Below are positions 1-64,000 of a DNA stretch of 64,000 nt, one piece after another. Made by a program: the position numbers and the translations under genes. The stretch is from Nitrosomonas sp. (GTDB lineage Bacteria > Pseudomonadota > Gammaproteobacteria > Burkholderiales > Nitrosomonadaceae), in contig NZ_JADZAJ010000023.1 of assembly GCF_020852615.1 (NCBI RefSeq), positions 92,967 to 156,966 on the forward strand, in the 5' to 3' direction. How positions within the stretch are numbered: the stretch's first letter is position 1; every line of letters begins with the position of its first letter. The notes below the pieces were generated by a model. It saw only the letters and a list, made by a program, of their open reading frames with translations, searched no databases and was not told the origin of the DNA.

Positions 1-1953
1 TTCGTGAGCATGAATCCCAGATTACTGATGAATGAGAAAGATCTGCCGGCCACCCGGCTGATTCAGCCTGGCAGCCGGATTAACTACCAGCTTCTGGTTG
101 CGGGGGAGGATGGGCAGGTGGCTGAGTTTCGGCGCTGGATCAGTGAACGGTTATCTCCAGGTGAACGCGCGGAGGGAATTCAGGATGCGCGCCCGGAAAT
201 CCGGTCAGCACTTGATCGTGCAGGAAAATTTCTGAGTCTGGCTGCGCTGGCCAGTGTAGTCGTGGCGGCGGCAGCAATGGCACTGGCTATACGGCGTTTT
301 ATCCAGCGCCACCTGGATGGCTGTGCTGTGATGCGCTGCCTGGGTGCGACCGAATCTACTCTGCTATGCCTGTATTCGCTCTATTTTGTGATGCTGGGTT
401 CGATTGCAAGTTTACTGGGGTGCGTATTTGCCGTGCTTGCACAGGAATTTTTGTCATATTGGCTGCAACAGTTGCTTGGGATTGTATTGCCGTTACCCAG
501 TGTATTACCGTTCGTACAGGGAATATTAACCGGGATGCTGCTGTTGCTGGGATTTGCCTTGCCACCCCTGCTGAACTTGCGGCAGGTACCTGCGTTGCGC
601 GTTATTCGGCGCGATCTTGATCTGGCAAATTTACACAGCCTGGCGGGGTACGGGTTTGGGCTGGTGATGCTGTCCATTCTGTTTGTCTGGAAAGCCGGGT
701 CATTTAACCTGGGGGTCATGATCATGCTGGGTTTTCTGCTGGCTGTTATCCTGTTCGGCCTGTTCGGCTTGCTGCTGATCCGGTTGTTCCTGCTGACCCG
801 CCCGCAGGGATCAGGCCCGTGGAGTTACGGGCTGGCAAATATACGAAGGCGGGCGATTCCCAGCCTGGTACAGGCTACAGCTCTCGGGTTGGGGTTCATG
901 GCGCTGTTGACCTTGACACTGACACGTGGTGATTTGATGGAGGATTGGCATGCCCGTCTTCCGGAGAATGCACCCAACCGTTTTCTGGTGAATGTTCAGC
1001 CGGATCAGCAGGAAAAGCTGATGAAATTTTTTGATGAACATGCTATTCCGCGACCCAAAATTTTTCCGATGGTGCGCGGCCGATTGCTGAAGATTAATGA
1101 TCGGCCGGTAAATCTTGATGATTTTCCGGATCCGCGAGCCAAGCAGCTGATCAACCGTGAATTTAATTTATCCTGGATGGATACGCTGCAGCCGGATAAT
1201 GAAATCGTGGCGGGCCGGTGGTGGCAGGGAAAAACTGCCTCATCTGATCATGAGTTGTCGATGGAAGCGGGATTTGCAGAAACACTTGGCCTTAAGATGA
1301 ATGATCATCTGACTTTTTACGCGGGAGGCAAGGAGTTTTCAGCAACAATCACAAGTTTGCGTACTGTGGATTGGGATACCTTCCATGTGAATTTTTTTGC
1401 TGTGGTTCGCCCCGGAGCGCTTGATGGCTATCCGGCCAGTTACATCACCAGCTTTTATTTACCGCCAGATAAGCTGCCTATCATGCAGGAGCTTATCCAC
1501 CTGTTCCCCAATTTTCTGGTAATTGATGTGGCGAGCGTGATTGAACGCGTACAAAGCATGATTGAACAGGTAACACGGGCAATCGAGTTTGTTTTTCTCT
1601 TCACTTTGCTGGCAGGGTTTGCCGTGATGTATGCCGCGATAGCATCAACTCAGGATGAAAGAATTTATGAAGCTGCAATTTTTCGTACGCTGGGTGCCAG
1701 GAAACAGCAGCTGATACGTGCGTGGGCAGTGGAGTTTGCGGTGCTTGGAGCACTGGCTGGTTTTTTCTCAGCGGCAGGAGCGAGCATCCTTGGCTATCTG
1801 ATCGGTAAATATGCACTGCATATCAGCTATTCACCGAGCCCCTGGATTGGGGTGACGGGGGTGCTGGTAAGTGTCATTGGCGTAACGGTGATCGGTCTGC
1901 TGGGGACGCGCGCAACTTTGTCACTGCCACCCTTGCTGGTCCTCAGGAAATAA
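1..1953 (+). CDS. ABC transporter permease, FtsX-like (YbbP-type), 5'-truncated by window
   Basis: Open frame from base 1; multiple TM helices; two FtsX-like permease modules with periplasmic segments; NAPNRFLVNVQ and GRWW motifs typical of YbbP. Confidence 0.85.
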   Translation, partial: FVSMNPRLLMNEKDLPATRLIQPGSRINYQLLVAGEDGQVAEFRRWISERLSPGERAEGIQDARPEIRSALDRAGKFLSLAALASVVVAAAAMALAIRRFIQRHLDGCAVMRCLGATESTLLCLYSLYFVMLGSIASLLGCVFAVLAQEFLSYWLQQLLGIVLPLPSVLPFVQGILTGMLLLLGFALPPLLNLRQVPALRVIRRDLDLANLHSLAGYGFGLVMLSILFVWKAGSFNLGVMIMLGFLLAVILFGLFGLLLIRLFLLTRPQGSGPWSYGLANIRRRAIPSLVQATALGLGFMALLTLTLTRGDLMEDWHARLPENAPNRFLVNVQPDQQEKLMKFFDEHAIPRPKIFPMVRGRLLKINDRPVNLDDFPDPRAKQLINREFNLSWMDTLQPDNEIVAGRWWQGKTASSDHELSMEAGFAETLGLKMNDHLTFYAGGKEFSATITSLRTVDWDTFHVNFFAVVRPGALDGYPASYITSFYLPPDKLPIMQELIHLFPNFLVIDVASVIERVQSMIEQVTRAIEFVFLFTLLAGFAVMYAAIASTQDERIYEAAIFRTLGARKQQLIRAWAVEFAVLGALAGFFSAAGASILGYLIGKYALHISYSPSPWIGVTGVLVSVIGVTVIGLLGTRATLSLPPLLVLRK

Positions 1954-1963
1954 GCGTATCTCA

Positions 1964-2102
1964 CAAGAAGCTGTTGAAAGGGAGGGCGAAGTCTGTTTGT
2001 GATGTTGCAGGTACCAACTTTTCTCTCGTCTGTTTTATGGTATTTCCCGGTTGTGATCTGTCTTGAACCTGGTCATTACTGTGTTTTCCAACAGCCTGTT
2101 TG
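1964..2102. repeat. Degenerate inverted-repeat-bounded MITE/IS-end relic
   Basis: CAAGAAGCTGTTGAAA (1964-1979) is roughly inverted to TTTTCCAACAGCCTGTTTG (2084-2102); resembles CAGGCTGTTGAAAA-type IS ends. Confidence 0.35.
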
Positions 2103-2200
2103 TCTATTCATTCCAAGTCGTTTTTTGCAAAAATACCATTCCCTTCATAAAGATAGTCACATTAATGGTGGTTGTCTGTTACTTAAGATCCCGATGCAAT

Positions 2201-2233
2201 ATAGTTGACTGATATTGTCGGGTATTATACAGT
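2201..2233 (+). promoter_or_regulatory. IscR type-1 operator overlapping a sigma70 promoter
   Basis: ATAGTTGACTGATATTGTCGGGTAT (2201-2225) fits ATASYYGACTRWWWYAGTCRRSTAT at 24/25 positions; TTGACT(2205-2210)-17 nt-TACAGT(2228-2233). Confidence 0.8.
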
Positions 2234-2301
2234 TACACCCTGAACAAAATTAACAGTAAGCGTTTCCAAGTCGCTTTAAAACAATACGCTAGGGGGTAGC
2301 A

Positions 2302-2781
2302 ATGAGATTAACGACAAAAGGACGGTTTGCGGTTACGGCGCTTCTGGATATCGCTATACGGCATGGCAGCGGGCCGGTTGCACTGGCGGATATCAGCGAG
2401 CGACAGCGTATATCGCTGTCTTATCTGGAGCAGCTGTTTGCCAAGTTACGTCAGCGCAAGCTGGTAGACAGCGTCCGGGGACCGGGTGGCGGGTATTGTC
2501 TTGCCAAGAGTCTTGATGAAGTGTCCGTGGCTGACATTATTCTGGCAGTGGACGAGCCTATCGACATTACTCAGTGTGGCGGCAAAGAAAACTGCCTGGA
2601 TGACGGCAAATGTATGACTCATGATTTATGGGCGAAACTGCATGAAATCATTTATGACTATCTTGGCCACGTGACTTTGAAACGGCTGGTGGAGGAACAG
2701 AGTGAGCGTGAGCTGCTGCGCGAAATGCAGCGTGAGCAGGCCGTCGTTAAGCTGTATGACATGCGGGAAGCTGCATTCTGA
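2302..2781 (+). CDS. iscR: Fe-S cluster assembly transcriptional regulator IscR (Rrf2 family)
   Basis: MRLTTKGRFAVTA, SLSYLEQLF, SVRGPGGGY; Fe-S ligands C-x5-C-x5-C-x2-H (QCGGKENCLDDGKCMTH). Confidence 0.95.
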   Translation: MRLTTKGRFAVTALLDIAIRHGSGPVALADISERQRISLSYLEQLFAKLRQRKLVDSVRGPGGGYCLAKSLDEVSVADIILAVDEPIDITQCGGKENCLDDGKCMTHDLWAKLHEIIYDYLGHVTLKRLVEEQSERELLREMQREQAVVKLYDMREAAF

Positions 2782-2811
2782 CTGTCTGTCTGTTTGCGAG
2801 AGGGTATGCTT

Positions 2812-3144
2812 ATGGCAATTACATTAACCGAACGTGCCGCCAGGCAGATCCGGCAGCAGTTGGGTAAACGGGGTAAAGGGGTTGCGTTGCGGCTGGGTGT
2901 TAAAAAATCAGGCTGTTCCGGTTTTGCGTACAGTTTTGATTATGCTGATGAAGTGCGAGAGAACGATCAGCTGTTTGAATCAAACGGTGCCAAAGTTGTT
3001 GTTCAGTGCGATCAGCTGCCGTTTGTTGATGGCTCTGAAGTTGATTTTATCCAGGAAGGATTGAACAGTTCTTTCAAATTTCGCAACCCGAATATTGATA
3101 ATACTTGTGGCTGTGGAGAAAGTTTCAGCCTTAAAACCCAGTAA
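2812..3144 (+). CDS. A-type Fe-S carrier (IscA/SufA/HesB)
   Basis: SGCSGFAY and CGCGESF motifs; start set at ATG 2812 (2806 also possible). Confidence 0.92.
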   Translation: MAITLTERAARQIRQQLGKRGKGVALRLGVKKSGCSGFAYSFDYADEVRENDQLFESNGAKVVVQCDQLPFVDGSEVDFIQEGLNSSFKFRNPNIDNTCGCGESFSLKTQ

Positions 3145-3161
3145 ATCAGGAATTATAAAAA

Positions 3162-4598
3162 ATGAGTGCTGCATTACAACATTTGGTGAACCAGCCATAT
3201 AAGCACGGCTTCGTCACAGATATAGAAGCAGATATTGCGCCTAAAGGGCTCAATGAAGACATTATCAGGCTGATTTCTTCCAAGAAAAATGAGCCTGAAT
3301 GGTTGCTTGCTTTCAGGTTGGAAGCTTACCGGAAATGGCTCGATATGGTTGAGCCTGCGTGGCAAAACGTCAAATACCCAAAAATTGATTTTCAGGATAT
3401 CAGCTATTATTCGGCACCCAAGCCCAAGAAAAAACTGGCCAGTATGGATGAGGTGGATCCTGAGCTGTTGCGTACTTTTGAGAAACTGGGGGTGCCTATG
3501 CATGAACGGGCAGCCCTGGCAGGGGTTGCTGTCGATGTCATTTTTGACAGTGTATCGGTTGCAACGACCTATAAGGAAAAACTGGCTGAAGTTGGTATTA
3601 TTTTCTGCTCGATTTCAGAGGCTGTGCATAAATACCCTGAGCTGATCAAACAGTACCTGGGTACGGTTGTTCCTCCGGGAGATAACTATTATGCGGCATT
3701 GAATTCCGCTGTATTTACCGACGGCTCTTTCTGCTTTATCCCCAGGGGCGTCAAATGTCCGATGGATTTATCCACCTATTTTCGTATCAATACGGAAGAA
3801 TCCGGGCAGTTTGAGCGCACGCTGATCATTGCGGAAGCAGGCGCTTCCGTTTCGTATCTGGAAGGGTGTACTGCACCCCGGTTTGATACCAACCAGCTGC
3901 ATGCGGCTGTTGTTGAACTGGTCGCGCTGGATGATGCGGATATCAAGTATTCAACCGTACAGAACTGGTATGCCGGTGATGAGAACGGTGTCGGTGGTAT
4001 TTATAATTTTGTTACCAAGCGCGGATTGGCAAAAGGTAGAAATTCACGTATTTCCTGGACGCAGGTCGAAACAGGATCCGCGATTACCTGGAAATACCCT
4101 TCGTGCATTTTGCGTGGAGAAAATTCAGTTGGTGAGTTCTATTCTGTTGCAGTGACCAACCATCACCAGCAGGCTGATACCGGTACCAAGATGATCCATA
4201 TTGGCCCGAATACGCGCAGCACTATTGTCAGCAAGGGAATTTCGGCAGGGCAGTCCAACAGCAGTTATCGCGGCCTCGTAAGAATCGCCCCGACAGCCCG
4301 AAATGCCCGTAATTATTCACAGTGTGATTCGATGCTGATCGGCAGTCAGTGCGGAGCGCATACCTTCCCGTATATCCAGGTGCAGAACAGCAGCGCTCAG
4401 GTTGAACATGAAGCTTCGACTTCCAAAATCGGTGAAGATCAACTGTTTTATTTTGCTCAGCGTGGTATTGGTGCGGAAGAAGCGGTATCGATGATTATCA
4501 ATGGCTTCTGCAAAGAGGTTTTTCAGCAGCTGCCACTGGAATTTGCCGTGGAAGCTACCAAGTTACTCAGCTTTAAGCTGGAAGGAAGTGTTGGATGA
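3162..4598 (+). CDS. sufB: Fe-S cluster assembly protein SufB
   Basis: [32 protein letters not shown] motifs. Confidence 0.97.
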
Positions 4599-5386
4599 TA
4601 AATATAAACAGCAAAATTCTGCTTGAAGTGCATGATTTACATGCAACAGTGGGTGGAATCGAGATTCTCAAGGGGGTAAATCTAACCGTTAAAAGTGGAG
4701 AGATACACGCCATTATGGGGTTGAATGGCTCGGGCAAGAGTACTTTCTCTAAAGTACTGGCCGGCCATCCGGATTATGAAATAACCCGGGGTACGCTGCT
4801 TTTTGACGGTCAGGATTTATCTGCATTGGCACCGGAAGAACGTGCACAGGCAGGTATATTTCTCGCTTTTCAGTATCCGGTGGAAATACCGGGAGTGGCT
4901 AACGATCATTTTCTGAGACTGGCTTACAACACGGTTCAGGGGAAGCGTGGCAAGGAAGAGCTGGATCCGCTTGAGTTTGACGATTTTGTTCGGGAAAAAA
5001 TGAAATTGCTCAAAATGAATCCGGATTTTCTCGATCGCAGTGTCAATGAGGGATTCTCGGGCGGTGAGAAGAAGCGTAACGAGATATTGCAGATGGCGTT
5101 GCTTGAACCTCGTCTTGCACTGCTGGATGAAACGGATTCAGGGCTGGACATTGATGCACTCAGAATCGTAGCGAATGGGATTAATCAGCTGTCCGGCAAA
5201 GATAACGCCATGATTCTGGTAACACACTATCAGCGCCTGCTGGATTACATCGTTCCCGATTTTGTTCATGTAATGGAAGCAGGGCGTATCATCAGAACGA
5301 GCGGCAAGGAGCTGGCACAGGCCCTGGAAACGCATGGTTATGACTGGATTCATGCAAATGATCAGGTGGCCGGAGCGCAGCCATGA
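4595..5386 (+). CDS. sufC: Fe-S cluster assembly ATPase SufC
   Basis: Walker A GLNGSGKS; [13 protein letters not shown]; signature FSGGEKKR; LDETDSGLD. Confidence 0.97.
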
Positions 5387-6687
5387 ATATGATTATCAAG
5401 GATGACTATCTTGATAAGCTGATTGCATCGTGGAAGAAAGAAATCTCTCCGGTTCATTCTGTATCGTATCTGGATCAGCTTAAGGCAGATGCGTTAAATT
5501 GTGTCGAATCGCTGAGGCTACCTACGATCCGTGATGAGGAATGGCGCTTTACTGATATTTCCTCACTCAGGGCAACCCCGTTTCCAAGAGCATCTGCTGC
5601 CACTTTACCGGTATCGGATAATCAGGCAGATACCTTTCTTGATGAAGCGGTCTGTAAACTGGTGTTTATTGATGGCCGGTATGTGCCCGGACTTTCTGTT
5701 CAAACTGCTGACAATTCCATTACTGTCAGCAGTTTGTCTGGTTTAACCGGTACGTCCTCTGTAGCTGAACAGTATCTCGGCCGGCTTGCTGATTTTCAGG
5801 AAAATGTATTTGTGGCACTGAATACAGCACTGATGCATGAAGGTGTTTGTGTCATCGTACCAGCTGATGTTGCAGTGAAAGTACCTGTTCACATTCTGTA
5901 TATCTCTTCCCGGAAGGAAGTGACTGTCTATCCGCGCTGTCTCGTGGTAGCTGAATCAGGAGCCAGTGTGACTGTTATTGAAGAGTATGTCGCGTTGCAC
6001 GAAGGCGTTTCACTGACGAATTCTGTAACGGAAATGTACTTAAAGGATTCAGCCCGTGTGAATCATATCCGCGTACAGCGTGAAAGTCCGCAAGCTTTCC
6101 ATATCGCGAACAGTTCTGCTCTTGTTGCAAAATCTGCTCAATATGATTCGATCAGCCTTGCATTGGGCGCGCATATTTCACGTTTTGACCAGAAGATTAC
6201 ACTGGCTGGCGAGAATGCCGGGTGTGAAGTGGACGGGCTGGCTTTAATAGCAGGCCGACAGCTCGCGGATACGCATACTTTCATTGATCATGCCAATCCA
6301 CATTGCAGAAGCAGGCAGCTTCATAAATGTATTATGGATGACAGTGCACACGGTGTTTTCAGTGGAAAAATCATGGTGCGCCCGCATGCGCAGCTGACCG
6401 ATGCCAGACAGCTGAACCGTAATCTGCTGCTGTCAGACAGGGCTCGTGTGGATACCAAGCCCCAGCTTGAGATTTTTGCGGATGATGTTAAATGTGCTCA
6501 TGGCGCCACGGTGGGTCAACTGGATAGAGAATCACTTTTTTATCTGCAAAGCAGAGGGCTTACTGAGACAGTGGCGCGCAACCTGTTAACTTACGCATTT
6601 GGAGGAGAGGTAATCAGCCGTGTCACAGTACCTTCACTCAGGCAACACCTCGAACAATATATCCTTGCAAGAACACGGATCAGTTAA
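5383..6687 (+). CDS. sufD: Fe-S cluster assembly protein SufD
   Basis: [24 protein letters not shown] motifs; operon position. Confidence 0.96.
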
Positions 6688-6690
6688 AAC

Positions 6691-7956
6691 ATGGAAACGG
6701 TCAATGTATTGACACCAGCTGTCAGACAAACAGCAATATCAGGAATGGAACGGCTGCGTGCTGATTTTCCGATTCTGGGTATCAGGGTAGAGGACAAGCC
6801 GCTGGTCTACCTTGATAACGCTGCTTCCAGCCAGATGCCGCAAATCGTGATTGATCGTCTGGTGCGGTACCAGAAAACCCAGCATGCCAACATTCATCGT
6901 GCGGTACACCATTTATCCGGGATTGCGACGCAGGAATACGAGGCAGCGCGGCGTAAACTGCAGTGCTTCATTAGTGCGCGGGAAGAAAGGGAAGTGATTT
7001 TTACCAGCGGGACGACTGACAGTATCAATCTGGTAATGCATGGTTACGGGCGAAAATTTATTCAGGAGGGGGATGAAATTATCCTGACCGCGCTTGAACA
7101 TCATTCCAATATTGTCCCCTGGCAGATGCTGGCTGAGGAAAAAGGGGCGCGCATTCGTGTGGTTCCAATTAACGATGCAGGTGAGCTTTTAGTTGAGGAA
7201 TATGAAAAGCTTTTCAATTCCAGAACCCGATTTGTCGGGCTGTCACATGTTTCCAATGCACTTGGCAGTATCAACCCGATTAAGCGCATGATTGCCACAG
7301 CACATCAGCATGGTGTGCCTGTTCTGGTTGATGGCGCGCAGGCGGCGCCGCACCTGAAAATCGATGTGCGGGATCTCGATTGTGATTTTTATGCTTTTTC
7401 TGCTCATAAAATGTGTGGTCCTACCGGGATCGGTATTCTGTACGGGAAAGCGCATTTGCTCGAATCCATGCAGCCATTCAAAGGGGGAGGGGATATGATT
7501 ACCTCGGTTTCCTTTGAGAAAACAACTTATAACGAGATTCCATATAAGTTTGAGGCAGGCACTCCCCCTATTGCAGCTGCCATAGGTTTTGGTGCGGCAA
7601 TCGATTATCTGGAACAGATTGGCCTTGATGCCATTGCCGCTTATGAGCACGAGCTGCTGGTTTATGCATCAGAACAGATCAGAGCACTTCCGGGAGTGAG
7701 AATTGTGGGTGACTGTCAGAATAAAGTGGCAGTGATATCGTTTGTGATGGACGGTATTCATCCGCATGATGTGGGCACTTTGCTGAATCAGGATGGAATT
7801 GCTGTACGCACAGGCCACCATTGTGCACAACCAATCATGCAGCGTTTCAACGTGGCAGCGACATCACGTGCTTCGTTTTCGTTTTATAACACTAAAAAAG
7901 AGATTGATACGCTGGTGGAGGGTATCCGATCCGTACAAAAGGTTTTCGCACAATGA
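6691..7956 (+). CDS. sufS: Cysteine desulfurase SufS
   Basis: YLDNAAS, PLP-lysine FSAHKMCGPTG, catalytic RTGHHCAQP. Confidence 0.96.
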   Translation: METVNVLTPAVRQTAISGMERLRADFPILGIRVEDKPLVYLDNAASSQMPQIVIDRLVRYQKTQHANIHRAVHHLSGIATQEYEAARRKLQCFISAREEREVIFTSGTTDSINLVMHGYGRKFIQEGDEIILTALEHHSNIVPWQMLAEEKGARIRVVPINDAGELLVEEYEKLFNSRTRFVGLSHVSNALGSINPIKRMIATAHQHGVPVLVDGAQAAPHLKIDVRDLDCDFYAFSAHKMCGPTGIGILYGKAHLLESMQPFKGGGDMITSVSFEKTTYNEIPYKFEAGTPPIAAAIGFGAAIDYLEQIGLDAIAAYEHELLVYASEQIRALPGVRIVGDCQNKVAVISFVMDGIHPHDVGTLLNQDGIAVRTGHHCAQPIMQRFNVAATSRASFSFYNTKKEIDTLVEGIRSVQKVFAQ

Positions 7957-8432
7957 GTCTGAAATCGATTTATCAGGAAGTCATTCTTGATCATAACCGC
8001 AAGCCGCGTAACTACGGTGCTCTCCGTTCTCCCAGCCACCATGCAACCGGACATAACCCGTTGTGTGGTGATCGTATTGATCTGGATATCAATATGCATG
8101 ACGGGCGCATTGATGAGATTGCGTTCCGGGGAGAATCCTGTGCAATCTGCAAGGCTTCTTCCTCAATGATGACGAATGCCGTTAAAGGCAAATCTTTTCA
8201 GGAAGCAGAAGAGCTGATCCGGGAATTCAGAGAGATGCTGGTAGACGGGATAGAGAAAGATTTTGATCATCTCGGCCGGCTCAAAGTATTGGCGGGGGTG
8301 CGTGATTTACCAACCCGGATCAAGTGTGCGATTCTGCCGTGGCATACCCTGCATGCAGCCATGAATTCAGTGGCGGGGGCTACAACAGAGGCAGATGATC
8401 ATGAAGATCAGCTGGTGGCGAATAATCACTGA
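7953..8432 (+). CDS. sufU: SUF system sulfur-transfer protein SufU
   Basis: IYQEVILDH, NPLCGD, SCAICKAS, RIKCAILPW. Confidence 0.9.
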   Translation: MSLKSIYQEVILDHNRKPRNYGALRSPSHHATGHNPLCGDRIDLDINMHDGRIDEIAFRGESCAICKASSSMMTNAVKGKSFQEAEELIREFREMLVDGIEKDFDHLGRLKVLAGVRDLPTRIKCAILPWHTLHAAMNSVAGATTEADDHEDQLVANNH

Positions 8433-8439
8433 CAAAATC

Positions 8440-9000
8440 ATGCCAAAAATTGCTGAAATTGAAGGAACACCTAACCCGAACGCACTAAAGTTTGTGCTGA
8501 AGGAGCCACTGACCTGGGGGGTTACCAAATCTTACGACAACGCTGAGCAGGCGGTGGATGATCCGCTTGCTGCCGCGTTGTTTGATATTGACCATGTAAC
8601 CAATATTTTTTATGTGGATCGCTGGATTACGATTACACAGGATGGCGGGGCAGACTGGCAGGATCTGGCACGTGCAGTAGCGGATCCAATCCGTGCCGCA
8701 CCGGCAGCAACTGACCAGTCAGCTGCTGTAGTGGCTGCAGCCAGCGAAGTACTGGCTAATCTCAGTGAAGAAGACCAGCAGCGACTGGAGCGTATCAATA
8801 TCCTGCTGGATGAAGAAGTACGCCCTTTTTTGCAGCATGATGGAGGGGATCTTCATGTTCTGGCGCTGGAGGGCAGCATCCTGCGTATCCATTATCAGGG
8901 AGCATGTGGTACCTGCCCCAGCTCGATCTCCGGGACATTGAGAGGGATCGAACAGCTCCTGAGGACGATCGAACCGGACATTCGGGTCGTATCTGACTGA
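8440..9000 (+). CDS. NifU/Nfu-type Fe-S scaffold or carrier (Nfu N-terminal + NifU C-terminal domain)
   Basis: EGTPNPNALKF N-domain; RPFLQHDGGD and GACGTCPSS (CxxC); start moved to ATG 8440. Confidence 0.9.
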   Translation: MPKIAEIEGTPNPNALKFVLKEPLTWGVTKSYDNAEQAVDDPLAAALFDIDHVTNIFYVDRWITITQDGGADWQDLARAVADPIRAAPAATDQSAAVVAAASEVLANLSEEDQQRLERINILLDEEVRPFLQHDGGDLHVLALEGSILRIHYQGACGTCPSSISGTLRGIEQLLRTIEPDIRVVSD

Positions 9001-9064
9001 CCTGTGATTTAGAGTACTCCTGAGAACGGGTGCAATTCCTGTCTGTATAAACAACCTTCAAAAT

Positions 9065-9095
9065 GACTGATTCTCCGAGAATACGGGAATCAGTC
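9065..9095. terminator. Stem-loop downstream of the SUF operon (probable terminator)
   Basis: GACTGATTC(9065-9073)...GAATCAGTC(9087-9095) plus inner CCG/CGG; no clear adjacent U-tract. Confidence 0.5.
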
Positions 9096-9423
9096 TGCCG
9101 GCACGCCTCTTTTCGTCCGTTTCACCGAAACCTTCCGACACGTTTATGTTCCATGTGCGCGTGGAGTGTGTGTACTTATCTTTTTTAATACGTGTAAATG
9201 AAGCTGAAATAACCTCGCTGGTATCCAAACGGGGTATCAGGTAATCCTGGTTCTGAAGCAGGTGCCTGTTTTGGGTTTATTTCTTAAATTCACTCACTAC
9301 CAGATTGTGCTATAAATCGTCATTTGAATGATATTTGGATAAAAAACTGTAACTCCGGATTGTATTCAAGGTGGCAGCTGTAAAAATACAAACATTTAAT
9401 CAGATATTTAATTACCAAAAGAG

Positions 9424-12222
9424 GTGGGTATGAGCGGTTCAGGTAAAAAGATCACCCGAATGAGACCGACGGCGATTGTGGCACCTGTAGTGGCTGTTAT
9501 TCTGGTACTTTCGGCTTGTGGCAAATCGATGGATGCACAGGCACTGGTGGCAGAAGCCAAGCAATATCAGCAGCAGGGTAACGATAAGGCGGCCATTATC
9601 CAGTTAAAAAATGCGCTCCAGCAAAGCCCGAATGACCCCGAAATCCGTTACCTGCTTGGGATGCTCTATGACAAGGAAGGGGATGCTTTGTCAGCCGAAA
9701 AGGAGCTGAATAAAGCACTTGATCTTGGGATGGATCCGGTCAAGATATTACCTGGTCTGAGTCGTGCCTGGCTTGGAACAGGACAGTTCCAGAAAGTATT
9801 GGATGAAACCGGGAAATTGTCTGACAAGGGAAATTTTGCTGAGTTGCTCGCTCTGCGTGGCAATGCTTCACTGGCTCTGGGGAAAGTTGAGGAAGCCAAG
9901 GCATTATTTGAACAGGCATTACAGGACAAACCGGGCTTTGCGGATGCATTGATGGGACTGGCCAGATGTTCGCTTGCCCGGAACGACATTGCATCTGCCA
10001 TGAATTTTTCGGAAGAAGCAGTGAAGCTCAATCCGGAAAACAGCAGCACAGTATTGTTCAGGGGGGACCTGCTGCGGGCCCAGAACAAGATTGACGAAGC
10101 GCTGGCTGATTATGATCGGGCAATTAAGCTGAACCCGGAATCAGAAGCTGCCTATATTAATCGGGCAACCATATCAATCAGCACCAGGAAATTTGAAACA
10201 GCCCAGGCAGACCTGGATACGGTTCGTAAATTTGCTCCCGGCAGCCTGTCTGCAGCCTATACCCAGGCGTTACTTGATTTTACTCAGGGTAAACATGCGG
10301 TAGCGCTTGAAACTTTGCAAAAGGTGCTCAGTGCGGCTCCCGGTCATTTGCCCAGCGTACTGCTTGCGGGTGCGGCCCAGTTTGCACTGGGGTCGCTGTC
10401 ACAAGCTGAACAGTATATTGATCAGTACCTGAAGGCGATCCCTAACAATCTTTATGCCATCAAACTGATGGCTTCGATTCAGCTGAAGAACAATCAGCCC
10501 AAAGAGGCGATCACAACACTGGCTCCGGCGTTAAAGGCAGTTCAGCAGGATCCGCAGCTGTTTGCACTCGCGGGAGAGGCCTATATGCAATCGAAAGATT
10601 TCACGCAGGCATCTGAATATTTTGAAAAAGCAGGTGCGCTATCACCAGATAATGCCGCGTTATATACCGCGATGGCGATGAGCAAGATGGGGCAGGGGGA
10701 CAGTAAAAGTGCGATTGCTGATCTCGAACAGGCTACCCAGCTGCATGATCAGACAGGACGGGCAGGCGTCATGCTGGTGCTGACTCATTTACAGCTGCGT
10801 GAATTTGATAAGGCACTGAAAGCGGTTGATGCACAACTGGCCGAACAGCCGGATAACCCGTTGCTGCATAATCTGAAAGGCGGTGTTTATCTGGGTAAAA
10901 AAGATCTGGCCAAAGCACGTGCGAGCTTCAATAAAGCACTATCCATCAAGTCAGACTATTTTCCTGCCATTTCCAATCTGGCCAGAATCGACCTGCAGGA
11001 AAAGCATCCTGATGCTGCACAAAAGCGTTTTGAAGATATTCTGCAGCACGACAAAAAGAATGTGCAGGCGATGAGTGCACTGGCCGGTATTGCGCTTTCA
11101 CAGGGAAACAGGGAAAAGGCAACCGAATGGCTGGAAAAGGCCAGCCGGGAGAATCCGGATGAGATACAACCCGCCCTGCAGCTGGGAGCACATTATCTGG
11201 CAATGAACGAGCCCGCAAAGGCACTCGCACTGGCCAAAAAACTGCAAGGTACATATTCCGATAATCTAAGTGTCACAGAATTACTGGCGCGCGCGTATCT
11301 GGCGAGTGGCAACAAGGAAGCTGCGCTGGAAAATTTTGAAAAACTGGCTGCCAGACTGCCTGATTCAGCACCGGCCCAGTTACAGCTGGCACAAATTCAC
11401 GCCACCATGCAGAACACCAGGGCTGCTGATGAGCTACTGAAAAAAGCATTAAAAATCAAACCGGATTTCTGGGAAGCTGAACTGATGCAGGCTCAACTGG
11501 CGGCTGGAGCCGGTCGTGTAGAGGATGCACTCAATATTGCCCGGGAAATACAAAAACAGCATGAGAAGCTGCCGGTAGGGTTTGAGCTGGAAGGTGATTT
11601 ACAGATGGGGCAAAAGAATGCAGCTGCCGCTGCTGCGACTTATGAAAAAGCCCTGGAGAAACAGAAAAGCAGTCAGCTGCAGATCAAACTGCATACTGCC
11701 CTGAGCCAGAGTGGAAAAGAGAAACAGGCTGATCAGCGCATCACACAATGGCTGAAGGAAAATCCGGCTGATGATGCTGTGCGCATGTATCTGGCAGGTG
11801 TTTATCTGGCAGGAAAAAAATATGATCCTGCCATCAGAGAATACAAAACTATCCTGAAACAACACCCTGACCATGCGGCAACGCTTAACAATCTGGCCTG
11901 GATATACCAGGAGAAAAAAGATCCCGCTGCTGCGCTTGACTATGCCGAGAAAGCCTATAAACAGGCGCCAGACAGCCCGGCTATTCTTGATACCCTCGGC
12001 TGGATTCTGGTTGAGAAAGGGGAGGCTGAACGGGGTGCATCACTACTGCAAAAGGCGGTAGCGGCTGCTCCGGAAGCACTGGAGATCCGTTATCATTATG
12101 CGGTTGGTCTGTCCAGATCCGGCAAAAAAACTGAAGCACGCCAGGAGCTTGAGAAACTGCTGGCGGGTGATAAACCTTTCTCCCGGAAAGACGAAGCGAA
12201 AAAACTGCTTGAAAGTTTGTGA
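9424..12222 (+). CDS. prsT: PEP-CTERM system TPR-repeat lipoprotein PrsT
   Basis: Lipobox VLSAC; AAIIQLKNALQ motif; many TPR repeats; C-terminal ILDTLGWILV; start may be ATG 9460. Confidence 0.88.
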   Translation: MGMSGSGKKITRMRPTAIVAPVVAVILVLSACGKSMDAQALVAEAKQYQQQGNDKAAIIQLKNALQQSPNDPEIRYLLGMLYDKEGDALSAEKELNKALDLGMDPVKILPGLSRAWLGTGQFQKVLDETGKLSDKGNFAELLALRGNASLALGKVEEAKALFEQALQDKPGFADALMGLARCSLARNDIASAMNFSEEAVKLNPENSSTVLFRGDLLRAQNKIDEALADYDRAIKLNPESEAAYINRATISISTRKFETAQADLDTVRKFAPGSLSAAYTQALLDFTQGKHAVALETLQKVLSAAPGHLPSVLLAGAAQFALGSLSQAEQYIDQYLKAIPNNLYAIKLMASIQLKNNQPKEAITTLAPALKAVQQDPQLFALAGEAYMQSKDFTQASEYFEKAGALSPDNAALYTAMAMSKMGQGDSKSAIADLEQATQLHDQTGRAGVMLVLTHLQLREFDKALKAVDAQLAEQPDNPLLHNLKGGVYLGKKDLAKARASFNKALSIKSDYFPAISNLARIDLQEKHPDAAQKRFEDILQHDKKNVQAMSALAGIALSQGNREKATEWLEKASRENPDEIQPALQLGAHYLAMNEPAKALALAKKLQGTYSDNLSVTELLARAYLASGNKEAALENFEKLAARLPDSAPAQLQLAQIHATMQNTRAADELLKKALKIKPDFWEAELMQAQLAAGAGRVEDALNIAREIQKQHEKLPVGFELEGDLQMGQKNAAAAAATYEKALEKQKSSQLQIKLHTALSQSGKEKQADQRITQWLKENPADDAVRMYLAGVYLAGKKYDPAIREYKTILKQHPDHAATLNNLAWIYQEKKDPAAALDYAEKAYKQAPDSPAILDTLGWILVEKGEAERGASLLQKAVAAAPEALEIRYHYAVGLSRSGKKTEARQELEKLLAGDKPFSRKDEAKKLLESL

Positions 12223-12265
12223 CGGGATTGTGCTGACAGGCAATTTCTTTCAGATCGGTTCCTGG

Positions 12266-12301
12266 ACCCCCTTGCGGATAGCGTCCGCAAGGGGGTTTTT
12301 T
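12266..12301 (+). terminator. Rho-independent terminator
   Basis: ACCCCCTTGCGGA-TAGCG-TCCGCAAGGGGGT followed by T-run. Confidence 0.9.
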
Positions 12302-12384
12302 GTATGGTGGCGCCGGGCGTTTACCTTGTATGAGTATGAGATAATTTTACTTTATTGATGACAACACGTATCCGGACAGGCGCC

Positions 12385-13272
12385 ATGTATAACACCATCG
12401 AACATTTCATCGGCCACACCCCGCTGGTTCAGCTCAAACGTATTCCCGGCAAAACCAGTAATACCATTCTGGCAAAACTGGAAGGCAATAACCCGGCCGG
12501 CTCAGTCAAGGATCGGCCAGCTTACTCCATGATCATGTGTGCACAGCGGCGTGGTGATATTCAGCCGGGAGATACGCTGATTGAGGCGACCAGTGGCAAT
12601 ACCGGCATTGCACTGGCTATGGCTGCAGCGACCCTGGGCTATCGCATGATTCTGGTGATGCCGGAAAATCAGAGCCTGGAGCGCCGGCAGGTGATGTCTG
12701 CCTATGGTGCCGAGCTTATCCTGACGCCTAAAGAAGGAAGCATGGAGCTGGCAAGAGACACGGCCGAGCAACTGTGCAAAGCCGGCAGGGGCATTATTCT
12801 CGATCAGTTTTCCAACCCGGATAATCCGCTGGCACATTATGAAACCACGGCACCTGAGATCTGGCGGGATACCGCAGGCAGGATTACGCATTTTGTCAGC
12901 AGTATGGGAACAACGGGTACGATCATGGGATGCGCCCGTTATTTTCGTGAGCAAAAGCAGAAAGTGGAAATTGTCGGTGTACAGCCACAGGAAGGTGCGC
13001 AAATACCCGGAATCCGAAAATGGCCGGAAGCCTATCTGCCCGGGATCTATCAGCCGGAGCTGGTTGATCGTATCTTGCTGGTATCTCAGCAGGAAGCTGA
13101 GGATATGGCTCGCCGCCTTGCATGTGAAGAAGGCCTGTTTACCGGTATTTCTTCAGGGGGTGCTCTGGCTGCCGCTCTGCAGGTTTCTGCACAGGTGGAA
13201 AATGCAGTGATTGTATTTATTGTGTGTGATCGCGGGGATCGTTATTTATCAACCGGGATCTTCCCTTCCTGA
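12385..13272 (+). CDS. cysM: Cysteine synthase B
   Basis: KLEGNNPAGSVKDR PLP-lysine, EATSGNTG, GAQIPGIRKWP, CDRGDRYLSTG. Confidence 0.93.
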   Translation: MYNTIEHFIGHTPLVQLKRIPGKTSNTILAKLEGNNPAGSVKDRPAYSMIMCAQRRGDIQPGDTLIEATSGNTGIALAMAAATLGYRMILVMPENQSLERRQVMSAYGAELILTPKEGSMELARDTAEQLCKAGRGIILDQFSNPDNPLAHYETTAPEIWRDTAGRITHFVSSMGTTGTIMGCARYFREQKQKVEIVGVQPQEGAQIPGIRKWPEAYLPGIYQPELVDRILLVSQQEAEDMARRLACEEGLFTGISSGGALAAALQVSAQVENAVIVFIVCDRGDRYLSTGIFPS

Positions 13273-13277
13273 AAGAC

Positions 13278-15410
13278 ATGAAACCGGACAGGTTCTGGTT
13301 TCATCGTGACAGTTTCCCGGATTACGTGTGCCGGCCAGTGGCGCGATGCCGGCTGTTTCTTCCGCTGATACTGCTTTTCATCCTGAATTGTCCGGTAGCG
13401 GCAGCCGCCCCTCATCTTGATTTTATGCTGGAAAATATCCGGCATCCCGTTTTTAGCATTCGCTCGGCCGGTATCCGGCTGACTGGATCGCCTGCTTCGA
13501 ACCTTGAAATCAATCTGGAGCAAGTGGCGATTGGGAAACAGAGATGGCGTAATCTGCATGTGGGATGTGGCCCGGTGCGAATCACCCGAGAATCGGTGAT
13601 TTGCGACCGGGGGATATTACGGATTGGCGGACAATCTCTGAAAATGACTTTCCGGCTGTCTCTGCTGCAAAAAAAGTTTGAACTTGAAGTACGACCTGTT
13701 TCGACTCGCCAGTCAAAAGAGACATGGCAACTGGTGATCGATTGGCAGACAGAAAAATGGCAGGGAGCGCTGAAAGTAATCAATGGGGATGGCAAATACC
13801 TGGCCGGTTTATTACCCCGAAAGAAAGAGCCGGTACAGGTGCGCCAGGCAATACTGAATGGCAATTTTCATCTGAGCGGGGATAGCGCTTCTGTTACAGC
13901 ACTATCTGCCCGGCTGAATATCAGTAACCTTGCTTTCAGTGATGCGAGCGGCCTGCATGCGGGTGAGCGGATCAGCCTGCAGCTTGATATGGATGCACGA
14001 CAGGACCGGCATGGCTGGCGATGGCAAAGCAAGCTTACCTGGCCGGAAGGGGAGGTGTTCTGGCAGCCATTTTATTTCTCCGGCGGAGCACATCAGCTGG
14101 CAGCCGGAGGAACGATACAGGACGGACATATCCATCTGTCGCAGGGGGAATTTAATCTGGCCGGTATCGGTAAGGCAGATTTTTCCGCAGTGCTGAATAT
14201 TGCTGATCAGTCATGGCAGCAGGCCCGGTTTGCAGCCAGAAATCTGACGCTGTCAACCTTGTTTGGTAATATCATCCGGCCGCTGGTTGTGGAGACCGCG
14301 CTGGCTGAAACAGAGATGACCGGCAAGATGGATATTGATTGGCATTATCCGGAAGACAATGACCCGTCATTGTTCATTGAAGTACATAATGCATCCCTGA
14401 CAGATGCGCAGGGACGGTTTGCGGTTGCAGGACTTGGTGCCCGTCTGCCGTGGAGCCGTAATGTGAAGCGGGATGGTTTGATTCAGTTTGATCATGCCCG
14501 GGTAATAGGTATCCCTGTGGGGAAAACGCAAATCCCGATTCAGACAGAAGGATTACAGCTCAGTATTCCGTATGCGGAAATCCCGATACTGGATGGAAAA
14601 ATGGCGATAGCGCATTTTTCAGCCGCCAGGAAAGATTCCAAGAGCTCCAAGGATTCCAAAGATTCCAAAGATTCCGGGGACTCCGGCTGGCAATGGCAAT
14701 TTAACGGGTTGATTTCCCCGATTTCCATGGAGAAGCTGACCGAATCCCTGCAGATTCAGCCGATGTTCGGGACGTTATCCGGCACCATACCGAGAGTGCG
14801 TTACGCCAATTCGACGGTGACGATGGAGGGTGAGCTTGTATTTGGAATATTCGATGGGGTTGTCGTGGCCAGAAATCTGGTGCTGACCGAGCCGCTTGGC
14901 TTGACGCCGCATTTGACTGCGGATATTGCCATGCATCACATTGATCTTGGTTTACTGACGCATGCCTACTCATTTGGCAATATACAGGGTCGGGCTGATG
15001 TTGAGATTAATGATCTGGAGCTGATTAACCGGGAGCCAGTCAGGTTTGATGCAAAAATTACCAGCAGTGCAGGGGATGACAAACGCCGGATCAGTCAGGC
15101 GGCTATCAGAAATCTTATCGCACTGGGGGGCAGATCTGCGGTTACGGCTATTCAGCAACGTTTTCTCGGGTTGTTTGAACAATTCGGTTATGCGGAAATT
15201 GGCTGGCGCTGCAAATTGCGCAATGGTATCTGCGATATGGGGGGGATTGAATCTTTGACGCATGATGACAGCTATATGCTGATTAAAGGCAGCGGAATAC
15301 CAGCCATTAACATTACCGGCTATAATCGGAGCGTTGATTGGCATGAATTGCTTAAACGTCTTAAACAGGCAATTGAGAGTGGTAACCCGGTTATTCACGG
15401 ATATGACTAA
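13278..15410 (+). CDS. YdbH-like (AsmA-like/dicarboxylate-transport-domain) envelope protein
   Basis: Beta-strand-rich body with C-terminal F.QFGY.EIG..C.L.NG.C.MGG and IKGSGIPAINITGYN segments; followed by a lipoprotein and a DUF1318 gene. Confidence 0.65.
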   Translation: MKPDRFWFHRDSFPDYVCRPVARCRLFLPLILLFILNCPVAAAAPHLDFMLENIRHPVFSIRSAGIRLTGSPASNLEINLEQVAIGKQRWRNLHVGCGPVRITRESVICDRGILRIGGQSLKMTFRLSLLQKKFELEVRPVSTRQSKETWQLVIDWQTEKWQGALKVINGDGKYLAGLLPRKKEPVQVRQAILNGNFHLSGDSASVTALSARLNISNLAFSDASGLHAGERISLQLDMDARQDRHGWRWQSKLTWPEGEVFWQPFYFSGGAHQLAAGGTIQDGHIHLSQGEFNLAGIGKADFSAVLNIADQSWQQARFAARNLTLSTLFGNIIRPLVVETALAETEMTGKMDIDWHYPEDNDPSLFIEVHNASLTDAQGRFAVAGLGARLPWSRNVKRDGLIQFDHARVIGIPVGKTQIPIQTEGLQLSIPYAEIPILDGKMAIAHFSAARKDSKSSKDSKDSKDSGDSGWQWQFNGLISPISMEKLTESLQIQPMFGTLSGTIPRVRYANSTVTMEGELVFGIFDGVVVARNLVLTEPLGLTPHLTADIAMHHIDLGLLTHAYSFGNIQGRADVEINDLELINREPVRFDAKITSSAGDDKRRISQAAIRNLIALGGRSAVTAIQQRFLGLFEQFGYAEIGWRCKLRNGICDMGGIESLTHDDSYMLIKGSGIPAINITGYNRSVDWHELLKRLKQAIESGNPVIHGYD
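14631..14687 (+). repeat. In-frame 9-bp tandem repeat (KDS/KSS units)
   Basis: AAAGATTCC-type units encoding KDSKSSKDSKDSKDSGDSG. Confidence 0.85.
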
Positions 15411-15648
15411 AAATGACTTCCTCCCGGCAGGGCTGATGGCCGCCGGTTTGCTGCTGGCTGGTTGTGTGACGATTAACATTTACTTTCCAGCTGCCGCAGC
15501 CGAAAAAGTGGCCGACAAAATCATCGAAGAGGTATGGCAGGCCGGGAAAGGTGGAGAGGAAAACGGCAAGTCAGGTAGAAACATCAACGATAAAACTGAT
15601 GGTAAAACTGACAGTAAAACCGATAAAACCGATAAAACCAAGCCATAG
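15403..15648 (+). CDS. YnbE-like lipoprotein
   Basis: Lipobox LLAGC followed by VTINIYFPAAAAEKVADKII; KTD-repeat tail. Confidence 0.75.
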   Translation: MTKNDFLPAGLMAAGLLLAGCVTINIYFPAAAAEKVADKIIEEVWQAGKGGEENGKSGRNINDKTDGKTDSKTDKTDKTKP

Positions 15649-15696
15649 CCAGGGTTGGGCGTAATGTTCAATCCTGTTTTCTGAGAGGAAAAATCT

Positions 15697-16122
15697 GTGT
15701 GTAAACAGTTGATTAACTTCCTGATGCTGACTGCACTGATTCTTTTCATGTGCGCCGGTACCGCGACAGCAGTTGATTTTGAAGCCAATACACCCGCAGT
15801 TACCCGGTTGAAACAAAACATGCAGCAGCGCCATAGTCAGCTGGCGCCATTTTATGATAGCGGTGCGGTAGGGCTGACCCGTGACGGGCTGGTTGCGCTG
15901 CGTGATGCCAATGCAGTGCCACTTTCATCTCGCCAGTCAGTCAATTCTCTCGTTACTGCTGAAAATCAGGATCGTAATGCGCTTTATCGTGAAATCGCAC
16001 TGGCCAATAATCACCCGGAATGGGAAGAGGATATCCGTTTGACATTTGCCCAGCGCTGGACAGCTTCAGCCAGATCGGGCTGGTGGTACCAGCAGGGAAA
16101 TGGCTCCTGGCAGAAAAAATAA
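15697..16122 (+). CDS. DUF1318/YdbL family protein
   Basis: Signal peptide; GAVGLTRDG, AENQDRNALY, ARSGWWYQ motifs. Confidence 0.85.
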   Translation: MCKQLINFLMLTALILFMCAGTATAVDFEANTPAVTRLKQNMQQRHSQLAPFYDSGAVGLTRDGLVALRDANAVPLSSRQSVNSLVTAENQDRNALYREIALANNHPEWEEDIRLTFAQRWTASARSGWWYQQGNGSWQKK

Positions 16123-16298
16123 TGCCGGATAGCAGGACAGATAAGCGGTCATTCCAGGTGTCGACAGAAAAACTGCTTGAAATGAAATGATAAATAAGTG
16201 AACATTGGTTCGATCGGATGCGGGACGGCTTGGTCCCCGGGAGGGGTGGCGCAGGCCACCATATTGTTTCAGAATTAGAAAAATTGGATGGATTGTCT

Positions 16299-17486
16299 GT
16301 GTCTCATGTAATGAATACGTATGCACGGCTCCCTGTTACTTTTGTCAGGGGTGAAGGGGTTTGGCTGTGGGATGACCAGGGTAACCGCTACCTCGATGCA
16401 CTGTCAGGTATCGCGGTTTGCGGTGTTGGACACTGTCACCCGACTCTGACAAAAGCATTGTGCGAACAGGTTTCAACCCTGGTTCATACCTCCAACGTCT
16501 ACCATATTCAGCACCAGGAGCGGCTGGCAGACAGGCTGGCCGGCCTGTCAGGCCTGGATAAGGTTTTTTTCTGTAATTCCGGAGCGGAAGCGAACGAAGC
16601 CGCTATCAAGCTGGCCCGGCTTTACGGCCATAATCAGGGAATCAGCCTGCCAACCGTCATCGTTATGGAGCGATCGTTCCATGGCCGGACGATGGCAACT
16701 TTGACGGCCACGGGCAACCGCAAAACACAGGCGGGTTTCGAGCCATTGCTGACGGGATTCGTGCGGGTGCCCTACGACGATCTGGAAGCGGTTACCAGGG
16801 TTGCTGCCAACAATAAAGAAATTGTGGCCATCCTGCTGGAAACCTATCAGGGTGAAGGAGGGGTTAATTTTCCACAAGCCAGTTACCTGCAGGGGTTGCG
16901 CAAAATCTGCGATCAGAACGGCTGGCTGCTGATGCTGGATGAAGTGCAGTGTGGTTTGGGCCGTACCGGAAAATGGTTTGCGTTTCAACACAGTGGAATC
17001 AGACCGGATGTCATGTCACTGGCGAAAGGACTGGGCTCAGGTGTACCCATTGGAGCATGTCTGGCAGGTGGAAAAGCGGCAGAAGTATTCAAGCCTGGCA
17101 ATCATGCCTCTACTTTTGGCGGTAACCCGCTGGCGTGCAGGGCAGCCCTGACCACCCTTGATATTATCGAGCAGGAAGGATTGATGGATAACGCTGTTTC
17201 CATTGGCAGCTTTATGCGGGGGGAGTTTGAGAAACGGTTGCAGGCATGGGCGGGTGTGCTGAAAATTCGCGGGCAGGGGATGATGATCGGAATTGAGCTG
17301 CTTGTCCCCTGTGGTGCTCTTGTACCTGAAGCGCTGAAACGCCGGTTGCTGATCAATGTGACTTCCGAAAAAGTGGTGCGTTTGCTGCCGGCTTTGAATA
17401 TGCAAAAAGCAGAAGCTGAACAGGTGGTTGTTGAGGTTTCTGCACTCATTGACCAGTTTCTTGAGAATCAGGGAAAACAGCCGTAA
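16299..17486 (+). CDS. argD: Acetylornithine aminotransferase
   Basis: MNTYARLP, FCNSGAEANEAA, SFHGRT, DEVQCG, PLP-lysine SLAKGLG; start set at GTG 16299. Confidence 0.93.
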   Translation: MSHVMNTYARLPVTFVRGEGVWLWDDQGNRYLDALSGIAVCGVGHCHPTLTKALCEQVSTLVHTSNVYHIQHQERLADRLAGLSGLDKVFFCNSGAEANEAAIKLARLYGHNQGISLPTVIVMERSFHGRTMATLTATGNRKTQAGFEPLLTGFVRVPYDDLEAVTRVAANNKEIVAILLETYQGEGGVNFPQASYLQGLRKICDQNGWLLMLDEVQCGLGRTGKWFAFQHSGIRPDVMSLAKGLGSGVPIGACLAGGKAAEVFKPGNHASTFGGNPLACRAALTTLDIIEQEGLMDNAVSIGSFMRGEFEKRLQAWAGVLKIRGQGMMIGIELLVPCGALVPEALKRRLLINVTSEKVVRLLPALNMQKAEAEQVVVEVSALIDQFLENQGKQP

Positions 17487-17639
17487 CGGCAGCTGCATAA
17501 TAGCTGCCAGACAAGCCTTTCCCGACCTTTCCTCTTCGTATTTTCAAACACAGTCAGGCGCAGTCAGGTCTTGCTCCCACTGGTTTATTACCAGGACAGA
17601 TATGCAGACTCCTGAATATTTTTATCAGTAAAAGCATTT

Positions 17640-18563
17640 ATGCAGATCAGGCATTTTTTACAGTTTAAGGATTTTGACCGGCAGGAACATGAATACCTGT
17701 TCGACCGGACCCGCTGGATCAAGAATGAATTCAAGCAATATCGCCGTTACTGGCCGTTGACTGACCGAACGCTTGCCATGATTTTCGAGAAACATTCGAC
17801 GCGTACCCGTCTTTCATTCGAAGCCGGAATGCACCAGCTGGGCGGCAGTGCCATTTACCTGTCAACACGAGATACTCAGCTGGGCCGTGGCGAGCCGGTC
17901 GAAGATGCTGCCCGGGTGATTTCAAGGATGGTCGATATCATTACGATACGTACGCACGAACATGAAATCATCACCCGTTTTGCGGAAAATTCACGTGTGC
18001 CGGTGATTAATGGATTAACAGACGAATATCATCCCTGCCAGATCCTCGCGGATATTTATACCTTCATGGAGCACCGCGGAAGCATTACGGGTAAAACCGT
18101 GGCATGGATTGGTGATTCCAATAATGTATGCAATACCTGGCTGCAGGCCGCCGAGGTATTTGATTTCAACGTGCATGTCTCCACTCCGCCGGGCTATGAA
18201 GTAGAGCCGGAACGGGCCGGTTTGTACGGTACGGATCACTACGAGCAGTTTGCTTCCCCGCATGATGCGGTCAGGGATGCTGATCTGGTTACAACAGATG
18301 TATGGACCAGCATGGGTTTTGAAGATGAGGCGGTTGCGCGTAAAAACGATTTTGCCGATTTTCGGGTGGATGCTGAAATGATGGCAGGCGCTAAAAAAGA
18401 GGCGCTGTTCATGCACTGTCTGCCGGCGCACCGGGGAGAGGAAGTGGATGCGGAAGTGATTGACGGGCCCCAGTCAGTGGTGTGGGATGAAGCTGAAAAC
18501 CGGCTGCATACACAAAAAGCACTGATGGAATATTTGCTGCTGGGCAGGATTGGTATCAGGTAA
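17640..18563 (+). CDS. argF: Ornithine carbamoyltransferase
   Basis: STRTRLSFE, HPCQ, FMHCLPAHRGEEV. Confidence 0.96.
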   Translation: MQIRHFLQFKDFDRQEHEYLFDRTRWIKNEFKQYRRYWPLTDRTLAMIFEKHSTRTRLSFEAGMHQLGGSAIYLSTRDTQLGRGEPVEDAARVISRMVDIITIRTHEHEIITRFAENSRVPVINGLTDEYHPCQILADIYTFMEHRGSITGKTVAWIGDSNNVCNTWLQAAEVFDFNVHVSTPPGYEVEPERAGLYGTDHYEQFASPHDAVRDADLVTTDVWTSMGFEDEAVARKNDFADFRVDAEMMAGAKKEALFMHCLPAHRGEEVDAEVIDGPQSVVWDEAENRLHTQKALMEYLLLGRIGIR

Positions 18564-18601
18564 CCCCAGATTACCTGGAAATTTTTTGATTGTGAAGGGA
18601 C

Positions 18602-19816
18602 ATGGATAAAGTTAAGAAAGCAGTATTGGCATTTTCAGGCGGGCTGGATACCTCGGTTATTTTGAAATGGCTGCAGGATACTTACCAGTGTGAAGTTGTT
18701 ACTTTCACGGCGGATGTGGGTCAGGGTGAAGAAATTGAACCTGCCCGCGCCAAAGCCGTTCAGTTTGGGATCAAAGAAATTTTTATTGAAGATCTGCGTG
18801 AAGAATTTGTGCGCGATTATGTTTTTCCCATGTTCCGTGCCAATACGATTTATGAGGGAGAGTATCTGCTGGGTACCAGTATTGCCCGGCCGCTGATTGC
18901 CAAACGGCAGGTGGAAATTGCACAGCAGACGGGGGCTGATGCGGTTTCGCATGGGGCTACCGGTAAAGGAAACGATCAGGTACGTTTTGAACTTGGTTAC
19001 TACGCATTACAGCCGGATATCCGTGTTATCGCTCCCTGGCGTGAGTGGGATCTGACTTCACGTGAAAAACTGCTGGCGTATGCCGAGAAACAGGGCATTC
19101 CGATTGAAATGAAGAAAAAGCAGGGGTCACCCTACAGCATGGATGCCAATCTCCTGCATATTTCCTACGAAGGCCGTGCGCTGGAAGATCCCGCTGCCGA
19201 GCCGGAAGAAAGCATGTGGCGCTGGACGGTATCGCCGGAAGCCGCACCGAATGAGCCTGAATACCTGGATCTGGAATATGAACGGGGTGATATCGTTGCA
19301 TTGAACGGGGAGAAGCTGTCGCCCGCGGCTGTTCTGGCCAGGCTTAACCAGCTGGGTGGAAAACATGGTATCGGGCGCCTTGATCTGGTGGAAAACCGGT
19401 ATGTCGGAATGAAATCGCGCGGCTGCTATGAAACCCCGGGCGGTACCATCATGTTGCGTGCTCACCGTGCAATCGAGTCGATCACGCTTGACCGGGAAGT
19501 TGCCCATTTGAAGGATGACCTGATGCCGCGTTACGCTGCATTGATTTATAACGGCTACTGGTGGAGCCCGGAAAGAAAACTGCTGCAGGGACTGATCAAC
19601 GAATCCCAGGTCAACGTCAATGGCTGGGTTCGGGTCAAGCTCTATAAAGGCAATGTAACGGTAGTCGGGCGTGATTCCAGGACAGATTCACTGTTTGATC
19701 CCAATATTGCCACCTTTGAAGAAGATGGCGGTGCCTATCATCAGGCGGATGCAGCGGGCTTTATTAAGCTCAATGCGCTGAGAATGCGGATTGCAAAAGC
19801 GCTTCGCAGACGTTAG
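18602..19816 (+). CDS. argG: Argininosuccinate synthase
   Basis: [31 protein letters not shown]. Confidence 0.97.
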
Positions 19817-20090
19817 GGAACCGCTCTGATCAAGTCCCGCATGGCCACACACCGTGTTTTGCAGATGGAGTGCAAGGCGGGTGAGGCAGTGTGGCTGGCC
19901 CCTTCACAACGGGCTCAACGCCACAGTCTGTCTGAAAAACCTGTACCCTAAAAGGTTGCGGCAAAATCATGCGCTCGCTGTGTCGTGCTCCTCGGCATCA
20001 TAGAAAATAGCTGCGACCTTCGTCGCGCTCCTTGCGATCATCACGATTTTGCCTGCTATGCGGCTCATGGAGGGCTTAATCAGAGGTTCC
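19817..20090. mobile_element. 274-bp non-autonomous MITE with IS5-like terminal inverted repeats
   Basis: Left GGAACCgcTCTGATCAAGTCCCGCATG; right (reverse complement) GGAACCTCTGATTAAGCCCTCCATG; flanks TTAG/TTGG; no transposase ORF. Confidence 0.75.
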
Positions 20091-20291
20091 TTGGTTTTCC
20101 AGGAAACTGAACGGCTGTTGTTTTCGCTGTTTTTATTGTTTTTATTTAAACAGGTGCCGGGTAATCGCTTTTGTAACAACCTTCGTTTTTTTCGGTGGTA
20201 TCTGCTGTAAAAACACAGCTGCAGTTGTTATCAGTTGCAATGCTGTAAGTCTGCCGCGCCGGACCGATTTTTCTTAATCCCTGAAAATACC

Positions 20292-21221
20292 ATGAAAGAT
20301 TTTTCTGCGATCACATGGCAATTCCTGCCAGCGCCAAAGCAGTCCGGAAAAATGAAACCCGGGCGGAACCGGCGTCAGCTTGCGTATACCGATTGGGGAG
20401 ATCCAAAGAATAAATATGTGGTGGTGTGCGCCCACGGGTTAACCCGTAACTGCAGGGATTTTGATTTTCTCGCAGCAGCGCTGGAGCAGGATTTCAGAGT
20501 GGTTTGTGTAGATATGGCAGGGCGGGGGCGAAGTGACTGGCTGGCCGAGGCTGCTGATTACAATTCGGCAGCAACCTATGTGTCGGATATGGAACGTGTG
20601 CTTGAACACATTTACCGGCAGAACCACAACAGCCATCTCCATGTTTACTGGGTCGGGGTATCAATGGGAGGGCTGATCGGCATGCTGCTGGCTGCCCGTC
20701 AGCGTGAGACGGTTCCCTACCACATCAGGGCACTGGTAATGAGTGACATCGGGCCATTTGTTCCTGCCGGGGTGCTGGGTCTGTTTTCCGGTACGATTGG
20801 TACAGATCCGCGTTTTCACAGTCTGAGTGAACTGGAATTCCACATGCGCCGTACAGCGTTACCTTACAGCCGGTTTACTGATGCGCAATGGCACCATCTG
20901 GCGAAATATAGTGCACGTGAATATGGAGACGGGACAATTGGCTACCGTTACGATCCGGCCATTTCATCCGGCTTCAGGCCGGATCATATAAAAGACATCG
21001 ATTTATGGGCTTACTGGGACAGGCTGAACCTTCCGGTTCTGGTACTTCGTGGTGAAAAATCCGGTGTACTGACACCGGAAACAGCCGGCAGAATGCAGCG
21101 CCGGCCTGATGTGCAGATTACCGAGCTGGCGGGTATCGGGCACTCACCCATGCTGATGGATGAAGCCCAGATTCATCTGGTCAAAGACTACCTGCTGGGA
21201 ATCAGAAGCCGGGGAGAGTAA
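20292..21221 (+). CDS. Alpha/beta hydrolase
   Basis: HGLTRNCRDFD, nucleophile GVSMGG, GHSPML; start ATG 20292. Confidence 0.9.
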   Translation: MKDFSAITWQFLPAPKQSGKMKPGRNRRQLAYTDWGDPKNKYVVVCAHGLTRNCRDFDFLAAALEQDFRVVCVDMAGRGRSDWLAEAADYNSAATYVSDMERVLEHIYRQNHNSHLHVYWVGVSMGGLIGMLLAARQRETVPYHIRALVMSDIGPFVPAGVLGLFSGTIGTDPRFHSLSELEFHMRRTALPYSRFTDAQWHHLAKYSAREYGDGTIGYRYDPAISSGFRPDHIKDIDLWAYWDRLNLPVLVLRGEKSGVLTPETAGRMQRRPDVQITELAGIGHSPMLMDEAQIHLVKDYLLGIRSRGE

Positions 21222-21270
21222 TACCGGGAAATCGCGACTGTCTGATCCGGCGTTTCTGGTACTTGCGTTT

Positions 21271-22710
21271 CTAGTGCCTGACGCGGACCCGGTAGCTCAA
21301 TATCACTTTCTCATTTGCCGGTACCCGCATCATCCATTCAGCCAGGCTGGAAGCAGGTTTGGTATGAGGCATGGATTCTGAAATCATTATCCAGTCACCG
21401 GGAATAGGCTCCTGTACCCGGATACTGATATCTTCCTGACGGGTGTTGCGAATTTCAATCTGATGTGCGGTTTCGGTGAAGCGTTTAGAAGGTGTGTCCA
21501 GCTGCTGAAAATCCGTTTGGGTTCTGGTGGCAGTGATGTCAAAGGCTCTGCCCAGCTTTACACGGACCCGCTCGTCTTTTGCTGTGTGATCGATACGATC
21601 TTCCCCCAGAAACTGCATGTTATTTTGTGCATCGTTTTTATAGACACGGACAGTCCCTTTTGGCAACGGCACCCCCAGCCCCTGTCCCTTATTGTCAAAC
21701 TGGAAGAGTACAACCGGATTCAGCCTGCTGTCCTGGTTGTTATATTTATTAAAGTAGTACGTCTCCATCCCGCGCAACAAAAACTCCTGCGCAACCGGAA
21801 TAGCCGTTGCTGACATCAGTGTGATCTGTTTGGCCTGGTTTTCTGCCAGAGTGGTTGCGGCCGGCAATGTGTAAAGATGATATTCAGACAGCGGTTCTTC
21901 TCTGGTCTCCTGATACTCGGTTGCATCAGCCACCATGGCCATCATTTTTCTGGCCGGATGCGGCTCAACTGAAATCAGGCTGAGTTCTCCGGCCATCAGT
22001 TGCAAATGCGCTTCCGGGTAAGTAATGCCGCTATGGTTGGTCAGTGTGGCCAATCCAATAAGGCCAAGCCGGGTATCATCTGCATTGAGTGTGGCTACAT
22101 AATCCGCCTGCCAGGAAAGTCCGCTGGTCAGATAGGATAATTCCAGCTTATGTTTACCCGGAGCCGCACCATCCAGCAGAAGCGAAAGTGTGGGGTGCTC
22201 GTACAGGTCGTCGGGTACATCCGGAAAGATAATTCGTTCCGGCATGCCCGTTTCAATCCGATCTCTGAATTTCAGTACGATTCCATCACTGGTGGAAAGC
22301 ACCGTGGCAGCTTCCATCGTTTCTTCTCCGGTGACCGGGTTGGTATGAACCACGTTGACGCTGCGTCCGTGATATTTTTCCAGCAGCTTTTCCGGAGAAA
22401 GCAGATCAAAGTCGAAATTCTGTTCGACTACCCGGATTTCAGATGTTTTTTCAAGGGGGGTCAACAATGCGGTTTCCGGGCGTATCCGGGTTGAAACTTC
22501 GCCCCAGGCCAGCCTGTTCATGCCTTCTTCCAGGGAAACATGGCGCAGATCGCGAACCATTGCCAGATTGTCGTTGTAGATAGTGATACTGATCTGTTGC
22601 TGATCCTGGAGCGTGGTGGTCTTTTCCTTCAGGTGGTGCATGGTAAAGCCATCGGCACTGGCAACCGCCAGCACAGCCGGTAATACAGCTTTGCACAAAG
22701 TTTTCAGCAT
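21271..22710 (-). CDS. DUF4139/DUF4140 domain secreted protein
   Basis: ITIYNDNLAMVRD, EQNFDFDLLSPEKLL, LSWQADY, GEDRIDHT motifs. Confidence 0.85.
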   Translation of the reverse strand: MLKTLCKAVLPAVLAVASADGFTMHHLKEKTTTLQDQQQISITIYNDNLAMVRDLRHVSLEEGMNRLAWGEVSTRIRPETALLTPLEKTSEIRVVEQNFDFDLLSPEKLLEKYHGRSVNVVHTNPVTGEETMEAATVLSTSDGIVLKFRDRIETGMPERIIFPDVPDDLYEHPTLSLLLDGAAPGKHKLELSYLTSGLSWQADYVATLNADDTRLGLIGLATLTNHSGITYPEAHLQLMAGELSLISVEPHPARKMMAMVADATEYQETREEPLSEYHLYTLPAATTLAENQAKQITLMSATAIPVAQEFLLRGMETYYFNKYNNQDSRLNPVVLFQFDNKGQGLGVPLPKGTVRVYKNDAQNNMQFLGEDRIDHTAKDERVRVKLGRAFDITATRTQTDFQQLDTPSKRFTETAHQIEIRNTRQEDISIRVQEPIPGDWIMISESMPHTKPASSLAEWMMRVPANEKVILSYRVRVRH

Positions 22711-22805
22711 ACTTATTGTCCCTCTGGTTTTTAGTATTGTTATTGGTTGGATTTTGAAAAAATCCTGGCGGGTACATTGCGTACCTTGCTGCCGTCTGGT
22801 GGATA

Positions 22806-22861
22806 AGTCCAGTAATTAATCCGGTATTAGTCCAGTAATTGGTCCGGTAGTCACAGTAATC
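22806..22861. repeat. About 2.4 copies of a 23-bp direct repeat upstream of the DUF4139 gene
   Basis: AGTCCAGTAATTAATCCGGTATT / AGTCCAGTAATTGGTCCGGTAGT / CACAGTAATC. Confidence 0.6.
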
Positions 22862-22927
22862 AGGCCCGGGAAATAAGCTCAAATAATCTCCCCGAAATGA
22901 TTTGAGCTTAAGAATCCTCTAAAGAGA

Positions 22928-22956
22928 ACCGCACAGTATGCATCATACTGTGCGGT
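22928..22956 (-). terminator. Terminator of the coiled-coil gene
   Basis: Perfect 13-bp stem ACCGCACAGTATG-CAT-CATACTGTGCGGT, followed on minus strand by TCTCTTT. Confidence 0.8.
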
Positions 22957-22968
22957 ATGGGGAAGAAG

Positions 22969-24981
22969 TTACTCAATTGTTTGTATTGCGGTTTCTTCAG
23001 TTTCTTCTGTGGACTGGCCGGGGGAAATATCCTGCTCTGCCGGATTCTCTGAAGCATCAAGAGTTGGCTGGCCGGGTGTCCCGTCAGAGTTGACTGATGT
23101 TTCCGTATCAGCAGATTCAGCAGATTCATCGGATTGGGCTGATACGGCTTTGTGCGTGATGATTTCAGCCACCAGATCATCCTCACTCAGACAATGCTGA
23201 ATGAGCCGGGTTGCCTGGGCAATTGCAGTTTCATCTGCCCGAATGCGCGCCGCAGCCGCTTCAGCCGCCATGGTTTCAACCGCTTCCCGGGCAATGGCAC
23301 GCTCAACCGCCAGGGTATCCTGTTCGATACGATCCCGTATTGCCTTCGATGCCGAAGATGCAGTCTGGATCTTATGCAGTTCAGTGGCTGCCGCAATTTC
23401 AGCTGCCTTAAGCTGTTCTTCCATTTTCACCATGGCAATGACCCGGTCTTGTGCAATGCGGGTTGAGAGCTCAGTCAGTTTCTGCTCAATCACAATACGT
23501 GCCGCCGCCGCTGATTTGGCCTGCTGAATCGCTTCAGCCTGTTTTTTCTTGTTTTCGATCAGGCGCGCTTCGGTTTCGGCCAGTTCATTGGCTTCTGTCT
23601 CAACCTGTTTGTCCAGTGCGGCTCTTTCTTCAGCGAGCTCAGTCGCGCATGTTTCTGCCGCAATTTTATCTTCAGCCGTTTTTCTCGCAACTGCCTCTGC
23701 AGCAGCCCTGGCCCGGGCACGCCGGATTGCCGTTTCCTGGGCCTGTATACGTTCTTTGATCGCATCGGTTACTGCCTGATCAGTCTGTGCCTTTTCATTG
23801 AAAATGGCGGTTTCCTGTTCTTTTGCCTGTGTACGGGCTTCAGCTGCAGCACGTGCCTCGTTTTCCGCCACGGCATATATTCTTGTTTTTTCCAGTAACA
23901 GTTCATCTGCCCGGGAGCGTTCCTGTGCGGCCCGGGCTGCTTCCTTTTCCGCCAGCGCAACCTGTTCCGCAACAGCTCTGGCTTTCCGTTCCGCTTCGAT
24001 CCGGGCACGTTCAGCCGCCGCCGCCTCCAGCTCGGCCGTGGCACGCGCTTCTGCTTCTGATTTTGCAGCCAGATCAAGCTCGCACCGGGATTGTGCCGCT
24101 TCAGCCGCTTTCTTTTCAGCATCAAGCCGGGCCTGTTCTGCTTCGCGTGCACTGACTTCAGCCTGCAATCTTTCCTGTGCTTTTGCTGCCAGACTGGCTT
24201 CCGCTTCAGTGCGCAAGCGGATTTCTTCAATGGCCTGACGCTCGGCTTCCATCCGGGCGTTGGCCAGCGCCATACTTTTTTCGTTTTCCTCAATTTTTGT
24301 ACGCGCCAGGGCGGTGGCTTCCGCTTCAGCGGCAGAGGCGGCAAGCGCTATTTTGAGTGCTTCTTCACTGGTTTTTCTTCTGGCAATAGCCGCCTCAATG
24401 GCTCTTTGTTCCGCCAGCTCCCGTTCCTGGGATTTTTTCAGTGCCAGTGCCTCTTCCTGCAAGCGTCTGCGGGCTTTTTCAGTCGTGGAAGCCTCGGCTT
24501 GCACTTTGGCGCGCAATGCAGCCACGGTTTCTTTCTCTGCTCTGAGGCCGTCTTCCGCTGTCTGGCGCAGTCTGGCTTCCAGTTCCTGTCGGGTTTGTGC
24601 CTCATGGGCAGCCATGGCTTCTGCTCTGGTGCGTGCCCGGGCTTCTTCCGTAGCGGCAGTTTCAGCCTTGATACGCGCTTCAGCCGCCAGTCTGGCACTG
24701 GCTTCCACTCGGGCACGTGCTTCTGCCGTAACGCGCGCTCTTGCCTCGGTTTCGATCCGGTTCTTGGCTTCCCGGATAGCCATATTCTCAGCTGTCAGCC
24801 GGGAAGCAGGATTGTCATAGACAGAAGCACCGTAATCTTCCTGCTCCAGAGTATCACTGGCGGACGATAGCGCATCATCAGCAGTTTTCCCGGTATGGAG
24901 TGCGACGACATTGGATTCATCTGTGTTTTCTGTCTGAGGGGTGATGTTCAGAATTGACCGGAGATGAGATTTGAATAGCAT
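22969..24981 (-). CDS. Ala/Glu/Arg-rich long coiled-coil protein, unknown function
   Basis: 670-aa ORF; about 540 aa nearly free of Pro and Gly with heptad-like EA/RA periodicity; acidic disordered termini. Confidence 0.75.
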   Translation of the reverse strand: MLFKSHLRSILNITPQTENTDESNVVALHTGKTADDALSSASDTLEQEDYGASVYDNPASRLTAENMAIREAKNRIETEARARVTAEARARVEASARLAAEARIKAETAATEEARARTRAEAMAAHEAQTRQELEARLRQTAEDGLRAEKETVAALRAKVQAEASTTEKARRRLQEEALALKKSQERELAEQRAIEAAIARRKTSEEALKIALAASAAEAEATALARTKIEENEKSMALANARMEAERQAIEEIRLRTEAEASLAAKAQERLQAEVSAREAEQARLDAEKKAAEAAQSRCELDLAAKSEAEARATAELEAAAAERARIEAERKARAVAEQVALAEKEAARAAQERSRADELLLEKTRIYAVAENEARAAAEARTQAKEQETAIFNEKAQTDQAVTDAIKERIQAQETAIRRARARAAAEAVARKTAEDKIAAETCATELAEERAALDKQVETEANELAETEARLIENKKKQAEAIQQAKSAAAARIVIEQKLTELSTRIAQDRVIAMVKMEEQLKAAEIAAATELHKIQTASSASKAIRDRIEQDTLAVERAIAREAVETMAAEAAAARIRADETAIAQATRLIQHCLSEDDLVAEIITHKAVSAQSDESAESADTETSVNSDGTPGQPTLDASENPAEQDISPGQSTEETEETAIQTIE

Positions 24982-25141
24982 GATGGTTACCGTTTTCTCA
25001 AGAAAGGTGTGCGAATGACGCTTACATTACCAATTGCCGGGAAAAGGCAATCAGTCGAACAGGGGGTAAAAAATCCGGTTAATCCGGAGAATATTGCGGG
25101 CGTACCTGTTACACAGGGCTGAATTGTGAACAGGATTGGGA

Positions 25142-25942
25142 TCATGGTATTCCGGTCCAGTGGACTGCTCCCCCCGCGAGGGATTGCATGAAGGAGAAAC
25201 TTTCCCGGAAGATCTGGCTGAATAAAGGCGTGCAGTAAGGCAGTACCCATGACATGACCAGCAGGCCGATTCCCAGCGTCAGTGGAAATCCGACTGCAAA
25301 AATGTTCAGCTGCGGCGCGGCGCGTGTCAGGATACCCAGCGCCAGGTTGGTAATCAGCAACGCCGTCAGGACGGGCAGGGCCAAATGTAACCCCAGCGTG
25401 AAAATCATGACTCCCCGGTCGACGAGTGCCGTAAATGAAGCGGTATTTATCCCGTCTGTCCCGACAGGCAGTGTCGTGAAGCTCTCTGCCAGTATGGTAA
25501 TGACCTGCAGATGTCCGTCGATCGCCAGAAAAAAAAGGGTGGCCAGCAGTCCGTAGAAGCGGCCGATTACCTGGACCTGTCCGGATTGCTGGGGATCGAA
25601 GAACATGGCAAACCCGAGCCCCATCTGCAATCCTGTGATTTCCCCCGCCATTTCAATTGCCGTGAAGATAATGCGCATGGAAAATCCCATGGCCAGTCCA
25701 ATAATGACCTGTTGCATCAGTACAATCAGACCAATACCGGAACCCGGATCAATCTGTGGCAACGGGGGCAGCAGGGGGGCGATCAGAATGGCGAGCAACA
25801 GGGCCAGCCCCAGTTTGACCGGCGTCGGGATCGAGCTGCTGCCCAGCAGGGGGGTGCTGGCGAGAATGGCAAGAATTCTCACCAGTGGCCAGATCAGTAC
25901 AGCCAGCCAGCCATTCAGCTGTTCGGTGGTAATGCTGATCAT
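25142..25942 (-). CDS. fliR: Flagellar export protein FliR
   Basis: QMGLGFAMFFDP, IDGHL, RAAPQLNIFAVGFP. Confidence 0.96.
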   Translation of the reverse strand: MISITTEQLNGWLAVLIWPLVRILAILASTPLLGSSSIPTPVKLGLALLLAILIAPLLPPLPQIDPGSGIGLIVLMQQVIIGLAMGFSMRIIFTAIEMAGEITGLQMGLGFAMFFDPQQSGQVQVIGRFYGLLATLFFLAIDGHLQVITILAESFTTLPVGTDGINTASFTALVDRGVMIFTLGLHLALPVLTALLITNLALGILTRAAPQLNIFAVGFPLTLGIGLLVMSWVLPYCTPLFSQIFRESFSFMQSLAGGAVHWTGIP

Positions 25943-26008
25943 GGGTGAACCGGTTGCCCGTGCGTGGCCAGCGGTTCCCTGACCGGAATCACCCTGACGG
26001 ATCCGGGT

Positions 26009-26281
26009 TTAGCCGCTGATGATCCAGGGAATGCTGGCATAGAGCCTTTCAATGTAATCCATCATGACCTGCAATATCCAGGGGCCGGCCAGCACCAGCG
26101 TGGTAAATATGGCCAGCAGTTTCGGGATGAACGACAGCGTCATTTCATTGATCTGTGTTGCCGCCTGAAAGATGCTGATCAGCAAACCCGTCACCAGTGC
26201 CACCAGTAATAAGGGTGCTGCAATCATCAGCGTGATTTCCATTGCCTGCCGGCCGATGGTCATTGCCTGTTCCGGGCTCAT
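26009..26281 (-). CDS. fliQ: Flagellar export protein FliQ
   Basis: FQAATQINEMTLSFIPK. Confidence 0.97.
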   Translation of the reverse strand: MSPEQAMTIGRQAMEITLMIAAPLLLVALVTGLLISIFQAATQINEMTLSFIPKLLAIFTTLVLAGPWILQVMMDYIERLYASIPWIISG

Positions 26282-26305
26282 GGTTTGTTCTCCCTGTTTT
26301 TCCGG

Positions 26306-27094
26306 CTAGACATAAAAACTCTGAGTAAGCGAGCCAATCAGCAAATGCCAGCCGTCCACCAGCACAAACAGCATCAGCTTGAACGGCAGCGAGATAATCA
26401 TGGGGGACAGCATCATCATCCCCATTGCCATTAACGTGCTGGCAACCACCATATCAATGATCAGAAACGGGATAAACACGACAAATCCGATCTGGAATGC
26501 GGTTTTCAGCTCACTGGTGATATAGGCCGGCACCAGTATTTTCATCGGTACCTGTTCCGGGCTTTCGATTTCCTCGCTTCCGGCAATCCGTGCGAACAGA
26601 GCAATATCAGCCTCACGTGTCTGACGCAGCATAAAAGATTTGAGCGGATCGCTTGCCTTTTCCATCGCTTCAACAACGCTGATTTTGTCTTCTGAAAACG
26701 GCAGGTACGCATCCGTATAAATCCGGTCGAGTACCGGCGACATAATAAAAAAGGATAAAAACAGCGCCAGGCCGAGCAACACCTGGCTGGGAGGGGAAGA
26801 CTGTGTCCCCAGCGCCTGTCGCAGCAGGGACAGAACAATGATGATGCGGGTAAAGCTGGACATCATCAGCATGACTGCCGGTAAAAATGTCAGCGAAGTC
26901 AGCAGCAGCAGCGTTTGCAGGCTGAGAGAATAAGTGGTGCTGCCTCCTGCGGCAGTTGTGCCGGTAATGGCGGGAAAACCGGTTTTTTGTGCCAGCACCG
27001 GGGTGGCAAAGCAGATTCCTATTCCCAGCAATAGGGAGCCATAGCCAATACCGCGTTTATTCATGCGGGGCGAATCCGGTAATTCAGTGTTCAT
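26306..27094 (-). CDS. fliP: Flagellar export protein FliP
   Basis: [35 protein letters not shown]; start set at ATG 27094. Confidence 0.96.
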
Positions 27095-27584
27095 GGTTCT
27101 GCTCCAGAGAGGCTTGCAGCTTTTCTGCAAAATGATTGGCAGCCGGTGATTCCGTTACTTCGCCTGCCGCCGGTGATTTTTTGTGCATCTGGTGCAGCAG
27201 ATTCACCTGTCCCGGCGCAACGCCCAACACCAGCCAGGTATCGTCGATCTCGGCAATGACCACTTTCTCCCGCTGTCCGACACTGGCCGCAGAAATAATT
27301 TTCAGTAATCCGGTCCGGCTGGCGGGATGAAAACCGATCTTTTTGAATAGCCAGGCGATCAGCGCAATCAGTGCCAGCACCACCAGCAGGCTTGCTGAAA
27401 GCTGCAGCATGCTTTCGGTGGAAACAACCGGCGGTGGCTGGATATAGGACTGGGCATGGGACTGATTTTTTACCGGTTCGGCAAGCAGTGGCTGTGGCAG
27501 GCACAGCAGCAGCCACCACCAGGCAGCGCCTGCCCGGATACGGAGGGATTGCATGTATCGGGTGATCCGTGCCGCAGGTATCAT
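27084..27584 (-). CDS. fliO: Flagellar protein FliO
   Basis: Single TM, then [12 protein letters not shown]...[13 protein letters not shown]; position between fliN and fliP; start uncertain. Confidence 0.85.
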
Positions 27585-27596
27585 CGCTGTTATCAA

Positions 27597-28067
27597 CTAG
27601 CGATTGAGTTTGCGTATGCGTTCACTGGGCGTGATGATGTCAGTCAGGCGAATGCCAAATTTATCGTTGACAACGACCACTTCCCCCTGAGCGATCAAAC
27701 AGCCGTTGACCAGTACATCCATCGGCTCACCTGCCATACCGTCCAGTTCCACTACAGAACCCTGCGCCAGCTGCAGCAGGTTCTTGATTGCAATGCGGGT
27801 GCGACCGAGCTCGACAGTCAGTTGCACCGGAATATCCAGAATCATGTCAATATCGTTACGGGTGTCGTTCAGCACATCGTTTCTGGAAAACTGCTCAAAA
27901 ATGGGAGATGGCTTTGCCAGGCTGTCACCCGTCAGTTGTGCAGATGAATGGGAAGAGGATACATCCTCATCTGCCGCAGGCTGTGCCTCAGCCGCCTGCT
28001 GTTCTGCCATGGCGGCAGCCCAGTCGTCCTGTTCGGTTTGTGGTTCAATCAGTGTGGATTCATTCAT
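27597..28067 (-). CDS. fliN: Flagellar motor switch protein FliN
   Basis: DDWAAAMAEQ; DIPVQLTVELGR; GEVVVVNDKFGIR. Confidence 0.97.
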   Translation of the reverse strand: MNESTLIEPQTEQDDWAAAMAEQQAAEAQPAADEDVSSSHSSAQLTGDSLAKPSPIFEQFSRNDVLNDTRNDIDMILDIPVQLTVELGRTRIAIKNLLQLAQGSVVELDGMAGEPMDVLVNGCLIAQGEVVVVNDKFGIRLTDIITPSERIRKLNR

Positions 28068-28081
28068 CTTCTGCTCCGGTA

Positions 28082-29074
28082 TCAGTCAGTTTCGTTTGGA
28101 GATCGTATGGTTTTAACTTTAAGTGCGTAGTGATCATTGAGAATGCCGTAATGGCAATCCATGACCGGTACATTGTTTGCCATGGCAACAACGGTATCCG
28201 GGATATCGAGTGCAATGACATCGCCTTCCTGCATATTGAGTATCTGGTGCAGCGTCACCCTGGCCTGGCCCAGATTGGCAATAATTTCTATTTCTGCTCC
28301 CTGTACCTGCCTGGTTAGTGATCTGATCCAGTTCTTATCCACTTCCACCTGGTCTTCCTGCATGCTGTTATTCAGCAGGTCGCGTATCGGCTCCAGCATG
28401 GTGTAGGGGATACAGGTGTAAAAATCACCGCGATTACCCCCCAGATTGAGTTCAAAGCAGCTTGCAACAACCATGTCGTTGGGTGCCACGATATTGGCGA
28501 ATTGCGGGTTCATTTCCGCGCGAAGATACTCAAACCTGACCGGATAAACTGAGTGCCAGGCTTTTTCATAATGCTCGAACAGCACATCGAGCAAACGCCG
28601 GATAATGCCCTGTTCGGTCATGGTGAATTCCCGTCCTTCCACCCGGGTGTGGAAACGGCCATCCCCGCCGAACAGGTTATCCACGATCAGGAAAATCAGG
28701 TTGGGATCAATGGTGAACAGTGCCGTGCCACGCAGTGGTTTTATGCCGACCAGATTGATGTTTGCCGGAACCACCAGCGAGCGGGTAAATTCGCTGTATT
28801 TGATGGTTTTGATTGAACCGGCGGAAATATCAACCCCCCGGCGCAGGAAGTTATACAGCCCGATCTGCAGCGAATTGGCGAAGCGCGCATTAATGATTTC
28901 CAGAGCAGGCATGCGGCCGCGCACAATCCGTTCCTGCGTCGCCAGGTTGTAGGGGCGCACTCCGCCCGGACCGGTGACCTCATCTTCTTTCTGGGCCGTT
29001 TGCTGATGCGGGTTGCCGCTATCAAAATTCAGCAGCGCATCAACTTCATCCTGGGTAAGAAAATTCTCGGCCAT
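28082..29074 (-). CDS. fliM: Flagellar motor switch protein FliM
   Basis: FLTQDEVDALL CheY-binding peptide; RIVRGRMPALEIIN; EMNPQFANI. Confidence 0.97.
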   Translation of the reverse strand: MAENFLTQDEVDALLNFDSGNPHQQTAQKEDEVTGPGGVRPYNLATQERIVRGRMPALEIINARFANSLQIGLYNFLRRGVDISAGSIKTIKYSEFTRSLVVPANINLVGIKPLRGTALFTIDPNLIFLIVDNLFGGDGRFHTRVEGREFTMTEQGIIRRLLDVLFEHYEKAWHSVYPVRFEYLRAEMNPQFANIVAPNDMVVASCFELNLGGNRGDFYTCIPYTMLEPIRDLLNNSMQEDQVEVDKNWIRSLTRQVQGAEIEIIANLGQARVTLHQILNMQEGDVIALDIPDTVVAMANNVPVMDCHYGILNDHYALKVKTIRSPNETD

Positions 29075-29085
29075 GGTGTCTGGGT

Positions 29086-29598
29086 TTACTGGATGATGAA
29101 AGAGGTGAACAGCACATCCAGAACATCATCTTTCAGGTCTTCAGCATCCACCCTGGATTTAATTGCCTGAATGATCTCCTGGCTGAGTTTCTGTTTGCCA
29201 TCCAGTGTATTGATTTCAGACGGTTTTTTACTGGTCAGTAATAGCAGAATCTGGTTGCGGACTTCCGGTTTTTTCTCGTCAATCATCTTGATGATGTCGG
29301 ATTCATTGACTTTGAGGGAGAGTTCCACCTGCAGGTAATGGGGTTGTTTACTGTCCGCCTGTTCCGGTTGCAGGTTAACGGTAAAACTCTCCAGCTTGAT
29401 GAAAGCAGTGGGTATATTCTTCTTTTTATCAGTGGCTTCTGTTTTATCATCTGTCTGCAGATGCTTCATGTAATACCAGGTGCCGCCCACCCCTGCGCCG
29501 ATGGCCAGTATTCCGGTCAGGGCCAGTAAAATGACCTTTTTTTTGCTGCCTGTCGCGGCGGGTGCAGCGGGTGTGGCCGGTGCTGTTGCTTCGCTCAT
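29086..29598 (-). CDS. fliL: Flagellar basal body-associated protein FliL
   Basis: N-terminal TM; FTVNL, YLQVEL, VLFTSFIIQ. Confidence 0.93.
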   Translation of the reverse strand: MSEATAPATPAAPAATGSKKKVILLALTGILAIGAGVGGTWYYMKHLQTDDKTEATDKKKNIPTAFIKLESFTVNLQPEQADSKQPHYLQVELSLKVNESDIIKMIDEKKPEVRNQILLLLTSKKPSEINTLDGKQKLSQEIIQAIKSRVDAEDLKDDVLDVLFTSFIIQ

Positions 29599-29901
29599 GA
29601 TTTCTCCTGCATGGGTGTAAATACGAGCGAATTATGGTGAATGCCTCGTGGTTTTGATGATGTGAATAATCACCTAAACGCTGGCTATTTCCCTGTTCTG
29701 GCAGGGGAGAAGCATGTTATGCCGCGGAGAGAAACCTGCATGGAGATGAGGTGCCGGAAAGAAAATGGCGGGTGAGGAAAACAGAAATCAGGAAATTTCT
29801 AAAGTCAGGTGAAAGGCCGTCGTTATACTCCCCAGCAGTATCCAAGAAAAGCAATACCATGAGAATTTGTTTTATTTGTTAATCCGATGGAGAACTTAAC
29901 C

Positions 29902-30324
29902 ATGCAACATGTACAAAAAGGTTTTACTTTGATTGAATTGATGATCGTGGTGGCGATCATCGGAATTCTGGCGGCCGTGGCGATTCCGGCGTATTCAGAT
30001 TACCAGGCTAAATCGAAGGTAACGGCTGGCCTAGCAGAAATTTCAGCTGGGAAAACTGCATTTGAAGACCGAGTCAACAATGGCGATACGGTTGGCGCTG
30101 ACCCTACAATTATTGGCCTTAAAACACCAACTAGCAATTGTACTATTGTTACCTCAGCAAACTCTATTGAATGTACGCTTACGAATGCTCCGTCTCAAGT
30201 TGCCGGTAAAAAAATTACTTTGACACGGACTGATGGGACTTGGACATGCGCCTCCGATGCGGACAGTAAATACACTCCGAAGAGCTGCCCTGGTGTTAGT
30301 GCTAGTAGTACAACTACTCCTTAA
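29902..30324 (+). CDS. pilA: Type IVa major pilin
   Basis: [29 protein letters not shown] prepilin motif; C-terminal disulfide loop; RBS GGAG before ATG 29902. Confidence 0.93.
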
Positions 30325-30343
30325 TAATATTAAATATGTGTAT

Positions 30344-30373
30344 ATAAAAAAGGGGCTTTGGCCCCTTTTTTAT
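30344..30373. terminator. Bidirectional terminator after pilA
   Basis: ATAAAAAAGGGGC-TTTG-GCCCCTTTTTTAT. Confidence 0.9.
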
Positions 30374-30375
30374 CG

Positions 30376-30461
30376 CACAAACAAAGCAAACAATACAAAA
30401 TGGGGCAGACAAAAAACAAAAACAAATAAAAGCAAAGAAAAAACAAAAGGACACCCATGTT
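30376..30461. repeat. A-rich tract bounded by imperfect inverted arms (candidate RAYT left end / REP-like element)
   Basis: AAAATGGGGCAGAC ... about 40 nt of A/C-rich sequence ... GGACACCCATGTT. Confidence 0.5.
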
Positions 30462-30463
30462 GT

Positions 30464-30492
30464 TTGACAGTTTGTGCTTTGCCGGCTAAACT
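30464..30492 (+). promoter_or_regulatory. Near-consensus sigma70 promoter of the transposase
   Basis: TTGACA(30464-30469)-17 nt-TAAACT(30487-30492); ATG at 30501. Confidence 0.7.
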
Positions 30493-30500
30493 CTTCTTCC

Positions 30501-31646
30501 ATGACTAAACCTCGTTCCTCTCTCATTTCTCTTTCTGATACACCGTGGTATCACGTTGTCTGTCGTTGTGTGCGACGGGCATTTTTGTGTGGTGAGGATG
30601 CGCATACCGGGCAGAATTTTGATCATCGCCGTGGCTGGATTGTGGAGCGGGTAAAGCAGCTTGCCGGGGTATTTGCCATTGATGTGGCGGCGTATGCGGT
30701 GATGAGCAATCATTATCATCTGGTGTTGCGGGTGGATGCTGTGCGGGCGCAGCGCTGGAGCCGGGATGAGGTGTTGCGGCGCTGGACGCAGCTGTTTTCC
30801 GGTCCGTTGCTGGTGCAGCGTTTGCTGGCTGGGGAAAGTGGTGACCTGGATCAGGGGGAGCTGGCGGCAATTGATGAATGGACGGAGGTCTGGCGTGCGA
30901 GATTGTGTGATTTGTCGTGGTTCATGCGGGTGTTGAATGAATCAGTGGCTCGTCAGGCAAATGTGGAAGATAAAGTGACCGGCCGTTTCTGGGAGGGGCG
31001 CTTCAGGAGTCAGGCGCTGCTGGATGAGCAGGCGGTGCTGACGGCAATGGCTTATGTTGATCTGAACCCGATTCGTGCGGCGATGGCGGAGACGCCGGAG
31101 GATTCGGAATATACTTCGGTGGCCGAGCGTTTGGCGCAATTGCAGTCGTCGTTCCCGATCGGAAAAAAGCATCGGTTACGAAAGTATGCCGGGGGGGCGC
31201 GTGTGGAACGGAAGGATCCTTCTTTGTTTTCGTCGGCCGAATTGAATAATATTTCTGCTGATACAGGTGAGGAAACGCGGTCGGAAAGCCATCTGGCGCA
31301 GTTGGCGCAACTGCCGTTGCAGCCTTTGCTTCCGTTTGATGCGGCTGGTGAGCTGTGTGCCGCCATTCCATTTGCTTTTGAGGATTATCTCGATCTGGTT
31401 GAAGCTGCCGGTCGTTGTCTGCATCCGGATAAACGCGGCAAAATTGGTGAGCAGATACCGGCGCTGTTGCAGCGTTTGAAGATTGACCCGGAACGGTTCA
31501 TCGACTGTGCGGCAGATCTGATGAAACATTTTGGCAGTGCGGTTGGTGCTCCGGTGCATCTTACCGAGCTGTGCGCTGCCCGGCAGGTGAAATATCTGCG
31601 TGGCATGCGTGCTGCCCGAGGGGTTTTTGCGCGGAAGGCGGCATGA
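30501..31646 (+). mobile_element. REP-associated tyrosine transposase (RAYT; Y1 HUH, IS200-like)
   Basis: YHVVCRCVRRAF, HUH motif MSNHYHLV, FWEGRFRSQ, YVDLNP with catalytic Tyr; frame intact. Confidence 0.85.
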
Positions 31647-31678
31647 TTGTCGTGTTGTGAAGGTTTTAATGCCAATGG

Positions 31679-31727
31679 GAACGGTTGATGGTTTTCGGGA
31701 GTGGTTTTCAGGAAACCTTAACCGTTC
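31679..31727. repeat. Imperfect palindrome downstream of RAYT (candidate right end)
   Basis: GAACGGTT...AACCGTTC with inner GGTTTTC/GGAAACC. Confidence 0.5.
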
Positions 31728-31781
31728 TTTTATTGTCTGCTGTGTTATGCTTTGGCAGAAAAATTAAAGGAAAACAATGCA

Positions 31782-32162
31782 ATGGCGCTGGCACAGGAAG
31801 ATATCGCTGTTATTCAGGATCTGATTGCGAAAGCACTATCCGAAAGACCGGAGTTGGGAGTGGCGAACGTACGCTACGAACTTGAACTGAGGGAGCGGAT
31901 TGTTCGTGTGGAAGAAGAGCTGAAACATCAGCGAGCTTTGATGCTGGAAGGCTTCAAGCAGATGGAGAAGCGCTTTGAGCAGATAGAAAAACGTTTTGAG
32001 CAGGTGGATAAACGCTTCGAGCAGATAGAGAAGCGTTTCGAACAGGTGGATAAACGCTTTGAATTGCTGACTGCCCGTATTGACCGTTTCATGATCTGGT
32101 CGTTTGCCACCACACTGACGGTAGGCGGTCTGGTTGTCGCTGCTATCCGGTTTTTACCTTGA
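31782..32162 (+). CDS. Small coiled-coil protein with heptad tandem repeats and C-terminal TM
   Basis: FKQMEKR-FEQIEKR-FEQVDKR-FEQIEKR-FEQVDKR; hydrophobic tail; start ATG 31782. Confidence 0.8.
   Translation: MALAQEDIAVIQDLIAKALSERPELGVANVRYELELRERIVRVEEELKHQRALMLEGFKQMEKRFEQIEKRFEQVDKRFEQIEKRFEQVDKRFELLTARIDRFMIWSFATTLTVGGLVVAAIRFLP
31953..32063 (+). repeat. 21-bp in-frame tandem repeat, about 5.3 units
   Basis: TTYGARCAGRTRGAKAARCGY units. Confidence 0.9.
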
Positions 32163-32208
32163 GACAGGTGGTGGCAGGCGATGGTTGGTGATACAGCTGG
32201 AAAATTTT

Positions 32209-32679
32209 TTACAGCCAGCGCCGCACCCTGTTTTTGTAGTTTCGGTAAATATCCCCAAATCTGGCTTCCAGGTGTGCTTCTTCATGACGAATGACGCCAT
32301 AACGCAGCATTACCCAGATCAGTGGTGCAAAGCACAGCGGCCACCAGGTTGACAGCAGCATCGATGAGCCAATGAATATCAGCCAGTCTCCGAGATATAT
32401 CGGGTTGCGACTGTAGCGGAATGGCCCGGTGGTACATAAACTGGAAGCCGCTTTGTAGGGATTGACAGTGGTGTTATGTTGCCGGAGGGTGAGGGCTGTC
32501 CATGTCAGAAGTGCCAGTCCGGTTACGATACCCAGCCAGCCGAGCGGCCGGGTAACTTCACCCCAGTTCCAGGTGAGCGGTTGAGTATTGCGGTCCATCC
32601 ACCATCCAATCGCGATGGCTGCTGCATAAGGTGCGGGTGGAAGAATCAATGTACGCGGGCGGTGAGTGTTGTGATTCAT
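32209..32679 (-). CDS. Isoprenylcysteine carboxylmethyltransferase/PEMT family membrane protein
   Basis: TTVNP, TTGPFRYSRNPIYLG, EEAHLEARFG..Y..Y...VRRWL; start ATG 32679. Confidence 0.9.
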   Translation of the reverse strand: MNHNTHRPRTLILPPAPYAAAIAIGWWMDRNTQPLTWNWGEVTRPLGWLGIVTGLALLTWTALTLRQHNTTVNPYKAASSLCTTGPFRYSRNPIYLGDWLIFIGSSMLLSTWWPLCFAPLIWVMLRYGVIRHEEAHLEARFGDIYRNYKNRVRRWL

Positions 32680-33132
32680 GATAATTAAGCCTGTAGTCAG
32701 TATTGGCACCTGCAGTTTGTGAGTGTCAGGGTGGTGGCGAGAGCATACCGTACAGAGGTAAAAGTGCAAACCGGATAGCTGTGATTTTATGTCACCATGA
32801 TTTTTATGCTGAATTACGGGCTGATAACGTTCAGATCAGATAACCGGTTTGCGTATTTGCATTTGCGCTGTAGCCTGCTGTGGTCATTAGACAGAGGAAA
32901 AAACGGAAATTCACTCGTTTTTAGATGCAAAGGCAATGGATTACTTGATAGAATGTAGCCGGTTTGTATTAACCGGGGTCGGCGGGGGGTAAGGTGCCGG
33001 CCAGTAATCTGTGCCGATGGTTTGAGCTGGTTTTCAAGACTGAAAGGAGCTGATCGGGGGTAGGGTTACAGGGAGGCCTGAAAGGCTATCAGATAAGGGA
33101 TTTTGTTTTAGGAAACTTGAAGAGGAGTGCAA

Positions 33133-33408
33133 ATGAACAAGGTAATCGTCGCAGCTTTCGTTTCTGCTTTTGTACTGGGTTCCACAGCAACATTTGCCAG
33201 CGGAAACCTGGAATCTTCTTTGGCACCGATTAGTGCTGAAGATATGCTTAATTACATCGCCTGCAAAGATAAGAAAGCAACCGATGTTGTAAAAAGCCAT
33301 TCGAGAACAGAAAATGGAAAGGTTGTCAGAGTGAAATGCGGTGATGCTGTTGCTGTCGCCCAGAAAGCAAGAGAAAAATCGGGAGATGCCTGGAAGGGTG
33401 GTTATTAA
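33133..33408 (+). CDS. Periplasmic hydroxylamine oxidoreductase-associated protein (NE1300 homologue)
   Basis: Signal peptide then SGNLESSLAPISA...ACKDKK..DVVKSH...ENGK..RVKCGD...AREKSGDAWKGGY, matching my recollection of N. europaea NE1300; RBS GAGGAG. Confidence 0.85.
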   Translation: MNKVIVAAFVSAFVLGSTATFASGNLESSLAPISAEDMLNYIACKDKKATDVVKSHSRTENGKVVRVKCGDAVAVAQKAREKSGDAWKGGY

Positions 33409-33425
33409 TTAATCCGCTTTTCTTC

Positions 33426-33454
33426 AAAAAAGGCCTGCTTAGCAGGCCTTTTTT
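33426..33454. terminator. Bidirectional terminator
   Basis: AAAAAAGGCCTGC-TTA-GCAGGCCTTTTTT. Confidence 0.92.
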
Positions 33455-33529
33455 TTCGATATAAATCGGATAAGCGGGTGTAATAAGCAGCGGGTATAAA
33501 CTGAAGTATGAGCTGCGGGGTGCTTGTGA

Positions 33530-34546
33530 TCAGGAATCGGGATGGGGTAAATCTGGCGGTTGCGCAGTGGAAAGGTGCATTCTTCCTGTCGAACGGTGTA
33601 TTTGTGCCTGTTCCAGCGCATCAATCATTAATCCGGCAACATTGATGCCGGTTTGGTCAGAGATTTCCCGCATGCCGGTTGGGCTGGTGACGTTTATTTC
33701 TGTCAGGTGGTTTCCAATAACGTCCAGCCCTACCAGCATTAAACCGCGTGCGTAGAGTATTGATCCGAGTGTTTCAGCAATTTTTCTGTCGTGAACTGAT
33801 AGCGGCTGTGCTTTGCCGGTGCCTCCGGCTGCCAGGTTGCCGCGTGTTTCTCCAGGTTTGGGGATGCGTGCAAGTGCATAATCAACAGGTTTCCCGGCAA
33901 TCAGTAATATACGTTTGTCACCTTCCCTGATTTCCGGCAAAAATCGCTGCACCATGATGGTGCGCGTACCATAGCGTGTCAGCGTTTCGATGATGACGCC
34001 GATGTTGTGGTCGGTGTTTTGCACGCGGAAAATACCTGCTCCGCCCATGCCGTCCAGCGGCTTCAGAATGATATCTTCATGTTCCGTCAGAAATCCGAGA
34101 ATCAGCTGTTCCTGACTGGTAACCAGTGAAGGAGGGATAAACTGGGGAAATTCGGTAATTGCCAGTTTTTCATTGTGATCACGGATACCCCTCGGGCTAT
34201 TTATAATATAAGCACCCTGGTGTTCAGCCAGTTCGAGGAGGTAAGTGCTGTAGATGTATTCAGTGTCAAAAGGAGGGTCCTTGCGCATGAGTACAGCATC
34301 AAATCCGGATAGCGGGATTTCTTCGGTACCACCTTCCTCATACCAGTGATAAGGGTTGTCTGGCCGGTCAACCAGTGTTAATGGTCGTGCAAAGCCAACC
34401 ACCTGGTGATTTTTCCATGCCAGATCGCCTTGCTGCAGGGTGTACAGCTGATGGCGCCGTGACGCGGCCTCATACATCATGGCGTAGCTTGAATCCTTGC
34501 TGATCTTGATGCTGTCAAGCGGATCCAGAATAAAAGCCAGTTTCAT
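33530..34546 (-). CDS. gshB: Glutathione synthetase
   Basis: KDSSYAMM, VLMRKDPPFD, KPLDGMGG, RGNLAAGG, EINVTSPTG. Confidence 0.96.
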   Translation of the reverse strand: MKLAFILDPLDSIKISKDSSYAMMYEAASRRHQLYTLQQGDLAWKNHQVVGFARPLTLVDRPDNPYHWYEEGGTEEIPLSGFDAVLMRKDPPFDTEYIYSTYLLELAEHQGAYIINSPRGIRDHNEKLAITEFPQFIPPSLVTSQEQLILGFLTEHEDIILKPLDGMGGAGIFRVQNTDHNIGVIIETLTRYGTRTIMVQRFLPEIREGDKRILLIAGKPVDYALARIPKPGETRGNLAAGGTGKAQPLSVHDRKIAETLGSILYARGLMLVGLDVIGNHLTEINVTSPTGMREISDQTGINVAGLMIDALEQAQIHRSTGRMHLSTAQPPDLPHPDS

Positions 34547-35847
34547 CCGTGTTCTGCCTGCGCGGGCGAGGGGGCTTGCTGATACCGCTTGAGTTCAATC
34601 GCTGAGGCGAGCAATGCCAGTCTGGCGATGACGCCGTAGGTGTAAAAGCGGTTCGGTGCAGCATCCGGCCGGGCAGCAGGGTCGGTCTGCATACAGGTGG
34701 TATCAAAGGCCAGCGGGACGAAGTGCATGCCCGGGGCATTCAGGTTTTCATCGACTCCCCGACCGGTATGAACCCGATAGAATCCTCCCACCACATGGCG
34801 GTCGATCATGTAAATCACAGGTTCAGCGACAGCCTGGTGAATGCTTTCGAATGTGTGTACCCCTTCCTGTACCAGCACATTCGTGACAACAAGACCTTCC
34901 TTGACGGTTGCCATTTTGTTGCGCTGCTTGCGGTTAAGTTTGTAGAGTTCTGCGCCGTCCCTGATGCTCATGATACCCATGCCATAGGTGCCCGAATCAG
35001 CCTTGCAGATAACAAATGGTTTTTCGCTGATACCATACTGGGCATATTTTTCGCTGATCTGATGCAGTATTTCATCTACACCGGCAGCGACACAATCCAA
35101 TCCTTCCTTTTCATGGAAATTGACTCTTCCGCAAGAAGTGAAATAAGGGTTGATAAGCCAGGGATCAATGCCGATAAGATCAGCAAAATCCTGTGCCACA
35201 CTATCGTACGCACTGAAATGCCAGGATTTTCGGCGTGTGGCCCAGCCTGCATGGAGTGGCGGTATGATGACCTGTTCCAGATTCTGTAAAATTTCAGGTA
35301 TGCCACTGGACAGGTCATTGTTCAGAATAATGGCGCAGGGATCAAAATCTCCGGTAAAAAGCCTGTTCCCTTTGCGTTGTACCGGTTCAAGCAACAGAGT
35401 TTCGCCATTCGGAAGCAGGACAGTCAGGGGTTGTTCGAGATCAGGCAGGAGCGAGCCGATACGGATGTTCATCCCGGCCTGCTGCATGATGGACTGCAGT
35501 GTGGCAATGTTCTGCAGATAAAAAATGTTGCGTGTATGGTTTTCCGGGATCAGGAGAACATTGTGTGCACTTGGGCAGATTTTTTCGACAGCAATCATCA
35601 TTGCCTGGATGCATAGCGGGATGAAGGCCGGGTTCAGGTTATTGAAGCCGCCGGGAAACAGGTTGGTATCAACTGGTGCCAGTTTGAAGCCGCTGTTGCG
35701 TAAATCTACTGAGCAATAAAATGGTACCGTGTGGTTCTGCCACTGTTTGCGAAACCAGTGCTCGATCGTCGGCTTGGCTGCCAGGATACGTTTTTCCAGA
35801 TCCAGAGTGGGTGCATTCAGCGTATGAGTAATGTGGGGTACCGGCAT
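34543..35847 (-). CDS. gshA: Glutamate-cysteine ligase (betaproteobacterial GshA type)
   Basis: YCSVDLRNSGFKLAPVDTNLFPGGFNNL, KADSGTYGMG, NLNAPGMHF. Confidence 0.93.
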   Translation of the reverse strand: MPVPHITHTLNAPTLDLEKRILAAKPTIEHWFRKQWQNHTVPFYCSVDLRNSGFKLAPVDTNLFPGGFNNLNPAFIPLCIQAMMIAVEKICPSAHNVLLIPENHTRNIFYLQNIATLQSIMQQAGMNIRIGSLLPDLEQPLTVLLPNGETLLLEPVQRKGNRLFTGDFDPCAIILNNDLSSGIPEILQNLEQVIIPPLHAGWATRRKSWHFSAYDSVAQDFADLIGIDPWLINPYFTSCGRVNFHEKEGLDCVAAGVDEILHQISEKYAQYGISEKPFVICKADSGTYGMGIMSIRDGAELYKLNRKQRNKMATVKEGLVVTNVLVQEGVHTFESIHQAVAEPVIYMIDRHVVGGFYRVHTGRGVDENLNAPGMHFVPLAFDTTCMQTDPAARPDAAPNRFYTYGVIARLALLASAIELKRYQQAPSPAQAEHG

Positions 35848-36031
35848 GAGATATCTGTAGCTTGAAAATAAACTGCCGGATTATAGCATTGCCCCGGATC
35901 GGCGGATTTTGTCTGCAGAACGGCAGATAATGCGGATTTGGCTTAACACAAAATGCTGTGGTGTGATTGAATTTGTTATACAAAACCTGCGGATATCATT
36001 ATAATGCGCGGTTCTAGGACGGGAGATGGAT

Positions 36032-36343
36032 ATGTACGCAGTAATCAAAACAGGTGGTAAACAGTACCGGGTTGAAGTCGGTAACAAATTGAAGGTGGAA
36101 ACGCTGCCTGCAGAAGCAGGGAGCAATATTCAGCTGGATCAGGTGTTAATGGTTGCGGATGGTGAGACTGTTTCTGCAGGTGCACCATTTCTCAACCAGG
36201 CGAAAGTCAGCGCAACCGTGATCGGCCACGGACGACATGACAAAATACGCATATTCAAAATGCGCCGCCGTAAACATTATCGGAAACAGCAGGGACACCG
36301 GCAAAATTACACCGAAATTCAAATTACCGGTATTTCTGCATAA
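36032..36343 (+). CDS. rplU: 50S ribosomal protein L21
   Basis: [20 protein letters not shown]. Confidence 0.98.
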
Positions 36344-36355
36344 GGAGACAGATTC

Positions 36356-36613
36356 ATGGCACATAAAAAAGCGGGCGGCAGCTCCAGAAACGGGCGTGAT
36401 TCCCATTCCAAACGTTTGGGTGTGAAGCGCTATGGCGGTGAAGTAATTAGAGCCGGCGGGATTATCGTACGTCAGCGTGGTACACAGTTCCACCCTGGCG
36501 ATAATGTCGGGATCGGGCGTGATCACACCCTGTTTGCAAAGGTGGATGGCCAGATTGTTTTTACCATTAAAGGTCAGCTGAACCGGAGGACAGTTGCAGT
36601 TATTCCTTCCTGA
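36356..36613 (+). CDS. rpmA: 50S ribosomal protein L27
   Basis: [16 protein letters not shown]. Confidence 0.98.
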
Positions 36614-36644
36614 TCATCCGATCGGCCGGATTGTGCAGCTGGAG

Positions 36645-36674
36645 AAAAGCCCCATTCAAGAGATGGGGCTTTTT
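36645..36674 (+). terminator. Rho-independent terminator after rpmA
   Basis: AAAAGCCCCAT-TCAAGAG-ATGGGGCTTTT. Confidence 0.88.
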
Positions 36675-36699
36675 ACTTTGATTATGGTTTTTTACCTGA

Positions 36700-37776
<1,077 letters not shown>

Positions 37777-37782
37777 TTTTTT

Positions 37783-38904
37783 ATGACACAATCAATTCTG
37801 CAATCTGCCCGCCGGATTGTGGTCAAGGTTGGCAGCAGCCTGGTGACCAACGAGGGTAATGGTCTTGACCGTCATGCACTGGGAGATTGGGCCAGGCAGA
37901 TTTTCCGGCTTGGGCAGATGGGTAAGGAAATTGTGCTGGTTTCATCTGGTGCTGTCGCTGAAGGTATGCAGCGGCTGGGCTGGAAAACGCGCCCTGCTGC
38001 GCTTTATGAACTGCAGGCAGCGGCAGCAGTGGGACAGATGGATCTTGCCCGGGCTTATGCTGATTGTTTCAGTGAGTATGAGCTGCAGACAGCACAGATT
38101 CTGCTGACTCATGACGATTTATCGAGCCGGAAACGTTACCTGAATGCCCGCTCAACCATTCTCACCTTATTGAATCTGCATATTGTTCCGGTCATTAATG
38201 AAAATGATACGGTGGTTTCTGATGAAATCCGGTTTGGTGATAACGACAATCTGGCAGCGCTGGTTGCCAATTTGATTGAAGCTGAAGTGCTGGTGATTCT
38301 GACCGATCAGGAAGGGCTTTTTACCGGTGATCCGCGCAAGAATGCCGATGCTGTGCTGATCCCGGAGGTCAGCGTCAGTGACCCGGATATCATATCCGTG
38401 GCGGGTGGGGCGGGGAGCGGTATCGGACGTGGCGGTATGCAAAGCAAGGTGATGGCAGCCAGGCGTGCCGCCCGCAGTGGAGCGCATACAGTGATTGCTT
38501 CAGGCAGAGCGAAGGATGTGCTGGTTCGTTTGGCAGGAGGGGAGGCTATCGGAACCACTTTACTGGCGGATATGCCGGTAAAGGTGGCGCGCAAGTTGTG
38601 GCTGGCCGATCATCTTCAGGTGAGAGGCAGCGTGGTGCTGGATGATGGAGCCAGTAAAGCGCTGCTGACTGAGGGTAAAAGTCTGCTGCCAATTGGCGTG
38701 GTGGAAGTAAAGGGAGAATTTGAGCGAGGCGAAGCCATATCCTGTTTTGATACCAGGGGCCATGAGATTGCTCGCGGACTGATTAACTACAGCGCCCGCG
38801 AATCACGAAAGATCATGCGTTTGCCTACCAGCCGGATCGAAGCTGCTCTGGGCTATGTGGACGAATATGAGCTGATTCACAGAGATAATCTGGTTATCCT
38901 GTGA
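37783..38904 (+). CDS. proB: Glutamate 5-kinase
   Basis: [27 protein letters not shown]; PUA domain. Confidence 0.96.
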
Positions 38905-38950
38905 TGCTATATATGTCAGGTTTATCTGAAAAAATTTGTGCCGGCCTGCA

Positions 38951-39976
38951 ATGACAGCCCCTGCTTTTCTGCATAATTCCGGTATGGCTGAGGTGTATCG
39001 TGCCCCCAAATGGTTGCCGGGCGGGAATGCTCAGACCATTTATCCTTATTTTATTAACCTCAATTCGTTAATCGGCTATCGACGCGAGCGCTGGGAGATG
39101 GATGATGGTGATTTTGTCGATATTGACTGGCTGGAAGGTGCGCCGGATAAGCCACTGGTGATTTTACTGCACGGCCTGGAAGGCAGTTCACAAAGCCATT
39201 ACGCGCTGAGTCTCATGCGTTTTCTGCAAAAATTGCACTGGCGTGGTGCCGTAGTTCATTTTCGTGGCTGTTCCGGCTATCCCAATCGCCTGCCGCGCGC
39301 TTATCACGCGGGTGACTCGGCTGAAGTGGATCGTATGTTGCGTTATATTGTGCATCAGAATGATTTGCAGGAACAGGATAGCGCCTGTTATGTCGTGGGT
39401 GTTTCGCTGGGTGGTAATGCGCTATTGAAATGGCTGGGTGAACAAGGTACACAAGCAGCCACATTGATTGCCGGTGTGGTGGCTGTTTCTGTCCCGCTTG
39501 ATCTGGCTGCAGCTGGTGAAGTACTTGATTCCGGCTTCAATCGGGTTTATACACACCATTTTTTAACTACCCTCAAACACAAGGCACTGAAAAAGAACAA
39601 GCAATTTCCCGGTTTGCTGGATGCCAGAGCAGTTGCAGCCTGCAGATCTCTGTATGAGTTTGATAATCTGGTAACGGCGCCATTGCACGGTTTCCGGGAT
39701 ACAGATGATTACTGGTATCAATCCAGCAGCAAACCCTGGCTTGGATCGGTTCAAGTGCCAACCCTGCTGATCAACGCGCGTAACGATCCTTTCCTGCCTG
39801 AGAGTGTCCTACCGCAAAAATCAGAAGTTTCTTCTCTGGTTTCACTTGAATATCCGCAAGAGGGAGGGCATGTAGGTTTTATGCAGGGTACTTTTCCGGG
39901 AAGCCTGGATTGGTTGCCGCAACGTATTGTGAGTTTTTTTTCATCGTTATGTGATTCGGCTGTTATCCGGGTGTGA
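38951..39976 (+). CDS. YheT-family alpha/beta hydrolase
   Basis: LHGLEGSS, FRGCSG, GVSLGG, NARNDPF, GGHVGF. Confidence 0.9.
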   Translation: MTAPAFLHNSGMAEVYRAPKWLPGGNAQTIYPYFINLNSLIGYRRERWEMDDGDFVDIDWLEGAPDKPLVILLHGLEGSSQSHYALSLMRFLQKLHWRGAVVHFRGCSGYPNRLPRAYHAGDSAEVDRMLRYIVHQNDLQEQDSACYVVGVSLGGNALLKWLGEQGTQAATLIAGVVAVSVPLDLAAAGEVLDSGFNRVYTHHFLTTLKHKALKKNKQFPGLLDARAVAACRSLYEFDNLVTAPLHGFRDTDDYWYQSSSKPWLGSVQVPTLLINARNDPFLPESVLPQKSEVSSLVSLEYPQEGGHVGFMQGTFPGSLDWLPQRIVSFFSSLCDSAVIRV

Positions 39977-40070
39977 AGGGCGAGAGCAGAGAAAGCAGAT
40001 ATCGCCATGGTTAACGTTAACCGGATTTGCTGAAGTAAACAGAGAAAGCCCTACTCTCATTTGTAACCAC

Positions 40071-41381
40071 GTGAACTCTTTCTGGCTAAGTATTGCCCCT
40101 GTTTTATGGTTATCCCTTATTGCCGCTGTAGCGGCAACGCTGCTGGATGCTGCAATCGTTCTGGGTTTATACAGCGCGATCCTGCTGGGAATCATCGTTT
40201 ACCATATCCATACCCTGCATTGTCTGGATCAGTGGCTGCATCATTCTGACCTTTCCTATTCGACGATACCTGACCGATCCGGTTTGTGGGGCGTGGTATT
40301 TGCCAGACTGGCACGCTTCATGCGGCGTTATGACAAGGAACGCCTGGGGTTGAACACTTCGCTGGAGCGGTTGCAGCGCGCGACATCCGCACTGCCGGAA
40401 GGCGTTGTTATTCTGGGTGACAAGGATCAGATTGAGTGGTGCAATACAGCAGCCGAGCAGCACCTGGGGCTTAGCCTCGAAATGGATGCCGGGCAACATA
40501 TAACCCGTATGGTGCGTCAGATACGGTTTGTGAGCTACCTTGAAACAGGGGATTTCAGTAAACCTTTTCTGCTGAAGCAATCACGTCTGCATGATGCACT
40601 GCTCCTGATCCAGATCGTACCTTATGGCGACAGGGAAAAATTACTGATCAGTCGGGATGTGACACGTTTTGAGAAAATCGAGATTATGCGGCGTGATTTT
40701 ATCGCCAATGTTTCTCATGAACTGCGCACTCCTCTGACTGTAATTGGCGGGTTTCTGGAAACGCTGCTGGAAGAAGGCAGAATAACAGGTGAAATGGAGA
40801 GAAAGGCGCTGCGGTTGATGTCAGATCAGGCAACCCGTATGCGCCGGCTGGTGGAAGATCTGCTGACACTTTCCCGACTGGAAAGTGCTGGAAACAGTCT
40901 GGCAGAGGAGAAAGTGGATGTTGCCAGGCTCCTGCAGGAACTTTATCAGGAAGCCCAGTCACTGAGCGCCGGGCGTCATACCATATCACTCAACCTTGCC
41001 AGTCATGCCATGCTGCTTGGAAGTGAAGATGAATTGCGCAGCGCTTTTGAAAATCTCATCAGTAATGCAGTGCGCTATACCCCGGAGAATGGCGTGATTT
41101 CTTTAAATTGGGCAGTGAATAACGGCAGGGGACTGTTTTATGTGCAGGATAGCGGTATTGGCATTGAACCGGGTCATATTCCCCGGCTGACAGAACGGTT
41201 CTACCGGGTGGATCGCAGCCGTTCCCGTGAAACAGGGGGTACCGGTCTTGGCCTTGCCATCGTCAAACATGTCCTTAACCGCCATCAGGCAAGCCTGGAA
41301 ATAACCAGCCAGCCCGGGTCGGGAAGTACTTTCAGAATCTGGCTCCCTGTTAATCGGGTAATACAGGCAGAAGCAGCGTAG
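40071..41381 (+). CDS. phoR: Phosphate regulon sensor kinase PhoR
   Basis: N-terminal TM + PAS; H-box FIANVSHELRTPLT; NLISNAVRY; DSGIGI; RFYRVDRSRSRETGGTGLGL; start set at GTG 40071. Confidence 0.9.
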   Translation: MNSFWLSIAPVLWLSLIAAVAATLLDAAIVLGLYSAILLGIIVYHIHTLHCLDQWLHHSDLSYSTIPDRSGLWGVVFARLARFMRRYDKERLGLNTSLERLQRATSALPEGVVILGDKDQIEWCNTAAEQHLGLSLEMDAGQHITRMVRQIRFVSYLETGDFSKPFLLKQSRLHDALLLIQIVPYGDREKLLISRDVTRFEKIEIMRRDFIANVSHELRTPLTVIGGFLETLLEEGRITGEMERKALRLMSDQATRMRRLVEDLLTLSRLESAGNSLAEEKVDVARLLQELYQEAQSLSAGRHTISLNLASHAMLLGSEDELRSAFENLISNAVRYTPENGVISLNWAVNNGRGLFYVQDSGIGIEPGHIPRLTERFYRVDRSRSRETGGTGLGLAIVKHVLNRHQASLEITSQPGSGSTFRIWLPVNRVIQAEAA

Positions 41382-41694
41382 TTCGATCAGATCATTTTTT
41401 GCTGCTGTCACCGGGTGATCGACTGACAGTTACTTGCGGGCTTGAGTATCTGAACAATTTGTGCCCTGATCCGGAATGCGTACGGTGTTAGACTTCTCGT
41501 TTTGTGCGACTTATACTTTAGCACGCTAAATATTCGGGGTGAGTTTTCATGAATTTTTGATTTTCTCTTGCTGATCTGGTGATGTAGGCCGATTTTCAGA
41601 TCATGATAAAAATGTTGCCCGGAACCAGCCGGCTAACCCGGAAGGGTGTTTGTACCAAATCAAATAACTAAAAATTCACCAGGGAGGATGAACA

Positions 41695-41949
41695 ATGGGC
41701 ATTAAGGGACAATTACTGCAAGATCCTTTTTTGAATGTTTTGCGTAAGGAACGTATTCCGGTTTCTATTTACTTAGTCAATGGGATCAAGTTACAGGGAC
41801 AGATAGATTCTTTTGACCAGTATGTGGTTCTGTTAAAAAATTCTATTACACAGATGGTTTATAAACATGCCATCTCCACCATAGTTCCGGCCAAAGCAAT
41901 TTCAATTCCGGCACCTGCCGAGACCCAGATCGAGCAAGATGAATCATGA
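41695..41949 (+). CDS. hfq: RNA chaperone Hfq
   Basis: [27 protein letters not shown]. Confidence 0.98.
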
Positions 41950-43147
41950 TGTTGTTACAGGAAGTGCGATTGATAACACTGCGATATTAGTAGGTATTGA
42001 TTTTGGTGATGGAGATAAGGAAAGTCTGGAAGAATTGCGGGAGCTGGCCCGCAGCGCGCAGCTTTCTGTTGTATCTGTTGTAGAAGGAACACGAAAGCGA
42101 CCTGATCCGGCCGCTTTTATCGGTAAGGGCAAGCTGGAAGAAATCAGACAGATTCGGGAGCAGACGCATGCGGCAGTCGTGGTATTCAACCACGAGCTGT
42201 CCCCGATACAGCAAAGGAACCTCTCCACGGCACTGGCTTGTCGTATCATAGACAGAACCAGCCTTATTCTGGATATTTTTGCACAGCGTGCTAAAAGTCA
42301 CGAAGGTAAATTACAGGTTGAACTGGCCCAGCTGGAGTACCTTTCAACGCGGCTGGTGAGAGGCTGGACACACCTTGAGCGCCAGAAGGGGGGTATTGGG
42401 TTGCGCGGGCCGGGTGAAACTCAGCTGGAAACAGATCGTCGTTTACTGGCCAAACGTGTAAAGCTGCTGAAGGAAAAACTTGCCAGCCTTAAACGACAGC
42501 GTGAAGTGCAGCGGCGCGCAAGAAAGCGCGCAGAAATGTTATCTGTCTCCATAGTGGGTTATACCAATGCCGGTAAGTCAACATTGTTTAACCGGCTGGT
42601 GCGGGCAGAGACATACGCGGCAGATAAACTGTTTGCTACGCTGGATACGACAACCAGGAGGTTGACACTTCCGGAACGTGGCACAATCGTAATCTCTGAT
42701 ACGGTTGGCTTTATCCGGGATTTGCCGCATACACTGGTCGCTGCATTCCGGGCTACTCTGGAAGAAACAATTCAGGCAGATCTGCTTCTGCATGTGGTTG
42801 ACGTTTCCAGCTCCAATCGTGATGTACAGATCAGAGAAGTTAACAGGTTATTACAGGAAATTGGAGCGGATACGATACCGCAAATCCTGATCCTGAATAA
42901 GACTGATCTCCTTGATGAGCAGTGCCCGTCCGGGAATTACATGCGTGATGAGTGTGGTAGAATCAGGAACATCCGTCTTAGCGCAAAGACAGGGGCGGGT
43001 TTTGGTTATCTGTACGAAGCGCTGGCAGAAGTGCTCGATCAGAATTTGAACAAAGCAGAGCAATGTTCAGCAACACCAGTTTCAGCAAAACCAGCAAGCA
43101 TAAACGGCAATGTCCGTGCCACTTTTATAAATAATGAAAAGGACTAA
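41939..43147 (+). CDS. hflX: GTPase HflX
   Basis: [27 protein letters not shown]. Confidence 0.96.
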
Positions 43148-43152
43148 ATCAC

Positions 43153-44337
43153 ATGGGCTTGAATGATCCGCAGTGGGGGAAAAGGAGAGGTAACTCGGGA
43201 CCCCCTGATCTTGATGAGATTGTGCGCAATTTTAACCGGAAGTTGAACGAAATTTTTGGGAAGAAGGGCGGAGGGAGTGATGACGGAGATTCCAGTGATG
43301 GAGGCTCCGGTATGCCTAGTGGTAAAGGTATTGCAGCGATTGTTGTTCTGCTTGTGCTGGCCTGGCTTGGCAGTGGTTTTTATATTGTTGATGAAGGTCA
43401 GCGCGGTGTAGTGCTGCGATTTGGCAAGCATGTGGAAACAACACAGCCGGGCTTGCGCTGGCATATTCCTTCACCGGTTGAAGTGGTGGAGTCAGTCAAT
43501 ATCGGCCAGGTACGTACGGTGGAAATTGGTTATCGTAATAACGTTCGCAGCAAGGTACTGAAGGAATCCCTGATGCTGACGGACGATGAAAATATCATTG
43601 ATATCCAGTTTGCCGTGCAATATATCCTGAACAGTCCGGAAAATTTCCTGTTCAAGAATCGTGATCCGGAGAGTACTGTCCTGCAGGTGGCTGAAACGGC
43701 GATCCGCCAGGTAATTGGAACCAGCAAGATGGATTTTGTTCTGTATGAAGGGCGTGAAGAAGTCACCACCAAAACAACCAAACTGATGCAGGAAATACTT
43801 GACCGTTACCAGATTGGGATATTGATCAACCGGGTAACGATGCAGAACGCACAACCTCCTGAACAGGTACAGGCTGCCTTTGATGATGCTGTGAAAGCAG
43901 GCCAGGATCGTGAACGGCAAAGAAATGAGGGGCAGGCATACGCCAATGATGTAATCCCGAGAGCGCAAGGTGGCGCAGCCCGTTTGCTGGAAGAAGCGCT
44001 GGGATACAAGCAGCGGGTGATTTCAGCAGCGACGGGTGATGCCAGTCGTTTTGTACAGGTGCAGGCAGAATATACCAAGGCTCCTGAAGTGACACGTGAG
44101 CGTATGTACTTAGATACTATTCAGCAGGTTTTATCCAGTACCAGCAAGATCCTGATTGATCAGGAAAAAGGGGGCGGGAATTTACTTTATCTGCCATTGG
44201 ATAAGCTGATTCAGACGGATTCTGCTGCAACCAGGCCTTCTGCCGCACCAGTCAGACAGCAAAGCGAGCCTCAAGAGTCAGATGTCAGCTCACGTACACG
44301 TGAGTCTTTTCGTAGCCGTGAACGGGAGACAAGATAA
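43153..44337 (+). CDS. hflK: FtsH modulator HflK
   Basis: NDPQWG, GPPDLDE, SPFH domain. Confidence 0.96.
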   Translation: MGLNDPQWGKRRGNSGPPDLDEIVRNFNRKLNEIFGKKGGGSDDGDSSDGGSGMPSGKGIAAIVVLLVLAWLGSGFYIVDEGQRGVVLRFGKHVETTQPGLRWHIPSPVEVVESVNIGQVRTVEIGYRNNVRSKVLKESLMLTDDENIIDIQFAVQYILNSPENFLFKNRDPESTVLQVAETAIRQVIGTSKMDFVLYEGREEVTTKTTKLMQEILDRYQIGILINRVTMQNAQPPEQVQAAFDDAVKAGQDRERQRNEGQAYANDVIPRAQGGAARLLEEALGYKQRVISAATGDASRFVQVQAEYTKAPEVTRERMYLDTIQQVLSSTSKILIDQEKGGGNLLYLPLDKLIQTDSAATRPSAAPVRQQSEPQESDVSSRTRESFRSRERETR

Positions 44338-45215
44338 TGAAAGCAGTTTCATCTGTATTTGCCGGGCTTTTGTTTATGCTGGCGGTATTGGGTAGCTCTG
44401 CCGTTTACACTGTTGATGAACGTGAACAGGCTTTGCTGTTTCAGCTGGGAGAAGTGGTGGGGGTTAAAACAACTCCTGGTATCTATTTCAAATTACCTTT
44501 CTTCCAGAATGTTCGTTTTTTTGATTCCCGTATTCTGACAATGGATTCGGAGGAACCTGAGCGTTTTATTACATCCGAAAAGAAAAACGTTCTGGTGGAT
44601 CTGTTTGTGAAGTGGCGTATTGTGGATGTCAAACAATACTATGTCAGTGTGCGTGGAGATGAGACATTGGCTCAGACCCGTCTTGCACAAACGATCAACT
44701 CCAGTATGCGTGACGAATTTGGTAACCGCACTGTGCATGATGTGGTCTCCGGAGAGCGTGACAAGATTATGGAAATCATGCGCCAGAAGGCTAACGCGGA
44801 CGCCAGCAAGATTGGGGTGGAAGTTGTTGATGTGCGCCTCAAGCGTGTAGATCTTCCCCAGGAAGTGAGTGAATCTGTTTATCGCAGAATGGAAGCTGAG
44901 CGTAAACGGGTAGCTAATGAATTACGTTCAACCGGAGCGGCCGAAGCAGAAAAAATTCGTGCTGATGCTGATCGTCAACACGAGGTAATTCTGGCAGAAG
45001 CCTATAGCGAAGCTCAGAAAACGATGGGTGAAGGGGATGCACAGGCCACAGCAATTTATGCCGAGGCTTTCCAGAAGGATGCCAAGTTCTATGGATTCTA
45101 CCGGAGCCTGGAGGCTTACAGAAAATCCTTCAGGAACAAGGAGGATATTCTTGTTCTGGAACCCAATTCCGAGTTTTTCAAATACATGAAAAATCCTTTG
45201 GATCGTAAAAAATAA
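44337..45215 (+). CDS. hflC: FtsH modulator HflC
   Basis: SPFH domain, VYRRMEAERKR, FYRSLEAY. Confidence 0.96.
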   Translation: MKAVSSVFAGLLFMLAVLGSSAVYTVDEREQALLFQLGEVVGVKTTPGIYFKLPFFQNVRFFDSRILTMDSEEPERFITSEKKNVLVDLFVKWRIVDVKQYYVSVRGDETLAQTRLAQTINSSMRDEFGNRTVHDVVSGERDKIMEIMRQKANADASKIGVEVVDVRLKRVDLPQEVSESVYRRMEAERKRVANELRSTGAAEAEKIRADADRQHEVILAEAYSEAQKTMGEGDAQATAIYAEAFQKDAKFYGFYRSLEAYRKSFRNKEDILVLEPNSEFFKYMKNPLDRKK

Positions 45216-45372
45216 ATACCTGAATCTGATATGCGGTTACTTGAGCGCCTTCTGAAATATTATCTGTGTTGTCATTACTTCGTTAAAAACAGGTATATCG
45301 AAGCGTGCCGACTGACATGTGCAGATGGCTGCTTATCAGGTCATGTACTGTTGCTAAAATCCAGGGTTTGAT

Positions 45373-45558
45373 ATGTGGGATACCTTTCTGAAAGCAATTG
45401 CATTAATGCTGATACTGGAAGGTATCTTTCCTTTTTCGTTTCCGGGTGCCTGGCGGGATGCCTTTCTCAAACTGATGCAAATGGAAGACGGTCAGATACG
45501 ATTAATGGGCCTCAGCACCATGCTGGTCGGCCTTATCATTCTTTTCCTGGTTAGCTGA
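45373..45558 (+). CDS. DUF2065 (YjeT) small membrane protein
   Basis: ALMLILEGIFPF...P..WR...; conserved position after hflC. Confidence 0.88.
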   Translation: MWDTFLKAIALMLILEGIFPFSFPGAWRDAFLKLMQMEDGQIRLMGLSTMLVGLIILFLVS

Positions 45559-45632
45559 CTGCTCTTTTTCCTGATGACTTTGAGTATTTCTGCTTTTGAT
45601 CCGGCTGCAATATTTTCCGGCCAACATTAAAA

Positions 45633-46808
45633 ATGCGTAATTGGCTGCTTCCTGAATATATCGAAGATGTACTGCCGCGAGATGCTTACCGTATAGAGAA
45701 GATACGCCGGCTTATCATGGATATGCTGTTTTCTCACGGATATCAGTTTGTGATGCCGCCCCTGCTGGAATATGTGGATTCTTTGCTGGCCGGGAGTGGT
45801 AGTGGCATGAATTTACGCATGTTCAAGGTAGTCGATCAGCTCAGTGGCAGGATGATGGGGTTGCGTGCGGATATGACACCGCAGGCTGCCCGGATTGATG
45901 CGCATCTGCTGGACAATAGCGGGGTGACACGGCTCTGTTATGCCAGCAGTGTGGTGCATACCGTTCCGGATGAGATTACTCGCACAAGAGAGCCTTTTCA
46001 GGTGGGGGCCGAGTTATTTGGCCATCCCGGCATTGAAAGTGATCTTGAAATCCAGCGTCTGTTGCTGGAGTGTCTGTCTGTTTCAGGTATTCAGATCATC
46101 CATCTTGATCTGGGGCATATCAGGGTTTTTCGCAGTCTGATCCATGATTCAGGAATCAGGCCCGAGTTTGAGATAGAGCTTTATGCGGCATTGTGGGCCA
46201 AGGATACCAGCTCACTCAGAGAACTGGTTCTCACAGGGTTGAATAAACGCCTGGACAAATCAGTGCGGGATGCACTGCTGCTGTTACCGGAGCTGTATGG
46301 CGACAATACGGTGCTTCAGCGTGCACGCCAGTACCTGCCAAAATTTCCGGAGATCAGTGAGGCGCTGGATCAACTGGAATACGTTGCTAAAACATTGAAA
46401 CCTTATGTTGATCGAATCACTTTTGATCTGGCCGATTTGCGGGGGTATCACTACCATACCGGTATGGTATTTGCCGCCTATACACCGGGTTGTCCTGCCC
46501 CTGTCGCCCTGGGCGGACGCTATGATGAAATCGGTAAATCATTTGGCAGAGCGAGGCCGGCAACCGGATTCAGCCTGGATCTGAAGCAGTTATCGCGGCT
46601 GACGGCGATAAACGATTATCCTCTGGGAATTTTGGCGCCATGGAAACCGGAGGATGAAAAACTTACAGCAATGATCCGCCAATTACGTGCTGAAGGGCAT
46701 ATTGTGGCGATAGAACTGCCTGGAGAAAACAGCAAAAAAGTGTCAGGTTGTGATAGACAGCTGATTTTTCAGAATGACAGCTGGGAAATCAGTCCGATTA
46801 CAGGGTAA
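45633..46808 (+). CDS. hisZ: ATP phosphoribosyltransferase regulatory subunit
   Basis: WLLPEYIED, LRADMTPQ, DLRGYHYHTG, GGRYD. Confidence 0.94.
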   Translation: MRNWLLPEYIEDVLPRDAYRIEKIRRLIMDMLFSHGYQFVMPPLLEYVDSLLAGSGSGMNLRMFKVVDQLSGRMMGLRADMTPQAARIDAHLLDNSGVTRLCYASSVVHTVPDEITRTREPFQVGAELFGHPGIESDLEIQRLLLECLSVSGIQIIHLDLGHIRVFRSLIHDSGIRPEFEIELYAALWAKDTSSLRELVLTGLNKRLDKSVRDALLLLPELYGDNTVLQRARQYLPKFPEISEALDQLEYVAKTLKPYVDRITFDLADLRGYHYHTGMVFAAYTPGCPAPVALGGRYDEIGKSFGRARPATGFSLDLKQLSRLTAINDYPLGILAPWKPEDEKLTAMIRQLRAEGHIVAIELPGENSKKVSGCDRQLIFQNDSWEISPITG

Positions 46809-46991
46809 ACGAGAGAGGCTTTGTAAAGACCGGCCGGGGAGTTAACACCCTGTTAATCCTGCAAGTTCAGTAAGCCCCCTTTGGGGAGTAGGCTCTGCCC
46901 AACCTGGTGGTAATAACAAAGTGGGAATTGGCCCTGCGTTCAGCCGAAAATATTCAAGCACCGCACTGTTAACAGTACGGTGCTTTGTTTT
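46809..46991 (+). ncRNA. Candidate structured RNA (purA leader/attenuator or sRNA), family unassigned
   Basis: Several hairpins, a possible closing stem and a terminal hairpin with U-rich tail in the 212-nt hisZ-purA gap. Confidence 0.4.
46956..46991 (+). terminator. Terminator/attenuator hairpin upstream of purA
   Basis: AAGCACCG-C-ACTGT-TA-ACAGT-A-CGGTGCTT followed by TGTTTT. Confidence 0.75.
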
Positions 46992-47017
46992 GGAATAATT
47001 TTTTAAGAGATCAATAG

Positions 47018-48319
<1,302 letters not shown>

Positions 48320-48390
48320 ATACCAATCCTGGATGGGTGAGGTGAAGTCTGGCAGCTTTCACCATATTTCACTGCTTTGTTTCTTTATTT

Positions 48391-48708
48391 TTACTGGTGC
48401 CATTTCTGGTAGAGATCTTCAGAATTGTCATTCCATCTCTTCTTGGCAGCAGACAGGCTTTCTTCGGCCCTTTGTTGGGCCTGCTGTGCAGCCTGCAGCG
48501 CTTTCTCGGTTTCAGCCGCTTTTTCCTGGTAGTAACGCAGGTTATCCTGTTTGATTTGTACCTCTTTCCTTGCATCGCTGAGCCGGTTCTCAGCATCTTT
48601 CATCTGTTCATAAGCCTGACTGGTTTGCTGCTGCAGATTTGACAGATTACCCGCCATCACTGTAGCAGGCGAGATCAGCAATAGTAAGACCGTAGCAAGA
48701 AGTTTCAT
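48391..48708 (-). CDS. Secreted coiled-coil hypothetical protein
   Basis: Signal peptide (ATVMA), Q/E/K-rich helix; RBS-like AGGAA upstream. Confidence 0.7.
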   Translation of the reverse strand: MKLLATVLLLLISPATVMAGNLSNLQQQTSQAYEQMKDAENRLSDARKEVQIKQDNLRYYQEKAAETEKALQAAQQAQQRAEESLSAAKKRWNDNSEDLYQKWHQ

Positions 48709-48895
48709 TCCTCGTTTCCTTGAAAGAGTTAGTATTTTTCACAAGCCATAAGGGACTTAACGCATTATAACGGGCATGAATGCTAAAGGGAGATTCAGCC
48801 ATGCGTATATGAAATAGTGCACACCGTTATAAGTGAAAAAGGTACAAAAAAAAGCAACCCCCCTCATTTGGGCGGATTGTCCATCAACAGATTAA

Positions 48896-48919
48896 AACCA
48901 CCGGCTAAAGCCAGTGGTT
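48896..48919. repeat. IS200/IS605-type subterminal palindrome relic
   Basis: AACCAC-CGGCT-AA-AGCCA-GTGGTT, resembling AACCACCGGCTAAAGCCGGTGGTT-type ends; no transposase nearby. Confidence 0.5.
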
Positions 48920-49226
48920 GTTTAGGTTTCGCCGTCTGTGAACAGCAGTTTTTTTGCCTGCTTTTACCTTGTACTGTCTTTTATCTGCTGCATCAGGGAA
49001 AATACAGCTTGTTGTGGCTTATGCAGTAGCCAGCGTGGTTGCTGGTTTGCTGGTGCTGTATTCTTTCGATTTTTTGTTGGTGATGTAGAGCTGAGAACTT
49101 GGCCGATGACGTGTGTTTGCAGTTACCGTGCGGCCTTGCCCGGTTGTAACCCTGTCGCCAGCCAGTGAAGGCATAATATCTCCATTTGTGATGAGGTCAG
49201 ATCAGGGTAAATCTGGCAGAAAACAG

Positions 49227-49529
49227 TTATGAACCGTGTGTTTCGGCCAGCAGATGGCCGATTTTCTGGAGGTCGGCACGGATTGCTGCCGGTTTGCGTT
49301 TTAGCCGGTCGGCAAGCACTTTCGAGTTGGTTGTCTCCAGTAAAATACAGGCTTCGAGCAGATGGAGCAATGAAGGCGGAAGGATTTTTCTGTTATCAAA
49401 ATCGCTGATCAGGCGTGCCACATGCATCCTCGCACGCCGCAGCTGGCCGGCTTCATACGCATGCTGGCGGTTTTCATATTTATCGTGGAGATGCGGGGGA
49501 TTTATCGTGATCTGTGCTTTATTCTGCAT
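49227..49529 (-). CDS. Hypothetical protein with possible C-terminal HTH
   Basis: RBS AAGGAG before ATG 49529; NSKVLADRLKRKPAAIRADLQKI resembles an HTH. Confidence 0.55.
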   Translation of the reverse strand: MQNKAQITINPPHLHDKYENRQHAYEAGQLRRARMHVARLISDFDNRKILPPSLLHLLEACILLETTNSKVLADRLKRKPAAIRADLQKIGHLLAETHGS

Positions 49530-49721
49530 GAGGCTTGCTCCTTTCATTGGGTCAGGGTGAAAGAATAGGGGGCCGTACTTGTCAGGCATATAACGAATAG
49601 AGAGTTTGTTTGCCTGATAGTTCGAAACTCTAACTCAGGCTTCACCTGATAACCATGTGACAAATTGTCGCTGCTGCAAAACCGGCTGTCAGCAGTCATG
49701 GCCGCGCAAACGGGCAAGGCA

Positions 49722-52070
49722 TCAGCTTTGCCGGATGCTTAGCGCCGCCTGAACAGCATCATCGGCGGTTTCCAGAAAAATAAACTGCATGGCGGCGCGT
49801 GTGGCTTCCGGCACATCATGCAAGTCCTTCCGGTTCCGGGCGGGCAGCAGTACGGTTTTAATGCCGGCACGCTGTGCAGCCAGTATTTTTTCCTTAATGC
49901 CACCCACTGGCAGAACCAGTCCGCGCAGACTGATTTCACCCGTCATGGCCACGTCATGCCGTACCGGTCGGCTGGTAAACAGCGAAGCCAGTGCGGTAAA
50001 CATTGCTACGCCGGCACTGGGTCCATCCTTGGGAATGGCGCCGGCAGGCACGTGCAAATGCACATCAATGCCATCAAATGCGAATGATGGAATGTGTAAA
50101 TCACTGGCGCGCGCTTTTACCAGCGTGAGTGCCGCCTGCGCACTTTCTTTCATCACATCACCCAGTTGCCCGGTCAGGATCAGGCGGCCGCTGCCATTCA
50201 CGCGCGTCGCTTCAATAAACAGAATGTCACCGCCCACCGGTGTCCATGCCAGGCCGGTAGCCACTCCCGGCAGATCGGTGTGCAGTGCCAGCTCATGCTC
50301 GTATTTTTCCGGCCCCAGAATATCAGCCAGATTGGCCGCATCGATCTGTACCCGTTGCTGCTCACCTCGTGCAATTTTCAGGGCGGCATGGCGCATGATC
50401 CGGCCGATTTCACGCTCAAACTGGCGCATTCCGGCTTCGCGTGTATAGCTGGAGACAATACCTTGCAGCGCGGCGGGTGTCAGCAGGCATTGATCCGCCT
50501 GCAGACCATTGGCTTCACTTTGCCGCTGCACCAGATAACGCTGCGCGATCTGCAGTTTTTCCTCCGGTGTATAGCCCGGCAGATCAATGATTTCCATACG
50601 ATCGCGCACAGGGGGTGAAACCTGATCAATGACGTTGGCAGTGGCAATGAACACGACACGGCTTAAATCGAATGGCACACCCAGATAGTTATCGCGAAAT
50701 GTCGCATTCTGCTCCGGGTCCAGGATTTCCAGTAATGCAGCCGATGGATCACCATGTGCACTGGCAGTCATTTTGTCGATTTCATCCAGCATCATCACAC
50801 AGTTGCGTGCGCCAGCCTTGCGCAGCCCCTGAATGATATTGCCCGGCATCGCACCGATGTAGGTCCGGCGATGTCCGCGCATTTCCGCCTCATCATGCAC
50901 GCCACCCAACGACACCCGGACAAATGGACGCTGGAGTGCGCGCGCGATGCTCTGGCCAAGTGAAGTTTTTCCCACCCCGGGCGGACCCACAAAACAGAGA
51001 ATGGGCGCGCGACCTTGTGGCTTCAGCTTTTGTACGGCAAGAAATTCAATGATGCGCTGCTTGATGCGTTCCAGCCCGAAATGATCAGCTTCAAGCACGT
51101 CATGTGCCGTATCGAGATCAATCGGTTTATCTTCCGGCAGCTTCCACGGCAATTCCGCCATCCATTCCAGGTAGGTATGGAGCATGGAAAACTCGCTGGA
51201 TGCAGCCGGCATTCGCAGCAGACGCTGTAGTTCCTTGCGCGCCTGCTGCTCAATATCTTCCGGCATTCCGGCTGCCGTGATGGCTTCATCCAGCCGGGCG
51301 ATTTCCTGTTCATTTTCGCCATCTTCACCGAGTTCTTTCTGGATTGCCTTCAGCTGCTCCCGCAACAGATACTTGCGCTCGCGATCTTCCATCTGTTCCT
51401 TGGTGCGTGCACTGATTTCCTGTGAAAGCCGCAAGACTTCAATACGCCGCGCCAGGATTTGCAACACCTTGTTCAGGCGCTCTTCGATATCGATGGTTTC
51501 CAGCAGCTTCTGTTTTTCGGCCACTTCGGTGTCGAGCAGGCTGGCAGTGATGTCTGCCAGATCAGAAGGTGCACGGGTAGCCTGCAATGCATGTGCCAGC
51601 TCGGCCGGTACACCCGGCAACAGTGACACAATTTCCATCGCCCGTTCACGTAACTGCAGCGAAAGGGCTTCTATCCGTGTGCTGCCTTGTTCCGTTGCTT
51701 CCGGGATGCGTTCGATGCGTGCGGCAAGAAAGGGATAGCCCTCAACCAGTGCCATGATCCGGAAGCGTTCGACACCCAGGCATACAGCGTGATGTGTGCC
51801 ATCTTCAGCAGCAATATGCCGCACAACATTGGCGATAGTACCGATCGGGCAAAGTGTATCCAGCCCGGGTTCTTCAACAGCCGGATCTTTTTGCAGCACG
51901 ATGCCAACCGGCATTTTTGTTTGCAGGATATGCTGAATTGCCGCTACTGACCGTTCCCGGCCAACCACAACGGGCATAATGACATGCGGAAACAGGACGA
52001 TATTACGCATCGGCACCAGTGCGATAACATCAGCGGGTAATTCAGTCAGGACAGGGAGGGGTTGTTCCAT
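49722..52070 (-). CDS. lon: Lon protease (endopeptidase La)
   Basis: LON N-domain; Walker A GPPGVGKT; catalytic PKDGPSAG and PVGGIKEK. Confidence 0.96.
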
Positions 52071-52248
52071 AGCGTTTACTCGTTTACTCTCAGGAATGAT
52101 TCACTGGCACCAATATTGAGCGCTTTAATGGAAATTCAACCTGGGCCGCTATTGAATGGGGGGCTCAATAAGGTGTATCCAAAGAGTTGCGTCGCTACAC
52201 CTTTTGGGTTTAGCTGGAACCGGGCGTGTAGTGGTTCAATAATCCCGG

Positions 52249-52698
52249 TCAGGAGCGATGCCGTTCTTCTTTTTTTTGCTCCCACCGGATCAGTTTGGCC
52301 AGATCAAGCATTTCTTCCGACAGGATTTCCAGCACATCATCCATTGTCAGGATTCCGATCAGTTCACCTGTATCACTGATGATGGGTAATCGGCGAATCG
52401 TTTTCCGGCGCATGAAACTGATGGCTTCATGTGTGGCGGTACTTTCTTTTACGCTGAATAATTCCTGCATCATGATATCGCCGACAGTGATGACTTTTTT
52501 GTCCAGTTCGGTGGCCATGACTTCCACCACCAGATCGCGATCGGTAATGATGCCGACGGGTACGACACGGCCATCCGATTTGTCAGCTACGACGATAGCA
52601 CCGACGTGATGCTGGCGCATCAGCCTGGCGGCTTCCTGCACTGATTGGTCACGTTGAATGACAACGACTTCACGATTGCAAATTTCCCCGACAGTCAT
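52249..52698 (-). CDS. Tandem CBS-domain protein
   Basis: Two CBS repeats (GIITDRDL, GILTMDD). Confidence 0.92.
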   Translation of the reverse strand: MTVGEICNREVVVIQRDQSVQEAARLMRQHHVGAIVVADKSDGRVVPVGIITDRDLVVEVMATELDKKVITVGDIMMQELFSVKESTATHEAISFMRRKTIRRLPIISDTGELIGILTMDDVLEILSEEMLDLAKLIRWEQKKEERHRS

Positions 52699-52731
52699 GG
52701 CAACCTCCTGTAGTTTTTGATAGTGGGCCGG

Positions 52732-53235
52732 TTAGCGTGACCAGTACACGCGCAGTAAATTTTCATCCTGGTTGTATTGAAGTTCCAAATTACCCTGACA
52801 GGCATTATGAACGGCCTCGCCGAGGCCACGCGCCAGGTGGATATCTGTGGTGGTGATCAGTAATTCACCTTCCTGCTCTTCCATGGCGATAATGCGCTGC
52901 AGCGGATGTTGGGATTTTTTTGTTTTTTCAAAATTCTGAACAAGCTGTAGAATTTCATTGTGATGCGCTTTGAAGAAATCACCTTTCAGCGTTATATAGC
53001 CGGCAGGATATGCATCATGGATACGCTGACAGGCGGGGCAGGTGTGTGGATTTGCACTGGCCGGCACTTCGATCCATTGCCAGCGGCCTTTATGGAACAC
53101 TGCCCTGCATTGCGGGCATACGGTTGGCTCCGGCAGCTTTCCTTTAATTTTGTAGACGTCATCAACCCGTTCCTGAAAAACAGTGTCTTGCCGGGCAACT
53201 TGCCGAAATCCGGGTTGAATGTGCTTGATATTCAC
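52732..53235 (-). CDS. BCAM0308-family protein
   Basis: CPQC.AVFHKGRWQW...CPACQRI.D.YPAG, HPLQRI, TTTDIHLARGLG. Confidence 0.85.
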   Translation of the reverse strand: MNIKHIQPGFRQVARQDTVFQERVDDVYKIKGKLPEPTVCPQCRAVFHKGRWQWIEVPASANPHTCPACQRIHDAYPAGYITLKGDFFKAHHNEILQLVQNFEKTKKSQHPLQRIIAMEEQEGELLITTTDIHLARGLGEAVHNACQGNLELQYNQDENLLRVYWSR

Positions 53236-53438
53236 GGTCGCATCCTCCTTTCGGGTGAATGGTTGATTTTGCCGGGAACGGCCCTTGCTGATGTTTTAAA
53301 ACACTGGAGCCACCCCTTTACTGGTTTTTTATCTTGCGCCGCCGGATGATTTTGTCAAGCATTTTGTCGAATGGCACATGAGTGGAAAACCAGGTGTGTA
53401 AATGTGTGATCACAAATGAGTCATCTTTATTTACCTGT

Positions 53439-54596
53439 TTATTTGTCTATAACATTGGATGGTCTGTATTTCTGGTTAGAGTGATTGATTTTCTGAATGA
53501 CAGAGCTGTCCAGGCTCCCCGTGTATTCCTGTACCGGTTGGGCTGGAGGATTTCCGATAAAAGGCTGAATATTGCCCTTGTCCGCAATAGGGCGAACGTA
53601 CTCACCAGTCCAGGTAAGATCAGGCAGTACATTTTTATATTTATCCGGAACCCAGCCGGCTAACCCCGGCAGCTTCACCAATAGCACGGTCAGGATGCGG
53701 TAACTGATTTTAAGTGAGTTTCTGGGCATTTCCTGCACATCGGGACTGAATGCAGGATTGGATATTCTGCCTAAATCGAGATTTAACCCTTGCGCAGCAG
53801 CCTTGCCTGCCATCCATTCCAGTGCCAGATCGGATAATCCGGTGCTGTCATAACCGCCTCCGATATTGGAATGCACACCAGGAAACCATTGCTGCTCGAA
53901 ATTCGAGGGATTGTGCCTGCTGCCCGGGCTCATCAGTGTCGGCTGAAACGGTAATCGCCGTTCGTCAACAGCCAGGGCGTGATAAGCACTTTCAATGATG
54001 GAGCTGAGCTGCGTATCGTGAAATCCGGTTTTGAATAATTTATCGGCGATCGAGCCCAGAATGACACCAAAGGGCATCCCCAAAGCACCAACCGTATCAA
54101 AGACACCCAGGAATTTAACGGTTTCATTCCCGCGGGTATGTTCCTGCCTGAATGCCTGCGCAGCAGATGCATCCGGGTGCCAGTCAGGAGATTTATCTTT
54201 GTAAATCTCATAAGCGCGATCAATCAGATATATTTTTTCGCGTTTCAGTATGCCACTGTTGCGAATCAGGCCGGCAAGACTCCTTGCCGCATAGGCGCCA
54301 CGACTGAAACCAAAGATAAAAATTTCATCACCCGTCTCGTAATTACTGACCAGAAACCGGTAACCTTCCTTGATGTTGTCAGAAATGCCGTAACCGAATC
54401 CACCTCCTTTAAGCCGCTCGGACTGTCTGGTGCCAACCCCGCGAATGTATTGCACAAGCTGGGGCATGTCCTGCTTATCAGCGGGAAGGGCGGCCTCAAA
54501 GAGTTTGGTAATGTTGGTGGGGCAGGATCGCCCGTTTCTGTCATGCTGATCCTCACGATTCCATGTTCCATCAAAAAATACAGCCAGTTTTTTCAT
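53439..54596 (-). CDS. DUF2235 (Tle1-like alpha/beta hydrolase) protein
   Basis: FFDGTWN, TNITKL, GFSRGAYAARSLAG, FDTVGALG, HALAVDERR, WFPGVHSNIGGG. Confidence 0.9.
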   Translation of the reverse strand: MKKLAVFFDGTWNREDQHDRNGRSCPTNITKLFEAALPADKQDMPQLVQYIRGVGTRQSERLKGGGFGYGISDNIKEGYRFLVSNYETGDEIFIFGFSRGAYAARSLAGLIRNSGILKREKIYLIDRAYEIYKDKSPDWHPDASAAQAFRQEHTRGNETVKFLGVFDTVGALGMPFGVILGSIADKLFKTGFHDTQLSSIIESAYHALAVDERRLPFQPTLMSPGSRHNPSNFEQQWFPGVHSNIGGGYDSTGLSDLALEWMAGKAAAQGLNLDLGRISNPAFSPDVQEMPRNSLKISYRILTVLLVKLPGLAGWVPDKYKNVLPDLTWTGEYVRPIADKGNIQPFIGNPPAQPVQEYTGSLDSSVIQKINHSNQKYRPSNVIDK

Positions 54597-54983
54597 GATT
54601 CAGCCCCTCCCGAAACGGATTATCCAGACTAAATAATTAGACCAGTTGGATCAGGCTTTGTTAAGAAGTAGATGAAGTACAGGAATCTGTTATGTATGGC
54701 TCATCCAGCGTTTCAGTTTCTTGGGAATCAGGGAAAAGATTCGCTATATCACATTGATTTAATTGTTAATAAATTTTAAAAAACAGGGTTTTTCAAGGTA
54801 TTCTATTGGCGCAGTAAAAGCAGAGAATTTCTGAAAGATGTCAGCAGGGCAATTTTTAGAGATTCCGTAACATAATCAGCCAGCTTTGGCGCATCACGCT
54901 GCAAAATTACCACCATCTGGTATGGACTAAACCGGTATTTTCAGGGTTCCCGGGTAACTGACAAGAATAAAAAAGGAGATTTT

Positions 54984-57362
54984 ATGGATACAGCATCACA
55001 CAAGTGGCATTTTTTCCGCTCGGGTGGATTTGATCAGGTTCGTCTGGAAACAGGGGAAGATATTCAGGCACTGGCAGAACTTGATCCCAAGCTGTGGGCA
55101 GCATTGAGCTGTCCGGTAGCCAATCTGGAGTTTGACCGGAAAACCCTGGAATTTCTTGATACGGACCAGGATGGCCATGTCCGGGTAACGGAAATCATCG
55201 CAGCGGTGAACTGGGCCACAGCCATGTTGAAAGAGCCGGGCAGTCTGCTTGAAGAATCACCGTTACTGCCTTTGCAGGCCATCAATGACGGCAGCAAAGA
55301 AGGCGCCGCCCTGCTGGCTTCTGCCAAACAGATTCTGCATAACCTGGGTAAAGATGATGCAGAAGTGATCGGGATTGATGACACGGCCGATCTGACCAAA
55401 ATTTTTGCCAGCACAAAATTCAATGGTGACGGCGTTGTGCCGCCCGCTGCAGCAGCGGATACAGACACTCGCGTCGTGATGGAAGAAATCATGGCCTGTG
55501 CGGGATCCGAGCTGGATCGCTCAGGTTCACCGGGCGTTTCAGAAGAAAACGTCAACCACTTCTTTGATGAAGCGCGCGCCTGTTCAGAATGGTGGCAGGA
55601 AGCCGAGCAGGACGCAAACAGCATATTGATATTAGGAGAGGCAACCGGGGCGGCCAGGGTGGTTTTTGACAACATCAGGATCAAGATCGATGATTATTTT
55701 ACCCGTTGTCACCTGGCGGAGTTTGATCAGCGCGCGAGCGATTCCCTGAACCCGGTACTGGCAGGTTATGAGGCACTTGCCGGCCGGAATCTTTCCCCGG
55801 CTTCTGAACAGCTGATCGATTTGCCATTAGCCAGAATTGAGGCGACACAACCGCTGTCACTGATAAGCGGAATCAATCCGGCCTGGTCACAGGCTGTAAC
55901 AGAATTCAGGAATCAGGTGGTGACTCCGCTGATGGGGGTGCGCGATGCATTAACCAGCGAGGAATGGAAAAATTTGTGTCAGAAATTTGCGGCACATCAG
56001 GCCTGGCTGGATAACAAACGGGGAGCGGCGGTAGAGAGTCTGGGCATTCAGCGCATCCGCAGTATTTTGTCAGGTGGCTATCAGGATGCGATTCTGGCGC
56101 TGATCCAGAAGGACAAGTCTCTGGCCAGTGCTTCTGATGCAATCGAATCGGTAGAAAAGCTGATTCGTTATCATCATCATTTGTTTCAGTTGCTGAACAA
56201 CTTTGTATCCTTCCGCGATTTCTACACGGGTCGCGCCAGGGCAGTTTTTCAGGTGGGGACATTGTATCTGGACGGACGCAGTTGTGATTTCTGTCTGCAT
56301 ATCGGCGATGTCGCACAACACAGCACCATGGCAGCACTGAGTGGCACTTATCTGGCGTATTGCACATGTAAACGGCGCGGCGATGCTGATCAGCAGATTA
56401 ATATTGTCGCAGCCTTTACCAATGGCGATGCAGATAACCTGATGGTGGGACGTAACGGCATTTTTTACGACTGCAGAGGGCAGGACTGGGATGCAACCAT
56501 CACCAGGATTGTGGAACACCCGATCAGCGTACGGCAGGCATTCTGGTATCCGTATAAACGGATTGGCAAGATGATTGGTGAACAGATTGAAAAAATCACC
56601 AGTGCACGTGAACAGGCCGTGCAGGATCAGGCTGCTGCCGGTATTACAGGTGCCACGCAGACAGCGGAAGCGGGCAAGGCGCCTCCGGTACCATTTGATG
56701 TCGGTAAATTTGCCGGTATTTTTGCAGCCATTGGTCTGGCGGTTGGCGCAATCGGCACGGCGATTGCTTCCGTGGTAACAGGATTTCTCAGCCTGGCATG
56801 GTGGCAAATGCCGTTGTCAATAGTGGGACTGATTCTGGTCATTTCCGGGCCTTCAGTATTGCTGGCCTATCTCAAATTGAGAAAGCGCAATCTGGCACCT
56901 TTGCTGGATGCCAACGGCTGGGCAATCAATACCCGTGCCATCATCAATATTCCTTTCGGCACTTCATTGACTCAAATAGCTGCCTTGCCACCTGGCGCTC
57001 AGCGCTCACTGAGTGATCCTTATGCCGAGAAAAAAACACCCTGGAAATCGTATCTGTTTATTTTGCTGCTGGCAGGGGGACTGATTTACCTGTGGCAGAC
57101 GGGTTATATCAATGAAAATACGGTGAACCAGTTGCGTGATCGCGTAACCGGCGCTATTACAGCACAGCCCGCAGTTAGCGAAGTAAATGAGACAAAAAAA
57201 GCGGGATCTGAAGAAAAAAGTACGACAGAAGCCCAACCTGCACCCGCAGCCAAACCTGCTGCCGGGTCAGAAAAAACCAGCGCCACAAGTGAGAAAGTGG
57301 TAACACCGGTGGTATCACCCGATACGGTAATACCGGCGGCAAAGCCTGCCAACACTAAATAA
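54984..57362 (+). CDS. Large uncharacterised membrane-anchored protein with EF-hand-like loop
   Basis: DTDQDGHVRVTE loop; C-terminal hydrophobic helices; P/A/E/K-rich tail. Confidence 0.75.
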   Translation: MDTASHKWHFFRSGGFDQVRLETGEDIQALAELDPKLWAALSCPVANLEFDRKTLEFLDTDQDGHVRVTEIIAAVNWATAMLKEPGSLLEESPLLPLQAINDGSKEGAALLASAKQILHNLGKDDAEVIGIDDTADLTKIFASTKFNGDGVVPPAAAADTDTRVVMEEIMACAGSELDRSGSPGVSEENVNHFFDEARACSEWWQEAEQDANSILILGEATGAARVVFDNIRIKIDDYFTRCHLAEFDQRASDSLNPVLAGYEALAGRNLSPASEQLIDLPLARIEATQPLSLISGINPAWSQAVTEFRNQVVTPLMGVRDALTSEEWKNLCQKFAAHQAWLDNKRGAAVESLGIQRIRSILSGGYQDAILALIQKDKSLASASDAIESVEKLIRYHHHLFQLLNNFVSFRDFYTGRARAVFQVGTLYLDGRSCDFCLHIGDVAQHSTMAALSGTYLAYCTCKRRGDADQQINIVAAFTNGDADNLMVGRNGIFYDCRGQDWDATITRIVEHPISVRQAFWYPYKRIGKMIGEQIEKITSAREQAVQDQAAAGITGATQTAEAGKAPPVPFDVGKFAGIFAAIGLAVGAIGTAIASVVTGFLSLAWWQMPLSIVGLILVISGPSVLLAYLKLRKRNLAPLLDANGWAINTRAIINIPFGTSLTQIAALPPGAQRSLSDPYAEKKTPWKSYLFILLLAGGLIYLWQTGYINENTVNQLRDRVTGAITAQPAVSEVNETKKAGSEEKSTTEAQPAPAAKPAAGSEKTSATSEKVVTPVVSPDTVIPAAKPANTK

Positions 57363-57421
57363 AAGTATCCTGAAATCTGCAGCATTGCAATGCGGGACTA
57401 AACAGCTAAGGAGTTTTCGTA

Positions 57422-58060
57422 ATGGATGAATCAACATGTGAACAGAGTTTTCCGGATTTTTTTGCTGATGCGCCTGCTGTGACCGTACAGGACCCGCTTG
57501 CCCGGTTTCTCGGTGCGGCACGTGACGGGGTCATGGAATACCGCTATGCCGATGCGGTACGGCTGGCGGGGCATTCCTGCCCGACGGTGGCCGGTACCTG
57601 GCTGATGACGCTGCACGGTCTGCGTGCGCTGTACGGGGATGAACTGCCGGTGCGTGGCGAAATTGAGGTTTACATGGCGGATGCACGCGATGCCGGCACT
57701 ACCGGCGTTATGGCTACGGTGGCGCAACTTGTCACCGGTGCAGCACCGGAAACCGGTTTTCATGGTATTGGCGGACGTTTTGGGCGCAATAACCTGCTGC
57801 ATTTCGATCAGCCGATGCAGGGCACGATCGGTTTGCGCCGCAAGGACACGGGAGCGGCAGTACAGGTGGAGCTGGATGCCTCGGTGGTGCCCTGGCCAGA
57901 TGAAATGCGTGCACTTCTCCCGAAGGCGGCGAGCGGACAGGCCAGTACGGCTGAGTTGCAGCGTTTTGGCGAGTTATGGCAGGAGCGTGTGCGCAAAATG
58001 CTGGTTGAGCATGCTGACGATGGGGCGATGGTGCAGGTAAGCAGCTGGACGGTGAGCTGA
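57422..58060 (+). CDS. FmdE-family protein
   Basis: YADAVRLAGHSCPTVAG (HxCP) motif. Confidence 0.8.
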   Translation: MDESTCEQSFPDFFADAPAVTVQDPLARFLGAARDGVMEYRYADAVRLAGHSCPTVAGTWLMTLHGLRALYGDELPVRGEIEVYMADARDAGTTGVMATVAQLVTGAAPETGFHGIGGRFGRNNLLHFDQPMQGTIGLRRKDTGAAVQVELDASVVPWPDEMRALLPKAASGQASTAELQRFGELWQERVRKMLVEHADDGAMVQVSSWTVS

Positions 58061-58115
58061 CATCGTATAAGTTTTCTGAAGACAGCCTGTTCTGTTTAAT
58101 TTGGATGGACTAAAA

Positions 58116-58817
58116 ATGAATTCAACTGGGAACACCGAAAAAAATACCAGTCTGCGCTGGCCGCATGTACTGCTGATTGTTACTGGTACGATCGCTCTGA
58201 CTATTATTGGAACTTACTGGGTACTCACCACCTATATTTTTGTTTCATCCTTTGAGCCGGTTGAGCTGAGCCAAAAGGAAGAAAAGACGTTACAACAGAA
58301 GCTTCGGTCGATTGGTTACGATTTTTCCTTCTCATCTTCGCAGGCAAACCAGAGGGATGACACCCGGAATGAGATCAGTAAAGAGGGATTCCTGAAGCCG
58401 GAAGCCTACTCCGAACAGGGAGCAAAGCGTGAGATCAGCTTTACCGAGCGGGAAATAAATGCATTGCTGGCCAAAAATACCGATCTTGCACAAAAACTGG
58501 CGATTGATTTTTCCAATGATCTGGTAAGTGCACGTCTGCTCATTCCGCTTGATGAAGATTTTCCGGTAATGGGCGGGAAAACGTTGCGTCTGAACGCCGG
58601 CCTTGGCATGGCTTATCGCAACGATAAGCCCATTATCATCCTCAAGGGTGTCAGTATCATGGGGGTGCCTGTTCCCAATGCCTGGCTGGGCGGGTTGAAA
58701 AATATGGATCTGGTCAGTGAATTTGGTGTGGATCCCGGTTTCTGGAAATCTTTTTCTGATGGGGTGGAGCACATTCAGGTAACGGATGGCAAGATCGACA
58801 TTCGTTTCAAAGAGTAA
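58116..58817 (+). CDS. Hypothetical single-pass membrane protein
   Basis: N-terminal TM; long open frame; start ATG 58116. Confidence 0.7.
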   Translation: MNSTGNTEKNTSLRWPHVLLIVTGTIALTIIGTYWVLTTYIFVSSFEPVELSQKEEKTLQQKLRSIGYDFSFSSSQANQRDDTRNEISKEGFLKPEAYSEQGAKREISFTEREINALLAKNTDLAQKLAIDFSNDLVSARLLIPLDEDFPVMGGKTLRLNAGLGMAYRNDKPIIILKGVSIMGVPVPNAWLGGLKNMDLVSEFGVDPGFWKSFSDGVEHIQVTDGKIDIRFKE

Positions 58818-58932
58818 TTTTCGAATATGTTTCCGGTTGTGGGGGAAATGGTCGGATCGGGCTTGCCGGGCAAGCGGTAAGCATTTCCAGTGCTGTTTAT
58901 GGCTTTCTTCAGGCAGCTGTGATTATGGTTTA

Positions 58933-58985
58933 GGAACCTCTTTTTAATACAAAAATGGCAACACAGGTAGTTTTTCAGAGGCTCC
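58933..58985. mobile_element. 53-bp mini-MITE with 4-bp target duplication
   Basis: TTTA|GGAACCTCT...AGAGGCTCC|TTTA; arms resemble those of the 19817-20090 MITE. Confidence 0.7.
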
Positions 58986-59870
58986 TTTACTGTTTTCTGC
59001 AGGCTGCATGATGCGCTTCACATCCCTCATGGCGGTCAGATAGGCAATGATTTCTTCTATGACCTTTTCCCGTTCCGGTATTTCTGCAGCCAGAGCTGGC
59101 ATGGTGGTGTTGTAGCGCAGGCTGGCCGGGTTGTCTATCCATTGCTTCAGGTATCCGGGGCTGAAGTATTCGGTTATGCTGACCGGGTAATTCAGTTCGG
59201 GTGCTTTGCCACCTCCCTGACCATTGATCGTATGGCACGCCATGCAGTATTTGCGAAAATGCAGAAATCCCCGCCTGGTTTCCGCAGATGCACCGGCTGG
59301 TGGAAACATTCCCGGAAAACGTGCCGCAAAAGAAGCCAGCTCAATATGGGCAATCTGATAAGGCATATCGGAAGCGCCTTCATCGAGCAAGGCGGGAGAT
59401 TTCAGGTTGTCCCATATCAGGTAAACAGGCCCCAGCGCGACAATTTCATGATTCTGGAGTGTGTTACTGAGTGTAAATGGGGTGTTGTCCGCACTGGCAA
59501 CAGCGAGATAAGCATCGTAAGTGAGGAATTTCACAACCGGAATGCCGGGCTGGTAGCCATCCCGGCAGGTGAAGATGATTTCATCCGCTGTTCGCCAGCC
59601 TGGACCGAACATCTGGTCAAAAATGGATTGTACTGGATAAACTTTGTATTGCCGCTCCCTGCCTTCGTGTACTTCAAAAACTTTCACAGTTTTCTGCCTG
59701 GCGAGGGTATTCAATTCTGTTGGCTTCAGAGATTTGACGAGCCCATCCGGATTTCTGAATTCGATAGGCACTTCAACCGCGTTGGCCTGTACACAAGCCG
59801 GACTGGTAAAAACGATTAGCAGAAATACACTCGTAAGTGCATGAAGCAGGGCATGAGGGTATAAAAGCAT
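58944..59870 (-). CDS. Periplasmic class I cytochrome c with N-terminal molybdopterin-oxidoreductase-like domain
   Basis: Signal peptide from ATG 59870; FTCRDGY and GPVYLIW segments; heme motif CMACH; distal Met in TTMP. Confidence 0.8.
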   Translation of the reverse strand: MLLYPHALLHALTSVFLLIVFTSPACVQANAVEVPIEFRNPDGLVKSLKPTELNTLARQKTVKVFEVHEGRERQYKVYPVQSIFDQMFGPGWRTADEIIFTCRDGYQPGIPVVKFLTYDAYLAVASADNTPFTLSNTLQNHEIVALGPVYLIWDNLKSPALLDEGASDMPYQIAHIELASFAARFPGMFPPAGASAETRRGFLHFRKYCMACHTINGQGGGKAPELNYPVSITEYFSPGYLKQWIDNPASLRYNTTMPALAAEIPEREKVIEEIIAYLTAMRDVKRIMQPAENSKGASEKLPVLPFLY

Positions 59871-60038
59871 TTGTTTATTATCCAATTTTTTTGAATCGAC
59901 AGGGGATCGGTCATCCGGAATATGCAGTATTTTCCAACTGTTTTTATATAGCCAGCGTATTTGTGATAAGTGGAAAGCAAACGAACAGCCCGACCTGTTC
60001 TTTATCGGCGCAGTGGCGGATGCCGCTACCGGCCATCC

Positions 60039-60322
60039 GGGTGGCTTCAATTTCCAGCGGGCCTGGTCCTCGGGCTGCGTCGCCAGGCAGCATCAGCATG
60101 TGCAGGTTTGTCTTGTTAACACCATGCCGGTATGATGAAATCGGTCGCGTGCCATACGTTGTTGCGCTCTTCGTTTGCCACGTATTTGCTGCAAGACAGC
60201 CATAATATTTGCACCGTACAGGGGAGTTGCCGGGGTACAAGAATATGGCAACAACCATGATCTGTACTTATGTATGAAACAGAGGCGGGCGTGGTGTGGC
60301 CGGGCCCGTCTGGCTGAATTTT
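60039..60322 (+). pseudogene. intI: Integron integrase C-terminal relic
   Basis: Frameshifted reading GWLQFPA...RQHQH...AGMMKSVACHTLLRSSFATYLLQDSHNICTVQ/ELPGYKNMATTMICTYV*NRGGRGVAGP versus IntI W.WVFPA...RRHH...CHTLRHSFATHLL..GYDIRTVQELLGH.DV.TTMIYTHVLNRGG.GV.SP. Confidence 0.85.
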
Positions 60323-60347
60323 AATCCACAACTTCAGGGACCTTTTT

Positions 60348-61835
60348 ATGACCGAGCCTCTCCTCATTGCCAAATCCGGCAACACTGAACTGGCTATTCT
60401 GCCGGGTATGGCCAATCGTCACGGGCTGATTGCCGGAGCAACCGGCACAGGCAAGACCATTACGCTGCAAAGTCTGGCAGAGCAGTTTTCGCGTGCCGGG
60501 GTGCCGGTGTTCATGGCGGATGTGAAGGGTGACCTTTCCGGCATGTCCCGGCCGGGCGGGGGTAATGCCAGGGTGGAAGCGCGTGTGGCGGAGCTGGGAT
60601 TGAAAGGCTTTAGCCACACGGCCTGCCCGGTGGTGTTCTGGGATGTGTTTGGCCAGAAGGGGCACCCGGTGCGAGCAACGGTATCTGATATGGGGCCGTT
60701 GCTGCTGGCGCGTATGCTGAATCTGAACGATACCCAGAGCGGGGTGCTGACAGCGATATTCCATATTGCCGATGACCATGGCTGGCTGCTGCTGGATCTG
60801 AAGGATCTGCGCGCGATGTTGCAGCATGCGGCGGAAAACGCCAGTAGCTACAGTGCGGAATACGGCAATATTTCTGCCGCCAGTGTCGGTGCCATCCAGC
60901 GCAGCTTGCTGCAACTGGAGCATGAGGGTGGCGATCGGCTGTTTGGCGAACCTGCGCTCAATTTTGGCGATCTGATGCAGATTACCGAAGACGGGCGCGG
61001 CGTAGTCAATATCCTGGCGGCAGAGACGCTTTACAACTCACCGCGCGCTTATGCCACGCTGCTTTTGTGGTTGCTTTCCGAGCTGTTCGAGAATCTTCCC
61101 GAAGTGGGTGATGTGGAAAAACCTCGACTGGTATTCTTTTTTGACGAAGCGCATCTGCTGTTCAACGAGGCGCCCGCTGCGCTGCTGTCCAGAATCGAAC
61201 AGGTGGTGCGGCTGATTCGCTCCAAGGGCGTTGGTGTGTATTTTGTCAGCCAGAATCCGCTGGATATTCCGGATGCGGTGTTGGGACAACTGGGAAACCG
61301 TGTCCAGCATGCCCTGCGCGCCTTTACACCACGCGACCAGAAAGCGGTGCGGGTGGCGGCCGAGACCTTTCGCCCCAATCCGCAAATCAATGTGGAGGCG
61401 GCCATTACCGAGATGGGTGTGGGCGAGGCGCTGGTTTCCCTGCTGGATGAAAAGGGACGCCCCCACCCTGTGGAGCGCGGCCTGGTCGTGCCGCCGGGAA
61501 GCCGGGTGGGGCCGGCCACCGAGACAGAGCGTCAGCAGGTCATTCGCGATTCCCAGTTGTACGGGCATTATGAACAGCTGGTGGATCGGGAATCAGCTTA
61601 TGAAATCCTCAAGGTACGCGTCGCAACATCGCCGGAACAAGCGCCGAATGAAGCCGATCGTGGCTTTAACTGGGGTGAGTTGCTGGGTGGCAGCACCGGA
61701 CCGCGCGGCGGGCGGCACGAGGGCGTCGTAGAGGCGATAGCCAGGAGCACAGCACGCACCATTGGCTCAGAGCTTGGGCGCCAAGTGATCCGTGGTGTGC
61801 TGGGTTCTATTTTTGGTGGCGGACGACGGCGCTGA
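60348..61835 (+). CDS. DUF853/YjgR HerA-like ATPase
   Basis: [51 protein letters not shown]. Confidence 0.92.
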
Positions 61836-61857
61836 ACCAACCGGGTGGGTGCATCAT

Positions 61858-61884
61858 AAAAAAGGCTGCAGGATCTGCAGCCTT
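61858..61884. terminator. Terminator between convergent genes
   Basis: AAGGCTGCAG-GAT-CTGCAGCCTT, with A-run giving a U-tail on the minus strand. Confidence 0.85.
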
Positions 61885-61966
61885 CGTGGTATTGGCACTT
61901 GCCAGCAACAAAATAGATGTCCTCTTTTGTTGCTTTGATTGAGGGTGCGTAACGCTCTGAGATACG

Positions 61967-63118
61967 TCAGTGTCCTGCAAGATTTGGCGTAATCAAATAG
62001 GGCCAACGATCGGCGTGAATAAGCATCTGTCCCCTGTTATTGAGTTTGGCGGCGAGGTCTTGGTTGATGTCCAGGCCAAGCGATCTGTTGAGATTATAGA
62101 AATTGTCCTTGATCCACAAATAGGTATGCCCGATTGATGCTCCCATCGGGGGTATCGGGTAAGAAGTTGACTGGTGACCGATTACCCAGTCCATATTATT
62201 TATGTCATACGTCTTGCACGAGTCTTTCTCGCAATCAATCGAATGGATCTCTCCGTCATATATTTTGAATCGATTTGCTTCATGGGCTACAAAATGCCCA
62301 ATATCATTTATTGCAGAAATCTGGCCACGCATTTCAGGTAATTCAAAAAATTCACCTTCAACAAATTTGAACGGACGACTTTTCTCGAAGACGTGCGGTT
62401 TTTTTGGATCAAGGATCGGGCCGGTATTTCCCCCGACAACCAGGCCCGATGCATTAATTACCGAATTGAAAAAGTAATGGAAGTTGTGGTACCAGTTTTT
62501 TTCTATCATGTGCAAACTTCCGCTAACATAAACGAAGCCAATAAATTTGTCTTTTTCGCCAGCAAGACCAAGGGCTCTGGTGTTTATTCCAACTGCGTCT
62601 CCCCGGTCATTCAAACCCAGTACCATGAAATCGCTGGTTGGCCAATCAACTTTCACAGGCTTTAATTTGCCAGGCTGCGCATAGGAAAGTACCAGGGAAT
62701 ATGCTGAGGTTTGATGAGTAAATTGCCCAGGCTGGCAGTACCCTGCGATTAATCCCGTATTGGTGATCGCTTTCAGCAAAAAATAGCCCTGGCACGGATC
62801 GTCAAATCTTGACAATTTTCCATCAGCAAAGATAAAGATCTGTCCCCGGGATGGGGGTGGCGGTGTATATATGCCAGCCACATGCCCCTTGTCATTTATG
62901 ACGTGCGCCTTTGCGTAACTGAAGCCGAACTTGGATCCCTTGTTTTTTATTTTAAGTTCATCGGGAATGATGGGTGTGACGGTGTAACGAAATGGCAATG
63001 CAGCCCCGCAGCCACTCAATAATGAAATAATCAGTGAAATAAGAAAAATGGAGAATATATTGCCGCAAGAGCCCGGTGGGGGAGTGCTCGCAGAAGACAT
63101 GGCGATGGAATTATTCAT
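61967..63118 (-). CDS. HAF-type extracellular repeat (beta-propeller) lipoprotein; probable integron cassette
   Basis: Lipobox LLSGC; seven IN..G..vG-like repeats; begins just after an attC crossover point. Confidence 0.75.
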   Translation of the reverse strand: MNNSIAMSSASTPPPGSCGNIFSIFLISLIISLLSGCGAALPFRYTVTPIIPDELKIKNKGSKFGFSYAKAHVINDKGHVAGIYTPPPPSRGQIFIFADGKLSRFDDPCQGYFLLKAITNTGLIAGYCQPGQFTHQTSAYSLVLSYAQPGKLKPVKVDWPTSDFMVLGLNDRGDAVGINTRALGLAGEKDKFIGFVYVSGSLHMIEKNWYHNFHYFFNSVINASGLVVGGNTGPILDPKKPHVFEKSRPFKFVEGEFFELPEMRGQISAINDIGHFVAHEANRFKIYDGEIHSIDCEKDSCKTYDINNMDWVIGHQSTSYPIPPMGASIGHTYLWIKDNFYNLNRSLGLDINQDLAAKLNNRGQMLIHADRWPYLITPNLAGH

Positions 63119-63145
63119 AGGCTTGAAATACAGATCCTTTGGCAA

Positions 63146-63204
63146 GACTAACGCCCTGATTTCAGCCGATGCTGTGGGCAATCGGCTGTGACAAAGTGTT
63201 AGAT
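63146..63204 (-). other. attC site (59-base element)
   Basis: Minus strand ATCTAAC-ACTTTG-TCACAGCCGAT-TGCCCACAGC-ATCGGCTGA-AATCAGGGC-GTTAGTC: RYYYAAC inverse core, paired L boxes, GTT core. Confidence 0.88.
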
Positions 63205-63549
63205 CAAACAAATAACAGCTACTGATAAATCAGTGGGAGCAAGAGCGGGCAAAAACACGATACCTGAATATTGTGAACCCTGATAGGGTGGAGAGCAGGT
63301 TTCACGAACTCTTTGGGGCTGCGAATTACAGCCATTTCTGATGGCACGAGTGGCAAAAGAATCCTGTTTTGCCACTGCACCATGCTTCTATAGTTCGATT
63401 ACTATGGATGGAAACCGCTTTGCACCTGGAGCAGCGAAAGGTTTTTTCTTTTGGCTCCCGCTCTTCTCTCGTTTGGGAAGCAATTTCCCGACAAATGCGA
63501 ATATTATAAAGGCGATAACAGCAGTGGTTGCTGTATTTTCAGTGTGCAT
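63199..63549 (-). pseudogene. Frameshifted gene cassette: TM + CxxC...CxxC Zn-ribbon protein
   Basis: MHTENTATTAVIAFIIFAFVGKLLPKR / EPKEKTFRCSRCK...EAWCSGKTGFFCHSCHQKWL* / third frame ends at the TAA inside the attC inverse core. Confidence 0.75.
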
Positions 63550-63640
63550 GCTTAATCTTTTCTACATCCTCAACGTTTAAATTGAGGGAAATAAAATGGA
63601 TAGCCTGTTGTTTTGTTTTTTCTTTTGTTTTTTTGTTTGC

Positions 63641-63924
63641 GACGGTGGCCGGTACCTGGCTGATGACGCTGCACGGTCTGCGTGTGCTGTGCGGGAATGA
63701 ACTGCCGGTGCGTGGCGAGATTAAGGTTTACATGGCGGATGCACGCGATGCCGGTATTACCGGGGGGGGCCTGTTCCCAATACCTGGCTGGACGGGTTAA
63801 AAAATATGGATCTGGTCAGTGAATTCGGTGTGGATCCCGGTTTCTGGAAATCTTTTTCCGATGGGGTGGAGCACATTCAGGTAACGGATGGCAAGATCGA
63901 CATTTGTTTCAAAGAGTAACTTTC
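63641..63924 (+). pseudogene. Chimeric duplicated relic of the fmdE-like and downstream hypothetical genes
   Basis: 63641-63763 matches 57583-57705 (7 mismatches); 63763-63924 matches 58661-58822 (8 mismatches); joined at a G-run. Confidence 0.95.
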
Positions 63925-64000
63925 AATGCTCTTCGTCGTTCAGTGGCTGTGTATTTAGCCATATTGTGATGGAATGGACCGATATTTGTTACGTTGCAAT

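Follow-up and report, generated by a model that had tools for sequence, protein, structure and literature searches.

An apparent integron-integrase gene tail beside a flavoprotein gene stub in an intergenic gap of a Nitrosomonas genome

Gene content of the intergenic gap

The window considered here, i.e. the whole 64,000-nucleotide stretch of a Nitrosomonas genome that was analysed, contains a 480 bp intergenic gap between a cytochrome-c-like gene on the - strand and a gene for a HerA-like ATPase on the + strand. The gap holds the tails of two pseudogenes, both of them on the + strand. These tails and the features around them are as follows:

58944-59870, - strand: gene with a cytochrome-c domain (Pfam Cytochrome_CBB3/Cytochrom_C), left of the gap
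59974-60105, + strand: 3' stub (last ~40 codons) of a paralogous copy of a gene for a TIGR00275 flavoprotein (HI0933/YhiN-type, aminoacetone-oxidase family)
60107-60125, + strand: spacer TTTGTCTTGTTA..., 3' flank of the yhiN-like gene
60126-60310, + strand: intI relic, corresponding to about residues 269-328 of the resident 331-aa IntI (box II, His-III, position of the nucleophile Tyr and the IntI-type C-terminal tail)
60348-61835, + strand: herA-like gene for an ATPase of the HerA_C/DUF853 type (PF05872, 747 bits), right of the gap, with its start codon at 60348
61967-63118, - strand: ORF of 383 aa without a Pfam match
63145-63204, - strand: lone attC-like site of the resident type (covariance model, 21.6 bits, E 3e-4 in 14 kb)

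In the composition profile nothing pointed clearly to a foreign block. A 4.8-kb block comprised of the cytochrome-c-like gene, both pseudogene tails, the herA-like gene, the 383-aa ORF and the attC-like site is flanked by the copies of a duplicated sequence. The copy at 63640-63924 is a direct, internally deleted duplicate (94-95% identity) of 57582-57705 plus 58661-58822, in which part of an FmdE-like gene is fused with the end of a 238-aa gene.

The flavoprotein gene stub and its 3' flank

The left-hand tail reads in a single uninterrupted frame as KANEQPDLFFIGAVADAATGHPGGFNFQRAWSSGCVARQH, and it corresponds to the C-terminal ...LFFIGEVVDVTGHLGGFNFQWAWSSGYVAGQ motif region of the TIGR00275 family. 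It matches positions 366-399 of the 401 in this model, the score being 28 bits when the genome was scanned and 31.6 bits for the peptide. A close and intact paralogue, a yhiN-like gene of 393 aa, is present at C21:91475-92656, and window positions 59977-60093 are 84% identical (98/117 nucleotides, with one in-frame 3-nt indel) to its last 114 nt (C21:91481-91594). Compared with this working gene, the copy in the window has lost its 5' ~1.06 kb, so that only the last ~40 codons are left, and its stop codon has also been lost; the former stop is now CAG (60103-60105), and a tandem duplication of the 6 nt CAGCAT is seen at 60094-60099. Although homology to the C-terminal motif of TIGR00275 is clear in one frame, the score is far under the 183.8-bit cut-off of this family, and the stub is therefore a pseudogene of the TIGR00275 family rather than a member protein.

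This result changes the interpretation of the left part of the gap. The sequence-only reading had taken the segments FPA and RQHQH, which are in the frames of 59880 and 59881, respectively, as the insertion region that is specific for integron integrases. Both segments lie inside the 117-nt flavoprotein stretch described above, and this part of the earlier reading was thus a misreading of a TIGR00275 tail (31.6 bits, and 84% nucleotide identity to the gene on C21). WLQFPAG results when GGFNFQRAW is read in the +2 frame, and RQHQH is made up of the flavoprotein tail GQY(V) and the CAGCAT duplication. When the extended reading (GWLQFPAG.../...SSGCVARQHQH...) was searched against NCBIfam, it gained no more than 2.7 bits on TIGR02249, and it was rejected. 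The FPA frame by itself matched no family.

The spacer TTTGTCTTGTTA that follows is conserved in five congeners (G289, G148, G229, G001, and G009), in which it comes directly past the yhiN-like stop codon, be there an intI tail behind it or not. Because it is present in congeners that lack an intI tail, it belongs to the flank of the yhiN-like gene.

Another yhiN-like pseudogene is found at C10:15861-16020 (- strand), where residues ~1-10, 137-169, and ~373-384 are joined by internal deletions. It has in common with the stub the derived residues HPGGFNFQRA, with 97% nucleotide identity over 32 nt, and this likeness indicates that the dead yhiN-like copy has itself been duplicated.

Identity of the integrase relic

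In the six-frame translation, the right-hand tail reads HHAGMMKSVACHTLLRSSFATYLLQDSHNICTVQ in the frame of 60120, and after a +2 shift at 60221-60224 it continues in the frame of 60221 as GELPGYKNMATTMICTYV*NRGGRGVAGPV. A search of the whole genome with the TIGR02249 (IntI) profile matched C23:153083-153190 and 153187-153276, which correspond to window positions 60117-60224 and 60221-60310 (E values of 1.8e-5 and 0.078; model positions 250-312 of 315). For further comparisons a stitched peptide of 71 aa was used, which was joined across the frameshift and in which the stop codon was replaced by X. This peptide scored 54.6 bits against TIGR02249 (E 1e-14, model positions 252-312/315) and 36.3 bits against the IntI equivalog model NF011946. 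Among all PDB chains the best match was 2a3v, the integrase VchIntIA/IntI4 of Vibrio cholerae (42 bits, E 7e-10, residues 257-317). A tblastn search with the resident IntI, a check that had been proposed earlier, also found the relic in two frames with 55-56% identity. The central claim of the sequence-only reading, that a dead IntI C-terminus lies hidden in this gap, is thus borne out for the stretch from 60120/60126 to 60310. The NRGG.GV tail, which it had noted, is likewise present after the frameshift and forms part of the TIGR02249 alignment.

The possibility that the relic derives from an Xer-type or phage-type tyrosine recombinase, rather than from an IntI, requires consideration as box II is common to all tyrosine recombinases and the Xer models do give scores of 28-31 bits with the stitched peptide (XerD 31.2, XerA 30.4, and XerC 28.2 bits). 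Further, one of the genome's own Xer genes equals the relic in its DNA match to the resident intI over the same conserved box (70% identity in each case), and the IntI-specific additional domain cannot be checked, since that part of the gene has been lost. However, the Xer scores over this C-terminal catalytic region are all under that of TIGR02249, the IntI models being ahead by ~23 bits here and by ~19 bits in the related genome described below. The Xer alignments end at about residue 54, before the tail, and only those with IntI extend across NRGGRGV..P; the last piece alone (...ICTYVxNRGGRGVAGP...) matches TIGR02249 and no other model. A sequence closer to Xer than to IntI had been named beforehand as the observation that would count against the integrase reading, and the scores point the other way (54.6 versus 28-31 bits for the profiles, and 42 bits for 2a3v versus 18 bits for the best Xer chain in the PDB). 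A tblastn search of the relic against 201 genomes of the order gave similar results: nearly all of the matches with 50-63 bits extend through query residue 64, i.e. into the NRGGRGV..P tail, and they sit in open frames that are mostly 325-400 aa long. Six such matches that were checked, as well as this genome's intI, are inside full genes that pass the TIGR02249 cut-off, and the two Xer genes of this genome fall short of E 1e-6 in this search. An origin from an Xer-type or phage-type recombinase is therefore largely refuted and must be considered very improbable. To judge from the ~23-bit margin and the C-terminal tail motif, on which this assignment rests, the sequence at 60126-60310 is descended from an integron-integrase gene.

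The relic is small, amounting to ~61 of 331 codons (18%). Its score is accordingly well under the curated whole-protein cut-off of TIGR02249 (265 bits): 54.6 bits for the stitched peptide versus 486 bits for the resident intI. The relic begins at about position 252/315 of the model, past the IntI-specific additional domain near patch III (intI_Cterm), which is absent. It had been suggested that the N-terminal two-thirds of the gene is gone; as the left stretch belongs to another gene, the missing part is larger, ~80% of intI. The relic has 57% aa identity to the resident IntI and 55-63% aa identity to IntIs of other families, and at the DNA level it has 70% identity to the resident gene. In view of these values it has not been copied from the resident intI recently, and since it is no closer to the resident IntI than to those of other families, it points to no particular source lineage.

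Inactivating changes in the relic

The lesions in the relic were examined codon by codon, and by alignment with 2a3v and with the orthologous sequence from congener G289. The box II motif HxxR (60153-60170, + strand) reads H-T-L-L-R-S, in which the His (60153) and the Arg (60165) are retained, but an extra Leu codon is present at 60162. The conserved His following Arg-II has been changed to Ser (60168; RH to RS at 60165-60170). This change had been noted by the sequence-only reading, which was right about the substitution itself and wrong in labelling the residue as the catalytic His, as it is not part of the catalytic hexad. The other two substitutions that it had reported are both present by the codon table: His-III is changed to Tyr at 60236-60238 (GH to GY, 60233-60238), as is also the case in G289, and the nucleophile Tyr is changed to Cys (TGT) at 60263-60265 (IY to IC, 60260-60265), where G289 has His. 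In addition, there is a frameshift at 60221-60224 (+ strand), where pairwise alignment shows CAGGGGAG versus CAGGAG in G289, i.e. two extra G, and an in-frame TGA at 60275-60277, where IntI proteins carry Leu and G289 has TTG. The R-K-H-R-H-Y set of catalytic residues is thus incomplete: the regions containing Arg-I and Lys are absent, His-II and Arg-II are kept, and His-III and Tyr are lost. The relic cannot be an enzyme.

The orthologous locus in a related genome

When 121 genomes of the genus were scanned, one of them, G289 (contig C35), was found to match window positions 59977-60341, with 75% identity. The order at this locus is a cytochrome-c-like gene (- strand), an intact yhiN-like gene of 393 aa (...GQYV*), a spacer of ~20 nt, a truncated intI tail and the herA-like gene. 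The intI tail in G289 reads ...KPAMPHMLHPLFTMYLLQAGYDIRTIQELSGYENV... and ...HHVLNRGERGVAEPV*; the stitched tail is likewise better matched by IntI (39.8 versus 21 bits), and the AGYDIRT(I)QEL motif is better kept in it than in the window. The herA-like and cytochrome-c-like genes have other neighbours in G001, G002, G005, and G009, and no intI or yhiN-like gene was found within 3 kb of 80 herA-like loci in other, distant taxa. In G002 (C50, L018 978-1525, + strand) a toxin-antitoxin pair of the Phd/YefM-YoeB type follows the cytochrome-c-like gene in place of the yhiN-like and intI tails.

The presence of the same layout in G289 shows that the intI gene had been cut to a tail, ~20 nt past the yhiN-like stop codon, before the two species diverged. 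Their common ancestor thus carried an intact yhiN-like gene followed by the intI tail alone. A deletion or rearrangement would earlier have removed intI codons 1-~265, and with them attI and any cassettes that were present. In a later step this genome lost ~1.06 kb from the start of its yhiN-like copy; the intact paralogue stays on C21.

The tails in the window and in G289 share 77.4% identity, and their alignment has 8 gap columns, which belong to indels of lengths not divisible by three. For the herA-like genes of the two genomes the identity is 90.2% overall and 79.8% at third codon positions. As the divergence of the tail is similar to that of the third positions of the herA-like gene and its indels break the frame, the tail is an old, neutrally decaying fossil. 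By this comparison, it has drifted at about the neutral rate since the common ancestor, without a sign of constraint or co-option.

These results also bear on the idea that the stretch has been retained as a promoter or leader of the herA-like gene, built from dead coding DNA. The stretch is placed directly upstream of the herA-like start codon (60348), one sigma-70-like match is located at 60108-60136, and the stretch has lasted since the split from G289. However, promoter-like matches are at the level seen in shuffled sequences (one found versus 0.6 expected), and a scan of the 480-bp gap for promoters and terminators found nothing that exceeded shuffle expectation. The identity to G289 is also at the neutral level, and it is 59% in the final 37 nt before the start codon. 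A regulatory role of this kind is very improbable. The gap very probably consists of two unrelated dead gene ends that are functionless, one being an intI tail (last ~61 codons) and the other a flavoprotein gene tail (last ~40 codons).

The resident integron and other integron-derived sequences

An intact intI elsewhere in the genome, which the sequence-only reading had recommended looking for, is present on C32. This resident gene (C32:150995-151987, - strand) encodes a protein of 331 aa, contains no stops and scores 486 bits with TIGR02249, and it is accompanied by a cassette array. Together they form a complete chromosomal integron (C32:150995-159802; L033) with nine clear attC sites and one weaker site, all on the + strand and extending to the contig end. 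This gene and array would be the source of the genome's integron activity, if there is any.

A covariance model for attC was built from the nine attC sites of C32. With this model the lone attC-like site in the window was identified, the R''/L''/L'/R' boxes of which are very like those of attC8 of the resident array. It is located just upstream of the 383-aa ORF (61967-63118, - strand), 2.8 kb past the 3' end of the relic and on the strand opposite to it, as in a real integron. Cassette arrays lie beyond the 5' end of intI, and the lone site is therefore on the non-canonical side. On the canonical side of the relic the model found no attC site, and the intI 5' end, where attI would lie, is absent, so that an integron platform, in which attI and attC are located before the 5' end of intI and on the strand opposite to it, is not seen at the relic. 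Over the whole genome, where a lossy first filter was applied, the model recovered the training sites alone, and the genome-wide significance of the lone attC is thus approximate.

A search of the window and the genome for the missing 5' part of intI yielded two fragments. One of these (C9:143841-144035, + strand; L034 2841-3035) covers intI residues 15-78; it is 85% identical to the resident intI at the nucleotide level and is interrupted by an in-frame TAG. About 730 nt upstream of it, on the canonical side, there is a weak and degenerate attC-like site (C9:143053-143107, - strand; 15.5 bits), and the two may represent a second, younger integron wreck. The other (C25:103496-103585, + strand) matches IntI residues 144-173 weakly, with 43% identity and an E value of about 0.05, and may be a fragment or due to chance. 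The very different divergence of these sequences argues against both as the missing 5' pieces of the relic.

In G289, the main full-length intI (G289:C25:108328-109266, + strand) contains three in-frame stops (2 TAG and 1 TAA), and this congener therefore seems to be without a working integron integrase. A weak attC-like site (G289:C35, L041 8310-8368, - strand; 11.6 bits), GGCTAACAATTCATT...CATTAGAAG, was also detected ~520 nt beyond its herA-like gene; it is directly past the stop codon of a 204-aa ORF that is cold-shock-domain/DUF1294-like, which is a cassette-like layout.

Origin of the intI tail

The earlier description of the relic as the remnant of a chromosomal integron is plausible, even though neither the 5' part of intI nor an attC on the array side is present. 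An alternative explanation, which concerns the origin of the tail only and is compatible with the rest of the above interpretation, is that the tail is a stray intI fragment that was copied or moved to this place by a rearrangement scattering pieces of intI and yhiN-like genes. The genome contains other isolated fragments, viz. that of intI on C9, the weak mid-gene piece on C25 and the yhiN-like pseudogene on C10, and a direct duplication with an internal deletion flanks the block 58823-63639 on both sides. The empty canonical side of the relic with its missing attI-bearing 5' region, and the lack of an intI within 3 kb at all 80 herA-like loci from other taxa, are also in accordance with a stray fragment. 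However, with 57% aa and 70% nucleotide identity the tail is no recent copy of the resident intI, an attC of the resident type is found at a distance of 2.8 kb, and the arrangement has been stable for long enough to occur in G289 as well. A stray fragment is thus possible, if somewhat unlikely, and the tail more likely originated by the decay in situ of a second integron.

A more specific proposal is that the yhiN-herA junction was once a second, independent chromosomal integron in the ancestor with G289, and that the lone attC and the attC-like site of G289 are displaced cassette debris. In this detailed form the proposal is improbable.

Comparison with known integrase pseudogenes

Pseudogenes are common among the intI genes; in one survey nearly one third of these genes were inactivated, and two or more intI genes were present in over one fifth of the integron-bearing lineages (Nemergut et al. 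2008, PMC2426708). Like the pseudo-integrons of that study, the relic has been inactivated by a frameshift, a stop codon and a large deletion, and another intI is present in the same genome. Unlike the cases counted there, it is far more reduced, with ~18% of the gene left, and it lacks the additional domain that was used for recognition. It is also common to two species, whereas pseudogenes were noted to be usually not conserved among close relatives (PMC2426708).

In relation to VchIntIA/IntI4 of V. cholerae (2a3v) and the TIGR02249 family, the relic resembles the part from box II to the C-terminus, including the tail after the catalytic Tyr. It differs from VchIntIA in lacking the N-terminal domain, Arg-I, Lys and the additional domain, and in the loss of His-III and Tyr.

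IntI proteins have been defined by a match to PF00589 combined with one to intI_Cterm, the profile for the additional domain (Cury et al. 2016, PMC4889954; domain per Messier & Roy 2001). In the same study intI pseudogenes were reported near 15/279 CALIN, the test for pseudogenes near such integrase-less attC clusters being an intI_Cterm match that covers >50% of the profile (Cury et al. 2016, PMC4889954). As the relic lacks the intI_Cterm region, it would escape this test. Among the IntegronFinder classes (In0, CALIN and intI pseudogenes near CALIN), it is like the pseudogenes near CALIN in having, at a distance of less than 10 kb, an attC to which no working integrase belongs; unlike them, there is a single attC and it is on the non-canonical side of the relic.

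Significance

The contents of the gap represent ordinary gene decay, and a relic of this sort is a known kind of molecular fossil. It is of little importance beyond annotation, as it adds one intI pseudogene to a class that is already common. It does illustrate that a very short intI relic, which lacks the domain that standard tools rely on, can still be assigned by means of its C-terminal tail and an orthologous copy in a congener. It also provides a caution, as a frameshift-tolerant reading by eye had fused two different dead gene tails into one. If it were true that the yhiN-herA junction once held a second integron, a replacement or move of the integron platform would have taken place in this clade, and its time could be read from the relic.

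Follow-up and report, generated by a model that had tools for sequence, protein, structure and literature searches.

The bottom strand of an attC site folds into a hairpin when single-stranded, and the integrase IntI binds the R and L boxes of the folded site and cleaves within the R box. Both extrahelical bases of the folded site make contact with IntI, and their identity and spacing alter excision efficiency (PMC3053210). Under the IntegronFinder definitions a CALIN requires at least two attC sites, whilst a single attC without an integrase is termed a SALIN; SALINs are common, with 3400 recorded in 21,105 genomes, 95% of CALINs do not lie near an intI pseudogene, and insertion into a non-att genomic site has been shown experimentally (10.1101/2022.09.11.507474).

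Here we describe a site of this kind in a Nitrosomonas genome; the genus follows from the Lon protease encoded in the window, which shares 83-89% identity with Nitrosomonas genomes. The stretch of DNA analysed (the window, 64 kb) corresponds to positions 92967-156966 of contig C23 in a 2.09-Mb assembly of 42 contigs, and the contig continues for 473 bp past it. The initial annotation of this DNA had proposed a textbook attC site at 63146-63204 that defined a cassette array convergent on an intI relic, forming a rearranged integron or CALIN that may still be recombinogenic. On the evidence set out below, the site is very probably a genuine attC of the 59-60-nt class that survives singly, as a SALIN, in a variable region amid integron debris.

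The attC site and its predicted activity

The plus strand of 63146-63204 reads GACTAACGCCCTGATTTCAGCCGATGCTGTGGGCAATCGGCTGTGACAAAGTGTTAGAT and forms an imperfect palindrome of 59 bp. Comparison with cassette arrays of the relative G015 fixed the canonical top strand as the minus strand of the window; the bottom strand, which folds, is here the plus strand. The site and its parts are as follows.

63146-63204, minus strand: attC site, its top strand being the window's minus strand; evidence from covariance models R1 and R2, the G015 relatives and folds
63204-63198, minus strand: R'' box, ATCTAAC
63197-63193, minus strand: spacer on the R'' side, 5 nt
63192-63186, minus strand: L'' box, GTCACAG
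63188-63181 and 63170-63163, minus strand: arms of the 8-bp stem, perfectly paired
63180-63171, minus strand: loop, 10 nt
63165-63160, minus strand: L' box, CTGAAA
63159-63153, minus strand: spacer on the R' side, 7 nt
63152-63146, minus strand: R' box, GTTAGTC
Between G 63152 and T 63151, minus strand: predicted crossover on the top strand

The 59-bp site with RYYYAAC and GTT cores that had been claimed is indeed present, since on the minus strand ATCTAAC agrees with RYYYAAC at 7/7 positions and GTTAGTC with GTTRRRY at 6/7. The R'' and R' boxes are mutually complementary over the inner 5 bp (CTAAC/GTTAG), and the two outer R-box positions are unpaired, as they likewise are in 12 and 16 of the 34 sites used for model training; open outer pairs are usual because the bases there come from the neighbouring cassette. 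With a length of 59 nt, an 8-bp stem and a 10-nt loop, the candidate lies within the range of the attC training sites (52-117 nt). Single-stranded folding of the 59-mer gave -12.8 kcal/mol for the plus strand and -11.1 kcal/mol for the minus strand, against shuffle means of -5.1 and -5.0, and none of 200 shuffles per strand folded as well (z -4.2 and -3.4). The lower free energy of the bottom strand fits an extra G.T wobble in its L box.

An Rfam scan of the window matched zero families, and Rfam contains no attC model. The covariance models (CMs) used here were built in this analysis, and IntegronFinder's own model is a different one. A regular-expression and fold scan for attC-like pairs proved too unspecific, giving dozens of matches in coding DNA, and CMs were used instead; nhmmer half-site profiles were too insensitive, missing even true halves, and were replaced by position weight matrices (PWMs). 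The first model, R1, was trained on 34 attC sites, with the candidate left out, taken from arrays downstream of intI in this genome and nine relatives together with two G015 array contigs. In the R1 alignment 84.7% of cells are paired, compared with 22-44% when the partners are slid, and covariation supports the pairing of the R box, the L box and the stem, with a score of 0.336 where shuffles give 0.116. Applied to 222 kb of loci, R1 found 65 sites, in 12 array loci; all array-locus matches fall on the strand expected from intI, bar one truncated at the end of its locus, and none occurs in 77 kb of HerA control loci.

R1 scored 63146-63204 at 30.9 bits (E 1.6e-5), covering model positions 1-60 of 60 and on the minus strand only. 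This is the sole real match in the 64-kb window with filters off, the next having an E-value of 8.9, and a 30.8-bit match has an E-value of 5.4e-4 genome-wide. The genome-wide search scored 150 of 478 pre-filter candidates, amongst which 63146-63204 is not listed, so that the filter-free search of the window is the valid test. As R1 held the closest relatives of the candidate, the model was rebuilt without six sites of the CAGC..GCTGA type; the resulting model, R2, scored the candidate at 22.4 bits (E 0.0032), still the top match in the window. A score from an attC covariance model had been suggested as a check, and both models thus return a significant one. Among the 30 array matches outside the training set, which score 23-51 bits, the candidate stands at about the 33rd percentile. 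These models thus identify 63146-63204 as a genuine attC site of an integron.

When 63000-63640 was searched against the DNA of 40 relatives, the match was restricted to 56 nt of the attC, with 80% identity, at three places in G015. All three lie in cassette arrays, in 59-nt attCs of the same layout (GTCTAAC TGTTC GTCGCAGCCGAC CGCCTACGGCGG CGGCTGAAC TCAGGGC GTTAGGC). A separate similarity involves contig C9, on which positions 1836-2840 hold a CRISPR array of about 14 repeats of GAAACACTAATGCCCTGATTTCAAAGGGATTGAGAC; the repeat segment ACTAAyGCCCTGATTTCA matches the plus strand of the attC at 17/18 nt. A CRISPR-repeat origin was rejected, the match having a BLAST E-value of about 1, involving one arm and being probably due to chance.

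The description of the site as textbook, with paired L boxes, was not borne out. Only 14 of the 19 pairs of the model are standard in the candidate. On the top strand two of the three L-box pairs are mismatched (G.A and C.A) and T-A alone pairs; on the bottom strand one G.T wobble is possible, giving 2/3 pairs if it is counted. Inspection of the bottom strand for its extrahelical bases, also proposed as a check, gave a divided answer: one bulged base is present on the folded strand, but is a T at the position usually held by G, and the inner extrahelical T is absent. Elsewhere the bulged L-box base is G in most sites (C on the top strand) and C in the G015 relatives. The second extrahelical base is lost because CAGCCGAT/ATCGGCTG form a perfect 8-bp stem; in the relatives, GCCGACCGCC/GGCGG-CGGC leaves an A (T on the bottom strand) unpaired.

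Since IntI reads both extrahelical bases, the candidate is expected to be a weak site. It would be at best a weak substrate, usable in trans by the intact IntI whose gene lies on contig C32, and it is this gene that makes activity in trans possible. Low or no activity is argued for by the loss of one extrahelical base, the poorly paired L box and the invariance of the locus, eight public contigs from several samples being identical and colinear across the site, with no cassette turnover seen there. Present-day usable activity, as judged from the sequence, is therefore possible but somewhat doubtful. With no second attC in cis, excision is impossible, and insertion at the site alone is conceivable; a cassette could then be inserted, for instance by attC x attC recombination, with IntI from C32 acting in trans.

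A solitary site and its flanks

With CM filters off, no second attC was found at E<=1 anywhere in the window, the 473-bp tail of the contig or a 619-bp extension provided by public contig L075 (GCA_949281345.1), which is identical to the window contig; in particular, the CM detects none after the lipoprotein gene downstream of the site nor before the 435-bp segment upstream of it. The cassette array that had been claimed consequently comes down to one attC. An array or CALIN would have at least two co-oriented attCs within about 4 kb, and the locus has one. Nor does it hold a complete integron, with intact intI, attI and array, of the kind present on contig C32. What it holds is one attC and, in its vicinity, no intact integron integrase, the nearest intI being a pseudogene fragment of about 62 codons, and under the definitions above the candidate, as read from its sequence, is a SALIN, not a CALIN. 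The proposed rearranged integron is likewise unsupported, and the site has no integron-like tie to the intI relic. On the minus strand the order is MazE, Fic/Doc, duplicate fragment (itself on the plus strand), 435-bp segment, attC, lipoprotein gene, terminator and convergent HerA gene, with the following features.

64375-64602, minus strand, beyond the window: MazE-type antitoxin gene (PF04014, E 8.1e-8, from L075)
63989-64378, minus strand (3' end, 63989-64000, in the window): Fic/Doc toxin gene (PF02661, E 7.9e-18, from L075)
63640-63927, plus strand: internally deleted direct duplicate of 57582-57705 plus 58661-58826 (blastn, tblastn), about 94.5% identity
63640-63605, minus strand: A-rich tract where the orphan segment meets the duplicated fragment; the final base belongs to the neighbouring part
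63205-63639, minus strand: orphan segment, 435 bp, upstream of the attC; would be the body of the attC-owning cassette
63574-63568, minus strand: core-like motif GTTGAGG, in the orphan segment
63549-63388, minus strand: 53-aa ORF, in the orphan segment
63375 to 63199, minus strand: 58-aa ORF, stopping on the TAA inside ATCTAAC
61967-63118, minus strand: lipoprotein gene of 383 aa with an LSGC lipobox, immediately following the attC on the same strand
61947-61964, minus strand: possible attC 3'-half relic (L'-spacer-R'), TATCTCAGAGCGTTACGC, 2 nt after the lipoprotein stop
61861-61885, minus strand: intrinsic terminator hairpin between the convergent lipoprotein and HerA genes

Upstream of the attC, the orphan segment has no DNA match in the 40 relatives other than the attC itself (query 63000-63640). 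A search of 5.8 billion proteins gave no homologue of its 53-aa ORF, and the 58-aa ORF has no Pfam match and is uncalled by public gene callers. The stop codon of an upstream cassette had been placed in the inverse core; the stop is real, but the upstream "cassette" contains no demonstrable gene, and the stop says little by itself, since every ORF in this frame has to end at CTAAC. 

The duplicate at 63640-63927 holds FmdE-like and p238 fragments and forms the right-hand boundary of the attC-bearing block. The two copies of the duplication bracket the block cyt c - HI0933' - intI relic - HerA - lipoprotein - attC; at the left copy p238 and cyt c are adjacent as in the relative G072, and at the right copy p238', Fic and MazE are adjacent as in G070. 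The arrangement resembles two alleles of the region downstream of p238 set in tandem. The Fic/Doc and MazE genes point the same way as the attC and the lipoprotein gene.

Downstream, the next gene had been said to begin just past the crossover, and the lipoprotein ORF does so, its start at 63118 being 33 nt beyond the crossover at GTT (63152/63151). The protein has no Pfam match, the gene is absent from the 40 relatives, and the family is rare (10 clusters in 5.8 billion proteins), with the lipobox conserved across its alignment. A search of 63119-64000 on the minus strand gave no sigma-70-like match that might serve as its promoter. In the homologue P0004 (45% identity), an attC of 35.6 bits with a degenerate R'' lies 135 bp upstream, and a decayed attC of 10.7 bits directly follows the stop; in the decayed site R'' (GCCTAAC) is intact and R' reads GTCATGC. 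The P0004 locus is L084, a Logan DRR318390 contig, in which the two attCs lie at 12-79 and 1349-1405, and from this arrangement P0004 looks like a cassette caught mid-decay. Three other contexts of lipoprotein homologues contain no attC. In the window, TATCTCAGAGCGTTACGC ranks fourth of about 128,000 positions with a PWM of attC 3' ends; its score of 8.8 bits is below that of every training site (10.8-23.7), and the CM with filters off does not detect this half-site. The lipoprotein gene is probably, we infer, a former cassette whose own attC has eroded.

The intI relic and integron parts elsewhere

Beyond the lipoprotein gene and its terminator, the neighbourhood comprises three features on the opposite strand.

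60348-61835, plus strand: HerA-like ATPase gene (PF05872, E 1.6e-224)
60126-60311, plus strand: intI relic, about 62 C-terminal codons with one frameshift and one stop (TIGR02249 positions 250-284, E 1.8e-5)
59974-60090, plus strand: C-terminal fragment of an HI0933-like flavoprotein gene (PF03486 positions 206-243 of 244, E 7e-8)

The intI relic reads HTLLRSSFATYLLQDSHNICTVQG / ELPGYKNMATTMICTYV*NRGGRGVAGP and aligns to residues 253-312 of intact IntI, with the catalytic His, His and Tyr replaced. It shares 49-56% identity with the genome's own intact IntI (tblastn) and 70% nucleotide identity over 128 nt, and matches PF00589 with an E-value of 0.018. The relic proper begins near 60126, the FQRAW..RQHQH stretch being part of the HI0933-like fragment, which has DNA homology to the relative G044 over 59976-60083, where the intact gene encodes 393 aa. 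An integron-specific IntI insertion was also considered for 59974-60090 and ruled out, as this is the HI0933-like C-terminus (PF03486).

HerA is native to the neighbourhood, the stretch 60314-61836 being homologous to G044 at 88% nucleotide identity. In public contig L080, which derives from a different sample, 3 kb match exactly apart from 43 substitutions, and these all fall in 61256-61631, a 376-bp part of the HerA 3' region that diverges by 11% from L080. From this clustering, 61256-61631 looks like a recombination tract inside HerA.

The convergent geometry that had been reported is confirmed, the cassette direction (minus) opposing the intI relic at 60126-60311 (plus). The relic is 2.8 kb from the attC, with HerA between them; its own attI and cassettes would have lain 5' of the relic. 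The attC is on the far side of HerA. In G044 the order is p238, intact HI0933-like gene, DUF3644 <- attC <- ORF119 (minus strand) and HerA, so that a cassette and attC occupy the slot held here by the intI stump. The G044 attC (L185, G044:C10, 12585-12644; 46.4 bits) is single, next to HerA and between two co-oriented genes; it is on the strand expected for an integron whose intI abutted HerA, which would put the array of the relic on the relic's 5' side. In G070, p238 is followed by a convergent, truncated Fic gene and a MazE gene (97% identical), and MazE is preceded by an attC (L184, G070:C15, 8484-8541; 49.4 bits) that overlaps the stop of a 183-aa ORF, lies between two co-oriented genes and is unaccompanied by a second attC. 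Both the G044 and the G070 sites are in positions syntenic with the window.

Contig C32 of the present assembly encodes an intact intI at 150995-151939 (TIGR02249 486 bits against a cut-off of 265; 336-aa frame). Positions 150995-159802 (locus L015) form a complete integron with at least 10 attCs (39.6-78.8 bits), its array reaching near the contig end, and two of these attCs, of 60 nt, are almost identical to the classical attC-aadA7 type. A 179-aa ORF and an OsmC-like gene flank another lone attC, of 30.8 bits, at C18:109094-109153 (L091:11095-11154, minus strand); the contig ends about 650 bp away. An N-terminal intI fragment with one TAG stop (TIGR02249 positions 1-62) is found at C9:143847-144035, and about 8 kb on its upstream side and 3.7 kb on its downstream side are free of attC sites. 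Across the genus, attC matches (E<=0.001) occur in 54/61 genomes, many with exactly one, and an intact intI in 19/81. Lone attCs are ordinary in Nitrosomonas.

Origin of the site and comparison with known systems

If the site is a genuine attC that survives singly, it would form the 3' end of what is left of a cassette, no longer coding (63205 to about 63573), and the lipoprotein gene would be the next cassette, its own attC since lost. Several observations count against this reading. The site scores within the lowest third of genuine array sites; one canonical extrahelical base is absent and the other is T rather than G; the L box is 1/3 Watson-Crick on the top strand; the upstream cassette has no demonstrable gene; the lipoprotein gene is without a detectable attC, having a sub-threshold half-site at most; and three of four other lipoprotein homologue contexts also lack one. 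That the site is not an attC at all, and is instead a palindrome arisen by chance, a hairpin serving the lipoprotein gene as 5'-UTR or terminator element or a stray fragment of a CRISPR repeat, is nevertheless scarcely credible. The hairpin does lie 27 nt upstream of the lipoprotein ATG, and 17/18 nt (ACTAACGCCCTGATTTCA) match the repeat of the C9 CRISPR array. However, the CM E-values are significant and strand-specific, full-length relatives of 80% identity sit inside cassette arrays, no T-run follows the hairpin, and the CRISPR match is confined to one arm at a BLAST E-value of about 1. A live CALIN or rearranged integron, with at least two cassettes, tied to the intI relic and still exchanging, could draw on the same real attC (R1, R2), on co-oriented cassette-like genes on both sides of it (MazE-Fic upstream, lipoprotein downstream), on the motif resembling an attC 3' half 2 nt after the lipoprotein stop and on an intI relic 2.8 kb away. 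We consider it highly improbable, given that about 14 kb searched with filters off contain no second attC at E<=1, that the half-site at 61947-61964 scores below every training site, and that HerA, resident and syntenic in G044, separates the relic from the attC. The relic itself is reduced to about 62 codons with its catalytic residues replaced, and eight contigs from several samples show no structural variation at the site.

The remaining alternatives concern how a lone attC came to be here. A single cassette may have been inserted by integrase into a non-att site (attC x attG, Loot et al.), which would make the lipoprotein gene resident DNA and not a cassette. SALINs are abundant, experiments have demonstrated such insertion (10.1101/2022.09.11.507474), the layout of an ORF, an attC and a gene without attC recurs at C18, G044 and G070, GTTGAGG at 63574-63568 could be the left junction, and an intact IntI is available in the genome. 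We nonetheless think such an insertion unlikely: the TTAG after the crossover exactly complements R'', where a GWT genomic target should give a hybrid; the lipoprotein gene is lineage-specific with a cassette-borne homologue; and the putative inserted cassette is without a credible gene. Decay of a short array is favoured over direct insertion into a non-att site, because the TTAG makes a native-looking R' and the lineage-specific downstream gene has a homologue borne on a cassette. A broader reading, which we find decidedly unlikely, is that the HI0933-like/HerA slot near p238 is an ancestral Nitrosomonas integron home that has decayed in lineage-specific ways, leaving lone attCs that now act as landing pads in trans. 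The intI 3' stump would then have been kept here, a cassette and attC in G044, and an attC and MazE-Fic cassette in G070; if this were true, an intact IntI elsewhere would park cassettes outside its integron at lone attCs.

The direct significance of the site is small, as it adds one more solitary attC to a class that numbers thousands. It does provide a worked example of an attC that appears textbook by eye and is CM-positive, yet lacks an extrahelical base read by integrases, and equally of a nearby intI stump that does not make an integron. The p238/HI0933-like/HerA neighbourhood, which holds differing integron remnants across Nitrosomonas, bears on the decay of sedentary integrons and on the origin of SALINs.

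Set against the 59-60-nt attCs of Nitrosomonas arrays (G015 C61:3713-3771 and C32:153388-153447), the candidate has the same length, box order and CTAAC/GTTAG cores, and shares with them the L'' sequence GTC(N)CAGCCGA, the L' sequence CGGCTGAA and the TCAGGGC spacer. It differs in that its inner stem is perfectly paired, with the extrahelical T lost, that L' ends in AAA and not AAC, that the bulged base is T and not G/C (bottom strand), and that it scores 30.9 bits where the G015 relatives score 54-63 bits. In common with CALINs, the locus holds attC DNA without a working integrase nearby, probably derived from integron decay or rearrangement; unlike CALINs, which have at least two attCs, it has one that is detectable. 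It resembles the SALIN class in having one CM-positive attC with no intact intI or further attC within 4 kb, lying 3' of a short segment and in the same orientation as the gene that follows, and departs from that class in the recognisable intI pseudogene fragment 2.8 kb away and the intact integron elsewhere in the genome.
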